A stretch of DNA of 64,000 nucleotides from contig NC_086107.1 of NCBI RefSeq assembly GCF_963921235.1, forward strand, positions 103,976,001-104,040,000, read 5' to 3'. The notes beneath the pieces are model-generated. The model ran no database searches, had not been told where the DNA came from, and saw only the letters and a program-made list of their open reading frames with translations. Shown here piece after piece: positions 1 through 64,000 of the stretch. Both the position numbers and the translations under genes were made by a program. The number at the start of each line of letters is the position of its first letter. The stretch's first letter is position 1. The stretch comes from Mobula hypostoma (taxonomy: Eukaryota).

Positions 1-204
1 CCCCCTATTAACTGTGACACACCTTCCAGGTGATTTCTCCAGTGCTGCCCGCCGTGGGCTGGAGGGTGTAGCTCAGACTGTGGCTGTTATCTTGAACAGC
101 CCTCTCATATTCTAAAGCTGATCCTCAATATGTTGTGTTCGATATGCGGGACAGTGCAGACAGAACACACACCAGGAGGCCTGTATTTATTATTTCACCT
201 CGTA

Positions 205-861
205 ATTCAAGTCAGAATTACCGATGCCAAGATTAAGGAAGGCATTTTTGTTGGTCCACAAATCAACAGGTCATCAATGACAGGCAATTGGAAGAACTTC
301 TAGTAGGATCGGAGAAAATCACATGGAAGGCATCCGAGGATGTTGTTAAAACAATTCTTGGCAACTACAGAGCACCAAACTACGTGCAGCTGGTTGACAA
401 CATGCGTCAAGCATACAAAACCACGAAGTGCAACATGTCACTAAAGATTCATTTTCCGCATTCCCATTTAGACTTCTTCCCTGCAAATCTTGGCGCTGTC
501 AGTGACGAGCAGGGTGAAAGATTTCACCAGGACATTGTGTTCGTGGAGAAACGGCATCAGGGCAACTGGAATCCATCAATCCTGGCTGATTACTGTTTTA
601 CTCTTAAGCAAGAAGCCTCAGACACTGAGTATGAACGAAAATCAACGAAACCCTTTCAGCTTAGTTGAACTTTTGCAAAGCGTCAGCATGGTTATGCAAT
701 TAAATATATTCCATTCAGTAAAAGATAATTTCTTATTTCTCGAAATTCTTACGTGATACAAGTAGTTTGAAATTATATTTGTGTTCATCTTCAAGCAGTC
801 GATCATAAACAGAAACAATTTCTGAGGAAGCAACACTCTCGAAAGAAATTTTTGTCCGGTG
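205..861 (+). mobile_element. Chapaev3/CMC-type DNA transposon, 3' fragment (copy 1)
   Basis: Transposase C-terminus IKEGIFVGPQI...MSLKIHFPHSHLDFFPANLGAVSDEQGERFHQDI; ends CCGGTG followed by TTA. Confidence 0.75.
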
Positions 862-937
862 TTATACAAAGCATTCTGTCTAGATTCATCACGGTCTGGC
901 GCGGCAACTGCTCTGCACATAGCCACAAGAAACTTCA

Positions 938-1116
938 AAGACACACACAAAATGCTGGAGGAACTCAGAAGGCCAGGCAGCAACTATGGAAAAAAAAGTA
1001 CAGTCGACATTTCGGGCCGAAACCCTTTCCACAGATGCTGCCTGGCCTGCTGAGTTCCTCCAGCATTTTGCGTGCGCTGCTCGGATTTCCAACATCTGCA
1101 GATTTTCTCTTGTTTT
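938..1116. mobile_element. Fold-back Penelope-terminus mini-insertion inside a Rex1-like LINE fragment
   Basis: Inverted arms near 941-982 and 1037-1075; TSD AGAAACTTCA at 928-937 and 1117-1126; host reads SILSRFITVWRGNCSAHSHKKLQ. Confidence 0.75.
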
Positions 1117-1329
1117 AGAAACTTCAGAAAGTTGTGAATACATCTCAGCACACCACAGAAGCCAGTCTGCCGTCCATGGAATCTGCCTATACTTCTCGCA
1201 GCCTCGGTAAATAAAGCAATGCAAACGAAATATATGCAAAAGAATAAACACAGTAAAAAAACGTTTTACATTCTTTGTGTCATGTGGTAAATACATTCAA
1301 TGGCGCCAACTTATTTTAAAGCATAGCAC

Positions 1330-1560
1330 TGTTATGTTTTTGTAACTTCAAAGCATTAAATTAACTTGAAAGGAAGACACGAGAGTCCGAAATGTGAACG
1401 AGTTTCCTTCCAGCGAGGCGGGCACGTATCGTGCGGTAGCGCGATGACGTAACAATTCGCGTATTTGTACATACCTGTATACGCCGCAATGAGGATTGAA
1501 ACGAGCAAGAATGTTTAATCAAACAATAAATTTACAATATCACTCAAATATTAAATACAC
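1330..1560. mobile_element. Possible short solo LTR
   Basis: Starts TGTTATG, has a CpG-rich centre and AT-rich ends; no clear TSD. Confidence 0.35.
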
Positions 1561-1569
1561 CGTTGCCAC

Positions 1570-1920
1570 TCATGTGGGCCCCTCAGGGATGATATACCAT
1601 TTCAATGTTTGAGGGGCTTCCCTTCCCCATTCAGGCTCTCCAGGTGTGGTAGCAGAAAGACCCCCGACTGAGGTCCTGCCCCACAGAGCCCTTGTGGTAG
1701 CTGCACTGAGCGGCCTGGATCGTGCCTTCGGCAGCACTCCCCTTGCGGAGATCTCACTGTGATAGAAGACCGACAAGTTTCGGGAAGGCCAAAGGACTTG
1801 CACCAAGTTGATGATCTTCCAGCTGCACCCGACGTTTGCCTCAGCGTGTTCCCCCCGGGAACACCCGTAGATCAGAGAGTCGTTTGCTAAGCAACTGCTG
1901 GGGATGAACAAGGACACTTT
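1570..1920 (-). mobile_element. Tx1-like (L1 group) LINE ORF2 C-terminal remnant
   Basis: DSLIYG...WKIINLV..LWPSRNL...RALWGRT resembles the Tx1 ORF2 end. Confidence 0.6.
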
Positions 1921-2159
1921 CTATTCATAATATCTCACTCTCTTCCCCTCACCCCCCGGCTTTCTCTCCCTGTCTGTCTATCTGTCTCTCCGCAGTTCAG
2001 CAGGTGGCGGTAGTGCACCGTTTCAGTCGGTCTACCAACCGTCGAAGAAGAAGACTTCTGACTTAAGGGGATGGACGGAGGAACAGCGCAGGGAGCAGTC
2101 AAGAGTTACAGCTCCCCCAAGAGCCAGAGGAAAGCACAGAGAACGGTGCCCAAGTTCTG

Positions 2160-3380
2160 CCGGGCGCTGCCTAGGACAGAAGGAGGAAGAGGAATAACAG
2201 ACTTCAAAAAATTTACGCAAGTCAAATAAAACTTCTAAGGATATATTTTCATCAACAGAAACAGGATTCGGCTCTCTAGAGAAGCACATACAATTCTGAT
2301 CAGAAGTACAAGCCACTAAACTTAAATGAGACACAACCCAGAAAAATGAAGAAAGTATCACTATTGAAGAAAAAGTTAACCAATGAAAGAGCATGAGCAT
2401 TGATGGAAGGCAGCCCCATGATCTGAGCAGACTAGATTTGGACAAGGAAGCGTCAAACACCTGGATCAGAGTTGGAGACCACTTCCCAAAAACAGAGGGG
2501 GTTCCTCATGGCAATACAGGACCAGGTGGTTAACCCAAAAAAAAGAACAAAAATACAGAATAAAAGTCCAACAAATTTAAGATGATAAATGCAGAAAATG
2601 CCAAGAGAAACCAGGAATAATCCAACACATTACAGGATCCTGCAGCGGTTTAACTCAACCTGATTTCTTACACAGGCACAATCAAGTGGCAAATCCCATT
2701 CATCGAAATCTTGCTTTAAAATACAAACTCATAACATAAATCATAACTATAAATAAATGCCTGATCCAGTTTTAGAGTCAGAATATCAGAAATTATATTA
2801 CGACTGATCTGTTATTTCAGATAGGACGATCCATAATAACCGTCCAGTAGATCAGGAGAGCTACCTGGACTTGATGTTTCAATCCCTATGGTAAGTTGGC
2901 ACTCTCGATGTTGGCAGTGGGTTTGGAGTGATGACAAGGAGGGAGGGTCGGTACGTCATCGGGATCATCAGGTGGGCACCCTCCTTCTTACAGGATAAAC
3001 AAGCCAGAACAACTTACTTAATAGATATAGCCATTCCAAATACATACACAATTTATAGAAATCATTAAGTGAAAAAAAACTCCAGAAATATGCTGATTTA
3101 AAAGAAGAAATTGAAAGACTTTGGAACATGAACAGGGTATACATTGTCCCAATAGTAATATCGACAACTGGTATCATCCCAAAGACACTACACAATGCTC
3201 ATTAAACAATTAGGGCTACTCAGCAATATATATGGAAATCTTCAGAAAGCCACAATACTAAACACGACTAGCATAATCCAAAAGTTACTAGCAATTGAGA
3301 AATGAGTGTACTTGGCTATTTCTTACTTCAGGCTTTACCAGCTTGAGCTGAGGAAAAATAAATTCCTATAATAATATCAA
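2160..3380 (+). mobile_element. R4/Dong-like non-LTR retrotransposon with restriction-like endonuclease, decayed
   Basis: Frame-shifted motifs AIQDQVV, CRKC...IQHITGSC (CCHC), RHNQVA, HNNRP and IDIAIP...KYADLKEEIERLW. Confidence 0.7.
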
Positions 3381-3859
3381 CTAATTAAATAAATATATAA
3401 GCGCCCAATGCTATTGACTTAAATTGTATTAAATTTTCAAGAATTTAACAATTTTCAAGAATTTAAACACCTGCTTATGCTTCTCTCTTGCTTCTTGTCC
3501 ATACCCCACCAAACTATCCAAAATAACAATATTGCTTCCCAGCATCGACTTACTCTCCCACTCATGTGCCCTACATTCCAGCAACACATGTGAGACTGTT
3601 CCTGCAAGTTGGCACTGTCTGTATTCACCTGAAGTACATTTAGCAAGTCTAAACAATGTGGCATTTAAACCTATATGGCCAAGTCTAAGCCGAGTAATTA
3701 TAACTTCTTCCCTTCTGGGCATTTCTGTCCTCCAAAGTAACCTTTTTTTCTAATTGCATATAAACGTCTCCTCTTCAATTGTGTAACCCATAGTCCTCGT
3801 CAGATTGAGAGAACATGGTTCTTAATTAATCCTTTGCCCCCCCCCCAACTTAGTGGAAT

Positions 3860-4364
3860 CTGTGGTTGTCCATTATGTCCAGTGATAACAAGAAACCTGT
3901 GTGTGAGTTTTTTTAAAGTTACACTGGGCATATCCACTCTCTCTCTAAACCTCAGAATCCAGTGGTATGAACAAGCAAACTGAGATCTTCCTCAGTTACA
4001 GTGGATGACCATGACGTCTTCTGTGCCTTGTCATGCCCTTCGCTCTCCACGGAGTGTCGCAATACCACCTTCCTGGCCGTTGGATCTCATCCACCCAGTC
4101 CACTGGAGCTGATTTTGCATGCTCGGAATGGTATGTCCCTATCTCAATGGGGTACGAGGCCGCCAGCTACCCTCACCTGGTTCAGCCAGCCTGTCGAAGC
4201 AATGTACCGGGGTGTTACTGCTGTTGCATGCAAACAGCAACTCGGAGCCACAGGTGAGAGCTCAGTGTCCAGCGGGGACCAAAGGTGACTCAGCTGCCCT
4301 GGAATGGACACGATAAGCCCCTTCACCAGAGGTGCTACCATTCCCTGGACACCCCAAACACCCT
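3860..4364. mobile_element. Unclassified 505-bp non-coding insertion (SINE-like)
   Basis: 12-bp TSD ACTTAGTGGAAT at 3848-3859 and 4365-4376. Confidence 0.65.
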
Positions 4365-4694
4365 ACTTAGTGGAATATCAGTATCATAAGCACTGACCTT
4401 CATAGATTGTTAGCTAGCCTATCAACTACTTCATTTCCTTCCACCCCTGCATGAGCTGGGATCCACACAAAAAAAACCACTCCTAAATACAGCAGCCACT
4501 ATGATGTTTGTCTAACTTCCTACAAAACGTCTGGATGACGACTGGACACACTCACCATAAGACTACATAATACAGAGAGGAATCAGAACACACAACTACA
4601 CAGGTAGACTATAATCCTCTATCTGCTGCAATGCCAGAAGTATTGCCACAATTTCAATAGTATAAACTGAAAGTTTATTAGATAACCATTTTCT

Positions 4695-5454
4695 TTCTTT
4701 CTTTTTAAATCTTTTTACTAATTTTCCAAAATTATAAACAGAATAACAATATTGATACAGAGAGATTGGAATAATCTTATTGTTGATAAGCATGTACAAA
4801 AAAGATTTCAAATAATACAGGTATAATAGATTTCCAAACTCTTAATATAATTAATCATAGAGAAAAAAGAAAAAAAAGAAAAAAAAATACAAAGAAACCA
4901 CCCCCCCAAAAAAACAAAAAAAAAGAAACTAAATACTAAACCCCAAAAAAAGCAAATGGAACAAGGCTAGACCAATATCTTAAATCAAACACGTTCCGTA
5001 ATGTCGCCAACTCCGCTCCTCTATTCATATATTTTAAGTTAAAAAGAAGGATTCGGAAAGGTCAAAGTACATCATATGAAAATGTTGAATAAATGGTTTC
5101 CAAGTCTCTTCAAATTTAACTGAAGGATCAAAAATGTCACTTCTGATTTTTTTCTAAATTTAAACATGATATAGTTTGGGAAAACCATTGAAATGTGGTA
5201 GGAGGGTTGGTCTCCTTCCAGTTCAATAAAATGGATCTTCTGGCCATTAAAGTAACAAATGCGATCATCCGACAGACTGAAGAGGATAAAAATCTATGTT
5301 CTATCATCAGCAAACCAAAAATTGCCGTAATAGGATGGGGTTGTAGATCAAAATGCAAAACTATTGAGATAATATCAAAAATATCTTTCCAGAATTTTTC
5401 CAAAAGAGGACAGGACCAAAACAAATGAGTTAAGGAAGCCACCTCAGAGTGACT
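4695..5454 (-). mobile_element. L1 LINE 3' end
   Basis: HLFWSCP..FW...ARRSILLNWK ORF2 end; A-rich tail; 13-bp TSD ATAACCATTTTCT at 4682-4694 and 5455-5467. Confidence 0.85.
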
Positions 5455-7232
5455 ATAACCATTTTCTAATTGACAGCTGAAATCCTGGGACATAGACTGC
5501 CGCACTGGCATTGTGAGACACTGGGTCTTTAGAGCCATCAGTAAACACCGGTACCATTCCATAATATTGATTATGCATATATAGGGTCATACTACCTATT
5601 CAGATACACACCAGGCACATTCTGACTGCCTCTCTCAAACAGTCAAATCCATCCTAGGTGAAAGAAATCACCAGGGAGGAATAATGCTTCAAAACTTGCT
5701 ATCTTGATGTTCCCAAGAACCTTTCAACATATTCTTAATTGAATGATTATCCTCATGACCACCAATAATTCTAAGCCATCTGCAATCTTCGCAAGTACAT
5801 TGGCATCACCTGCAGAGCAGTAACGGGAGCAGACCCAAAGCTCCACAACCCAGACAAAAAGCTTGGGCTTGAATAACATCACTGGACAGCTATTTTTTTC
5901 CAAAAGTGTCGCTTCCTCAGAATTTTATTTTGCTTATGATAGACTGCTTGCAGCTAAACATAAATATAATTTCAGGCTGCTTGTATCACATAGGAATTTG
6001 GAGAAACGAAGCATTATTTTTTTTTATTCTAATGTGTTTACTTGCACAATGGTGCTGATGCATTGTAATAGTTTAACTGAGCTGAAAATGTTTTGTTGAT
6101 GATTTTCATTTATACTCAGTGTCTGAGGCTTCTTGCTTAAGAGTAAAACAGTAATCAACCAGCATTGATGGATTCCAGTTGCCCTGATTCTGTTTCTCCA
6201 TGACCGCGATGTCCTGGTGAAACCTTTCCCCATGCCCGTCACTGACAGTGCCAATATCTGCAGGGACAAAGTTGAAATGGGAATGCAGGAAATGAACCTT
6301 TAGTGAAATGTTGCACTTCATGCTTTTGTATGCTTGAAGCATGTTGCCAATCAGCTGCACGTAGTTTGGTACTCTTGCGTTGCCAAGAAAATTTTTAACA
6401 ACATCCTCGAATGCCTTCCATGTGATTTTCTCCGGTCCCACTAGAAGTTCTTCACACTGCCTGTCACTGATGACGTGTCTGATTTGTGGACCAACAAAAA
6501 TGCCTTCCTTAATCTGGGCATCAGTCATTCTGCGAAACACCTGTTTCAAACATTGAAATTTTTGTGCCTGGTGACAGCAAATTCCATCCTTGCGGTCTTA
6601 CTGAACCTAGTAATTCTGCTTTTGCCTTTGACAAACCCAAGTCGCTAACCAGGCATTTAACTCAGACTGAGTTATCAGATGAGGCTCACTGGACATAAAG
6701 TGTTCAAAATCTATACCAGTATCAGTGTCCTTTTCATTCCCGGCTTGCGCATCATGGCATCTTCTTCTGCCTCCTCTAGACTCCATGTCCCTGGTGGCCT
6801 CGGTACTAGGGAAGAACAGGTCTCAGGGCTGAAGGGCGATTGGGTATTCAGTAGATATATTGTTTTTAGTGGAGAAACCAGACGTACTGGTCAGACAGAA
6901 GTCCTACTCTGTCACATGATCCCCCTGCTCTCGCCATATTATCGGCATTGACTTCCGAGTAGCTCCCAGCCAAGCTCAAAGCTCGACAGCGCATGTCGCA
7001 CAGTGAGGACCCCAGGCTTTGTCTTAGTCGCAAATTTCACACCCAAAGAAGAGCGCTTGATACGAGGAACCATGTCCGTCTTTCGTACACACGTCAGAAA
7101 GGATCGCGGCTGTTGTAACATCGGCGAGACAATTTGCTATCGCAAATAATCCTGAAGATACACTCAATATGTTCTGCGCGTAGAGCATGCGCATCAACGT
7201 GATCACAAACCGATATACACGTAAACGCAACG

Positions 7233-7261
<29 letters not shown>
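7233..7261. repeat. (TG)n microsatellite next to the p53 motif array
   Basis: Perfect GT dinucleotide run. Confidence 0.95.
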
Positions 7262-7263
<2 letters not shown>

Positions 7264-7283
7264 ATGCTTTTACAACCTTTCAA

Positions 7284-7333
7284 AAACCTGTCCCGCCATG
7301 CCTAAGCATGCCCAAACATGCCTGGACAAGACA
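7284..7333. promoter_or_regulatory. Candidate p53/p63/p73 response element: five tandem decamers
   Basis: AAACCTGTCC CGCCATGCCT AAGCATGCCC AAACATGCCT GGACAAGACA; decamers 3 and 4 are perfect RRRCWWGYYY with no spacer; about 0.86 kb upstream of the BAX ATG. Confidence 0.7.
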
Positions 7334-7969
7334 GAAATCTTTTCAGCTTACATTATGAGCAACATTTTAATTGATTTGAATTATGAATGTAAATAACAAA
7401 TATAGACGACTCTTTGTGTGTTAGTGAAAATTCATGGTGATTTTCGTGAGCAGCTGCCCACAATCCATTAGATACACCCACACGCATTCAGGAAGCAGTG
7501 CGTCCCCGATTTTAAAAGCCATAATAACTGCCACAAAATAATCATAGGTTCTCTATTAATCCCCCACTCATAACCCACCAAACACCGAAGCACATCAAGG
7601 ACAGTCATACATCTCCCAAGTATTTTGTTGGCATGATGCTGTCAAACTTCACATCCATCCACATACCAGGAACCTAATCACCAACACTTGTTCCGTCGTC
7701 TGTCCAGACCGTCTAAGATCCGTTTACTAAAACGAATAAACCGAGTTTTTTTTTTGCTACTGCAAACTTAAACTCCCCTGTACAGGAAGTGGAAAAATGG
7801 AGTGAGCAGCCTGAACCTTATCATTTACAAAATTAGATTCCTGCCCTTTTTTTCCCATACAGCCCCCATCATCAGCATACAAGGACTTGGAAATGTCAGG
7901 ATCAACTTTAGAAGAAAAAAAAAATATTTATCATAATATTGATCGGGACAGGACAACTCCCTTTTTGGG

Positions 7970-8900
7970 CTAGTCCGGAGTTTGAAGACTAAAGTCAGAA
8001 GTCTTCTTCAGTCAAGCGAAGCGTTCCGTGATTGGACGTTGGGCGGAGGACCGCCCGCCTTATGAATATTAATTAGCGGTGGACAGCCCGATGGGCGGGC
8101 TCACGCATGCGTGTTGCGCCTTAGCAACCCTGGGAGCGCCGGGCTGCAGGGCTGCAGAGCTTCGGGTGGCGGCTGTGTGCGCGATGGCGGAAGTTGGCGC
8201 CGGTGATTGTGGCTGCGGTGATGCCGAGAGTCAGAAACAGAGACCGAGTGGCAGGACCACGCCCGGGCGGGTGGCAATGGGTGAGGAGCAATCCGAGCGG
8301 GCCGGGCTCCCGGGGAGGCCTTTTGCGATTGCCTGGTGTGTTGGGGGAGGCCTCTCCCCTCCGCTCGGAGGGGGAGGCCCATCCCGTTACTGAGGCTGAG
8401 GTGGGTGGTGAAAGAGGCCTGAACCGTTGCTTGGGGCGTGGGCGGAGAGGCCTATTCTAGTCCTTGGATGTGGTGAGCTCGCCGTTTTATCTGAACGCTG
8501 GAAAATTGAAGTTTAAAAAAAATGCTGGGAATCCTCGGCAGGTCAGATTCCATGGATGCAGAGTGAGGTCTATTTCGTTGCCCGGGGTTTTGTAGAGAAG
8601 GGAGAGGTTGGTCTCCTTTGCATCGGAGATGGCGGCTGCTGCAGAAGTTGGCGGGCGGCGGGAGCTCCGCTCCAGGTTAACCTGGTTTGTCACTTTTAGG
8701 GGACCGGAGGGTGGTGGTGCTCGGTAGTGTGTGTTGTAGGCCCTGTCTCCCTTGCTTGGATGTTGGCTGTCAGCTTGCCGCTGGGCTTTGTGCGTTAACT
8801 GCTTGCGGGCAGTTTCCTTGAGTTCGGAAGTGATGTCCGTGGTCCTTCAGCTGCTCGGGAGATATCTTCTTGCCGTATTGGCCGTAAAAGTCCAATTTCC
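7970..8900 (+). promoter_or_regulatory. BAX CpG-island promoter and first exon/intron
   Basis: CpG-dense; inverted CCAAT (ATTGG 8031-8035); GC boxes GGGCGG 8041 and CCGCCC 8051; AT-rich TATTAATTA near 8067; palindrome CACGCATGCGTG 8102-8113 (NRF1-like); YY1-like AGATGGCGGC near 8627. Confidence 0.85.
8184..8280 (+). CDS. BAX: BAX(-like) exon 1 (MAEVGAGDCGCGDAESQKQRPSGRTTPGRVAM, phase 1)
   Basis: Strong Kozak gcgATGG at 8184 inside a CpG island; donor G|GTGAGG at 8281; phase 1 joins exon 2 in frame, as in mammalian BAX exon 1. Sequence is divergent, so the start codon is less certain. Confidence 0.75.
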
Positions 8901-9683
8901 CGGCTCCTTAATCAGGTGGAGGGGCCAAGATCTAGCATTGATGTTGCATTGTGGGTTGCTAAAGGGCAGTCAGGGCTGTTTGCCTTTTCTCCCGAGGCTG
9001 AGGGAACTTTTGACCTGTTATGCTTCGCGAGTTGTGCTTCTCGCTTCCTTTGCTAAAATGACTGGTTTCGTATTGAACGTTCTCTTGGACATCATTGCAC
9101 ATGAAATCTATTTCATTTTGATTGTGTACGCTGTTTGTTCTTTACAGCTGTGTTTACTGGGAGATACAGTGCAGTTTTTGTAAACTTAACTAAACTGTTA
9201 GATTTATAATAATTGCGGTTTAAAATAGTTTATACTCGTCCTGGGCTTGTGTTTGTGTGTGGAACTCCAGCTGTTTTCGACCATAGAACAGTATGGTATA
9301 GTATGGGCCCCTTAGACCATGATCTGCTGACCTTCGAACCGGCCCCAACTTCAACCTAACCCTTCCCCCCTGTATAGCCTTCCATATTTATTTCATCCAT
9401 ATAACAATCCAAGAGTTTCTTAAAATCTCCCTAATGTATCTGCCTCTACCACCACCCTGACAATTTACCATGCTCTGGGTAAAAGAAAAAAAAAGACACC
9501 CCCCCCCCGCCCCATCACCATAAAAGTATGACCTTGCATATTAGCCATTCTTGCCCTGGGCATAAGGCACTGGCTGACCACTCTGTCAGTACTTCTTATC
9601 TTATTCACTTCTATCAAGTAACATCTCGTCCTCCTTTGTTCCAAAGAGAAAAGATCTAGCTTGTTCAACCTTTCCTCATAAGG

Positions 9684-9851
9684 CAGGGGTGGCCAACTTT
9701 TTACATTCCATACGTCAATTTTTTTCACTCCCGAGTTCGGATGCGCCATACAACTCCTGTACCCCCCATTCAATTCTTGCAGAAATATGTTAATACAGAA
9801 CTTGTGCGTGAAAAAATTGACGCATGGAATGTAAAAGATTGGGCACCCCTG
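9684..9851. mobile_element. hAT-type MITE, copy 1
   Basis: TIRs CAGGGGTGGCCAAC...TTGGGCACCCCTG extending about 40 bp; 8-bp TSD TCATAAGG/CCATAAGG. Confidence 0.85.
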
Positions 9852-9891
9852 CCATAAGGCATGCTCTCCAATCCAGGCAGCATCCTGATAA

Positions 9892-10085
9892 GCAACACAC
9901 ATCAAAGTTGCTGGTGAACGCAGCAGGCCAGGCAGCGTCTCTAGGAAGAGGTACCATCGACATTTCGGGCCGAGAACCGTCGGACCGTACCTTTTCCTGG
10001 AGATATTGCCTGGCCTGCTGCGTTCACCAGCAACTTTGATGTGTGTTGCTTGAATTTCCAGCATCTGCAGAATTCCTCGTGTTTA
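9892..10085. mobile_element. Fold-back Penelope-terminus mini-insertion
   Basis: About 63-bp inverted arms at 9892-9954 and 9987-10049; 13-bp TSD AGCATCCTGATAA at 9879-9891 and 10086-10098. Confidence 0.8.
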
Positions 10086-12737
10086 AGCATCCTGATAAAA
10101 CACTTCTGCATCTTTCCTGAAATTACTGAACACAAATGTGGTCCAATCAGAGAGTTGCAACATTACCCGGTGGCTTTTGATCTCAGTCCACCAACTAATG
10201 AAGGCCAACACAACGTGTTCAAAGTATTTTCCCTGATTTGTTGCTGGTCTAGATGATCATGTCTCATTTTGGGACCTTTGTGTTGTTCACAATATTTAAC
10301 TGGATAAATTAATTGGTGTGGGTTTACTGGAAATGGCAATAAATACAATCTGTGTTATAGATTAAGTTCAATAAAACACTGACAGTGTCTTATCACAGCC
10401 TCGTTCCACAATCTTTCACTGTGAATAAAATTGTGCAAATAAATTCTGTGCAGTTAATCTGAATGCACCCAGCAAACCTCAGCAAAATGCTCGCTCATTG
10501 GTCAGTTTCTGCTGAACATTATATTTAAGAATGTGCTCAACAGATCAGGTAGTTCTTACAAATAAGGCAACAACATTGGTGTTAATAGCTGTGTCAGGTC
10601 GGTCTGTTTGTGCTGTTGGATTGGATGGCCAAAGCCTGACCTGCCACCGTGGCTTAAAATTAATGTTAAACATCTCTGTTGGACAGCATATGTGGTGGTG
10701 GACCTAATTGTGCTTTTGTCTGGTGAAGAAATTGCTTTTCTGTTTGGGGTTGAATGCATGTCAGGTACTAGATTAAAACCAAGAGTTCCCTCCGAAGCTG
10801 CAGTTTGGTGTCACTGTGCATCTGCAAATCTGCTGTGTTCTTCACTTATGTTCTGAACCTCTGTACCTTGGGTTCTGCCAGGCATGTGCTTTGTCATGCA
10901 GTATAAGATCAAGTGCTCCAATTTCTTCCCATGTCTAAAAAAGACATGGTTAGGTTAGTGAGTTTTGAGCATGCTATGTTGTCACTGGAGGTATGGCGAC
11001 AATTGTGGGCTCTCCAGCTCAATCTTTTATTGATTTGACACAATGGTGCACTTCACTTCATGATTTGCTGTACACGTGACAAACAAAGCTAATCTTTATG
11101 TGGCTTGGTTTCCTATCACAAACTGATTGCTACCCTGGGTGGGGGGGGGGGGGATCTAACAGTTCCTGGAACAACACACCCATTCTCACTTTTAATCTTG
11201 CTGTTATGTGTCCATGGCTTTATTTAGCTCTTTATGTTACATTACTTGCAGCAACAAAATAAGGTTCTCTTTGGCAAAGTAAGATTAAATTGCTTCAGAC
11301 ACTGATCACTGTTCTACTATTCCCTGTGGGTGTGTGCTTTCAATAAGTGCTTCCTAGTGCAATTTAAGGATGGTTAGCTAATATGGTAATAGTGCAAAGT
11401 AATTGCACCTTATCTCAACAAGCTGTGTTTAACACAAAGCCTTGGGACTGATTAGAGTAATCTCTTAAATGGGTGAGAAGTTTATGGAGGCTTTTACGGA
11501 GTTTTGGATCTAGAGAGCTGAACAGCATGTCTGCTGGTGATAGGATGAGGCTGGAGGTAGAGGTCAGAAGAAACTAATACTCTTAAGCTTTCATTTCTCA
11601 CTTTTTTTTAAAAAAAAGTGTTTCAGCAGGCTGCTGGTTGCCTATAGCTGCCTGAACGGTACTGGTTCCTTTCCTAGACCCACGCAATTCCCACTGCTGT
11701 CTAGAAGGAGTTTGTATGTTTGCCCTGTGACCACGTGGGTTTCTTCTCAGGGCTCATGTTTCCTGTTGGTAGTTTAATTGGTCATTGTAAATTGTCCCGT
11801 GATTAGGCTCGGATTATATCTGGGGATTGCTGGGCAGCGTGGCTCGAAAGGCCTATTCGGCACTGTATCTCGATTAAGTAAATATGCTACAGGAATTCAG
11901 CAAGTCAGGCAGCATCTATGGAGGACCTGCTCAGCCCGAAACACTGCACGTGACTGACTGGAAAAGCTCAGTGGCACAGGCAGCACCTGTAGAGGAAGAA
12001 AACTAACTTTTTTGATAACCTTTATTTAGAATATTTTTTTTTAAAGTTGAGTAAGTTTTAAGTTGCAGAGAAGAGGGTCTGGGCTTGTCAAAGTTGGGCA
12101 CCGTGGTAGCGTAGGAGTTGAGCACAACACTATTACAGTTTAGGGCATTTCCAGAGTTTTGTTCCGCCGCCATTCTGAACAGATTCTCTGTGCATCCTCC
12201 TTGTGGAATGTGTGGATTTCTTCTGGCTGCTCTGGTTTCCTCCCATCGTCCAAAGACCTGCCGGGTAGGTGAATTGGTCGGCGTGTCTCGAAGGGCCAGC
12301 TTGACACTGTATCACTCTATACATAAAATACTGGTTAGAAAGCATTGAAGGGCATCTGTATATAGCATGATGCCACTGAGAGAAGACAGTGAAAGCTTTT
12401 GATAGCAGCTGATTTGTTTAGAGAAGGTGTAAAGGATGAACATAGGAGTGAAATGGAAGTTGCTGCTTCCTGTCTCAATCTTTTTTTTGTTCCATCCCCT
12501 AATTTGCTGTTGGTCCTTTTCCTACCTAATTTAATTTTTCAAAATATGGAACATCTTTTCCCCAGTTTAATGGTTTTTATTTCTGTTGAATTCTTTCACT
12601 TGCTGGGAGTGAAAGTTGTGCTGTATATTAACAATGACCTGTCGGTGTGTGATATCCTGCAGCTGGGCCTCTGTATTTATAGGTGACTATATTCAAACAA
12701 GGTGATCTAACTTTGCTTCTCTCTTTTTTTTATATAG

Positions 12738-12786
12738 ATCAAATTAGTGAGCAAATTATGCATACAGGGAAAACACTTTTACGTGA
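12738..12786 (+). CDS. BAX: BAX exon 2 (DQISEQIMHTGKTLLRE)
   Basis: Polypyrimidine tract plus TAG acceptor ending 12737; donor GTAAGT at 12787; matches human SSEQIMKTGALLLQG; phase 1 to 2. Confidence 0.92.
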
Positions 12787-13064
12787 GTAAGTGTCAGATT
12801 TTTTTTGATTGCTTCATAACAGTCACTGCAAGGTCAGAATTGATGTGTCTCTGTGCTCAGATGTGTGGTGCAAATTCCCAGTTTTGGGCCATGTTAGGAA
12901 CCAAGAACTGGCCAACTGTTTCTCCATGGGTAAAAGGTCTATGGAATATCTGGCGTCACCTGCAGTAGGTGTCTGATTTGCTGGTTAGAAAGCATTGAAG
13001 GGTGTCTGTATAGGGTAATGAGAATGGAAGGTTCTGAAAATGCAAAACAACTTGGCTGCATTTG

Positions 13065-14135
13065 TCGGGGTGGAGAGAGTGAGCAATTTCAAGTTCCTGG
13101 GTGTCAATATCTCTGAGGGCCTAACCTGAATGCAACATATTGATGCAACTATAATGAAAGCAAGACAGCGGTTATATTTCATTCGGAGTTTGAGGAGATT
13201 TAGTTTGTCAACAAAGATGTCTATAAATTTACAGTACAATGGAGAGCATTCTGACTGTCTGCATCACTGTCTGGTATGGGGGTACTACTGCACAAGATCG
13301 AAGTGAGATGCAGAAACTTGTAAAATTAGTCAGCTCCACCATGGATACCAGTCTCCATAGTATCAAGACGTCTTCAAGGAGTGATACTTTTGGGAGGCAG
13401 TGGCCATCATTAAGGACCCCTACCACCCAGGACATGTCCTCTTCTCATTGCTACCATCAGGGAGGAGGTACAGAAGCCTGAAGCCGCACGCTGTGATTCA
13501 GGAACAGCTTCTTCCCCTCTGCCATCCAAAATCTAAATGAACATTGAACCTATGAGCACTGCCTTCCTACTTTTTATTTCACTCATTTTAAGTTAAGTAT
13601 TTAATAGACTTGAAGGTAGTGGGTAGTGGCTGCATATGTCACTACTACAGGGCGTGACGACCCTGCCTTACACGAGTCCTGGGCTCAGCTGGCTCCGGCT
13701 GACAGTACCTGGTATGGGCCCCTATCCAGGGTGACGGATCCCACTGCCTTGTGGGTATCTTCGGGAGAAGAGAAGGCTAAGGAGTAAACCCCACACAAAT
13801 CTGGAGTGGAGCCCCTAAGGCAGTACGATGACATATCATGTCAGCTCCTGCAGCCAAGCTGATGCCAAATGTACTGCTTCGCATTCCTTTGGACCACATC
13901 CGCGAGACCGAGAGGGAGATCTTGATGCCTGGGCAGCCCAGGATCTCCATATTCATCACCCAGGTCTGTGCCCTGGAGAGAAATTATTACCGGGTGCATC
14001 CATTATCTACTTAGATGGAGCCATTATTATTATTATTATTTAATAGACTTGTACTTAATGTAATTCAGATTTTTTACTCTATTTGTCATGTATTTCATTG
14101 TACCACCGCCATAAAGTTAACAATTTTTGTGACAC
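13065..14135 (+). mobile_element. Rex1/Babar-like LINE 3' fragment (interrupted)
   Basis: VSNFKFLGVNIS and ESILTVCITVWYG motifs. Confidence 0.7.
13612..14036 (+). mobile_element. Non-autonomous retroposon with (TAT)n tail and candidate 5' HDV-like ribozyme
   Basis: TSD TATTTAATAGACTT at 13598-13611 and 14037-14050; GGCTAAGGAGTAAACCC motif. Confidence 0.75.
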
Positions 14136-15220
14136 AACCAGTGGTGGGTGTGTGAAATGCACTGCCGGCGACGATGGTGGAGGTGGATACAGTAGGATCT
14201 TTTAAGAGACACTTGGATGGGTGCATGGAGCTTAGAAAATAGAGGGCTATGTGGTAGGGTAATTCTCAGCAGTTCCTAGAGTAGGTTACATGGTCAGCAC
14301 AACATTGTGGGCAGAAGGACTTGTAATGTGCTGTAGATTTCTGTGTTCTATGCAGGTGATATTAAACCTGATTCTGATTGAACATATGCAAAGAAGATGG
14401 ATGTGGCGTGGGTGTAAACGTAACTTTGCTAGATCAAATAACGTCAGCACAAAAAGATCATTACTTATATTTCCACCCGTTTATTTCTTCGAGCTCAGCC
14501 GGCGAGTGAACTTGGACCCAACATCAGGGAAAGAACCTTTCTCATCTCCTGGGTGGTTCTACAAGTTCACTGCCCGACGTCAGAGTTGTCAGAAGTTATA
14601 AGGCCACTGATACAAAAGAAGCATCAGTTTGATAACTATTCCGGTCAAGTCAATGGACTATTGATACAAAAGTACAATCAATTTGTTAGACACTCCAGCC
14701 ATCTTAATTAAAGAAAAGAATGTCCTACCTGGTTTGTTGGAGCCACAAATTAATTACAAAGTTAAGAACATCCGTCAAATTTGTGCTTTAATTAAGAAAG
14801 GAATGTTCTGTCTAATTTCCATCAGGTATTGCTTTTTGTCAAAATCAAAAGGTGTGAAAAGCCCAGAGACATCTCATGTTGATCTGGGTGAACTTTAACC
14901 CTTATCTTCTCCAAAGAAAGCAGCTGTGAGACATTATTCAAACACACTGCAGTCACAGACATAGTCAGTACTGGATCTATTATTTTACAGGAATCTTGAG
15001 AATCCCCTTTCCCTTAAACTTTATCATGGGTTCAGTATAGATCTGTGGCCTGCAGGGTAAGGGAACCCTTGACCAATCAACAAGAATTGTGGGATCCGAG
15101 GCACTGTGCACAATTAGCTGAACGGGGAAAGTGGGTAATTAATACTAAAGAAGGTGGAGGAACGGTAGGTTCCTCCTGCTTTATTGCTTCTGAGAAAGTA
15201 ATGAGATATTTAAATTTCAG

Positions 15221-15388
15221 ATTCATCGTGGATCGAGCAAATAGAGGAGTTGATGGTTGTGAGCTGCATTTAACTGCAGCTGAGCTTGGTGGTCGAGAAG
15301 AGGAACTGCATAATCCTGATGTGAAACGCCTTGCCGTCTGCCTGAGACAGATTGGGGACGAGCTTGATGGCAACAGAGAATTGCAAAG
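15221..15388 (+). CDS. BAX: BAX exon 3, BH3 domain (FIVDRA...LAVCLRQIGDELDGNRELQR)
   Basis: TTTCAG acceptor; AG|GTGAGA donor; BH3 motif LRQIGDELD; 168 nt, phase 2-2. Confidence 0.96.
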
Positions 15389-15862
15389 GTGAGATGCAGT
15401 CCAAGAAGTGTTCCTGTCCAAAGATGGGGTCCTTAGCTCTGTTACTACTGGATGCTTCATCTCACCACTGGCCAGTTTGGGTTCACTTCTGCCCAATCCC
15501 GACCCACGAGACATCCTTGCTCTCATCACCTGACTTTCCATTACAAAACACTTGGGGAAAGTGATCAGTTGGGAGTGGTTTGGTGTGAAAGTCCAGGAAT
15601 GCTTTATTTGCTGGCCCACAATGACCTTGTGGCAATCTGGCACGAGTTGACACCATCAACCTGTCAACTGAAAACCAGCTTTGGCGTAAACATCAGTACC
15701 TGGATGGTCTGGTACCATGTGATGAGGTACCTATGATTGTCAAACTTATCTCCTGATCATTCCTTATGCATTTACTAATTTCAATTCTCTGCACCCTGAA
15801 TCCTTGTAAGTGTAATGGTAATACAAGTAAACCAAGTAATTTGCACTTTCTCCTGCACACAG

Positions 15863-15998
15863 GATGATCGATGGTATTAGTGCCAAGTGTCCAAAGGAGA
15901 CATTTATCAAAGTAGCCAAGGAACAGTTTGCTGATGGAGTCATCAACTGGGGGAGAGTGGTGACACTCTTTTACTTTGCCTGCAAACTTGTTGTGAAG
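15863..15998 (+). CDS. BAX: BAX exon 4, BH1 domain (MIDGISAKCPKETFIKVAKEQFADGVINWGRVVTLFYFACKLVVK)
   Basis: CACAG acceptor; AAG|GTATGA donor; NWGR motif; 136 nt. Missed by the ORF track. Confidence 0.96.
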
Positions 15999-17374
15999 GT
16001 ATGAATGGATACTGTGGGTGTGGGCAATGTGCCTGTTAACTTGAATGTCGATTATTCTGCTATTGGCAGTGAGATTGCTCCATTGGTAGATAGTCTTGAT
16101 GTCATCCATGCATTCACCAACTTCTTGATCGAGCAGTAGCTTCCAGGGAAAGAAAGTAATAGATTACCTGTGGAAGGAAAGGAATGTTTCTAACTTGCAT
16201 CTGAATTTTTGAGTGATGCAGAATGATTAACCCCCAGTGTAGAGGGATGAGGGGGCAGAAATGATAATCTTGTGTAAGGGCAGGTCCATAAGTTAGAGAA
16301 GGAGAAAAGTTCTGCAGTCTAAAATAGGTCAGTGGGAAACACAAGAAAATCTGCAGATTCCAGAAATCCAAAGCATCGTGCGCAAGGTGCAGGAGGAACT
16401 CAGCAGGCCTGGCAGTATCTATGGAAAAGAGTAAACAGTTGATGTTTTCGGCTGAGATCCTCCATTGGTCCTGTTTAAAGGGACACTTGGGCAAATCTAT
16501 CAAATTTTAAGAGTGGGCTTACTTGAGTGAGGGAAACGTGAATTTGAAGCAATGGAGTGATGTTGGTGAAGACAGATTAAGTGTTTGGAAGGGGAGGTTT
16601 TGAAAGCCTTTGAAGAAGGTTTGATAGGAAAGTTGGAAATCTGTTTCCTCATATAGTTCCATGCATTAGTAGAGAGAAAGATGACAAGTTATTTCATAGC
16701 CATTGCTAATAGAGAAGTTAATCTTCTGACTGCAGTCCTCTGAGGCACAATGCAAGCTGCTAGTGCACTTTCCATGGAACAGTAATAGTGGGGAAATGGT
16801 TTGGATTTGCTGATGAGACACAGCTCTTAACCACATGGATCAATGATTGGTTTGAGCTTAATGACATGAGAAAAGTTAAGTAGTGGAAGCCTGTCTTTTA
16901 GTTACGGAAATTCTGGGTATGAGACTGATTTGTGTTCTCCTCTTTGTCTTTACCTCATCCAGACAGATTACCTGTGACAATATAAGTCCTCACCAACCTT
17001 TCTCAGTCAGCAGTGGAGCCATCACCACCTCTGTCATTGTCTTTCGCTCACCTTGCTATCATAGGCATTCTTTCCATTTCCTCCACCTTTGCCCTTCTTT
17101 ACAACTAATGTATGTTTGATTTCTAACTTTTCTCATCAACCTGAGATGTTAACTCTGCTTTCCTCACACGGTTGTTCCCTAACCTGTTTGTTTCGAGCAT
17201 TTATCATTTATTTTTTTGGAAAATAGGAAGCTGTGGGACTGGAGGCAAATTTTAACCTTTGATCCCCAGACTTTGAATTTTCGTTCCATTTCTGATAATC
17301 CAACAATTCTAAATTAGTACTTACTGAGTCATCTTTCACCAGCTCTGTGTAGTGTTCTGGTCTCTGAATGTAAT

Positions 17375-20300
17375 TAGAAAACCATAGAAAAACTACAGCA
17401 CAGAAACAGGCCTTTTGGCCCTTCTTGGCTGTGCCGAACTATTTTCTGCCTAGTCCCACTGACCTGCACACGGACCATATCCCTCCATACACCTCCCATC
17501 CATGTATCTGTCCAATTTATTCTTAAATGTTAAGAAAGAACCCGCATTTACCACCTCGTCTGTCAGCTCATTCCATACTCCCACCACTCTCTGTGTGAAG
17601 AAGCCCCTTCTAATGTTCCCTTTGAATTTTTCCCCCCTCACCCTTAACCCATGTCCTCTGGTTTTTTTTTCTCCCCTTGCCTCGGTGGAAAAAGCCTGCT
17701 TGCATTCACTCTATCTATACCCATCATAAATTTATATACCTCTATCAAATCTCCCCTCATTCTTCTCGGCTCCAGGGAATAAAGTCCTAACCTTTTCAAC
17801 CTTTCTCTGTAACTGAGTTTCTCAAGTCCCGGCAACATCCTTGTAAACCTTCTCTGCACTCTTTCAACCTTATTTATATCCTTCCTGTAATTTGGTGACC
17901 AAAACTGAACACAATTCTCCAGATTCGGCCTCACCAATGCCTTATACAACCTCATCATAACATTCCAGCTCTTATACTCAATACTTCGATTAATAAAGGC
18001 CAATGTACCAAAAGCTCTCTTTACAACCCTATCTACCTGTGACGCCACTTTTAGGGAATTTTGTATCTGTATTCCCAGATCCCTCTGTTCTACTGCACTC
18101 CTCAGTGCCTTACCATTTACCCTGTATGTTCTACCTTGGTTTGTCCTTCCAAAGTGCAATACCTCACACTTGTCTGTATTAAACTCCATCTGCCATTTTT
18201 CAACCCATTTTTCCAGCTGGTCCAAGTCCCTCTGCAGGCTCTGAAAACCTTCCTCACTGTCCACTACACCTCCAATCTTTGTATCATCAGCAAACTTGCT
18301 GATCCAATTTACCACATTATCATCCAGATCATTGATATAGATGACAAATAACAATGGACCCAGCACTGATCCCCGTGGCACACCACTAGTCACAGGCCTC
18401 CACTCTGAGAAGCAATTCTCTACTACCACTCTTTGGCTTCTTCCATTGAGCCAATGTCTAATCCAATTTACCACCCCTCCATGTATACCTAGCCACAGAA
18501 TTTTCCTAACTAACCTCCCATGCGGGACCTTGTCAAAGGCCTTACTGAAGTCCATGCAGACAACATCCACTGCCTTCCCTTCATCCACTTTCCTGGTAAC
18601 CTCCTTGAAAAACTCCCAATAGATTGATCAAACATGACCTACCAAGCACAAAGCCATGTTGACTCTCCCTAATAAGTCCCTGTCTATCCAAATGCTTGTA
18701 AATTCTGTCTCTTAGTACTCCCTCCAATAATTTACCGGCCTATAATTTCCCGGATTACTTTTCGATCCTTTTTTAAACAACAGAACAACATGAGCCACTC
18801 TCCAATCTTCCGGCACCTCACCCATAAACACCGACATTTTAAATATATCTGCCAGGGCCCCTGCAATTTCAACATTAGTCTCCTTCAAGGTCCAAGGGAA
18901 TACCCTGTCAGGTCCTGGGGATTTATCCACTTTAATTTGCCTCAAGATAGCAAGCACCTCCTCCTTTTCAATCTGTACAGTTTCCATGATCTCACTACTT
19001 ATTTCCCTTAATTCCATAGACTTCATGCCAGTTTCCTTAGTAAATACAGACTCAAAAAACCCATTTAAGATCTCCCCCATTTCTTTTGGTTCCGCACATA
19101 GCCGACCACTCTGATCTTCAAGAGGACCAATTTCATCCCGTACAATCCTTTTACTCTTAATATACCTGTAAAAACTCTTTGGATTATCCTTCACTTTGAC
19201 TGCCAAGGCAACCTCATGTCTTTTAGCCCTCCTGATATCTTAAGTATTTTCTTGCGCTTTTTATACTCCTCAAGCAGCTTATTTACTCCCTGTTTCCTAT
19301 ACATGTCATACAACTCTCTCTTCTTTTTTATCAGAGTTGCAATATCCCTTGAGAACCAAGGTTCCTTATTCCTATTCACTTTGCCTTTAATCCTGACAGG
19401 AACATACAAGCTCTGCACTCTCAAAATTTCTCCTTTGAAGGCTTCCCACTTACCGATCACATCCTTGCCAGAGAACAACCTGTCCCAATCCACGCATTTT
19501 AGATCCTTTCTCATTTCTTCAAACTTGGCCGCCTTCCAGTTCAGAACCTCAACCCTAGGACCAGATCTATCCTTGTCCATGATCAAGTTGAAACTAATGG
19601 TGTTATGATCACTGGAACCAAAGTGCTCCCCTACACACACTTCCATTACTTGTCCTAACTCATTTCCTAACAGGAGATCCAATATTGCATCCCCTCTAAT
19701 TGGTACCTCTATATATTGATTTAGAAAACTTTCCTGAACACATTTTACAAACTCTAAACCATCTAGACCCCTAACAGTATGGGAGTCCCAATCAATATAT
19801 GGAAAATTAAAATCCCCTACCACCATAGCTTTGTTTCCTGTAGTTGCCTGCTATCTCTGTGCAGATTTGCTCCTCCAATTCTTGCTGACTATTGGGTGGT
19901 CTATAATACAACCCCACTAATGTGGCCATACCATTCCTGTTTCTCAGCTCCACCCATAAGGACTCAGTAGACAAGCCTTCTAATCTATCCTGCCTGAGCA
20001 CTGCTGTAATATTTTCCCTAACAAGCAATGCTACCACCACCCCCCCCCACCCCACCTTTCATTCCTCTGCCTCGATCACATCTGAAACATCGGAACCCTG
20101 GAATATTAAGCTGCCAGTCCTGCCCCTGCTGTAGCCGAATTTCACTAATTGCTTTAACATCATAATTCCACGTGTCAATCCACGCCCTCAACTCATCCAC
20201 CTTCCCTACAATACTCCTAGCATTGAAATATATACACCTCAGAAGATTTTTACCACCACTCACAACCTTTCTATTTGCAGCTTTGCTTAAACTTTCAACA

Positions 20301-20530
20301 TCATTTATTTTCACCCCAGCCACACTGTCAGCTCTGACACTCTGGTTCCCATCCCCCTGCAAATCTAGTTTAAAGCCTCCCCAATAGCACTAACAAACCT
20401 CCCTGAAAGGATATTGGTCCCCCTGTGGTTCAAGTGTAACCCGTCTCTCTTGTACAGGTCCCACCTGCCCCAGAAGAGGTCCCAATGATCCTGAAATTTG
20501 AAACCCTGCCCCCTACACCAGTTCCTCAGG
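17375..20530 (-). mobile_element. CR1 LINE, long copy in BAX intron 4 (ORF1 esterase end plus frameshifted ORF2 endonuclease-RT)
   Basis: DGLHLN (SGNH-like ORF1), NARSI, GDFNFP, SDH, DFSKAFDKV, GSVLGP and FADD motifs. Confidence 0.93.
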
Positions 20531-21839
20531 AATCTGGTCACATCATCATGAACTGTTCCTCCCAATTCCTGTACCTTTGGTTATCCAAGATGTTGGTGGT
20601 TGCCTGGGTCTGCCTTCCCTGTAAATAAAATGTTAATGACAATTTTCTGATTGCTGGCCAGATCAGTCTCATACCCAGCATTTCCATAACTAAACTTAAG
20701 TGCAGCCAGAAAATATTGTTTGTTCTTTGTGTTATGTCACATGATGTGGGTGATCATGGACTTTTCCTGACCGTTGTTCTTGGCAAATTTTTCTAAAGAA
20801 GTGGTTTGCTACTGCTGTCTTCTGGTCAGTGTTTTTACAAGACAGGTGACCCCAGCCATTATCAATACTCTTCAGAGATTGTCTGCCTGACATCCACGGT
20901 CACATAACCAGGACTTGTGATGTGCACCAACTGCTCATACGACCATCCACCACCTGCTCCCATGACTTCATGTGGCCCTGATGGGGGGAATAAGCAGGTG
21001 CTACACCTTGCCCAAGAGTGATCCACTGGCTAGCAGAGGCCTTGCCTCCTTTGGAAACATTTCTCCACCCTACCACCCAGAAGATATAAAATGTCCAATG
21101 CTGCTTAGATCCTGCATCAATGCCATAGGGATGATAATGCTGGGTTAGATGGACCTGTGACTGGTCTTTCCACCTCTGCTACAAATGACCTTCCATACAG
21201 AAGGTACAAATATAGACCACCAGACTCCTTCATTCACTATGAATGTTGTTGATTTAGCTAGATCTTAATTCCCAGTCGTAGACACTTCAGCGCAAAAACA
21301 GATCTATTGGCCCATCTAGTCTGTGCCAAACTATTAATTTGCCTGGTTCCATTGACCTACACCTGGACCGTAGCCCTCCCTAACCCTCCCATCAAAGTTC
21401 AATGTAACATTTATTATCAAGGTACATGTGTCAGCACATACAGCCCTAAGATTCTTTTTCTGTGGACATTCTTAGCAAATCTATTGCACGGTAACAGTAA
21501 ATGTCAGGAACTGTTAACAGTAAACAAACTGCAAATACAGATGTAAATGAGTAGCAATAAATTACGAGCATGAAATAACAATAGACAATAGGTGCAGGAG
21601 TAGGCTATTTGGCCCTTCAAGCCAGCACCACCATTCACTGTGATCATGGCTGATCACCCACAATCAGTACCCCGTTCCTGCCTTCTCCCCATATCCCTTG
21701 GCTCCACTATCTTTAAGAGCTCTACAGTGAGTCATAACATAACAATATAATGAGTCCTTAAATGACTGTAGTTATCCCCTTTTGTTGATGGTTGAGGGGT
21801 AGTAACTGTTCTTGAACCTGGTGGTGTGAGTCCTGAGGG

Positions 21840-23745
21840 TCCTGTTCCTATCCAAATTTCCCTTAAATGTTGAAATAGAACTCGAATCCACCACTTGTGC
21901 TGGCATCTTGTTCCATGCTCTTATCACCCTCTGAGTGAAGATGTTCCTCTTAAACATTTCACCCTTAACCCATGGCCTCTAGTTCTAGTCTCACCCAACC
22001 TCTGTGGAGAAAGACTGTTTGCATTTACCATTTACAGCCCTCATAATTTTGTATGCCTCTATCAAATGTCTCCTCATTCTTCTAAGCTCTAGAGAATCAA
22101 GTCCTCACCTTTTCAACCTTTCTCTATAACTCGGTTTCTCAAGTCTTGCCAACATCTTTTTAAATTTCCTCTGCACTCTTTCAATCTTATTGATATCTTT
22201 CCTATAGGTAGTTGACCAGAACTGCACACAATACTCAAATTAGGCCTCATCAACATCTAATACAACTTCAATATAACATCCCATCTCCTGTATTCATACT
22301 TTGATTTATGACGGCCAATATGCCAGAAGTTCTCTTTAAGACCCTATCTACTTGCGATTCCACTTTCAAGAAATTATGGATCTGTATTCCCATACCTCTT
22401 CTACTGCACTCCTCAGTGCCCTACTGTTCACTGTGTAAGTCCTACCCTGGTTTGTCCTTCCAAAGTGTGACACCTCATACCTGACTACATTAAATTTCAT
22501 CTGCAATTGTTAGTCCATTTTTTCAGCTGTTCCAGATCCCACTGCAAGCTAGGATCACTATACTTGCTGTCCACTTCGCCCCCAATCTTGGTGTTATCCA
22601 TAAATTTGCTATTCCATTTTACTATGTTGCCACCTAGATCGTTGATATAGATGATAAATGACAATGGACCTAGCACCGATCCCTGTGGCACACTACTCGT
22701 CACAGGCCTCCAGTCAGAGAGGCAACCACCTACCACCACTTTCTGGCTTTTTCCACGATGCTAATATCTAATTCAATTTATTTCTTCATCCTGATTGCTA
22801 AGCACCTGAACTTTCTCCATCAACCTCCCATGCGGGATCTTGTCAAAGGCCTTACTAAAGTCTATGTAGACAATGTCTACTGTCTTGCCTTCAACTTTCC
22901 TAGTACTTCCTCAAAACTATAAGATTGGTTAGACACCACCTACCAGACACAAAGCCAATTTGACTATCCCTAATCAATCCCTATCTATCCAAATACCTGT
23001 ATATCCCTTAGAATACCTTCCAATAACTTGCCCACTACTATTGTTAAGCTCAGCTGCCTACAATTTCCATTTTATTTTTAGAGCCTTTCTTAAACAACAG
23101 AACAACATTAGCTATCCTCTAAACCTCCTGCACCTCACACATTGTTAAGGACATTTTAAGTATCTGATAAGAGTCCCTGCAATTTCTGCACTAGCCCCCA
23201 ACAAAGTCGATGGGAACATCTTATCAGGATCTGAGAATTTATCTCAACAGTAAATGCCTCCTCTATAATCTGTATACAGTCCATGACCTCACTGTTGCTT
23301 TGCCTTGCTTCCGTAGACTTTGTATCCATCTCCTGAGTAAATACAGATGCAAAACTTCCATTTAAGATCTCCCCCATCTCTTTCGTCTCAATGGACAGCT
23401 GACTACTCTGATCTTCGAGGACCAATTTTGTCCCTTGCAATCCTTTTGCTGTTAATATAATCTGTGTTCTTTAAGTATCTCATTTGTTCCTACTTGCCTA
23501 TACCTTCTATTTGCCTGCTGCTTAACTCTCTTGAAAACTAAGTTTCCCTAACCCTGTTATCCTTGCCTTGTATTCTGACAGGAACATAAAACTCTGTCAT
23601 CAATTTCACTTTTGAATGCTTCCTACTCACCAAACACACCTTTGCCTGAAAACAACCCATCACAAACCATGTGTGGCAGATCCTTTCTGATACCTTTAAA
23701 ATTGGCCTTTTTCCAATTTAGAATTTCAACCCAAGGTGCTAATTC
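21840..23745 (-). mobile_element. Older decayed CR1 LINE
   Basis: WRPVTSSVPQGSVLGP and EMGEILNG fragments. Confidence 0.8.
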
Positions 23746-24231
23746 TCCATAAGCTCTCCATTCTTAAATCTTTCAAAAATGTATTTACCTCCATTTTATG
23801 TACCTCTAATGATATAGCTTCCACAACCCTGCAGGGTAGAGAATTCTTCAGATTCCCACTGATAGAAGAAATTCAGATGCAGCTCAATTTTAAACAGCAC
23901 CCGTTCCTTAACTGTTCCTTTCAACTGAGAATCTCCCAGCAATGAAATTATCTCGACATAATCCAGATTATGTTTCCTTGAGATCTTGATATTCCTAATA
24001 GTTCCTCCTCCCACCTGTGTTCTACTTAATTCTCAGGACAAGGGATTGTATTGGTCTTCGGTCATGTACCAGTTGATATTTTCTTTAATTTAAAAAAAAA
24101 ATTGCAACTTGTGTCCCAGTTTGTTGCAGTGATATATTTTCAACTTCTTTATCCCATAATAGAAAGATTAGTCTCTGGTTACTCTATGTCCCTTTAAGGC
24201 ACGTGTCCAATCAATAATCTGTCACTTCTAG

Positions 24232-24336
24232 GCCCTGTGCCAGAAGATTCCAGACATGATCCAGACTATAATCAGTTGGACTATGGAATACATCCAGGAG
24301 CACATTCTACGTTGGATTCGTGACCTTGGGGGTTGG
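24232..24336 (+). CDS. BAX: BAX exon 5, BH2 domain ([35 protein letters not shown])
   Basis: TTCTAG acceptor; TGG|GTGAGT donor; WIxxxGGW motif; 105 nt, phase 0-0. Confidence 0.96.
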
Positions 24337-24419
24337 GTGAGTACTTTGGTTCCTCTTGCTTTAAAAGTGCCTGGATAAAAGGTAGAGTGGAAGCTTTCTT
24401 CAATGTTGGAGTGTGACTC

Positions 24420-25225
24420 GTCATAGTCACACTTTATTGATCCCGAGGGAAATTTGGTTTCATTACAGTTGCAACAACCAAGACCAGAGTATAAATATAG
24501 CAATATAAAACCATAAATAATTAAATAATAATTTGTAAATTATGCCAGGAAATAAGTCCAGGACCAGCCTATTGGCTCAGGGTGTCTGACCCTCCAAGGG
24601 AGGAGTTGTAAAGTTTGATGGCCACAGGCAGGAATGACTTCCTGTGACACTCTGTGTTGCATCTCGGTGGAATGAGTCTCTGGCTGAATGTACTCCTGTG
24701 CCCAACCAGTACGTTATGTAGTGGATGGGAGACATTGTCCAAGATGGCATGCAACTTGGACAGCATCCTCTTTTCAGACACCACCGTGAGAGAGTCCAGT
24801 TCCATCCCCACAACATCACTGGCCTTATGAATGGGTTTGTTGATTCTGTTGGTGTCTGCTACCCTCAGCCTGCTGCCCCAGCACACAACAGCAAACATGA
24901 TCGCACTGGCCACCACAGACTCGTAGAACATCCTCAGCATCGTCCGACAGATGTTAAAGGACCTCAGTCTCCTCAGGAAATAGAGACGGCTCTGACCCTT
25001 CTTGTAGACAGCCTCAATGTTCTTTCACCAGTCCAGTTTATTGTCAATTCGTATCCCCAGGTATTTGTAATCCTCCACCATGTCCACACTGACCCCCTGG
25101 ATGGAAACAGGGGTCACCGGTGCCTTAGCCCTCCTCAGGTCCACCACCAGCTCCTTAGTCTTTTTCACATTAAGCTGCAGATAATTCTGCTCACACCATG
25201 TGACAAAGTTTCCTACCTGTTTCTC
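24420..25225 (-). mobile_element. Rex1/Babar-like LINE 3' portion
   Basis: LQLNVKKTKELVVD, YKYLG and FYESVVASAI motifs. Confidence 0.8.
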
Positions 25226-25517
25226 TGGAGAGAAGCACTGATTACGTAGTGGTGGTTGCAACACCCTTCCCCTGCTCTTCACAATAAGCCCGTAGGATAA
25301 GAAAACGGGAGTGCTCCATTCAACTCCTTGCTCCTTCCTGTACAGTCATTCAAAAAAATTGAGGTCAATCAGGCTCTATTCCCTTAACCCCTGATTCCTT
25401 TATAGTTGACATTCATACCCCCCTGAGGTAGAGAATCAAAATATTCTCAAAAGAAATTGACGCTCATTTCATCCTTAAAGGACTCGGTCTGTTATCTTGA
25501 GCTTGTGCCCCATAGAC

Positions 25518-25679
25518 CAGGGATGGCCAACCTTTTACATTCCATGCGTCAGTTTTCTCATTCAAGAGTTCAGATGCGCCATACAACTCTTGTACCCTCA
25601 TTCAATTCTTGTAAAAATATGTTAATATAGAACTCATGAAAAAATTGACGCATGGAATGTAAAAGGTTGGCCACCCTTG
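25518..25679. mobile_element. hAT-type MITE, copy 2 (BAX intron 5)
   Basis: Same family as 9684-9851; 8-bp TSD CCATAGAC/CCACAGAC. Confidence 0.85.
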
Positions 25680-25854
25680 CCACAGACTTTCATTAACCCT
25701 CCCGCCCGCCCCCAGTCAGGTGAAATGCCTATTAAGATTTCCTTACAAACTTGTGCTTCAGCGAGCTTTTCATTTTCCTCTGCCGGATATAACTTGCCCC
25801 TCAGCTTCCACAGCAAATGTCCCAGCCCAATGAACCTTCACTATGCTGCCTCCA

Positions 25855-26295
25855 AGGTAGGTGTATCCTTAAATATCCTCCAAGAGGACGACAACCTTGT
25901 CGTGGCTTGGAAGCTTGTGTGCCCCAATGACCCGGACAGCTATATTGGCTGGAGTCAGGGCCTTGTGCTTTGGCTCCTGGTAGGGTCACCCATGCCAAAC
26001 AGGTCAAAGGGTAGAGGGCAGGCTAAGAATGGTCCACTGCCCCCCCCCCCAGGTTTGAGGGTTCAGCTCAGGGCTAACAACCCTGACGTAAAAGAAACTG
26101 TTACAGAAACAGCAATGAAGAACCGTACATCTGAGTGCGACAGTATTCCTGAGTCTCCACCCGGGACTTGCATGACTGACAGTAGCGAAACCGAGAGGAA
26201 GATACTGACACGGTGAAGGAAGCCCTGAACACTACCAGAGATGGAGGACCTTCATTGTTGCCTTAAATGCCAGAGGCATAACAAGCAGTAAGTAA
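25855..26295 (+). mobile_element. RTE-related non-autonomous element/SINE (related copy at about 45667-45985, minus strand)
   Basis: CCTTGTCGTGG 5' motif; GCTCCTGGTAGGGTCACCCATG shared with the 45.9-kb copy; AGTAAGTAA tail. Confidence 0.5.
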
Positions 26296-26804
26296 GGGGA
26301 CGTAAATTGTGGACACTGCTCCAAATTGGTAAACCAATAGCTAGGGTTTCCACTGTTGTGCTCAGTTCCTTCCTTGCAAGAGAGGCCAGCTGCCTTGGTC
26401 TGTACCTGAGTACTGTCTTTCTCAGTTTGCAAATTGCTTGATGCTGATAATCACCCTATTGAAGTTCAGGCTATAACTGGATGAGAAATCAAGCAAGGGT
26501 GTAAAAGATTTTAAAGAGAGGGTAGAATTTTTTTCAATGTGAGAATTCTGTGCAGGGTGTAGAATGTGTTGCTTTATGCCTTCAAGCCAGAGATTAATTT
26601 TTCATTCTACTTGTATTAAACTGTAGCTTCTATTCTTCCCGTGGCAGACTCTCATTTCTTGGTTCTGTCTATTCTCTTTGTCTCCTTCATGGGTTATGAC
26701 TATTGTTCTCCCAGTGGCTGTATGAGTTTTCTCTGGTGTTTGCATTTCCTCATATATGCTGACAAATGAATTGGCATTTACATATTATCATTTAGTCTAG
26801 TTTA

Positions 26805-28316
26805 CACTGGCAACTAATTTTTCTGAAATTGTTGCTTCCTCAATTTTTTTTGTTTATGATAGACCACTTGAACACAAATAATATAATTTCAGACTACATG
26901 TATCTTGTAGGAATTTGGAGAAACAAAGAATTGACTTTTATTGAATATAATGCATTTAATTGCATAACGATACTAATGCTTTGCAGTAGTTCAACTCAGC
27001 TAAAAATGTTTTGTTGATGACTTTCACTCATACTCAGTGTCTGTGGCTTCTCGCTTAAGTGTCCAACAATAATCACCCAGCATTGATGAATTCCAGTTGC
27101 CCTGATACCGTTTCTCCATGACTGCAATGTCCTGGTGAACCCTTTCACCATGCTCGTCACTGACAGCGCCAAGATTTGCAGGGATAAAGTCTAAGTGGGA
27201 ATGCAGAAAATGAATCTTTAGTGACATGTTGCTCTTCATGGTTTTATGCTTGAAGCATGTCGTCAACCAGCTGCACATAGTTTGGTGCTCTGTAGACACT
27301 AGAATACTACAGCACAGTACAGGCCCTTCAGTCCTCGATGTTGTGCTGACCCATATATTCCTTTTTAAAAAAAAATACTAAACCCACACTACCCCGTAAC
27401 CCTCTATTTTTCTTTCATCCATGTGCCTGTCCAACAGGCTCTTAAATACCCCTAATGTTTTAGCCTCCACCACCATCCCTGGCAAGTTATCCCAGGCACC
27501 CACAACCCTCTGTGTAAATAAAAAAAAAACATACCCCTGATGTCTCCCCTAAACTTCCCTCCCTTAACTTTGTACATATGCCCTCTGGTGTTTGCTATTC
27601 GTGCCCTGGGAAACAGGTACTGGCTATCCACCCTACCTATGCCTCTCATAGTCTTGTAGATCTCTTTCAAGTCCCCTGTTATCCTTCTACTCTCCAAAGA
27701 GAAAAGTCCCAGTTCTGCTATCCTTGCCTCATAAGACTTGTTTTCCAATCCAGGCAACATCCCGATAAATCTCCTCTGCACCCCCTCCAGAGCTTCCACA
27801 TCCTTCCTCTAATGACGTGACCAGAACTGAACACAATACTCTTTAAGTGTGGTCTCACCAGAGATTTGTAGAGATCTGTAGTTGCCAAGAAAATTTTCAA
27901 ACATCTGTGAATGTCTTCCATGCAGTTTTCTCCAGACCCACTAGAAGTTCTTCGAATTACCTGTCATTAATGACCTGTTGATTTGTGGACCAACAAAAAA
28001 GCCTTCCTTAATCTTGGCATCTGTCATTCTGGAAAACATCTGTCTCAAATATTGAAATTCTTCATGGAAATTTATAGCTATTCCAAAACCTGTCCTGCCA
28101 TGCAGCATCTGCCCTGCTTAAGCATGCCTGGGCAAGATAGAATACTTTGCAGCTTATATTAACATTTTAATCTTCTTGAGTTATGAAATTAAATATAGGT
28201 GATTTAAAGAAAAAGTGTGTGATAGGGAAATTTTATGGTAATTTTCATGATCAACGGCCCAAAATCCGTAAGATTCACCCAAAAGTACTCAGGAAGCAAA
28301 TCTTTGTTTTCCAGTG
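26805..28316 (-). mobile_element. Chapaev3/CMC-type DNA transposon in BAX intron 5 (copy 3)
   Basis: TTA-CACTGG...CCAGTG-TTA, i.e. short TIRs and a perfect 3-bp TSD; HFLHSH and DEHGERVHQD motifs; interrupted by a CR1. Confidence 0.85.
27296..27874 (-). mobile_element. CR1 LINE 3' fragment nested in Chapaev copy 3
   Basis: LEGVQRRFIGMLPGL / LGLFSLE motifs; TSD TCTGTAG at 27289-27295 and 27875-27881. Confidence 0.85.
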
Positions 28317-28391
28317 TTACAGGGTGCTTGAGAATGTGGACAGTGTGATGCATGTATAGGTGGTTTAATGTAACATATTTTCCTTTCACAG

Positions 28392-28487
28392 GAAGCGCTG
28401 CTGGGCACCCCCACCTGGCAAGCTGCTGCCATCTTTGGCCTGGGAGTCCTCACCACTTTGGCTGTGGTACGATGGAAATCTTCCTAA
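28392..28487 (+). CDS. BAX: BAX exon 6, C-terminal membrane anchor (EALLGTPTWQAAAIFGLGVLTTLAVVRWKSS*)
   Basis: TTTCACAG acceptor; GTPTWQ motif then a hydrophobic helix; TAA at 28485-28487. Total CDS 651 nt = 216 aa plus stop. Confidence 0.95.
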   Translation, partial: EALLGTPTWQAAAIFGLGVLTTLAVVRWKSS

Positions 28488-29363
28488 AGCAGCGTGTGGA
28501 GTCCAGGGGAGTAGTAGAGGAAAATGTGCTGGCATGACTGCACACTGCTCAATGACCTCAAGCTGCCATGGATCGCCTGCCGGGCAGATTCCAGAAAATT
28601 AGACTTGTTTCTTGTCACCAGATGAGGAAGTGCTCCTCTTTTTTTTTTGTCTTAAGGAAACCCTGTGACAAAGCTCCATGTGTTTTCTCCAAGTTCCAAC
28701 CCACTGTTGAGCAAGCATTTTTTTTAGTGCGGGCTAATAGGTATTCTATCAGTATTGTGAGAATCTAAACTGCACTTGCTTTAGCTGGGGTGGGTGGGTG
28801 GGGGGATAATTGGGAAAGTTGGGTGAACTTGTCAGCGAATCAGTTATGTAGCTGCCAGCTCTCCAACATTTTGCAGCCATTTGCAATTCTTCTTTCCATC
28901 TAGTCTCTGTGTGGAGACCTCTGGCAAAGTCACTGGTGGAGTGGCGTCTGACACGGAAGTGCACAGGAGCAGTTCACACTCTAAGCATTGATTAGCAATA
29001 ATTTGTTTTATAAAGTGATGGACCTCGTGGGTCTCAGATTTACAACACACAGTACATTATTTGAGTTTGACTTCCATTGCTTGTTGCATGCAGTGTACAT
29101 TGTTGGGCACATTGTATGGGGAAATTAGGAAACATTTAAAATGGAGGTTTTCTGCCAGCATATGAGAGCTGAACATACTTAGAGAGGGGAAAGTGTAATG
29201 GAGACGATGCTCCAACGAATGAATTGATCATTTGCACACTGATTTATAGACTTATTCAAATTACATTAAAACTTTGCTACCAAGAAAATTGGTTTATTCC
29301 TGAAACTGGGGCATTAAGGAATGTGTTTTCTTTGAAAGTACGTGCTGGTTTTGACTGTTGAAA

Positions 29364-29369
29364 AATAAA
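29364..29369 (+). promoter_or_regulatory. Candidate BAX polyadenylation signal (proximal)
   Basis: AATAAA followed by a GT-rich downstream stretch; a second candidate AATAAA lies at 33335-33340. Confidence 0.45.
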
Positions 29370-32300
29370 GTTCACAGGACTAGTGGGTTGGTGTTCATTC
29401 GTTGCTTCTGGGTAACAGTGGCAACAGGTCTGCAAATGTAAGCTGTGAAGAACCCAGGCAAGGTTTCTGTTCTTGTTCACTGCCTCACTCAAATCCCTGT
29501 CCTGAAGAACATTTCATGTTCTGAAATATCTTGGTTTTACAATGGGATGGAAACATTGTCCTGCCAGGAAAGGAGCAAGGTCAGGGATTATTCCAATGTA
29601 CATCACCTCAGAACAGGAGATCAGGTGTGTTTTCTGGCTTCCAGATTTTGTGTGCCAATGTTGAAGGCGGTGATTGTGGCTGTTAGCAGAGTCGCAATAG
29701 TGGAAGGCGAGAAACCCAATTCCCTTTTTTTTTGTTCTAATTGGAGTTGAGAGGGCTAAAGTAAAATAAGGTGATAATAACATCAAAGGATGCGCAAGAA
29801 GCGGTCCAACAGATATTCAAACTGTCAGTTTAAGTAATGAGTTCAGCAACTGGTACTGCCTATGAAATATGCAGGGTGCTGAGTATCCATTCTGTTGCAT
29901 CTCTCTGGTTGCTTCACCTTCACTACATCCAGTATGAGCTGCTGTGCAAATTAGTGCCTTTCCGATTGCTTTGCTCAGTCAGTTTTACTGCCACTTCATT
30001 AAACAGGGCATGGCGTTCAATTCCATTCCACCAGCACTGCAATGCAATACACTCAGAAACGTCAGAAAAGCCATCTTCCTGTTGCGGTTGCTGAGCACCT
30101 GCTGACCACGGAGCAGCCTCTTGTCCTCGTGTGTCTTTATTAAAGGGAACAAGATCGAAGGGCCTGTCCATCTTGCCTTGGGGTGAGTTACCTCAAGACC
30201 AGATTTGTTTGTGTGCATTTGTTATACCAACTCTGTCACAGAGTATGTAAGGATGTTCTCCTTGAGCTTGCCTCCTGCTGAATCTGACAAGGCGAAATAC
30301 CACTGTTTATCATATTCCTGTTTTTGGACTAACACATCGAGGTACAATGTACAGGTTTCTGTTAAAACCACCTTCATGACTAAATCTGGGACACGTGGCA
30401 TCACATATGCTCTTGTCAGTTCTTGAGAGGTAACTCATCCCAAATCTTGTTCCCGTTTCCCTCTGTTCTCGACAGAAATGGTCAGGCCTACAGAATGTAA
30501 TCCTCCAAAACCAATGCTACAATTTGGGCTCTACTTTTTCATGGTGAATTTGCAGTGAGTCATGAAACCATGAGTACAATTACATTTCATGATTGCGAGC
30601 AATGTTTGGAGGATGCCTTAATGGAATGATGTTTTGAATTGTTTCGATCGTATGTAACTTGCCGCCATTGTTTCATATGTACCTTTTTAATGTGATAAAG
30701 CTAAGGGCTTTTAGATGGTAGAATTGCTGAGAATCCAGGGGAAAGGGACAAACCTCTTCTGCCATATAACTCTTCTAATGGTAGTCGGGTGCCTATGTAG
30801 CATCTGTTGTTGGCCAGTGTGCTCTAGCATGTTTGTATCCATGACATCCTTCAAATGCCTTATTTTGTATACAAGAATGTGAAATAACCTTTTATTGCTG
30901 TGAATATCCAAGGAGCAATACATCTAATTCCTGATGAGTTCTGTTCCTATATTTGTAATCCTTTTGGAAGAACCTGAGACCTTGCACATGTTATTTCTGG
31001 TGCTGTTTCTGACTTGCAGCAGGTTTGGGTACTGCAGCCTTGCCTGGTGGGGTTGTGGTGCCCTGCACTGCGTGTGGTTTGATATCTACATACAATGCCT
31101 ATGCCACATATTCTTTATTTCAGGACTTTAGGCCTTTGGGAGGGGATGTCCTGTCCCATCTCCTCATTTAAAAGGATCAGAAAGCCAAGGTTCAGTACTG
31201 TAACTGTCCTCTGTGGGGATAGTTTTTAGTTACTTCACCATATCCTGACTCTAGGATTTTATACTGTACTAAAATGTATGCCTGTGTGTAGGTAGTTGAA
31301 TCCACAGTAAAACCAGTTACTGATGCAATCCACAGGATGTTAAAATTGAGGGCCAAAGATTGGCACGGGTGAAGGTGACTGACAATCAGTTATCAATTCA
31401 GTGAATATTTAAACCTCTGTGCAATTCTATCCATAGACCTTCCTCATTTGTGACTGATCTGCATACACTCACCTATCATGGGAATGTAGTTTACGAATGC
31501 CTGAAATCAGAGCAGATTGTCTTGTCCCTCAAACCTGCTTGGCCATTCAGTAAGATCTTACACAACTTCACCGTATTCTTTTATTTTTATTCAGTATTCC
31601 TTGGTACCCATTTTTACCAAATTTACCAATCTAAAACTATTCCACAGTCGATGAATTCTAAGACTTCAACCCTCCGGATGCTGATACTATCCCTTATTTC
31701 ATCCCCAAGGAAGTAACAGACCCCCCTTTCTGGTCCTATAGTTTCAGAGGGAATGCTCTGTCAGCATTTGCCCCCTCAAACCCAACCACTTGAACACTTC
31801 ATTCTTCTAAATTCCAGTGAGTCTTGCACACTCTACTGGGAGGAACTGTTGCCTTCCTGATCAGTTCCTTGACTGTAGGTTGCTGTCTCCTTCTTCTGGC
31901 ATACGGACCAAAGACTTCTGCTACACTGGAGGTGATTTTAACAAACCTTACAGAACTGCAACAAAAAACTGACTTCCTTATACTCTAATCCTCTTCGCAT
32001 GAAAACAAAAAAAAGCACCATTTGCCTTCCTGTAGAATGTTGTGCCTGAATATCTTGTGTAGGGACACCTGGTCCCCTGTATACACCTGACAAATCAGCT
32101 ACCCAGATCAATCACATCACTTCTCCACACAATGACTTCTATCTATCCCCTATCATGTCCCTCCCAGAACTTATAGCCATTGAAACATCTTGCTTTTGAA
32201 AGTAGACACCTGTAATGTAGGACTTGCATAATGCAGGCTTCATCTTCTCATTCATTTAATCTGATTTTTCTGCTCATGAGTCCCTTTCCTACCCAGCCTA

Positions 32301-35209
32301 ATGCAATCAATAAATTTAGATGATGTGCATTTTTCAACTTAATCATTAGTATAGATTCTAAATAGTTGTTGGTATATCTATCCTTATCACAACAGCATAC
32401 AGACTGAAAAGGATCCTTTAAATAGTCCAGTATGTATCTTAATCTGTGAGCTTCATATCATTTATCAACCCTTTTGTGTAGGACCTTGCCAGATGCCTTG
32501 TGAGAATCCGGATTACTCTACTTGCCAACTTTACATTCTCTGCCCAGCAAGCTGCATCTACAAATTCTCTTCTATGGAGTTGTACAATAAGATCCAGGGT
32601 TCAGCTACTCTGAAATTCTGTTGGTTCAGTGTCCACTTTGCCAGATAATCTTTGCCATGCTGCTGTTCAACTCACTGGGACCTGATTTTTCATGCACTCT
32701 GCAAAATAATTGGAGTAACTTTTCCTGCATTCCCCTGAACTTCTGGGAAATTCATTATAGTACAATATAATATCCTTTTTATTAAAAAAATGACTACATT
32801 TTAGTAACATCCAATATCTTAAAAACTCCACCAAAATCCTGCGTGTGCCGGATTATTGGAGTTCACGGTACTGCCTCCGAAATACATTCTCCCTTGTATC
32901 TACTCTTCCCTGTTCTAAACAGGGCTTCATTCTGCTGTCGTGACTAAACTGAGATAGCTCACAAATTCAGATTTGCAAGCAATGCAGATAATTTTAAAAA
33001 CTATTATATAACTGCCCTTGATTTATACTGCCAACTGATCTTGATGACTGTAATCAGCACTGCTAGCTATAAATTGGGTTGTTGCTGTACACCGTGGTTT
33101 TACTGTGTTCAACAGCCTGTGCTTAAGCTGCAGAATTTTCTGTCTGAAACTTCAGTCTCTTTTAATATAAAATGTAATGTGAATTAAATACTGTTAGACT
33201 CTATGGATTGGAAATGTTTTGAAAACTCTTTCATTGTACAATTATATCATGCTGTTAAACTATCTCAATTTCAATATCAAAAGACATTTTGTACTCTTGT
33301 TAAATTCCTTATTTTAGTGAATTTTTTTTTCCAGAATAAACAATAACTTGAATTTCAGTTGTTGGGTGATTCCATATGTTTCCAACTTAATGCATTGGTT
33401 CAGTGTTCCCAAGCATTGTTGTAGTAAAGTTGTTCCCAATATTCCTGCATGGGCAGAAGTGAGGGTCTGCATCCCCTGTGTAAACTGGCAAAATGGTTTC
33501 AAGTAACTGACCTCTTTTCTAGCACGCCCTCCCCCCATCCCCCCATCCCCAAAGCACCGCAGACAGATTCTGCAGAAGTAGCTCATTCGGTTACACCTGG
33601 ATTTTCCATTCTGCATCTAATTGGAACCGGTAATTTTCAATCAATCCAACAAATAGTTAGTTGTTTTAATGAGGAAGGTTTTTTTAAAATTGTATTGACT
33701 GATTAACTCATTATAACAAAGCTGAAGGTTTTAACTGAGAGAGTGTCTATGGGATTGTATCCCAAACTGTACTGATGGAGAGGAGATTGACCTCCAGTGC
33801 CCTCTGCCTTGTGAAAGTGTAATGGGGCTGTGCTCTTGCCGATCTGAGTTCTGCTAACACTGTGCTCTCTGGGCTGTTGCACCCAGGGAGGGTGCATTAA
33901 GTGGAATTGGGCACAGGACTGAGCAAATGCAGAGCAAAGTAAGCAAGTTTAATTCTAGCACTTTCACAGTTGGTCTTATCACTCCCATAAATGTCCCTCA
34001 TAAACACTAGATCTTTTTGACCCTCCTCATTGCCTGGAACCAGATCCAGAAATACCTCCCGCCTTGTCAGGATGGGAAAATGCTGCAAAGACTCCTGAAA
34101 ATAAATTCTCCCCCATTATCATTTCTATCACCAGTTTCCTCATTAGAACAATTTGACAGTTCTAACAGTTGCCTGTAAATTTGCTCTTTAAACTTCTCAG
34201 TTGTTGGACACTCAGTAGCAAACTGCTAACTTTTATAACTCCAGTGATGAGGACTATGACCTTGACATCTTCCCTGTCCAGCACTGCGACACCCTCCTTA
34301 GTTTCCCATCCCACCTTGTTCTGACCTAGTTCTATGCAAATGCCCCAACTTGCACCTACAGCTCATCTTTATCAGAATCAAGGTTATTGCTGATATGTTG
34401 TGAAATTTGTTTTGTGCAGCAGTACAATGCAAGACAAAATTACTACAGGTTGCAATAAAAAAGTGTAAAAGAAGAATACTGAGGCAGTGTTTATGGAATC
34501 TGACAGCAGAGGGGAAAATGCTGTTCCTAAATGTTATGTGTGCATCTTCAGGCTTCTGAACTGTTGCTAGTGGTAAAGAGAAGGGGGCATGTGCTGGGTG
34601 GTGAGGGTCTTTTATGATGGATATGACAATACAAACTCCACACAGACAGCTTCGGCACTCAGGATTGAAGCCAGTGGTCTGGATCCATGAGTCAGTGGCT
34701 CTGCCCGTTGTGCCTGTTGTGCCCCTGTGCTGTCTCGACCAATGTCCTGTACGACTTATTTTCCCCTTCCAATGCTGCATTCTGCTTCGTGTCTGTCACG
34801 GTGATGGAACGGAAACTGGTCTCTGATCCAATTTTTAAAAATCGCGCCTTGCCCCAAAGTGTGTCTTGGTACTTTATACTTACTTTGACACAGAAAGAAG
34901 CCATTTGGCCCATCAGTTCTCCGTTGGATCCCATTCCCCCTTTTACAGCCCATTCACCTATTCTCTTACACGCTCATCAACCTCTCCTTGCCTTTTCTGC
35001 CATTTACTGCCATCAAGGGCTAGTTAACCCACCAGCACAAGCTTGGGAAGTGAGAGGAAGCTGGAGCCCCCTGGAGGAACATAGAGCCAGCAGGAGAACA
35101 TGGACACTCCTGACAGACAGCACCCAAGGTCAGGATTGAACTTTAGTCTCTGCAGAAGCACTAACTGGTGTGCCAGAGGGATCTTAAGTTTCTTTGTCCT
35201 GCGCCATCT

Positions 35210-36050
35210 TAACCACATATTTCTCTCAGCTATCCTCCTACTCCTACAATAACTACTGGGAATGTATCAGACAATTGAACTGGTTTCAATTACTATCCCA
35301 GAGGCAAGCCTCAGGAATGTGTCTGATTCTCCTTCTGTTCTCACCCCACCCCTGACCCCACTAACCTCTTACTTGTCCGTCAGCACAGGGCTCTTTCTCC
35401 CTCATTCAGCCACAACACAAACAGTGCCACACGGTCGTAGCTCCAGTTAGTAATACTCAGTCAGTGGGCTCTTGTATTGTGGACGTCGCTCTCAGCCTCA
35501 TGACTCACTCCAGCTACAGTAGTTCTCCTTCGTGATCCAAATATCTGCTCTGCCAACCAGTGCTGCTCCCTGCACCGTCTCAGACGGGAGACAAATGTGG
35601 TTTTCCACATGATGTGACAGTTCATTCATTAGGATTAAGAGGATTTACCTTCTCTTCATTGTATCAGTCAACTCGCTATTAGAAATTCTTCCAGTATTCT
35701 CACTGAACCTTATCACTTTTACTTGATTTGCTATTTTTAAGTTTTGTTAACCAACTATTTAATTGATGTGAGTTAAAAGTAATGAACCGTTCTGTTTTCC
35801 CTAATTATCCACATTTAATCTGCAGTTTACACCAAGATAGCAGTTATGCTCACGAGCCAATCAGCTTCTTGCAGAGCTCTGATGTCATTGTGATTTTTTA
35901 AAAATTGCTTTAAAGTTTGGAATGTCAGTCTGTTCCTTTTGATCCATAGAGAGGGGCCATTCAGTGCGGATCTCCATCTGTCATCTGGTAAGAGAAAATC
36001 CCTGAATGTCTCCACTGTTTGTACGTGACTTTGTGTGGTTCCCTGTATAA
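35210..36050 (+). repeat. Local duplicated unit, copy A (paralogues at about 36410-37085 and 42702-43510)
   Basis: Colinear similarity visible by eye; no TE hallmarks. Confidence 0.85.
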
Positions 36051-36409
36051 GTGAATCACAGAGGCAACTTTAGAAGCAAACATCCTGTATAATATCTGCA
36101 AAGTGTGAAATCCACTGAGACAGCACCCGAGGTCAGGACTGAACCTAGGTCTCTGCAGCAGAACGAATGGGTGTGCCAGAGGAATCTAACTCCCTTTGTC
36201 CTGTATTATCTTGGTTCTTGATCCTCCAAAATGTTCCGCGTGGAATTTAAACTGGAGGTGGCAGAGGGTGGGTTTGGGAAGGAGATTTTCGAAGAAGAAA
36301 AGCTGCCCTAAATTTAATTGGGTTTGGTTGTGTGATTGTGGTAGGATGAAGATTATTCCATGCTTTAATTGTGCGGGGGAGAAATGAATTGCTGGACACA
36401 TCTGACTTG

Positions 36410-37085
36410 CTGCTCACTGCACCGTCTCAGACAGAAAGAATGTGGATTTCCGCGTGATGTAACAGTTACACTCACCGGGGTCTAGATGGCTTCCCCTCCC
36501 TTTATTGTATCAAATGTTTAACTCACCGAAAAAGGATCTAGTGCTTTTCCTGGGATGTATGTCAAATAAACGCTTCAGGTATCAATTTTAACCAACATTT
36601 CAATGACAAACTCTTAAACTACATATTTATCTCTGCTATCCTCCTGATCCTACAGTCATTACTGGGAAGTACCAGACAACTGAACTGGTTTAAATTACGA
36701 TCTCAGAGGCAAAACACGGTATTGATTATAGCCTCAGGAATGCATCTGATTGTCCTTCTGTTCTTGCCCCACCCCTGAACCTACTAACCTCTAATTGTCC
36801 ATCAGCACAGGGCTCTTTCTCCCCGTTCAGCCACAACACAAACAGTGCCATATGGTCATAGCTCCAGCTACATGCTCCAGAGAGAGGATACCAGACAGTA
36901 ATACACAGTCAGGGGTCTCTTGTGCTATGTGCATAGTTCTCTGCCTGGTGACTCACTCCTGCAACAGAAGCTCTCCCTCATGGTCCCATCTTTTGCTGTA
37001 TCAGCAGATGCTGCTCACTGCACCGTCTCAGACAGAAGAAGAATGTGGATTTCCACGTGATGTAACAGCTACACTCACCAGGATC
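36410..37085 (+). repeat. Local duplicated unit, partial/rearranged copy B
   Basis: TGCTGCTCACTGCACCGTCTCAGACAG occurs twice; CAGCCACAACACAAACAGTGCCA shared with copy A. Confidence 0.8.
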
Positions 37086-37100
37086 GATGGTATCAATTTT

Positions 37101-37145
37101 AACCAACATTTCAATGACAAACTCTTGCCATCTTCATCAGGGATG
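37101..37145 (-). ncRNA. Hammerhead ribozyme motif, second family (sister copy at about 39171-39214, + strand)
   Basis: CC-CTGATGA-A-GATGGCAA gagt TTGTCATT-GAAA-TGTT-GG; 8-bp stem II; decayed at stem III. Confidence 0.55.
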
Positions 37146-37177
37146 ATCCCTATGCATGTGTAGTCCTGTGATATATA

Positions 37178-38075
37178 CAGTTGCAAGAAAAGGTTTGGGA
37201 ACCCTTTGCAATTACCTGGTTTTCTGCTTTAATTACTCAAAATGTGGTCTGATCTCCATCTTAGTCACAATAATAGACGAGCACAATCTACCTAAGCTAA
37301 TAACACACAAACAATTGTAATTTTCATGTCATTGAACATTTTGTTTAATCATTCACGGTTCAGGCTGGAAAAAGTATGTGAACCCTTGTATTTAATAACT
37401 GGTAGAACCTCCCTTAGCGGCAATGACCACCACCAAACATTTCCTGGAGCTGCTGATCAGACTTGCACAGTGGCAAGGAGGGATTTTAGACCATTCCTCC
37501 ATAAAAAACCGTTTCAGTTCATCAATATTTCTGGGATACCTTGCACAAACAGCCGCCTTCAGGTCATGCCACAGCATTTCAATTGGATTAGGGTCTGGAC
37601 TCTGACCTGGCCATTCCAAAACACAAAGTTTCTTCTTTTTAAACCATTTTGTCATTGATTTACTCTTTGTGTTTTGGATCACTGTCTTGTTGCATCATCC
37701 AATTTCTATTAATTTTGTTCAGTGTTTTTCTTTATAGTGGAGACATGAACGGAGACTTTAGCAAGTTTGAGAGATCTCTGCAGATCTTTTGCCATTACCT
37801 TGGGTTCTTTTTCACCTTCTTCAGCATTGCATGTTAAGCTCTTGGTGTGATGTTTGCAGGATGCCCACTCCTAGGGAGAGTAGCAACAGTACTGAATTTC
37901 CTCCATTTCTAGACAATTTCTCTTACCGAGGACTGATGAACACTCAGGTCATTAGAAATGCTTTTGTGGCCTTTTCTAGCTTCATGCATCTCTACAATTC
38001 TGAGGTCCTCTGAAAGTGGTTTTGATTGAGGCTTAGTGCACATAAACAGATCTTTCTTGAGAAGAGCAGGCTCTT
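37178..38075 (-). mobile_element. Tc1-like transposon, truncated
   Basis: TA-CAGTTG terminus; internal direct repeat AAAAGTATGTGAACCC; WPGQSPDPNPIEMLW motif. Confidence 0.85.
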
Positions 38076-38079
38076 ATAG

Positions 38080-38693
38080 CAAACACAAGGAAATCTGCAG
38101 ATGCTGGAAATTCAAGCAACACACACAAAATGCTGGTGGAACGCAGCAGTCCAGGCAGCATCTATAGGAAGTACAGTCAATGTTTCGGGTCGAGACCCTT
38201 CGTCAGGACTAACAGAAAAAAAGAGATAGTAAGAGATTTGAGAGGGGGAGGGGGAGACCCGAAATGATAGGAGAAGATGGGAGGGGGAGGCTCTCATAGC
38301 CAAGAGCTGGGAAGTTGATTGGCAAAAGGGATACAAGGCTGGAGAAGGGGGAGTATCATAGGATGGAAGGCCTTAGAAGAAGGGAGGAGGGGAGCACCAG
38401 AGGAAGATGGAGAAATGGCAAGGAGTTATTGTGAGAGGGAAAGAGAGGGGGGAAAAAAGTAAATAAATTAGGGATGGGGTAAGAAGGGGAGGAGAGGCAT
38501 TAACAGAAAGTAGAGAAATCAATGTTCATGCCATCAGGTTGGAGGCTGCCCAGACGGATTATAAGGTGTTGTTCCTCCAACCTGAGTGTGGCTTCATCTC
38601 GACAGTAGAGGAGACCATGGATTGACATACCGGAATGGGAATGGGACATGGAATTAAAATGTGTGGCCACTGGGAGATCCTGCTTTCTCTGGC
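38080..38693 (-). mobile_element. Penelope-like element 3' end (GIY-YIG C-terminus plus terminal repeat)
   Basis: PVATHFNS...LEEQHLIIRLGSLQPDGMNIDF. Confidence 0.85.
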
Positions 38694-39260
38694 GGATTAA
38701 TGCCATCCACAAACCCATAAAGAAGCTCAAATCACAGCTTAGGCGCATCAAAGGTGACCTGGTATTCAGGATGGCTGGCACTTACAGGATTTCCTGTGAA
38801 CGTGGAGCAGCGTATATCGGCCAGGCGGGGCACATGGTGGAAACCCGCATCGAGGAGCACAGCAGGTGCATCTGTTTGGGTTAGCTGGTGAAATTGGCGG
38901 TAGCAGGACATTGCGCTACAATGGCCACAGGATTGACTTCAGCACAAAACTACAGTGCTGGGCCAATGGCTTTTGGGACTGCCTGGTGAAGAAAGCCATT
39001 GAAATAAGAATAAGAATTTTAACAAAGACGAAGGTCTTGCTGTAAGTAAGAACTGGAATTCAATTGTAAACAAAGTGGGGCAGTGGAAACCTGATTGGTT
39101 AGTCCTCAACCAATCAGGAAGGATAGACAACAGGGGTATATATACCATGAGACTAGACATGCCAAGGCATCATCCCTGATGAAAATGGTGGACTTTGTCA
39201 TTGAAACATCAGTTAAAATTGATCTGTACCTGGCTAGAAGCCTGAGAAGAGTTTATTTGT
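38694..39260 (+). mobile_element. Second Penelope-like family, GIY-YIG fragment plus terminal repeat
   Basis: GTYRISC..GAAYIGQAG...RIEEH motif; its terminus is an inverted match to 37090-37177. Confidence 0.8.
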
Positions 39261-40157
39261 TAGACACGCTGAGAAAGCACTAAATCCTTTTTTTGTCTTC
39301 ACCACATAAAGTGCCTATAAAAAGCATTCACCACCCCACGGAAATTTACATGTTTTATTGTTTTACAACACAGTGAATTTAGTTTGGCTTTTTTTTTGGC
39401 ACTGATCGACAGAAAAAGACTTTTGTGTCAAAGTGAAAACAGATCTTTACAAAGTGATCCACATTAATTGATTGCATAAGTATTCACCCCCTTTAATATG
39501 ACACACCAAATCATCACTGGTGCAGCCAATTGGCTTTAGAAGTCATAATTAGTTAAATTGAGATCGCCTGTGTGCAGTCAAGGTGTTTCAATTGATTGTA
39601 GTAAAAATACACCTGTGTCTGGAAGGTCCAACTGCTAGTGAAGCTGTATTCTGGCAAAAGCTACACCAGGGAGACAAAAGAACCCTCCAAGCAATTCTAT
39701 GAAAATGTTATTGAAAAGCACAAGTCAGGAGTTGGAGACAAGAAAATTTCTAGGTCATTGAATATCCCTTGGAGTACAGTTAAGACAATCATCAAGAAAT
39801 GGAAAGAATATAGTAGATCTGCCTAGAGCAGGCCGTCCTCATAAAACTGAGTGACCGTGCAAGAAGGGGACAAGTGAGGGAGGCCACCAAGAGACCTGTG
39901 ACAACTCTGGGGGAGTTACAAGCCTCAGTGGCTGAGATGGGAGAGACTGGGCATCCAACAACTGTTGCCCGGGGGCTTCACCAGTCGCAGCTTTATGAGA
40001 GCAAGGCAAAGAGAAAGCCACTGTTGGGGAAAAAAACTCTCATGAAATCTCAGCTAGAGCTCACCAGAAGGCATGTGGGAGACACTGGAGTCAGCTGGAA
40101 GAGGGTTCTATGGTCTGATGAAACCAAAATTGAGCTTTTTGGCCATCAGACTAAACA

Positions 40158-41942
40158 TTTTAGTTCAGTCTCTCCCCACCTACATCCGTGATACATCCCA
40201 TGCCCTCCACCTCTTCAATAACTTCCAATTCCCCAGTCCCAACCGCTTCATTTTTACTATGGATGTCCAATCCTTATATACTTCCATTCCCCATCAAGAA
40301 GGCCTCAAGGCCCTCCGCTACTTCCTGGATAATAGACCTCACCAGTTCCCCACCACCACTACCCTCTTCCGGTTGGCAGAACTGGTTCTCACACTTAATA
40401 ACTTCTCTTTTGACTCTTCCCATTTTCTTCAGACTAAGGGTGTAGCTATGGGAACTCGCAAGGGACCCAGCTACGCCTGCCTCTTCGTTGGTTATGTGGA
40501 ACAGTCTATGCTCCAAACCTATACTGGTACTGCTCCCCAACTTTTCCTTCGGTACATTGACGACTACATTGGTGCTGCTTCCTGCACCCATGCTGAGCTC
40601 GTCAATTTCATTGACTTTACTTCAAACTTCCACCCAGCACTCAGATTCACTTGGTCTATCTCGGACACTTCTCTCCCCTTTCTCGATGTCTCAGTCTCCA
40701 TCTCTGGAGACAGACTGTTCACTGACATCTTCTACAAGCCCACTGACTCTCATAACTACCTCGACTATACCTCTTCCCACCCCGCCACATGCAAAAATGC
40801 CATTCCCTATTTTCAGTTCCTCCGTCTCTGCCGCATCTGCTCCCAGGATGAGGCTTTCCGTTCCAGGACATCTCAAATGTCCTCTTTCTTTAAGGGTCAT
40901 GGTTTCCCTTCTGCCATCATCAATGATGCCCTCACTCGCATCTCCTCCATTTCCCGCATTTCGGCCCTCACCCCATCTTCCTGCCACCACAACAGGGACA
41001 GAGTTCCCCTTGTCCTCACCTACCACCCCACCAGCCTCCGGATCCAGCACGTTATCCTCCGCAACTTCCGCCACCTTCAACAGGACCCCATCTTTCCCTC
41101 TCCACCCCTCTCTGCCTTCCGCAGGGATCAATCCCTCCGCGACTCCCTGGTCCACACGTCCCTCCCCACGGATCTCCCACGTGGCACTTATCCCTGTAAG
41201 CGCAAGTGCTACACCTGTCCCTACACCTCCTCTCTTGCAACCATTCAGGGCCCCAAACAGTCCTTCCAGGTGAGGCAACACTTCACTTGTGAGTCTGTTG
41301 GGGTCACCTATTGCATCTGGTGATCCCGGTGCGGCCTCCTCTACATCGGTGAAACCCGACGCAGATTGGGGGACCGCTTCGTCGAGCACCTCCGCTCTGT
41401 CTACCACAACAGACAGGATCTCCCGGTAGCCACCCACTTCAACTCTGCTTCCCATTCCCATTCAGATATGTCCATACATGGCCTCCTCTACTGCCATGAT
41501 GAGGCTAAACTCAGGTTGGAGGAGCAACACCTCATATACCGTCTAGGTAGTCTCCAGCCCCTTGGTATGAACATTGAATTCTCCAACTTCCGGTAATTCC
41601 CTCCCCCTCCCTTCCTCTGTCCCTATTTCACTCTGCCCCCTCCCCCAGCTGCCTATCACCTCCCTCATGGTTCCGCCTCCTTCTGCTACCCATTGTTTTC
41701 CTGTCTATGACGTCGATGCTTCCCCTCCCCCACCCCTTTGTCTTTCAAATTACTGGTCTTTCAACTGAAGCTACAAGTATTCTTCAAATCCTTCCCCCTC
41801 CTTCATTCTTCAGTCCTGACGAAGGGTTCCGGCCGGAAACGTCGACTCATCGTTTCCACTGATGCTGCCCGACCTGCTAAGTTTCTCCAGTGTACTGAAA
41901 GTGTTGCTTTGATCACAGCATCTGCAGATTATTTTCTGTTTA
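40158..41942 (+). mobile_element. Penelope-like retroelement, 5'-truncated (RT plus GIY-YIG)
   Basis: MDVQSLYTSI, GVAMG and YIDD motifs; one stop at 41321-41323, then YIGET...; 10-bp TSD AGACTAAACA at 40148-40157 and 41943-41952. Confidence 0.92.
41812..41847 (+). ncRNA. Minimal type I hammerhead ribozyme motif (Penelope terminus)
   Basis: AGTC-CTGACGA-stem II-GAAA-CGTC-GACT. Confidence 0.7.
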
Positions 41943-42701
41943 AGACTAAACACTTTGTTTGCTGTAAGCTAAAAACACCACACATCATCAAAAACACACC
42001 ATCCCTACCATGAAGTATAGTGGTGGCTGCATCATGCTGTGGGGATGCTTCACTGCAGCAGGCCCTGAAAGGCTTGTGAGGGTAGAGGGTAAAATGAATG
42101 CAGCAAAATACAAAGAAATCCTGGAGGAAAACCTGATGCAGTCTGCAAGAGAATTGCGACTTAGGAGAAAATTTGTTTTCCAGCAAGACAATGACCCCAA
42201 GCATAAAGCCAAAGCTACACAGGAATGCTGTAAAAACAACAAAGTTAATATTCTGGAGTGGCCAAGTCAGAGTCCAGACCTCAATCCAATTGAGAATTTG
42301 TGGCTGGACTTGAAAGAGCTGTTCACTCACGATCCCCGTGCAATCTGACAGAGCTTGAGCAGTTTTGTAAAGAAGAATGGGGAAAAATTGTAGTGTCCAG
42401 ATGTGCACAGCTGATAGAGACCCATCCACACAGACTCAAGGCTGTAACTGCTGCCAAAGGTGCCTCTAATAAATACTGACTTGAAGGGAGTGAGTAATTA
42501 TGCAATCAATTATTTTGTGTTTTATATTTGTAATAAATTTAGCCCTATTTGTAGAAATTTGTTTTTACTTTGACACAAAAGTATTTTCTGTTGATCAGTG
42601 TCAAAAAAGCCAAATTAAATCCACTGTGATTCAATGGTTATTACAGTAAAACTGAAAACTTCCGGGGGGGTGGGGGGGTGGAATATTTTTTACGGGCACT
42701 G

Positions 42702-43510
42702 TATTTCTCTCTGCTGCCCCCTACAGTCAATACTGGTAAGTACCAGACAATTGAACCGATTTAAATTACTATCTCAGAGGCAAAACTCTGTATTGATTAT
42801 AGCCGCATGAATGTGAATGCTTACCCCTCCGTTCTTGCCCTACCCCTGAACCCACTAACCTCTTAACTGCCCATGACTTTCACTCCTGAGCAGCCACAAC
42901 ACACAGTGCCAATGGTCATAGCTCCAACTGCATGACCGCAGATCCAGAGCTGGATACCAGTTAGCAATTCACAGTCAGGGGACTCTTGTACTCTGGGCGT
43001 GGCTCTCCCTTGTGGTCCCAGCTTTTGCTCTACCAATAGATGCTGCTCCCTGCACCGTCTCAGATAGGCGAAGAATGTAAATTTCCAAGTGAGGAAACAG
43101 TTACACTCAGCAGGATCAATGATTAACTCACTATTGGAAGTTCTTTCGATATCACTTTTTTACTTTGTCAAGTTATTATTTGATTTTCTATTTAAAATTT
43201 TTTTTTGTAAATCAGCTATTTAATTGATGTGAGGTATTAACTTAAAAGTATGGACAGTTTTCCCGATTATCTTCATTTAATCCCCTGCTTACACCAAGAC
43301 AGCAGTTATGCTCACGAGCCAATCAGCTTCTTGCACAGCTCTGATGTCATTGTGATTTTTTAAATTGCTTTAAGTTTTGGAATGTCAGTCTGTTCCTTCT
43401 GATCCATAGAGAGGGGCCATTGAGTGTGGATCTCCATCTGTCTTCTGGTAAGAGAAAATCCTTGAATGTCCCTACTGTTTGTACGTGACTTTGTGTGATT
43501 TCCTGTATAA
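42702..43510 (+). repeat. Local duplicated unit, copy C
   Basis: Aligns to 35210-36050; the last ~220 bp are highly similar. Confidence 0.85.
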
Positions 43511-43574
43511 ACACTTAAACTTAGGCAACCACTGAGGTAAATGTCCTTGACTGTAGGTAGTAACTCTCAATCAG

Positions 43575-44031
43575 TATAACCATATAGCAATTACAGCACA
43601 GAAACAGGCCATCTCGGCCCTTCTAGTCCGTGCCGAACTCTTACTCTCACCTAGTCCCACCGACCTGCACTCAGCCCATAACCCTCCATTCCTTTCCTGT
43701 CCATATATCTATCCAATTTAACTTTAAACGACAACATCGAACCTGCCTCAACCACTTCTGCTGGAAGCTCGTTCCACACAGCCACCACTCTCTGAGTAAA
43801 GAAGTTCCCCCTCATGTTACCCCTAAACTTTTGCCCTTTAACTCTCAACTCATGTCCTCTTGTTTGAATCTCCCCCACTCTCAGTGGAAAAAGCCTATCC
43901 ACGTCAACTCTATCTATCCCCCTCATAATTTTAAATACCTCTATCAAGTCCCCCCTCAACCTTCTACGCTCCAAAGAATAAAGGCCCAACTTGTTCAACC
44001 TTTCTCTGTAACCTAGGTGACAAAACCCAGG
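43575..44031 (-). mobile_element. CR1 3' end, same young family as the CDA intron 2 copy
   Basis: Nearly identical to the reverse complement of about 61340-61790. Confidence 0.88.
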
Positions 44032-44043
44032 TAATATAGTGCA

Positions 44044-44493
44044 GACAACAGGAATTCTGCAGATGCTGGAAATTCAAGCAACACACATCAAAGTTGCTGG
44101 TGAACGCAGCAGGCCAAGCAGCATCTATAGGAAGAGGCGCAGTCGACGTTTCAGGCCGAGACCCTTCGTCAGGACTAACTGAAGGAAGAGTGAGTAAGGG
44201 ATTTGAAAGTTGGAGGGGGAGGGGGAGATGCAAAATGATAGGAGAAGACAGGAGGGGGAGGGATAGAGCCGAGAGCTGGACAGGTGATAGGCAAAAGGGG
44301 ATACGAGAGGATCATGGGACAGGAGGTCCGGGAAGAAAGACGGGGTGGGGGGTGACCCAGAGGATGGGCAAGAGGTATATTCAGAGGGACAGAGGGAGAA
44401 AAAGGAGAGTGAGAGAAAGAATGTGTGCATAAAAAAGAGTAACAGATGGGGTACGAGGGGGAGGTGGGGCCTAGCGGAAGTTAGAGAAGTCAA
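44044..44493 (-). mobile_element. Solo Penelope 3' terminal region
   Basis: 12-bp TSD TAATATAGTGCA at 44032-44043 and 44494-44505; contains a hammerhead motif. Confidence 0.85.
44141..44176 (-). ncRNA. Minimal type I hammerhead ribozyme motif (best-preserved copy)
   Basis: Reverse strand reads AGTC CTGACGA AGGGTCTCGGCCT GAAA CGTC GACT. Confidence 0.75.
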
Positions 44494-44604
44494 TAATATA
44501 GTGCAATGTATCAAGTCATACCATGCTGTAAAATAGTTCTTAAAGACACGCAGCACCTGTAGATAGACAACACTGGTATCTTTTAAGTAAAGGAAACCAA
44601 GTGA

Positions 44605-45340
44605 ACGATCACCCTTCAGAAAGGGTAAGATGATGGAACACACACCAGTCCTCACAGAGGGCTCAGATGTAGAAAGAGTGAGCATTTTCAGCTTCCTTGG
44701 TGTCAATATCCCTGAGGATCTAACCTGGACCCAACATATCGATGCGGCTACAAAGAGCGCTCAACAGGGGCTATTTTTCATTGGGAGTTTGAGAAGATTT
44801 GGTATGTTTCCAGACACCCAAATTTCTGCAGATGTACTGTGGAGAGCACTCTAGCTAGCTGTCTCACCGTCTGGTGTGGGTGGGGGGGGGGCGGGGTGCT
44901 ACTGCACAGGATTGAGGTAAGCCGCAGAGAGTTGTGAACTCAGTCAGCTCCATCACGGGCACCAGCCTCCGTAGTATCCAGGACATCTTCAAGGAGAGAT
45001 GCCTCAAAAAGGTGGCGTCCATCATTAAGCACCCCCATCACCCAGGACATGCCCTCTTCTCATTGCTCCCATCAGAAAGGAGGTACAGGAGTCTGAAGGC
45101 ACACACTCAGTGATTCAGGAACAGCTTCTTCCCCTCTGCCATCTGATTTCTGAATGGACATTGATCCCATGAACACTACCTCACTACTTTTTTAATTTCT
45201 ATTTTTACACTATTTATTTAATTTAACTATTATATACAAAATACACTTACTGTACCTCAGTTTTTATTATCTATGATGTATTGCATTGTACTGCTGCTGA
45301 TTTCATGACATACTTTGGTGATATTAAATCTGATCTGATT
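44605..45340 (+). mobile_element. Rex1/Babar-like LINE 3' fragment
   Basis: VERVSIFSFLGVNIPEDLTW; same family as 13065-14135. Confidence 0.7.
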
Positions 45341-47099
45341 CTCTATGTAATAGTACAAGATTTAAACATTTATATAAAAATATCATTCAGCCACAATGAA
45401 TTTACTTGGTTTCTTTGTCACTGAAATTTTCACTGCTAGCAATATATATGTTTGAAATGTCTCTTGCAGGCCCTGGTAATTCCAGCGTCACACCTTGATT
45501 GCATCTGCTCTCACATCTTGCTCTGTTAATATAACCGTCATTATTTCTCTGAATGCCCCAGATTACTTAATCAGGTTTACCATCTTCTTGCTGTCGATTG
45601 TACCCTCTTGTCGACAGCCACAGTGGTTACATTTGTATTTCAGTATGCCACCAGGGTGGTAATGCGATTACTTGAGTTGGGTATAATGTTGTCCTCCCCT
45701 TAATGACATTGAACAATGCGGGGGTCGAGACGCACAGGTCCTTGACAGATCGGGGTCAGGGTCCAGTAGCCTGGAAAGCAAGACTGCTGCAGCCTTCCTC
45801 CACCTTTTCTGCTGTTGTGATGTGTCTTCACCTTCCACCAGATCCACCACTAGGTCTTGGTTGGATCACTCTTTGTCTGGAACGTCCCCCTTTGACCTTT
45901 CCACCATGGGTGACCCTACCAGGAGCTGATCTGCAGGCAGCCTTGGTCACAGAATCTCAGGAACTTACAAGCCTCTCCACTAATCCTTGGAGAAGTACCA
46001 GAGACCATGAAATCAACTATAACAGAGTCAGGAGTCCTATCCTGATTCATTGTGGGTATCAAACATTTGCCCTTCCCTGCCCTCACCTTCAAAGCCACAA
46101 AGTCATCTCCGACTTTCCTTGGGATCATCTCAAGGACTTTCAATTCTGGCACGATGGTGATCAGTCTGGTCTGCTTGTGTTGGCCACTCTATTGGGTTGA
46201 CCTTCATGCTCAGTGTAACATTGGGACACCTGTCCTCTCTCAACAATATCCATCCATCCATTGCCCACTTGCCACTGTTTCCCAACTCCAACCCCGCCTC
46301 ACTACTCATCCTTTTCTCACCACTACCATCGGACAGGAGACACTGGAGCTTTCGGTCTCACACCAACAGGTTCAGGAACAGTTATTACCATACAATCATC
46401 CTGTCCTGGCTAACTTCAATCACTGATCTTCTGCCCTACAGATTCATTTTCAAGAATTCTTTACAACCCGCATTCCAATATTCTTTTATGTGCACAGTTT
46501 GATTCTTCTGCACATTGGGGTTTGTTTATGTATAGTTTTTCATAAATTCTATTGTATATATTTTCTTTTCCTGTGTGTCTCAAGGAACCGTTATACACAC
46601 CTTGAAAATAAATTTACTTTGAACTCTAAGATCCTTTGCCCCTCCTCAGTCCACCAATCACCCGCTGTCTCACCACTCCCCCTCTCCTGTTGATACTGAC
46701 CATTCCCCCCACCCCCCCCCCGCATCCTGATGCCAGGTGCTGATCCAAAATACTGACAATTCCTTTCTCCCCCCGGGTGCTTCTCGACCTGCAAGTTGTC
46801 CGTTGGTCCAGATTGCAGAGTCTGTCATGTCTCCATCCCAGTCTGTGCGAGGTTCAATCCGTTCACAGGAGAAAATTTGCAGATGCTGGAAATCCAAAGC
46901 AACACACGCACAAAATGCTGGAGGAACTCAGCAGGTCAGGCAGCGTCTATGGAGATGAACAAACAGTCAACATTTCGGGCCGAGACCCTTCCTCAGGATG
47001 GGGGAAGATGCCAGAATAAAAAGGTGGGGGGAGGGAAAGGAAGCATTTGATCAGAGGTGCAGGAGGAGAGCAAACACAGGACCGCTTTGAGTCAGTTGG

Positions 47100-47520
47100 C
47101 TGGACCATAAGATATAGGAACAGAATTAGGCCGCTCAGCCCCTCAAGTCTGCTCCACCATTTCATCAAGGTTGATCCATTTCCCTCTCAGCCCCAACTTC
47201 CCGCCTTCTCCCCGTATCCCTTCGTGCCCTGACTAACCCAGAATCTATCAACCTCTGCCTTAATTATTCCCAATGACTTGGCCTCCACTGCCACTTGGGG
47301 CAATGGATTCCACAGAATCACCACTCTATGGCTGAAGAAATTCCTGCTCATCTCTGCTCTAAATGGATGTCCGTCTATTCCAAGGGTGTATCCCCTGGTC
47401 GTAGACTCCCCCACCATAGGAAACATCCTCTCCACCTCCACTCTGTCGAGACCTTTCAACATTCTATAGGTTTCAATGAGATCCCCCACCCACTCTCATT
47501 CTTCTGAATTCCAGTGAGGA
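47100..47520 (-). mobile_element. CR1 3' fragment (related copy at about 51505-52060, minus strand)
   Basis: GDLIETY...RNFFSHRVV motif. Confidence 0.8.
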
Positions 47521-50139
47521 ATTCTTCAACAGGTATGGACAATTACACCACAAACTTCACTGACTTTGTCAAGACCTGCACAGGTGTCTTAATAAAAATA
47601 TACTGGGTCGTCCCAGAGCAGAAAGCCGTGGATGAACTGGGAGATTCGTAGTCTGCTGAGTTCAGAACTGATCATTCAGAGACCTACAAGAAATCCAGGC
47701 ATGACCTTCAGAAGATTGTTGCGGGGCGAAGAGGAAACTCCGGAGAAAACCAGGGCCACAGACGGGTGCTGGACAACAGTGGCAAGGCTGAAACAGCCTC
47801 AGTTCCTGCAAGGCAAAGATGAACTTGAAGTCTTACGCACGTGTTGAGGGAGAACGCTGCCGCACTTCACGGTACTTGGTAACCCTGCATTCTCTGTCTT
47901 GGAGGCCAACGTCAGCACTTTCTCCTAGCCCTTGCAAGGCGTGTACCTAGTCAAGTGCTAAAAACCTGCTTTGACCAGCTGGCTGGAGGATATAAGAAAT
48001 TATATAAAGAAAAGAATACAGAAAGAAAGAAAAAAGGTAGTAAAAGTGACAAAATAACAAGTCACTAAGCCATTCCTCACAACATACTGAAAGAGTGAAC
48101 CACAGGTATCCTACAGTTTTTCCAGTCTCTCTCTCTCCCTCTGTCTCAATATCCTTGTCTCCAACTCTTAGCACCAGTTGTGACCCAGCCTGGGAGAAGA
48201 TTCCCACTCGTCGCTGAACTGAGGCTGCGGTCTGCTCCTGCTGCAGTGATGCCTGGCTTCGCGTCTTTAATAAAACTTCAATTCTGAATGCTGTTTGCAT
48301 ATTTTTTTTCTCTCTCCGCTCATTTTGTTTGATCTTTTTTTAACGGGGTTGCTTTGTTTCGCGGCTGTCCTTAAGGCAACGAATCTGAAGGTTGTGTAAT
48401 GTATACATACTTTGATAATAAAGGTACTTTGAACTCCATCTCCCATTAATCCAGCCAAATTTCCAGTGGATGCATTTCTTCTATCCTTTGATAACCACCT
48501 GTGCTGTATCCTTCAATAGCTCCTCCAATTCTGTGGTGTCTGCAAACTCACTCATTACACCACGTACATTTTCACGGAGATCAGTTGTCGCCGTCAGCAG
48601 ATGTCCCAGGACTGCTCCATTGGTCACAGCCCTCCTCCGCTGAGGGGTGACGTTATTGAAACTTAAGATCCTAAATGTAAGGACGTCGAGATACTCCATT
48701 TAGTAAGGGATTCTTGAACGAGGGGTCACAATTACATGATAAGTGGATCGAGGTTTAAAATTGGGGTACGTGGAACTTCATGCAGAAGGTGTAACCTTGG
48801 AATTTCTACCTTGGTGGGTTGTGGAGGCTAGATGACAGGAGGTATTTAAAAATGAAGAAACTGGGGTTCTTGGGAAGAGTATAGAGGAAGAATGGAGGTG
48901 TGTGGCAGATTGGCCATTATATTATTGAATGCCAGGGCAGGTCTGAGGGGCTGAGTGGCCTACTTCCTTACACACCTTGTACTAAAGATCTGATTTGGAG
49001 GATTATTTATAGCAGAGGTGGAAAACTCAGTCTGACTAATAGATCAATCCACCTCAATCAACCCAATTTCACTGCTCCAAAATCTAAGCAACTCAGGAGA
49101 AACCATTGAACCACTTTATAATCTCTTGGGTGCATTTATTTTTAAGGTCTGAAAACTCTGGGCACGAGGCCGATCTGACCACCAACCATGGGCCTCCCAG
49201 TCAGGAAATGGTCACTCCGTCAAGGTTGGCAGGGAAGGCGGAACTTGTCAAAGACTGACAGGTTGCACGGCCAGTGGCACGGGACTGGGCAGGCACAGCT
49301 GATGGGCATGTGATCAGACTTCCAGGAACGACGTTCAGAGTCCATGGCACCAACTCAGGCTTGGTGAAAGGGACTTTGCCCACCAGTTAAATATTGTTTT
49401 AGGTCCCAGGAGGGCAACTTTCAGATAATCAGAAAAAGCAAAAGATCAACAAAGCCCCGGTTCTACGACCTCATGGTTTCCACAAAAGAAAACTCAATAA
49501 GTGTTGGAAAGAGTCAACAGTTTAGTAGGCGTCTACAATATTTCCCTCTTTTTTTAAAGAATTAAAAATTCTCTTTTACGTTTACGTTTCACTCGTACAA
49601 ATTAATTTTTGGCATGTCTCCCTCAATCAATGTTCAGCTCATCAGCCAGCTATTGTAGTGTTTACCAGTCTAACAAAATGTCCTCATTAAATCGATTTAG
49701 ATTGCAGAGATCTTTCAGCTCTCAGCTTGCGCCTCACTGCCTCGGCTCCTGCTTCCACTCCACTCCCCTCATCCCTCCTACACCAACTGAACCTTGCCCC
49801 ACTCAGGGATTGAGGTGAAGTTTAAAACCCAGAAGCTCGGTCTTGTGTCTGCTAATCACCCTCCCTGGGAGTTTACCAATAGGGCGCACGATTGACTTGA
49901 TGGGAGAAAGCGGGGGGGGGAGGGTGATGGAAGTTTTTTCTCGGAGTGAAGGGCTGTGGTTAGTGGTATGCCTCTGGGGTCGGTGCTGAACCTACGCTTT
50001 GTCACCTACATCAATGTTTGAATATGGATGTGATTAGTTTGCACTAAAATAGGTGATAGGGTGAGCAATGAGAAGGGAATCAAAGTTCAAAGCATATTTA
50101 TTATCAAAGGTTGTGTGTCACAGGCAGCCTCATAACAGA

Positions 50140-50693
50140 TGTAACTCTCAGGTTCGGCTAGCCGCTTAATCTAGGGGGAGACGGCCCCCGGCCCGGCCAA
50201 ACTGAGAAATCTTGTCTGGGTAGATGCTGCGGGCTGTGTTCCCCTGTTACAAATCAGTACCACGAAATAACAAACAGCACACAATATGCAATTAAAACGA
50301 TTGAGCTTTATAATTCTCAATTTGATGATAGGGTTAGTAAAGAAAAGAAAATGGGCCCATTTTAATGAAACAGTCTGATACGCACTTTGAAACTCACTGT
50401 TTTCGCTTCCGTTCGTTCCCCGTCGATCTCCCCCTGCCGTCGTTGACACCTGACCCCATTCCAAGTCCGCTCAGTCCTGCAGTCTACGACTTCCCCGTTC
50501 TGACATCTCCTCTCTCCATCTTCTCCCGAACCAAAAGCCCACGAATCCATGCTCTCAGGCACACAAGAAGAAACAACATGCCTCTCACTGGATGGCACAC
50601 ATTCCAAAGCCCCTGTTATCTCCAGTCATAACCCAAACACTGCTGCTACAGATAAACCATTACATTAGCAGTGAAGCCTTACAGAGTGTTACA
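50140..50693. mobile_element. Solo LTR
   Basis: TGTAAC...GTTACA inverted termini; 4-bp flanks CAGA/CTGA; relatively CpG-rich. Confidence 0.7.
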
Positions 50694-53084
50694 CTGAGAA
50701 ACTCAAAGAATCCATGTGGGCGGGGGGAAAGGCCAACAAGCACCCAACGTGCAGAGGGAGGAAAAAAAACAAATTGTGCCAACATTAAAAGTAAGCAAAT
50801 AGCATTGAGAAGGAAAGTGAGTCCACAGAAACGAAGCCTGAAGCAGGCCTCAGCCTTAGTTCAGCACAGAGCAGGGAGCAGAACCAACCCCACCCTCACC
50901 TGTGGTCTGAACACCCTGCCTTTTTCAATCCAGCTGCACCAAGGTTTAAATCGTCCAAGCATTAGGTCCTTCCTTGCTCTAGGACCTAATCCCTGTCGTA
51001 TCAATACGCCTTGGGTCTGGACCCCGCTGCCACGTTTCAGCCCTTACCCGACCTTTCCAAATCGTCCTGGCGCTTGGATTGATCAAACCTTGCTCTTGGT
51101 TTAGGTGGATGGGCCACGAATCTGCCTCTCCTCTGCTCTTCTCACCCCGACTTTGCCTCGAATATTCCTTGTCCTCGCATTGCACCCATTCACTTTGACC
51201 CTTCACCTCAGCCTCGTTTTCACTCGCCCCTCCATTGTTTGTGGTGATTGTTTGCCACAAATTTTACCGGTAACAGTGTTATTAATAAAGTATTTCGTTG
51301 TATTCTGTGTTTTGTTTGCTGCCAACAAGTAGTCACTGGGTTTCACCAGCGCCATCTTAAACCGGTATTGAAAAATACAGGGGGCACAAAACAACAAGTT
51401 TCACATCATGTGTCAGCAAGAATAAATCTGATTCAGGTAGGATTTTCACCGTGAACAGCAGGACCCTGGGGAGTGTCATACTACAGAGGGAGTACAATTA
51501 CATGGAACCATAAGACCACAAGATATAGGAGCAGAATTAGACCATTTGGCCCTTTGAGTCTGCTCTACCATTTCACCATGGCTGATCCAATTTTCCTCTC
51601 AGCCCCAATCTCCTGCCCTCTCCCCGTATCCCTTCATGCCCTAACCAATCAAGAATCTATCAACCTCTGCCTTAAATATACACAAAGACTTGGCCTCCAC
51701 AGCCGCCTGTGATACTAAACTCCACAGAATCACCACTCTCAGGCGAAAGAAGTTCCTTCTTGTCTCCTTTTTAAAAGGACGCCCCTCTATTCTGAGGCTT
51801 TTTCCTCTGGTCTTAGACTCTCCCACCAGAGGAAACGTCCTCTCCGCATCCACTCTACGAAGGCCTTAGACCATTTCATGAGGTCACCCCTCATTCTTCT
51901 GAATTCTAGTGAATACAGGCCCAGAGTCATCAAACACTCTTCATATGACAAGCCATTCAATCCTGGAATCATTTTCATGAACCTCCTTTGAACCCTCTCC
52001 AGTCTTGGCACATCCTTTCTAAGATAAAGGGCCCAGACCTGTTCATATTACTCCAAGGTACCCTGAAAGTGTTGTACAGTGGTGACAAAGGCTTTCATCT
52101 AAGTCAGGGCACTGAGTACAAAAGTTGGGAGGTCTTGGTGTGGTTGTACAGGATGATGGTGAGGCTGCACGGAGTATTGCGTTCTGTTCTGGTTGCCCTG
52201 CTTTGGGAAAGATATTATTAAACTAGAAAGAGCGTAGAAAAGACTTACAACATGTTGCTAGGACTTGAGGGTTCAGGTTACAATGAGAGTTTGGACAGGC
52301 CAGGACTCCTATTCCATGGAGGGGAGGAGATTGAGTGGCGATCTAATAGAGGTGTATAAAACCATGAGGGTCATAGATAGGGTGAGTGTGCACAGTCTTT
52401 TCCCCAGAGTTGGGGAGTAAAGAACTAGAGGGTATAAGTTTAAGGTGCAAGAGGGAAATATTTAACAGGAACTTGAGGGGCAGTTTGGTTGACAGATTAA
52501 TGAGAGGAGAGATGGGATAAGGGAGAGAGAGATGGAGAAGGAGAGAGAATGAGGGAGGGACAGTAAGCAGAGAGTGACTCAAGGGACTGGTAAAGACTGT
52601 GGAATGTGGTAAGAGCAGGTTCAGGGAATTAATGTGAAAGGAGATTTCCGGGAATGCCCAGAGGATCAGGCAGTGTCCGTAGAGGGAAGAAACTTCAGTT
52701 GATATTACGAAAGCGGAAGAAACCTTACAGCAGAACTGCCCAGCGCTGAAAAAAAAACAGAAAATGTGCATTACGTGAAAAATTGTAGAATTCAGTATTG
52801 AGGCCAGAGACTGCAAAGCGCCCGGAGGCTCGTGGTGGGCCTCGTTGGAACAGTTCAGGGGGTTACTGACAGAGAGGGTCAGCTCTCCCCACCATGAGAA
52901 TATTTCAGCAAGGCAGTGACCATCATCAGGGACCCCCACCGTCTGGGCCACGCCCTCTTCTCGAGATCACGCCATCTTCCCTCTTCTGGAAGATTCACAC
53001 ATTGAGGTTCAGCAACAGCTTCTTCCCCACTGCCATCAGGTTCTTGAACCCTAACTCCATCTCAGTCTATAGTCAGAGGGTGGT

Positions 53085-53148
53085 CATCATCATCATCATC
53101 ATCATCACCATCAACATCATCATCATCATCATCATCACCATCATCATC
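53085..53148. repeat. (CAT)n microsatellite, probably a retroposon tail
   Basis: Imperfect CAT/CAC/CAA run. Confidence 0.9.
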
Positions 53149-54139
53149 AGGTGCCGTGCCCAGTTTGAGCTTTGACTGCCATGGCCCACACACTCCTGTT
53201 TCAGGTCAAGTGGATCAATTCCTTGGTATTCATTTCCAGTTCTCTGGCTGCTGTCTCCATCATCATTTGTCTTTGTCTTCCTCTTGCTTTCTTCAGAGTG
53301 CGGTATCAATGTGGAATGAGCTGCCAAAGGAAGTGGCTCAAGATTCAAGATTTGACGGTACACACGTGTAAGAAAGAAAAAGAAGAAACTTCACACATCT
53401 CAATACCGAACTGATTCCAGAACCTACAGAGAATTCTACAACTCATGTTCTCAGTGTTATTTCTTTATTTTGTATGTTTACACTCTGTCTTCTTTTGCAC
53501 ATCGGTTGCTTGTCAGCCTTGTCTGTGTTCAGTTTTTCACTGATTCTAATGTATTTCTTTGCACTACTGTGAATGCCTGCAAGAAAATGAATTTCAAGGT
53601 AGATATATATGTACTTTGATAGTAAATGTACTTTGAACTTTGATTGGTTGAGTGCAGAGACTGGTGGCTAGAAGGTGAGGACCGGGGGAATTCTTTTATT
53701 TCTCTGTCCTGGAGGAGTGGATGGGGTGGGGGGATGGGGAGAGCAGAGACGTGGGATGTAGATGAAATGAGAACATCTTTGTCAAGCATGTTGGATGGGA
53801 AGCCACCGACCAAGAATGAGGCAAATGTCAAAAACCTCATCATCCAAACAAGATTGAGGAACTGGGAGACTGGAATGGAGTAAGAGGCAGGATGGGAGGA
53901 AGTAGCATCACCATAGTTACAGGAGTCTGTGGGCTTGTAATGTTCGTTTGTGGCTAAGTGGCCTAGGAGGGAGACACATACAGAGAGGGAAGTGTTGGTG
54001 GGGGTGGGGTGGGGAGGGGAGCTACAGGACCACGTGAACGTGAGGTCATGGTGGAAACTGGTGGCTATAGTTCCCGCTGAGTGCAGGAGGCAGCAACAGT
54101 ACAAGGGAGAAAGAGGGAAGGAGCACGAGTAAGAATGGA

Positions 54140-54950
54140 TCCCAGTGTCCCAGCAGAAACTCCCACTCAGTCCCAGCACATCTATGACCTGTTCCAAACA
54201 GAACTGCCACACACTCCTGGCAGAAACTCCCACTCACCCCCAACACATCTGTTATTTGTTCCAGACAGAACAGTTACTCACTCCCAGCTGAACATCCATT
54301 TGCTCCCAGCAGAAACCCCCACTCAGTCCCAGCACATCTACTGTCTGCAACAGAACTGCTACCCATTCCCAGCAGAAACCCCCCATGTACCCAACATACT
54401 GCATCTGCTACCCCTTCTCAAAAGCCTAACTCCCACCCCCACCCCACAGAAACTCCCCACTCAGTCCCAACACACCTGCTACCCTTTCCCAACAGACCTG
54501 CCACCTACTCCCAGCAGAACTCCCATTCACTTCCAGCAGAAGCCTTCTAGTCTCAGCATATCTGCCAACTGTTGCCAACAGACCTGCAGCCCATTCCCAG
54601 CTGAACTCCCATTCACTCCCAGCAGAAACCCTCTAGCCTCAGCATATCTGCCAACTGTTCCCAACAGACCTGCCACCTACTCCCAGCTGAAACCCTCTAG
54701 TCTCAGCATATCTGCCAACTGTTCCCAACAGACCTGCAACCCATTCCCAGCTGAACTCCCACTCACTCCCAGCAGAAACCTCACTCATCCAGGCAGAGCT
54801 ATTTCCACTACACCGCCACACCCAGCAGAACTCCCACTCACTCCCAGCAGAACTCCCACTCATCCAGGCAGAGCTATTTCCACTACAACATCAGTACCTA
54901 CTTTAACCACTCCCAGTAGAGCTCCCACTCACTCCCAGCAGGATCCAATT
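54140..54950. repeat. Degenerate C-rich tandem repeat array upstream of CDA
   Basis: Recurrent CCCAGCAGAA(A)CTCCCACTCA; CTCAGCATATCTGCCAACTGTT three times; 31-bp CACTCATCCAGGCAGAGCTATTTCCACTACA twice. Confidence 0.85.
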
Positions 54951-55049
54951 CATCCCCACACACCCCGCATTCTAAATAGGAAGTCTGTTTTTCTTGCAGA
55001 CAGGGACCGTGACAGTCTTGGTTAAAGTGTAAGTTCTCCGATAAGGCTA

Positions 55050-55600
55050 ATTGCCTCATCCCGTGCTGCTGCTGACACGTGTTTGGCCAGCTCCAGCGAA
55101 CAGTGCTCACAGACACACACACGCGCGTACAGTCCGTCTCTGACACGGGAGCCTTCTCGGCGTTGTCTAAAGCCGGCCGCTGTTGTGTGTGACAGGACAG
55201 GATGTGCACTCCCGCGGAGCAAACAGCCACCCAGAAAGCGCAGGAGGCCGACAAGCTGATCGAGAAAAGCCACGAGGCCAAGGCCTGTTCTTACTCTCCG
55301 TACAGCAGGTTCCCGGTGGGCGCCGCTCTCCTGACCGAGGATGGGAAGATCTTCACAGGTGAGGCGTCTGGCCGCGCACCGCTAACCCACGCCAGGCGGC
55401 TGGGCTGAGGGAGGTGAATGTAACGCAGGTAACTCCCGTGAGGACGCAGGAGCAGGTGGTCTGTATTCAGTGCGGTTCCGTTAGACTTCTGTGGAAGACA
55501 CGGAGGCGCAGCCGGGGACCCCGGGTTCGATCCTGACCTCCGGCGTTGTTAGTCATTTGCGCGTTCTCGCGGTTCCTCGGGACGCTCCGGCGGTACCACA
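55050..55600 (+). promoter_or_regulatory. CpG island over the first CDA coding exon
   Basis: High CpG density (cgcgcg, gccggccg and similar) relative to flanks. Confidence 0.7.
55202..55358 (+). CDS. CDA: Cytidine deaminase, first coding exon (MCTPAEQ...SYSPYSRFPVGAALLTEDGKIFTG)
   Basis: PYSxFPVGAALLT motif of homotetrameric CDA; donor AG|GTGAGG at 55359, phase 1; lies in a CpG island. Confidence 0.93.
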
Positions 55601-56444
55601 TGAAGTGCACGGGGGTAAAGTAACTGCTCTAAGTTGCCCCGAGTGTGTGGGTGAGAGGTGGAATCTGGAATCGGGGGGAAGGGGGGAATAAAGGGAATTA
55701 TTGATTGTTTCAGGAACAGTTGCCATACCAATATCGGGCTCCTAAATCGGCGTGGATAATCTCACCCACGGCAACTCCGAACTGATTCTACAACCCTTGA
55801 CTCTCTCCAACTCACGTTGTCGGTATTTTAATTTTAATTTGCACACTTTGCCTTCTTTTGCACATTGGTTGTCAGTCTTTGCTTTTGTTTTTGTGAAGTC
55901 TGTTGTATCTATTTTTCTGTAAATGCCCGGAAGAAGATAAATCTCATGGTGAGATATGGTAACATATACGTGCTTTAGATAATTGTTACTTTTCCTTTTT
56001 ACTTTTACTTTGAGTGTGAGTGTGTTGTTGATGGTTGACACGGCAGAAGGGCCTTTTCCTGCTTTATTCCTCTCTCTCACTAGTCTTGACTCCTTCCTTA
56101 CCTGTGCTAGAGGGAGGACAACAGCCGTGAGCCGGGTGGGGCTGAGTCTTAGGGCAAGGTGTGTCCATCAGGAGTCTGGCGTGCGGAAGAAAATTTTGTT
56201 GCGGAGAATAAACTTTCTCAGGGCACACAGACTGTCGCCTGGCCTATCCAGAGCCAGGAGTCAGTCGCAGGATAAGGATCTAGGATAGGATCGAGATGAT
56301 GAGGAAAGCTTCTCCTTTGAAACCCTCCTCCCCAGAGGACTCTGGGCGCCCAGTCATTGGATTTATTCCAGGGGGAGATTAGTAGAGTTTTGGCCACGGA
56401 GGGGCTGGGAATTGTAGTTCTGAGGATCAGCTCTATTCTTGTAT

Positions 56445-56870
56445 TGAATAGTTTCTTCCCCCCAGCCATCAGACTCCTCGATACTCAAGAGTCTAGACTG
56501 ACATCTACATCATTTATTATTACATTGTAATTTGTCCTCTACTGTGCCTATTGTCTTGTTTATTAATTATTGTACTGCCCTGCACTGTTTTGTGCACTTT
56601 ATGTAGTCCTGTGCAGGTCTGTAGTCTGGTGTAGCTTTTGTGTTTGTTTTACGTAATCTAGTGTAACCTTGTGCTGTCTGACATAGTCTAGTGTAGTTTT
56701 GTGTTTGTTTTACGTAATCTAGTGTAGCCTTGTGCTGTCTGACATAGTCTAGTGTAGTTTTGTGTTGCTTCATGTAGCAGCAGGGTCCTGGAGGAACGTT
56801 GTTTCGTTTTCACTGTGTACTGTACCAGCAGCTTACAGTCGAAATGACAATAAACTTGACTTGACTTGAA
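56445..56870 (+). mobile_element. Rex-like LINE 3' end with internal ~61-bp tandem repeat and (CTTGA)n tail
   Basis: SFFPPAIRLL end motif; GTCTAGTGTAG repeats at 56620-56770. Confidence 0.6.
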
Positions 56871-57545
56871 TTGTGGAACAGATCGGATGAGCTGTCAATT
56901 CTACACCCATTTCCTCATCGCTGAATTTTAACCACGGCATTCCTGTACCTCTTACCCCAAAACATTCTCCCTTCCCTCTCTAGACCTGCTCCCTAGCTTC
57001 CTCCTCTGTTTAGCAAGCTCTCTTTTGGATGTGGCCCATTTTTTTGATTCCTTCCCCACCCCTCCCACCACCACCACCAGCCCTGGACGGGGAAGGGGGA
57101 GGCCTTGGGTTCAACCACCCCCCACCTCTGCCTCGCTCCCAGCCGGAGGCGATGGAGTCGGGGGGGGGGCGGAGATGAAGGTGACGATGGGCTAGGAATC
57201 CATTACCTGCTTCGGCCTCTACTGACCGAGAGTGACCACAGATGAGTCAGGATTTGGTCTTTGCTGACCCACGGGCACCCAGTCTGACCAATCTGCTGGA
57301 TAACAGGGCCCCGCACACCCCAACACCAGCTGGCCTGCTGGGGGGGGGTGATTCCTCAGGAGGGAGTGGGCTCTGTGGGTGAGGGAGGCAGGAGAATCTG
57401 AGGTCAATCGCCGTGGGTGAAGGAGGAGGACGACTCCTGGGACACAGGGGGGTTAAATCCAAGATCAGCCCCTGTGGGTGGGGAGAGTGGAGATATCTGG
57501 GACAATGTCCCTGTGTGTGGGGTGGGTGGAGATTCCTGTGGGTAA

Positions 57546-57767
<222 letters not shown>

Positions 57768-58419
57768 TGACCCCCCTCGAGGCATTCGCACCTTCCCACC
57801 GGACCCCAGTATGACGTGCTGCAGACGCTCTGGAATCAGGAGGGTTGGGCTGAACGAGGTCAGAATGACCCCGGGGAGAGGCGTCAGAGTGGACAGACCC
57901 CACCCCCGTCTCACACAGAGGCTTCAAAGGGGCTGCGTTCATCCTGGGAACAGAAGAAATAGACCATGAGTAGGCTACTTGGCCCCTCTAGCCTGACCCC
58001 CTTTCTATAAAATCTTGGCTGATCTACCTCAGACCTCATCTCCTCCCTTGTTCCAGTTCCCTACAGCCCATGGTTCTCCAGTCACTCAAAAATATAAATC
58101 CCTTCATCTTAAGGACGGCGTAGCTTTCGTGACCAGAGAATTTCCAAGGCTCGCTTCCCCCTGAGAAAAGTAATGTCTATACGTCTTCTTTAAATGAGCT
58201 ATCTTTATCTTGTAAATATATCCCCTTGTTAGAGATATTCCGACTACTGGAGACATCTCAAGATCTACCCTGTCCTTGTGGATCTAAACCGTCCAGCCTT
58301 TCTTGGAGGACAACCGTATCATCTCAGAAGTAGTTTAGGGAACCTCCTTTTGTACTTTGAGCCAACCCCCCCCCGCCCCCCCACTATTTAAGGAAAGATG
58401 TGCTGTCTCCAGACGAGGC

Positions 58420-61400
58420 TCGTAATCTCAGGCTTGCTACCAGTGCCACGTGCAGGCAGGTTTAGAAATAGTAAGATAGTGCAGATCAACACGTAGCTGA
58501 AGACATGGTGCAGGAGGGAGGGCTTCAGATTTATAGATAATTGGGCAGTTTTCCAGGGAAAGTGGGACCTGTTCTGGCAGGGCAGTTTACATCTGAACTG
58601 GCGGGGGGAAAAATATTCTTGCAGGTAGGTTTGCTAGTGAGGCTGCAGTGGATTTAAACTAGATACAAGGGGGGAGGGGAACCAGAGTTTAGGAACAGAT
58701 GTAGGGGAGAAGGAAGAAAAAGGAGATTGTAAAGTTGTTCGCACCGTTAGTGATAAACAGAGCAAGAAGTGGAAAATTTCTTAAATGCACTTATTTTAAT
58801 GCTAGGAGCATTATAAGAAAGGTGGATGAGCTTAGAGCATGGATTGACACCTGGAAGTATGATGTTGTAGCTATTAGTGAAACATGGTTGCAGGAGGGGT
58901 GTAATTGGCAACTAAATATTCCTGGATTTCATTGCTTCTGGTGTGATAGAATCGGAGGGACAAGAGGGGTAGGTGTTGCATTGCTTGTCAGAGAAAATAT
59001 TACAGCGGTGCTTTGGCAGAATAGATTAGAGGGCTCGTCTAAGGAGGCTATTTGGGTGGAATTGAGGAATGGGAAAAGTGTAGTAACACTTATAGGGGTG
59101 TATTATAGACCACCAAATGGGGAGCGAGAATTAGAGGAGCAAATTTGTTAGGAGATAGCAGATATTTGTAGTAAGCACAAGGTTGTGATTGTGGGAGATT
59201 TTAATTTTCCACACATAGACTGGGAAGCCCATACTATAAAAGGGCTAGATGGTTTGGAGTTTGTAAAGTGTGTGCAGGATAGTTTTTTGCAGCAATACAT
59301 AGAGGTACCAACTAGAGAAGGGGCAGTGTTGGATCTCCTGTTAGGGAATGAGATAGGTCAGGTGATGGAGGTTTGTGTTGGGGAGCACTTCCGGTCCAGT
59401 GATCACAATGCCATTTAGTTTCAATATAATTATGGAGAAGGATAGGTCTGGACCCAGGGTTGAGATTTTTGATTGGAGAAAGGCTAACTTTAAGGAGATG
59501 CGAAAGGATTTAGAAGGAGTGGATTGGGACAATTTGTTTTAAAGGAAGGATGTAACAGAGAAATGGAGGTCATTTAAAGGTGAAATTTTGAGGATACAGA
59601 ATCTTTATGTTCCTGTTAGGTTGAAAGGAAAAGTTAAAAGTTTGAGAGAGCCATGGTTTTCAAGGGATATTGGAAACTTGGTTCGGAAAAAGAGAGATAT
59701 CTACAGTATATATAGGCAGCATGGAGCAAATGAGGTGCTCCAGGAATATAAAGAATGTAAAAAGAATCTTTAGAAAGAAAGAAATTAGAAAAGCTAAAAG
59801 AAGATACAAGGTTGCTTTGACAAGTAAGGTGAAAATAAATCCAAAGGGTTTCTACAGTTATATTAATAGCCAAAGGATAGTGAGGGATAAAATTGGTCCC
59901 TTAGAGAATCAGAGTGGACAGCTATGTGTGGAGCCAAAAGAGATGGGGGGAGATTTTGAACAATTTCTTTTCTTCGGTATTCACTAAAGGAGAAGGATAT
60001 TGAATTGTGTAAGGTAAAGGAAACAGGTAGGGAAGTTATAGAAACTATGATGATTAAAGAAGAGCAAGTACTGGCGCTTTTAAGGAATATAAAAGTGGCT
60101 AAGTTTCCGGGTCCTGACAGGATATTTCCTGGGACCTTGAGGGAAGTTAGTGTGGAAATAGCAGGGGCTCTGACAGAAATATTTCAAATGTCATTAGAAA
60201 CAGGAATGGTGCCGGAGGATTGGCGTATTGCTCATGTTGTTCCATTGTTTAAAAAGGGTTCTAAACCTGTGTGGGCACGTGGCCAAGTAGTTAAGGCATT
60301 GGACTAGCTACCTGAAGGTCGTGAGTTTGAGCCCCAGCCGAGGGAACGTGTTGTGTCCTTGAGCAAGGCACTTAATCACACATTGCTCTGTGACGACACT
60401 GGTGCCAAGTTGTATGTGAGTTTGATGTCAGTGGTGGGTAAATTGATGGAAAGTATTCTTAGAGATGGTGTATATAATTATCTGGATAGACAGGGTCTGA
60501 TTAGGAACAGTCAACATGGATTTGTATGTGGAAAGTCATGTTTGACAAATCTTATTGAATTGTTTGAAGAGGTTACTAGGAAAATTGATGAGGGTAAAGC
60601 AGTGGATATTGTCTATATGGACTTCAGTAAGGCCTTTGACAAGGTTCCACACAGAAGGTTAGTTAGGAAGTTTCAATCATTAGGTATTAATATTGAAGTA
60701 GTAAAATGGATTCAGCAGTGGCTGGATGGGAGACACCAGAGTGTAGTGGTGGATAACTGTTTATCAGATTGGAGGCCGGTGACTAGTGGTGTGCCTCAGG
60801 GATCTGTACTGGTCCAATGTTGTTTGTCATATATATTAATGATCTGGATAATGGGGTGGTAAATTGGATGAGTAAGTACGCAGATGATACTAAGATAGGT
60901 GGAGTTGTGGATAATGAAGTAGGTTTTCAAAGCTTGCAGAGAGATTTAGGCCAGTTAGAAGAGTGGGCTGAAAAATGGTAGATGGGGTTTAATGCTGATA
61001 AATATGAGGTGCTACATTTTGGTAGGACTAATCAAAATAGGACATACATGGTAAATGGTAGGGCATTGAAGAATGCAGTAGAACAGAGGGATCTAGGAAT
61101 AATGGTGCATAGTTCCCTGAAGGTGGAATCTCATGTGGATAGGGTGGTGAAGAAAGCTTTTGGTATGCTGGCCTTTATTAATCAGAGCATTGAGTGTAGG
61201 AGTTGGGATGTAATGTTGAAATTGTACAAGGCGTTGGTGAGGCCAAATTTGGAGTATTATGTACAGTTCTAGTCACCGAATTATAGGAAAGATGTCAACA
61301 AAATAGAGAGAGTACAGAGAAGATTTACTAGAATGTTACCTGGGTTACATCACCTAAGTTACAGAGAAAGGTTGAACAAGTTGGGTCTTTATTCTTTGGA

Positions 61401-61790
61401 GCGTAGAAGGTTGAGGGCGAACTTGATAGAGGTATTTAAAATTATGAGGGGATAGATAGAGTTGATGTGGATAGGCTTTTTCCATTGAGAGCAGGGGAGA
61501 TTCAAACAAGAGGACATCAGTTGAGAGTTAAAGGGCAAAAGTTTAGGGGTAACATGAGGGGGAACTTCTTTACTCAGAGAGTGGTAGCTGTGTGGAACGA
61601 GCTTCCAGCAGAAGTGGTTGAGGCAGGTTCGATGTTGTCGTTTAAAGTTAAATTGGACAGATATATGGACAGGAAAGGAATGGAGGGTTATGGGCTGAGT
61701 GCAGGTCGGTGGGACTAGGTGAGAGTAAGAGTTCGGCATGGACTAGAAGGGCCGAGATGGCCTGTTTCTGTGCTGTAATTGTTATATGGT
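58420..61790 (+). mobile_element. CR1 LINE, long copy in CDA intron 2
   Basis: ORF1 esterase remnant; NARSI, GDFNFP, QHGF, DFSKAFDKV and YADD motifs; several stops and frameshifts. Confidence 0.93.
60269..60415 (+). mobile_element. tRNA-derived SINE head nested in CR1
   Basis: A-box TGGCCAAGTAG; B-box-like GTTTGAGCC; core GTGTCCTTGAGCAAGGCACTTAA; interrupts the CR1 KKGSK..NYRPVSL motif. Confidence 0.7.
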
Positions 61791-62289
61791 TATAATCACA
61801 GGAATGAATGTTAATTTAAGAGGAGCGTTCACTGTCTCTGGACCATTACTCAATGGAGTTCCGAAGAATACTGAAAGGGCTGGATAGAGTGGATGCGGAA
61901 AGGATGTTTCCGTCAGTAGACCTGAGGGTACAGTCTCAGAATGAAGGGAAGTCCCTTTCGAACTGAGATGAGGAGGAGTTTCTGAATACAGGGGTGGCCA
62001 TTCTGTGGAATTCGCTGCCACTGAAGATAGTGGAACCCAAGTCAGTGAGGCAGAGGTGGACAGAGTCTTGCTTGGTGGAGGGGTGAAGGTGGGAGAATGG
62101 AGTTGAAAATGAAATCAATCGACTAAATGGCCAGTTTGATGGGCCAGTCGGCCTAAATCCGCTCCTGGCTTACTATCTGATGGAATCCGTCCTGTGCTGT
62201 GATATCTTTTCTGAGTTAAGGGGCTAGAACTGTACCTGGTGCTCTAGATGTGATCTCACCAACACCACACAATTGTAGCAAGGCTTCAT

Positions 62290-64000
62290 TTCCTTTACCT
62301 CCACCTTCCCCCAACTCTACATGGACTCTACCTTGCAGAGGCCAGATGGCAACTCTTGGACACTGCCTCTTACTTACCACTTAACCAGAACCCTACTGAG
62401 AAGCATCAGGCCACTGTCTCCCACCCCATCATCGACCTCATCACCTCTGGAGATCTCTCTGCAGCCTCCAACCTAATTGTTCCTCAGCCCTGCACTGCCT
62501 GTACTACCTCCTTCTCAAGATCCACAAACAAAATTGCCCCAGTAGGCCCATTGCTTCTACCTGCTGCTGCCCTAATCAAACTTGTGTCCTTGTATCTCCA
62601 GTCCATCTTGTGCCCTTGGTTCAGCCCCTTCCCACCTATATCCATGACACTTTCACCACTTCAACAACCTTCAGTTCCATGGCCGTGACCACCTCACTTT
62701 TACCATGGACATCCAGTCTCTGTACACTTCTGTCCCCTTTCCCCCCCTATCAGGAAGTTCGAAGGGCTCTGTTCTTTCTTGAAGACAAGCCCAACCAGTT
62801 TCCTCCACGAACACCCTCCTCTATCCAGCAACTTGCAGCTTGTCCTGCTTTCTCCAGACCCAAAGTGTAGTCATGGACACCTACATGGGACCATTTATGC
62901 CTGGCTTTTCCTTGGCTGTGTGGCACTGTCCATGTTCCAAACCTACATGAGGAATGCTCCCCAACTGTTGTCTGCTACATTGACGACTGCATTGGTACTA
63001 ATTTCTGCAGCCATGCTGAGCTCGTCAATTTCAGCAATCTCACTCGCAACTTCCTCCTACTTCACTCCATCCACCTCTGACATCTCTGTCCCTTTTCTTG
63101 ATCTCTGTCTTCATCTTGGGAGACAAATTATCTACTGACAAGCCCACTGACACCCACAGTTACCTCGACTACACACCTTCCTACCTTGTTGCCTGCAAAG
63201 ATGCACTTCCCTCTTCTCAGTTCCTCACCCGCATGATGAAACTTCGTACTCCAGGACATGCGAGATGTCCTCCTTAACCAGAAAACAGGGGCACCACCCC
63301 CCTTTCCCACTGTTATTGATGCAGTCCTCATCTGTATCCCTTATGCATCCAACATACAATTCTCCGCAACTTCTCCAATGGGATCGGAGCACCAATTTTC
63401 ACCTCCCTTCCACCCTCTGCTTTCCGCAGGGATCACTCTCTCTGCAATTTGTTCGTGCCTCCCCACCGATTCTCTCTCCAGAAACTTATCCCTGGAACCG
63501 TGCTCAGTATTACATCTGCCCCTACCCCTCCTCCCTCAGGACCCGAAACAGATGAGACACTTGAATCCTTTGGTGTTATTTACTCGTATCCCTTTTGCCG
63601 ATCAACTGTCCAGCTCTTGGCTCCAGCCCTCCCCCTTCTGTCTTCTCCTATCATTTCAGGTCTCCCCCCCCCCCTCCCATTTTCAAATCTCTTACTATCT
63701 CTTCTTTCAGTTAGTCCTGGCGAAGGGTCTTGGCCCTAAACGTCGACTGTACCTCTTCCTAGAGATGCTGCCTGGCCTGCTGCGTTCACCAGCAACTTTT
63801 ATGTGTGTTGTGTGTAATTTACTGTGTCAGGTGCTCCAAATGTGACCTGCTCTACATCGATGAGACCAGATTCTGATTGGTGGGGGGCGCTGGAAATCGG
63901 TTCATCGACCACTGAGACCTCCTGGTGACCAACCATTTTAATTGCACTTCCCATTCCCAGACTGACAGGCATTTCTAGGGCCTCCTCTGCTGCCACGTTG
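62290..64000 (+). mobile_element. Old decayed Penelope-like element with a younger Penelope terminus nested at about 63586-63810
   Basis: Frame-shifted RT (TACATTGACGAC = YIDD) and GIY-YIG remnants; degenerate hammerhead near 63713-63748. Confidence 0.75.

Follow-up and report, generated by a model that had tools for sequence, protein, structure and literature searches.

This locus raises the question of whether a transposon supplied BAX with its p53 response element. In the window, which is the whole 64-kb stretch of DNA analysed, the candidate element comprises the following sites.

7284..7333, no strand: five in-register p53-type half-sites with 1, 2, 0, 0 and 2 mismatches to RRRCWWGYYY, all C4/G7 cores intact
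7304..7323, no strand: perfect p53 consensus site with spacer 0 and two CATG cores

The first-pass annotation had proposed five decamers in a 10-bp register, two of them perfect, adjacent and without a spacer, at ~0.86 kb from the BAX ATG. The register at 7284-7333 was confirmed letter for letter, the perfect pair is that at 7304-7323, and the distance from the array end to 8184 was measured as 851 bp. A p53 response element is defined as two RRRCWWGYYY decamers with a spacer of 0–15 (PMC5007497), and 7304-7323 has this form. It is the sole perfect zero-spacer dimer within the 64-kb window. A perfect dimer, a trimer with at most 2 mismatches and a pentamer, even when 8 mismatches were allowed, each occurred in none of 200 dinucleotide shuffles of the window. 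For dimers with 2 mismatches the window is unremarkable (4 observed vs 2.69 expected, cores not enforced), and the zero-spacer dimers with at most 3 mismatches and intact cores number six, all of which lie in the two Chapaev3-type 5' ends that carry an array. The array is real and is not explained by chance.

The gene downstream of the array is BAX on the evidence of its predicted exons, which are listed below with the upstream region.

7501..8183, plus strand: single-copy BAX upstream region of 683 bp between transposon and ATG, TATA-less, CpG-island edge
8184..8280, plus strand: BAX exon 1, coding part
12738..12786, plus strand: BAX exon 2
15221..15388, plus strand: BAX exon 3 (BH3-like)
15863..15998, plus strand: BAX exon 4 (BH1)
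24232..24336, plus strand: BAX exon 5
28392..28487, plus strand: BAX exon 6, coding part

The six exons were located with their splice signals from 8184 to 28487. Exon 4 matched BAX chains with an E value of 6e-12 (the next-best protein was BCL2A1, 2e-6) and also matched Pfam Bcl-2, while an Atlas search with exon 3 as the query returned only BH3-type leads with scores below 0.9. The upstream region contains what we take to be a CCAAT box at 8031, GC boxes at 8041, 8051 and 8093, and an NRF1-like motif at 8104. A consensus scan found no site comparable to the array in the 683-bp non-TE promoter or in intron 1, which hold nothing beyond isolated perfect half-sites at 7967 and 9857 plus two pairs with 3-4 mismatches. 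The absence of a comparable site noted in the first-pass annotation thus stands, but its promoter length of ~400 bp does not. By consensus matching, the array is the strongest p53 site of the BAX promoter and intron 1.

Other features were observed farther along the window. Downstream of BAX lie two exons of a cytidine-deaminase-like gene (55202-55357 and 57636-57743, plus strand; Pfam dCMP_cyt_deam), and a block of tandem repeats with units of 22, 64, 75 and 86 bp is found just upstream of this gene at 54153-54887. The segments 17644-20389, 37392-37694, 39817-42435 and 58705-60862 are presumably, from their translations, LINE reverse-transcriptase remnants and Tc1-like transposase fragments.

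The array lies within one of three copies of a transposon family in the window.

5880..7500, minus strand: dead, internally deleted Chapaev3-type DNA transposon of ~1.6 kb, 3' terminus recognisable at 5880
6085..7132, minus strand: broken transposase remnant covering residues ~6-217 and 399-560 of P0005, with stops and frameshifts
7233..7261, no strand: (GT)14.5 microsatellite in the stretch separating the array from the transposase start
26805..28316, minus strand: second family copy, in BAX intron 5, with CACTGG/CCAGTG ends and TTA on both sides
28086..28139, no strand: p53-type array in the second family copy, with 2 mismatches in its best dimer and 5 in its trimer
167..861, plus strand: third family copy, of a deletion type joining 6532 to 7377, without the array

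The copy at 5880-7500 and BAX are arranged head-to-head. Its 5' terminus is damaged or shortened, no clean target-site duplication was seen, and the former transposase start codon at 7132 is now TTG. The array is placed 167-216 bp inside the 5' end of the element and 152-201 bp before this former start codon, which supports the earlier assignment of the array to the 5' non-coding end of a Chapaev3-type transposon. The transposase remnant matches residues 33-217 and 399-560 of the 560-aa protein P0005, at 67% over the C-terminal part, and for the majority sequence of the three window copies identity to P0005 reaches 78% across 97 residues. In a tree calculated without L005, L047, L054 and L055, whose matches were too short, the window copies fall in a 7-row clade (98/99) with P0005, P0007, P0008/L040 and P0009. 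The P0005 cluster (90%) contains proteins of three teleosts and of the horseshoe crab Tachypleus; near the window's family as it is, this cluster is a candidate case of horizontal transfer. No Pfam family was assigned to the transposase remnants or to P0005. Viral contigs yielded no relative and did not contain a 19-base motif of the family, and the sole match among prokaryote genome contigs was one 570-bp fragment without a leader (L081). This contig, from a Flavobacterium assembly, carries a Chapaev3-type transposase fragment and is probably contamination.

Chapaev3 elements have 5'-CAC...GTG-3' ends with terminal inverted repeats and a 3-bp TWA target duplication (PMC4079192). In the window, CACTGG/CCAGTG termini are seen at the intron-5 copy and the BAX copy keeps its 3' terminus; TTA flanks 26805-28316 on both sides and stands behind the copy ending at 861. 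An A before and a T after the duplication were also looked for: the T is present at the 861 end, and both are absent from the two sides of the old intron-5 copy. Chapaev3 transposases are marked by C(2)C, LH and H(4)H motifs and a DDE core. The H(4)H motif is present in the BAX copy, from which residues 218-398, the region with C(2)C and LH, are deleted, and this region is retained in the relatives P0005-P0011. The termini and the duplication, together with the general features of the group, suggest the name Chapaev3-type; Chapaev3 does not appear as a name in any database row.

The intron-5 copy, which had been overlooked in the first-pass annotation, ends 75 bp before the last BAX exon. Its 5' end is 72% alike to 7279-7497 and retains the motif, and BAX therefore has two TE-borne p53-type arrays, 21 kb apart. 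A LINE reverse-transcriptase piece (~27295-27880) is nested in this copy with a 7-base repeat at both edges that resembles the target duplication of the LINE, which is accordingly younger than the transposon copy. A tblastn extension had placed the intron-5 array as coding for transposase residues 371-395, and this placement was rejected as a chance match because the same DNA in the BAX copy sits upstream of the start codon.

The distribution of the family was examined in contigs of four public runs (three organisms), which were taken from the 18 runs, none of them RNA, that were listed in a DNA search as matching the stretch. The contigs were aligned to 5700-8400 at 84% likeness, and 8,379-9,599 contigs per large run fit this interval. 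Contig depth in the array bin was 3,119-4,190 in the three large runs vs 6-34 in the unique flank at 7520-7974, figures that are not copy numbers. Small shares of runs X9-X15 and zero shares of X16-X18 were not taken as presence or absence. In 34 contigs of X11 and 3 of X14, the alignment begins at 7299 and extends to the right, while the sequence to the left of that point runs on into a longer family form. The consensus of these loose ends agrees with the intron-5 copy at 29 of 30 and 28 of 30 letters and is 14 bases longer than the BAX copy; some contig joints stop at 7310 instead of 7299. Since the motif is carried by the intron-5 copy and by paralogous contigs of related organisms, it is, on this comparison, a family trait ancestral to an abundant transposon family and not an invention at BAX.

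In the simplest reading, the family ancestor would have had both central units and two more half-sites at a 4-bp offset. A loss of 14 bp between two half-site-like repeats would then have brought five half-sites into register in the BAX copy, and one 10-bp unit would have been lost from the intron-5 copy. Although the pairwise alignment of the two arrays is ambiguous, the five-in-register form most likely arose by this 14-bp deletion; a gain of one unit specific to BAX appears less likely.

The orthologous BAX locus of a related species, organism B, also contains the insertion, with both junctions spanned. One contig crosses the 3' junction (5700-6006; 5 differences, 31 gap positions), another crosses the 5' junction (7359-8400; 21 differences, 14 gap positions), and a third covers 6676-7225 with 11 differences. 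Of 28,551 pieces, 32 were listed, and the array lies in the interval that separates piece 23 from piece 24 of organism B. Among the joints listed, none crosses the element in organism C or D, and in C the depth over 7065-7155, which resembles that of single-copy DNA, gives no more than a hint. As judged from these contigs, the insertion upstream of BAX is fixed and common to at least one related organism. Divergence from organism B is ~2% and is equal in transposon DNA (11/550) and promoter DNA (21/1042). Private changes amount to 43 of 489 sites (8.8%) in the BAX copy and to 7.8% and 7.2% in the other two window copies. Because the decay of the BAX copy itself, at 8.8%, exceeds the ~2% between the organisms, the insertion would be several times older than the split from organism B, if rates were similar.

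Neutral simulations at 8.8% divergence left the central 20-mer perfect in 35% of cases and the whole array no worse than observed in 10%, and at 12% divergence the values were 23% and 4.5%; the site had been chosen for analysis because it is intact. The arrays of the two copies differ at 4 of 47 positions vs 104 of 631 in other aligned parts (Fisher p 0.10); against the rest of the 5' end (32/149), p was 0.03 in a post hoc comparison on an ambiguous alignment. The survival of the array in the BAX copy is thus compatible with neutral decay. The exaptation put forward in the first-pass annotation is so far unsupported, the motif being ancestral to an abundant family and its survival fitting neutral decay.

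These results bear on the explanation that the array is a neutral passenger, a site for the family's own use that landed near BAX by chance and survived by chance with no selected effect. We consider this possible, though at clearly less than even odds. It agrees with the survival probabilities (central site, 0.35; array, 0.10), the abundance of the family, the equal divergence of transposon and promoter, and the decay of the intron-5 copy, of the same ancestry, to a weaker site; the register, too, would follow from the mechanism of a 14-bp deletion between half-site-like repeats lying 14 bp apart. It agrees less well with a perfect site, with CATG cores and no spacer, less than 1 kb from the CpG-island promoter of a canonical p53 target that has no competing site in its promoter or intron 1, and approximately half of the comparable zebrafish TE sites are active (PMC3485254).

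The role of the array within the transposon was approached through derivatives and relatives. The array-less 6532-to-7377 derivative is the best-supported deletion form among the joints listed (55, 95, 80 and 6 contigs in the four runs), and none of the three window copies has the motif at its 3' end. Because this much-amplified derivative lacks the array, the array is, from the sequences compared, not needed in cis for transposition. The derivative and the motif-free 3' ends argue against transposase-binding repeats and fit a promoter element. The position of the array before the transposase start likewise suggests a promoter element of the active transposon, in which it would have served as a site driving transposase.

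CACTA-type transposons often have subterminal repeats. The decamers could accordingly be transposase-binding subterminal repeats, or a 10-bp tandem repeat made by slippage, with an accidental likeness to p53 sites. The copies do differ in the array by 10-bp and 14-bp steps, which are typical of slippage, and TRF reported a weak 10-bp repeat at the array with a score of 40. Subterminal binding repeats are, however, hard to reconcile with their absence from all three 3' ends and with the transposition of the amplified derivative, and the variation among the five units spares every C4/G7 core. We regard this as the least probable of the explanations considered.

An array general to Chapaev3 was ruled out as follows. 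Among 80 metagenome loci, 32 had a located N-terminus, and in none of these 32, 5 of which had less than 125 bp upstream, was a zero-spacer dimer with fewer than 4 mismatches found within 600 bp upstream. L022, the closest relative whose 5' end is intact, shows 72% likeness in its first 128 bases and has no p53 site at the homologous place; a single perfect half-site is located 79 bp upstream of its ATG. A weak four-unit p53-like register occurs 138-146 bp before the ATG of an unrelated Chapaev3 family (L016 501-540, L045 1620-1659 and L055 475-514). These were the only 3 matches at that score among 253,381 positions, and the L016 and L045 registers beat 200 of 200 mononucleotide shuffles. They contain no perfect half-site, the scoring was chosen after seeing the data, and the family is one among about a dozen; the register is regarded as a lead only. 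An AP-1 word flanks it on one side and an E-box, present in L016 and L045, on the other; L052 has a deletion at this place. CRE, AP-1 or E-box words stand 100-200 bp before the ATG in 6 of 17 Chapaev3 leaders with a recognised 5' end, a count made with no shuffle control and in a set in which a few 5' ends may be misplaced. The leaders of L002, L003, L007, L009, L019 and L065 have such words, mostly 100-200 bp before the ATG. In a far-reaching scenario, a horizontally moving Chapaev3 family would have taken up the array as a damage- or meiosis-responsive transposase promoter and seeded the ray genome with it, the copy with the 14-bp deletion would have become a selected p53 switch of BAX, and the L016/L045/L055 register would be a second, independent capture. 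We consider this scenario unlikely.

The RRRCWWGYYY consensus is the same for p53, p63 and p73 and does not tell them apart. The site may be bound for the silencing of the transposon, or by p63 or p73 in skin or germ line, instead of by p53 activating BAX. The array is in the element's own leader, the same type of position as in LINE1, whose 5'UTR is bound and repressed by p53, and p53 restrains germ-line retroelements in flies and fish (PMC7608743). Selection in an active element would, however, tend to remove a repressive site, whereas the array shows slightly fewer changes between copies than the remainder of the 5' end (4/47 vs 32/149), and the 5880-7500 copy can no longer move. Such a role seems improbable here.

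The reading that we prefer is that the leader of a Chapaev3-type family carries the array and that the insertion brought it to 0.85 kb upstream of BAX, where it would bind p53-family proteins and provide this lineage with the main element through which BAX responds to damage. The site is palindromic and would work towards BAX although the element faces away, and the array would be bound and relevant in vivo. From the sequence evidence, we assign a probability of roughly 0.5 to the array being bound by the p53 family and serving as this main element. Function is favoured because the site is strong and well placed, there is no rival site, zebrafish offers a TE precedent and BAX elements turn over. 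In that precedent, 14 of 27 EnSpm-N6_DR regions were p53-responsive in reporters, only 43% of the 7 promoter-class regions responded, and trim8a also needed a non-TE site (PMC3485254). The p53 elements of apoptosis genes turn over fast between lineages, BAX being a named example, and those of human BAX have little or no rodent homology (PMC1934401), so that lineage-specific BAX sites are usual. Cartilaginous fish are among the jawed vertebrates for which the full set of three p53-family genes is inferred, and the p53 of lamprey binds a consensus site (PMC4743058). Function is disfavoured because the family is abundant and few predicted sites are bound by p53: among matrix-predicted p53 sites, less than 8% are bound (PMC7498329), and at a density of 3 copies per 64 kb, an insertion close to one or another p53 target would be expected somewhere.

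If functional, the array would give a dated, testable origin of the p53-BAX link in cartilaginous fish. The transposon family would be a candidate supplier of p53 sites throughout ray genomes and a candidate for a cut-and-paste transposase wired to the host damage response, a relationship examined mainly for LINE1 and LTR elements. If non-functional, the array would be just another TE-borne consensus match. BAX as the target and direct testability raise the importance of the case; the precedents and the unproven exaptation lower it.

The first-pass annotation had implied some novelty in a DNA transposon as carrier of p53 sites, a kind of carrier that is already known (PMC3485254, PMC3032802, PMC5007497); hAT-borne p53 sites, for example, are described in zebrafish (PMC5007497). 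For p53 sites in Chapaev elements or cartilaginous-fish TEs, no report was found in the literature covered, which excluded most subscription journals and Repbase reports. The spreading of p53 sites by DNA transposons is therefore not new.

Among known systems, Merrow, Garfield and Conan (Zhang et al. 2014, PMC4079192) are similar to the window's family in their CAC...GTG ends, TWA duplication, transposase of ~560 aa and patchy host range. The Merrow transposase has two exons, the first of 78 aa (PMC4079192), and this two-exon structure of Merrow and Garfield is absent in the window's family, whose N-terminus is single-exon (residues 33-182 in one intron-free alignment of 447 nt). That article mentions neither p53 nor sharks, and its supplement file 2 contains zero CATGCC, CATGTC and GACATG and one GGCATG, in coding DNA (PMC4079192). 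Among human TE-borne p53 elements (Cui et al. 2011, PMC3032802), repeats account for 24 of 157 functional sites, in Alu, MIR, LTRs and the hAT element MER81 at SCARA3. Such elements either pre-existed in the family ancestor or were made by CpG decay (PMC3032802). These are mostly retroelements, and BAX is absent from the main text, while the array here would be of the pre-existing kind. The 5'UTR of LINE1 (Tiwari et al. 2020, PMC7608743) likewise shows p53 sites placed in the promoter region of the mobile element itself; it belongs to a retroelement whose repression was shown by experiment, whereas the array is a candidate site in a DNA transposon, where any effect may be of either sign. EnSpm-N6_DR of zebrafish (Micale et al. 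2012, PMC3485254) is also a DNA transposon of the CMC group (CACTA/EnSpm-Chapaev) with built-in half-sites at many loci, some of them near p53 targets. It differs in that it is non-autonomous, is 346 bp long, has 210 copies and is backed by reporter evidence; the main text of that report makes no mention of BAX (PMC3485254). The array described here, known from its sequence, lies in the leader of a transposase-coding family, with five half-sites in register beside BAX.
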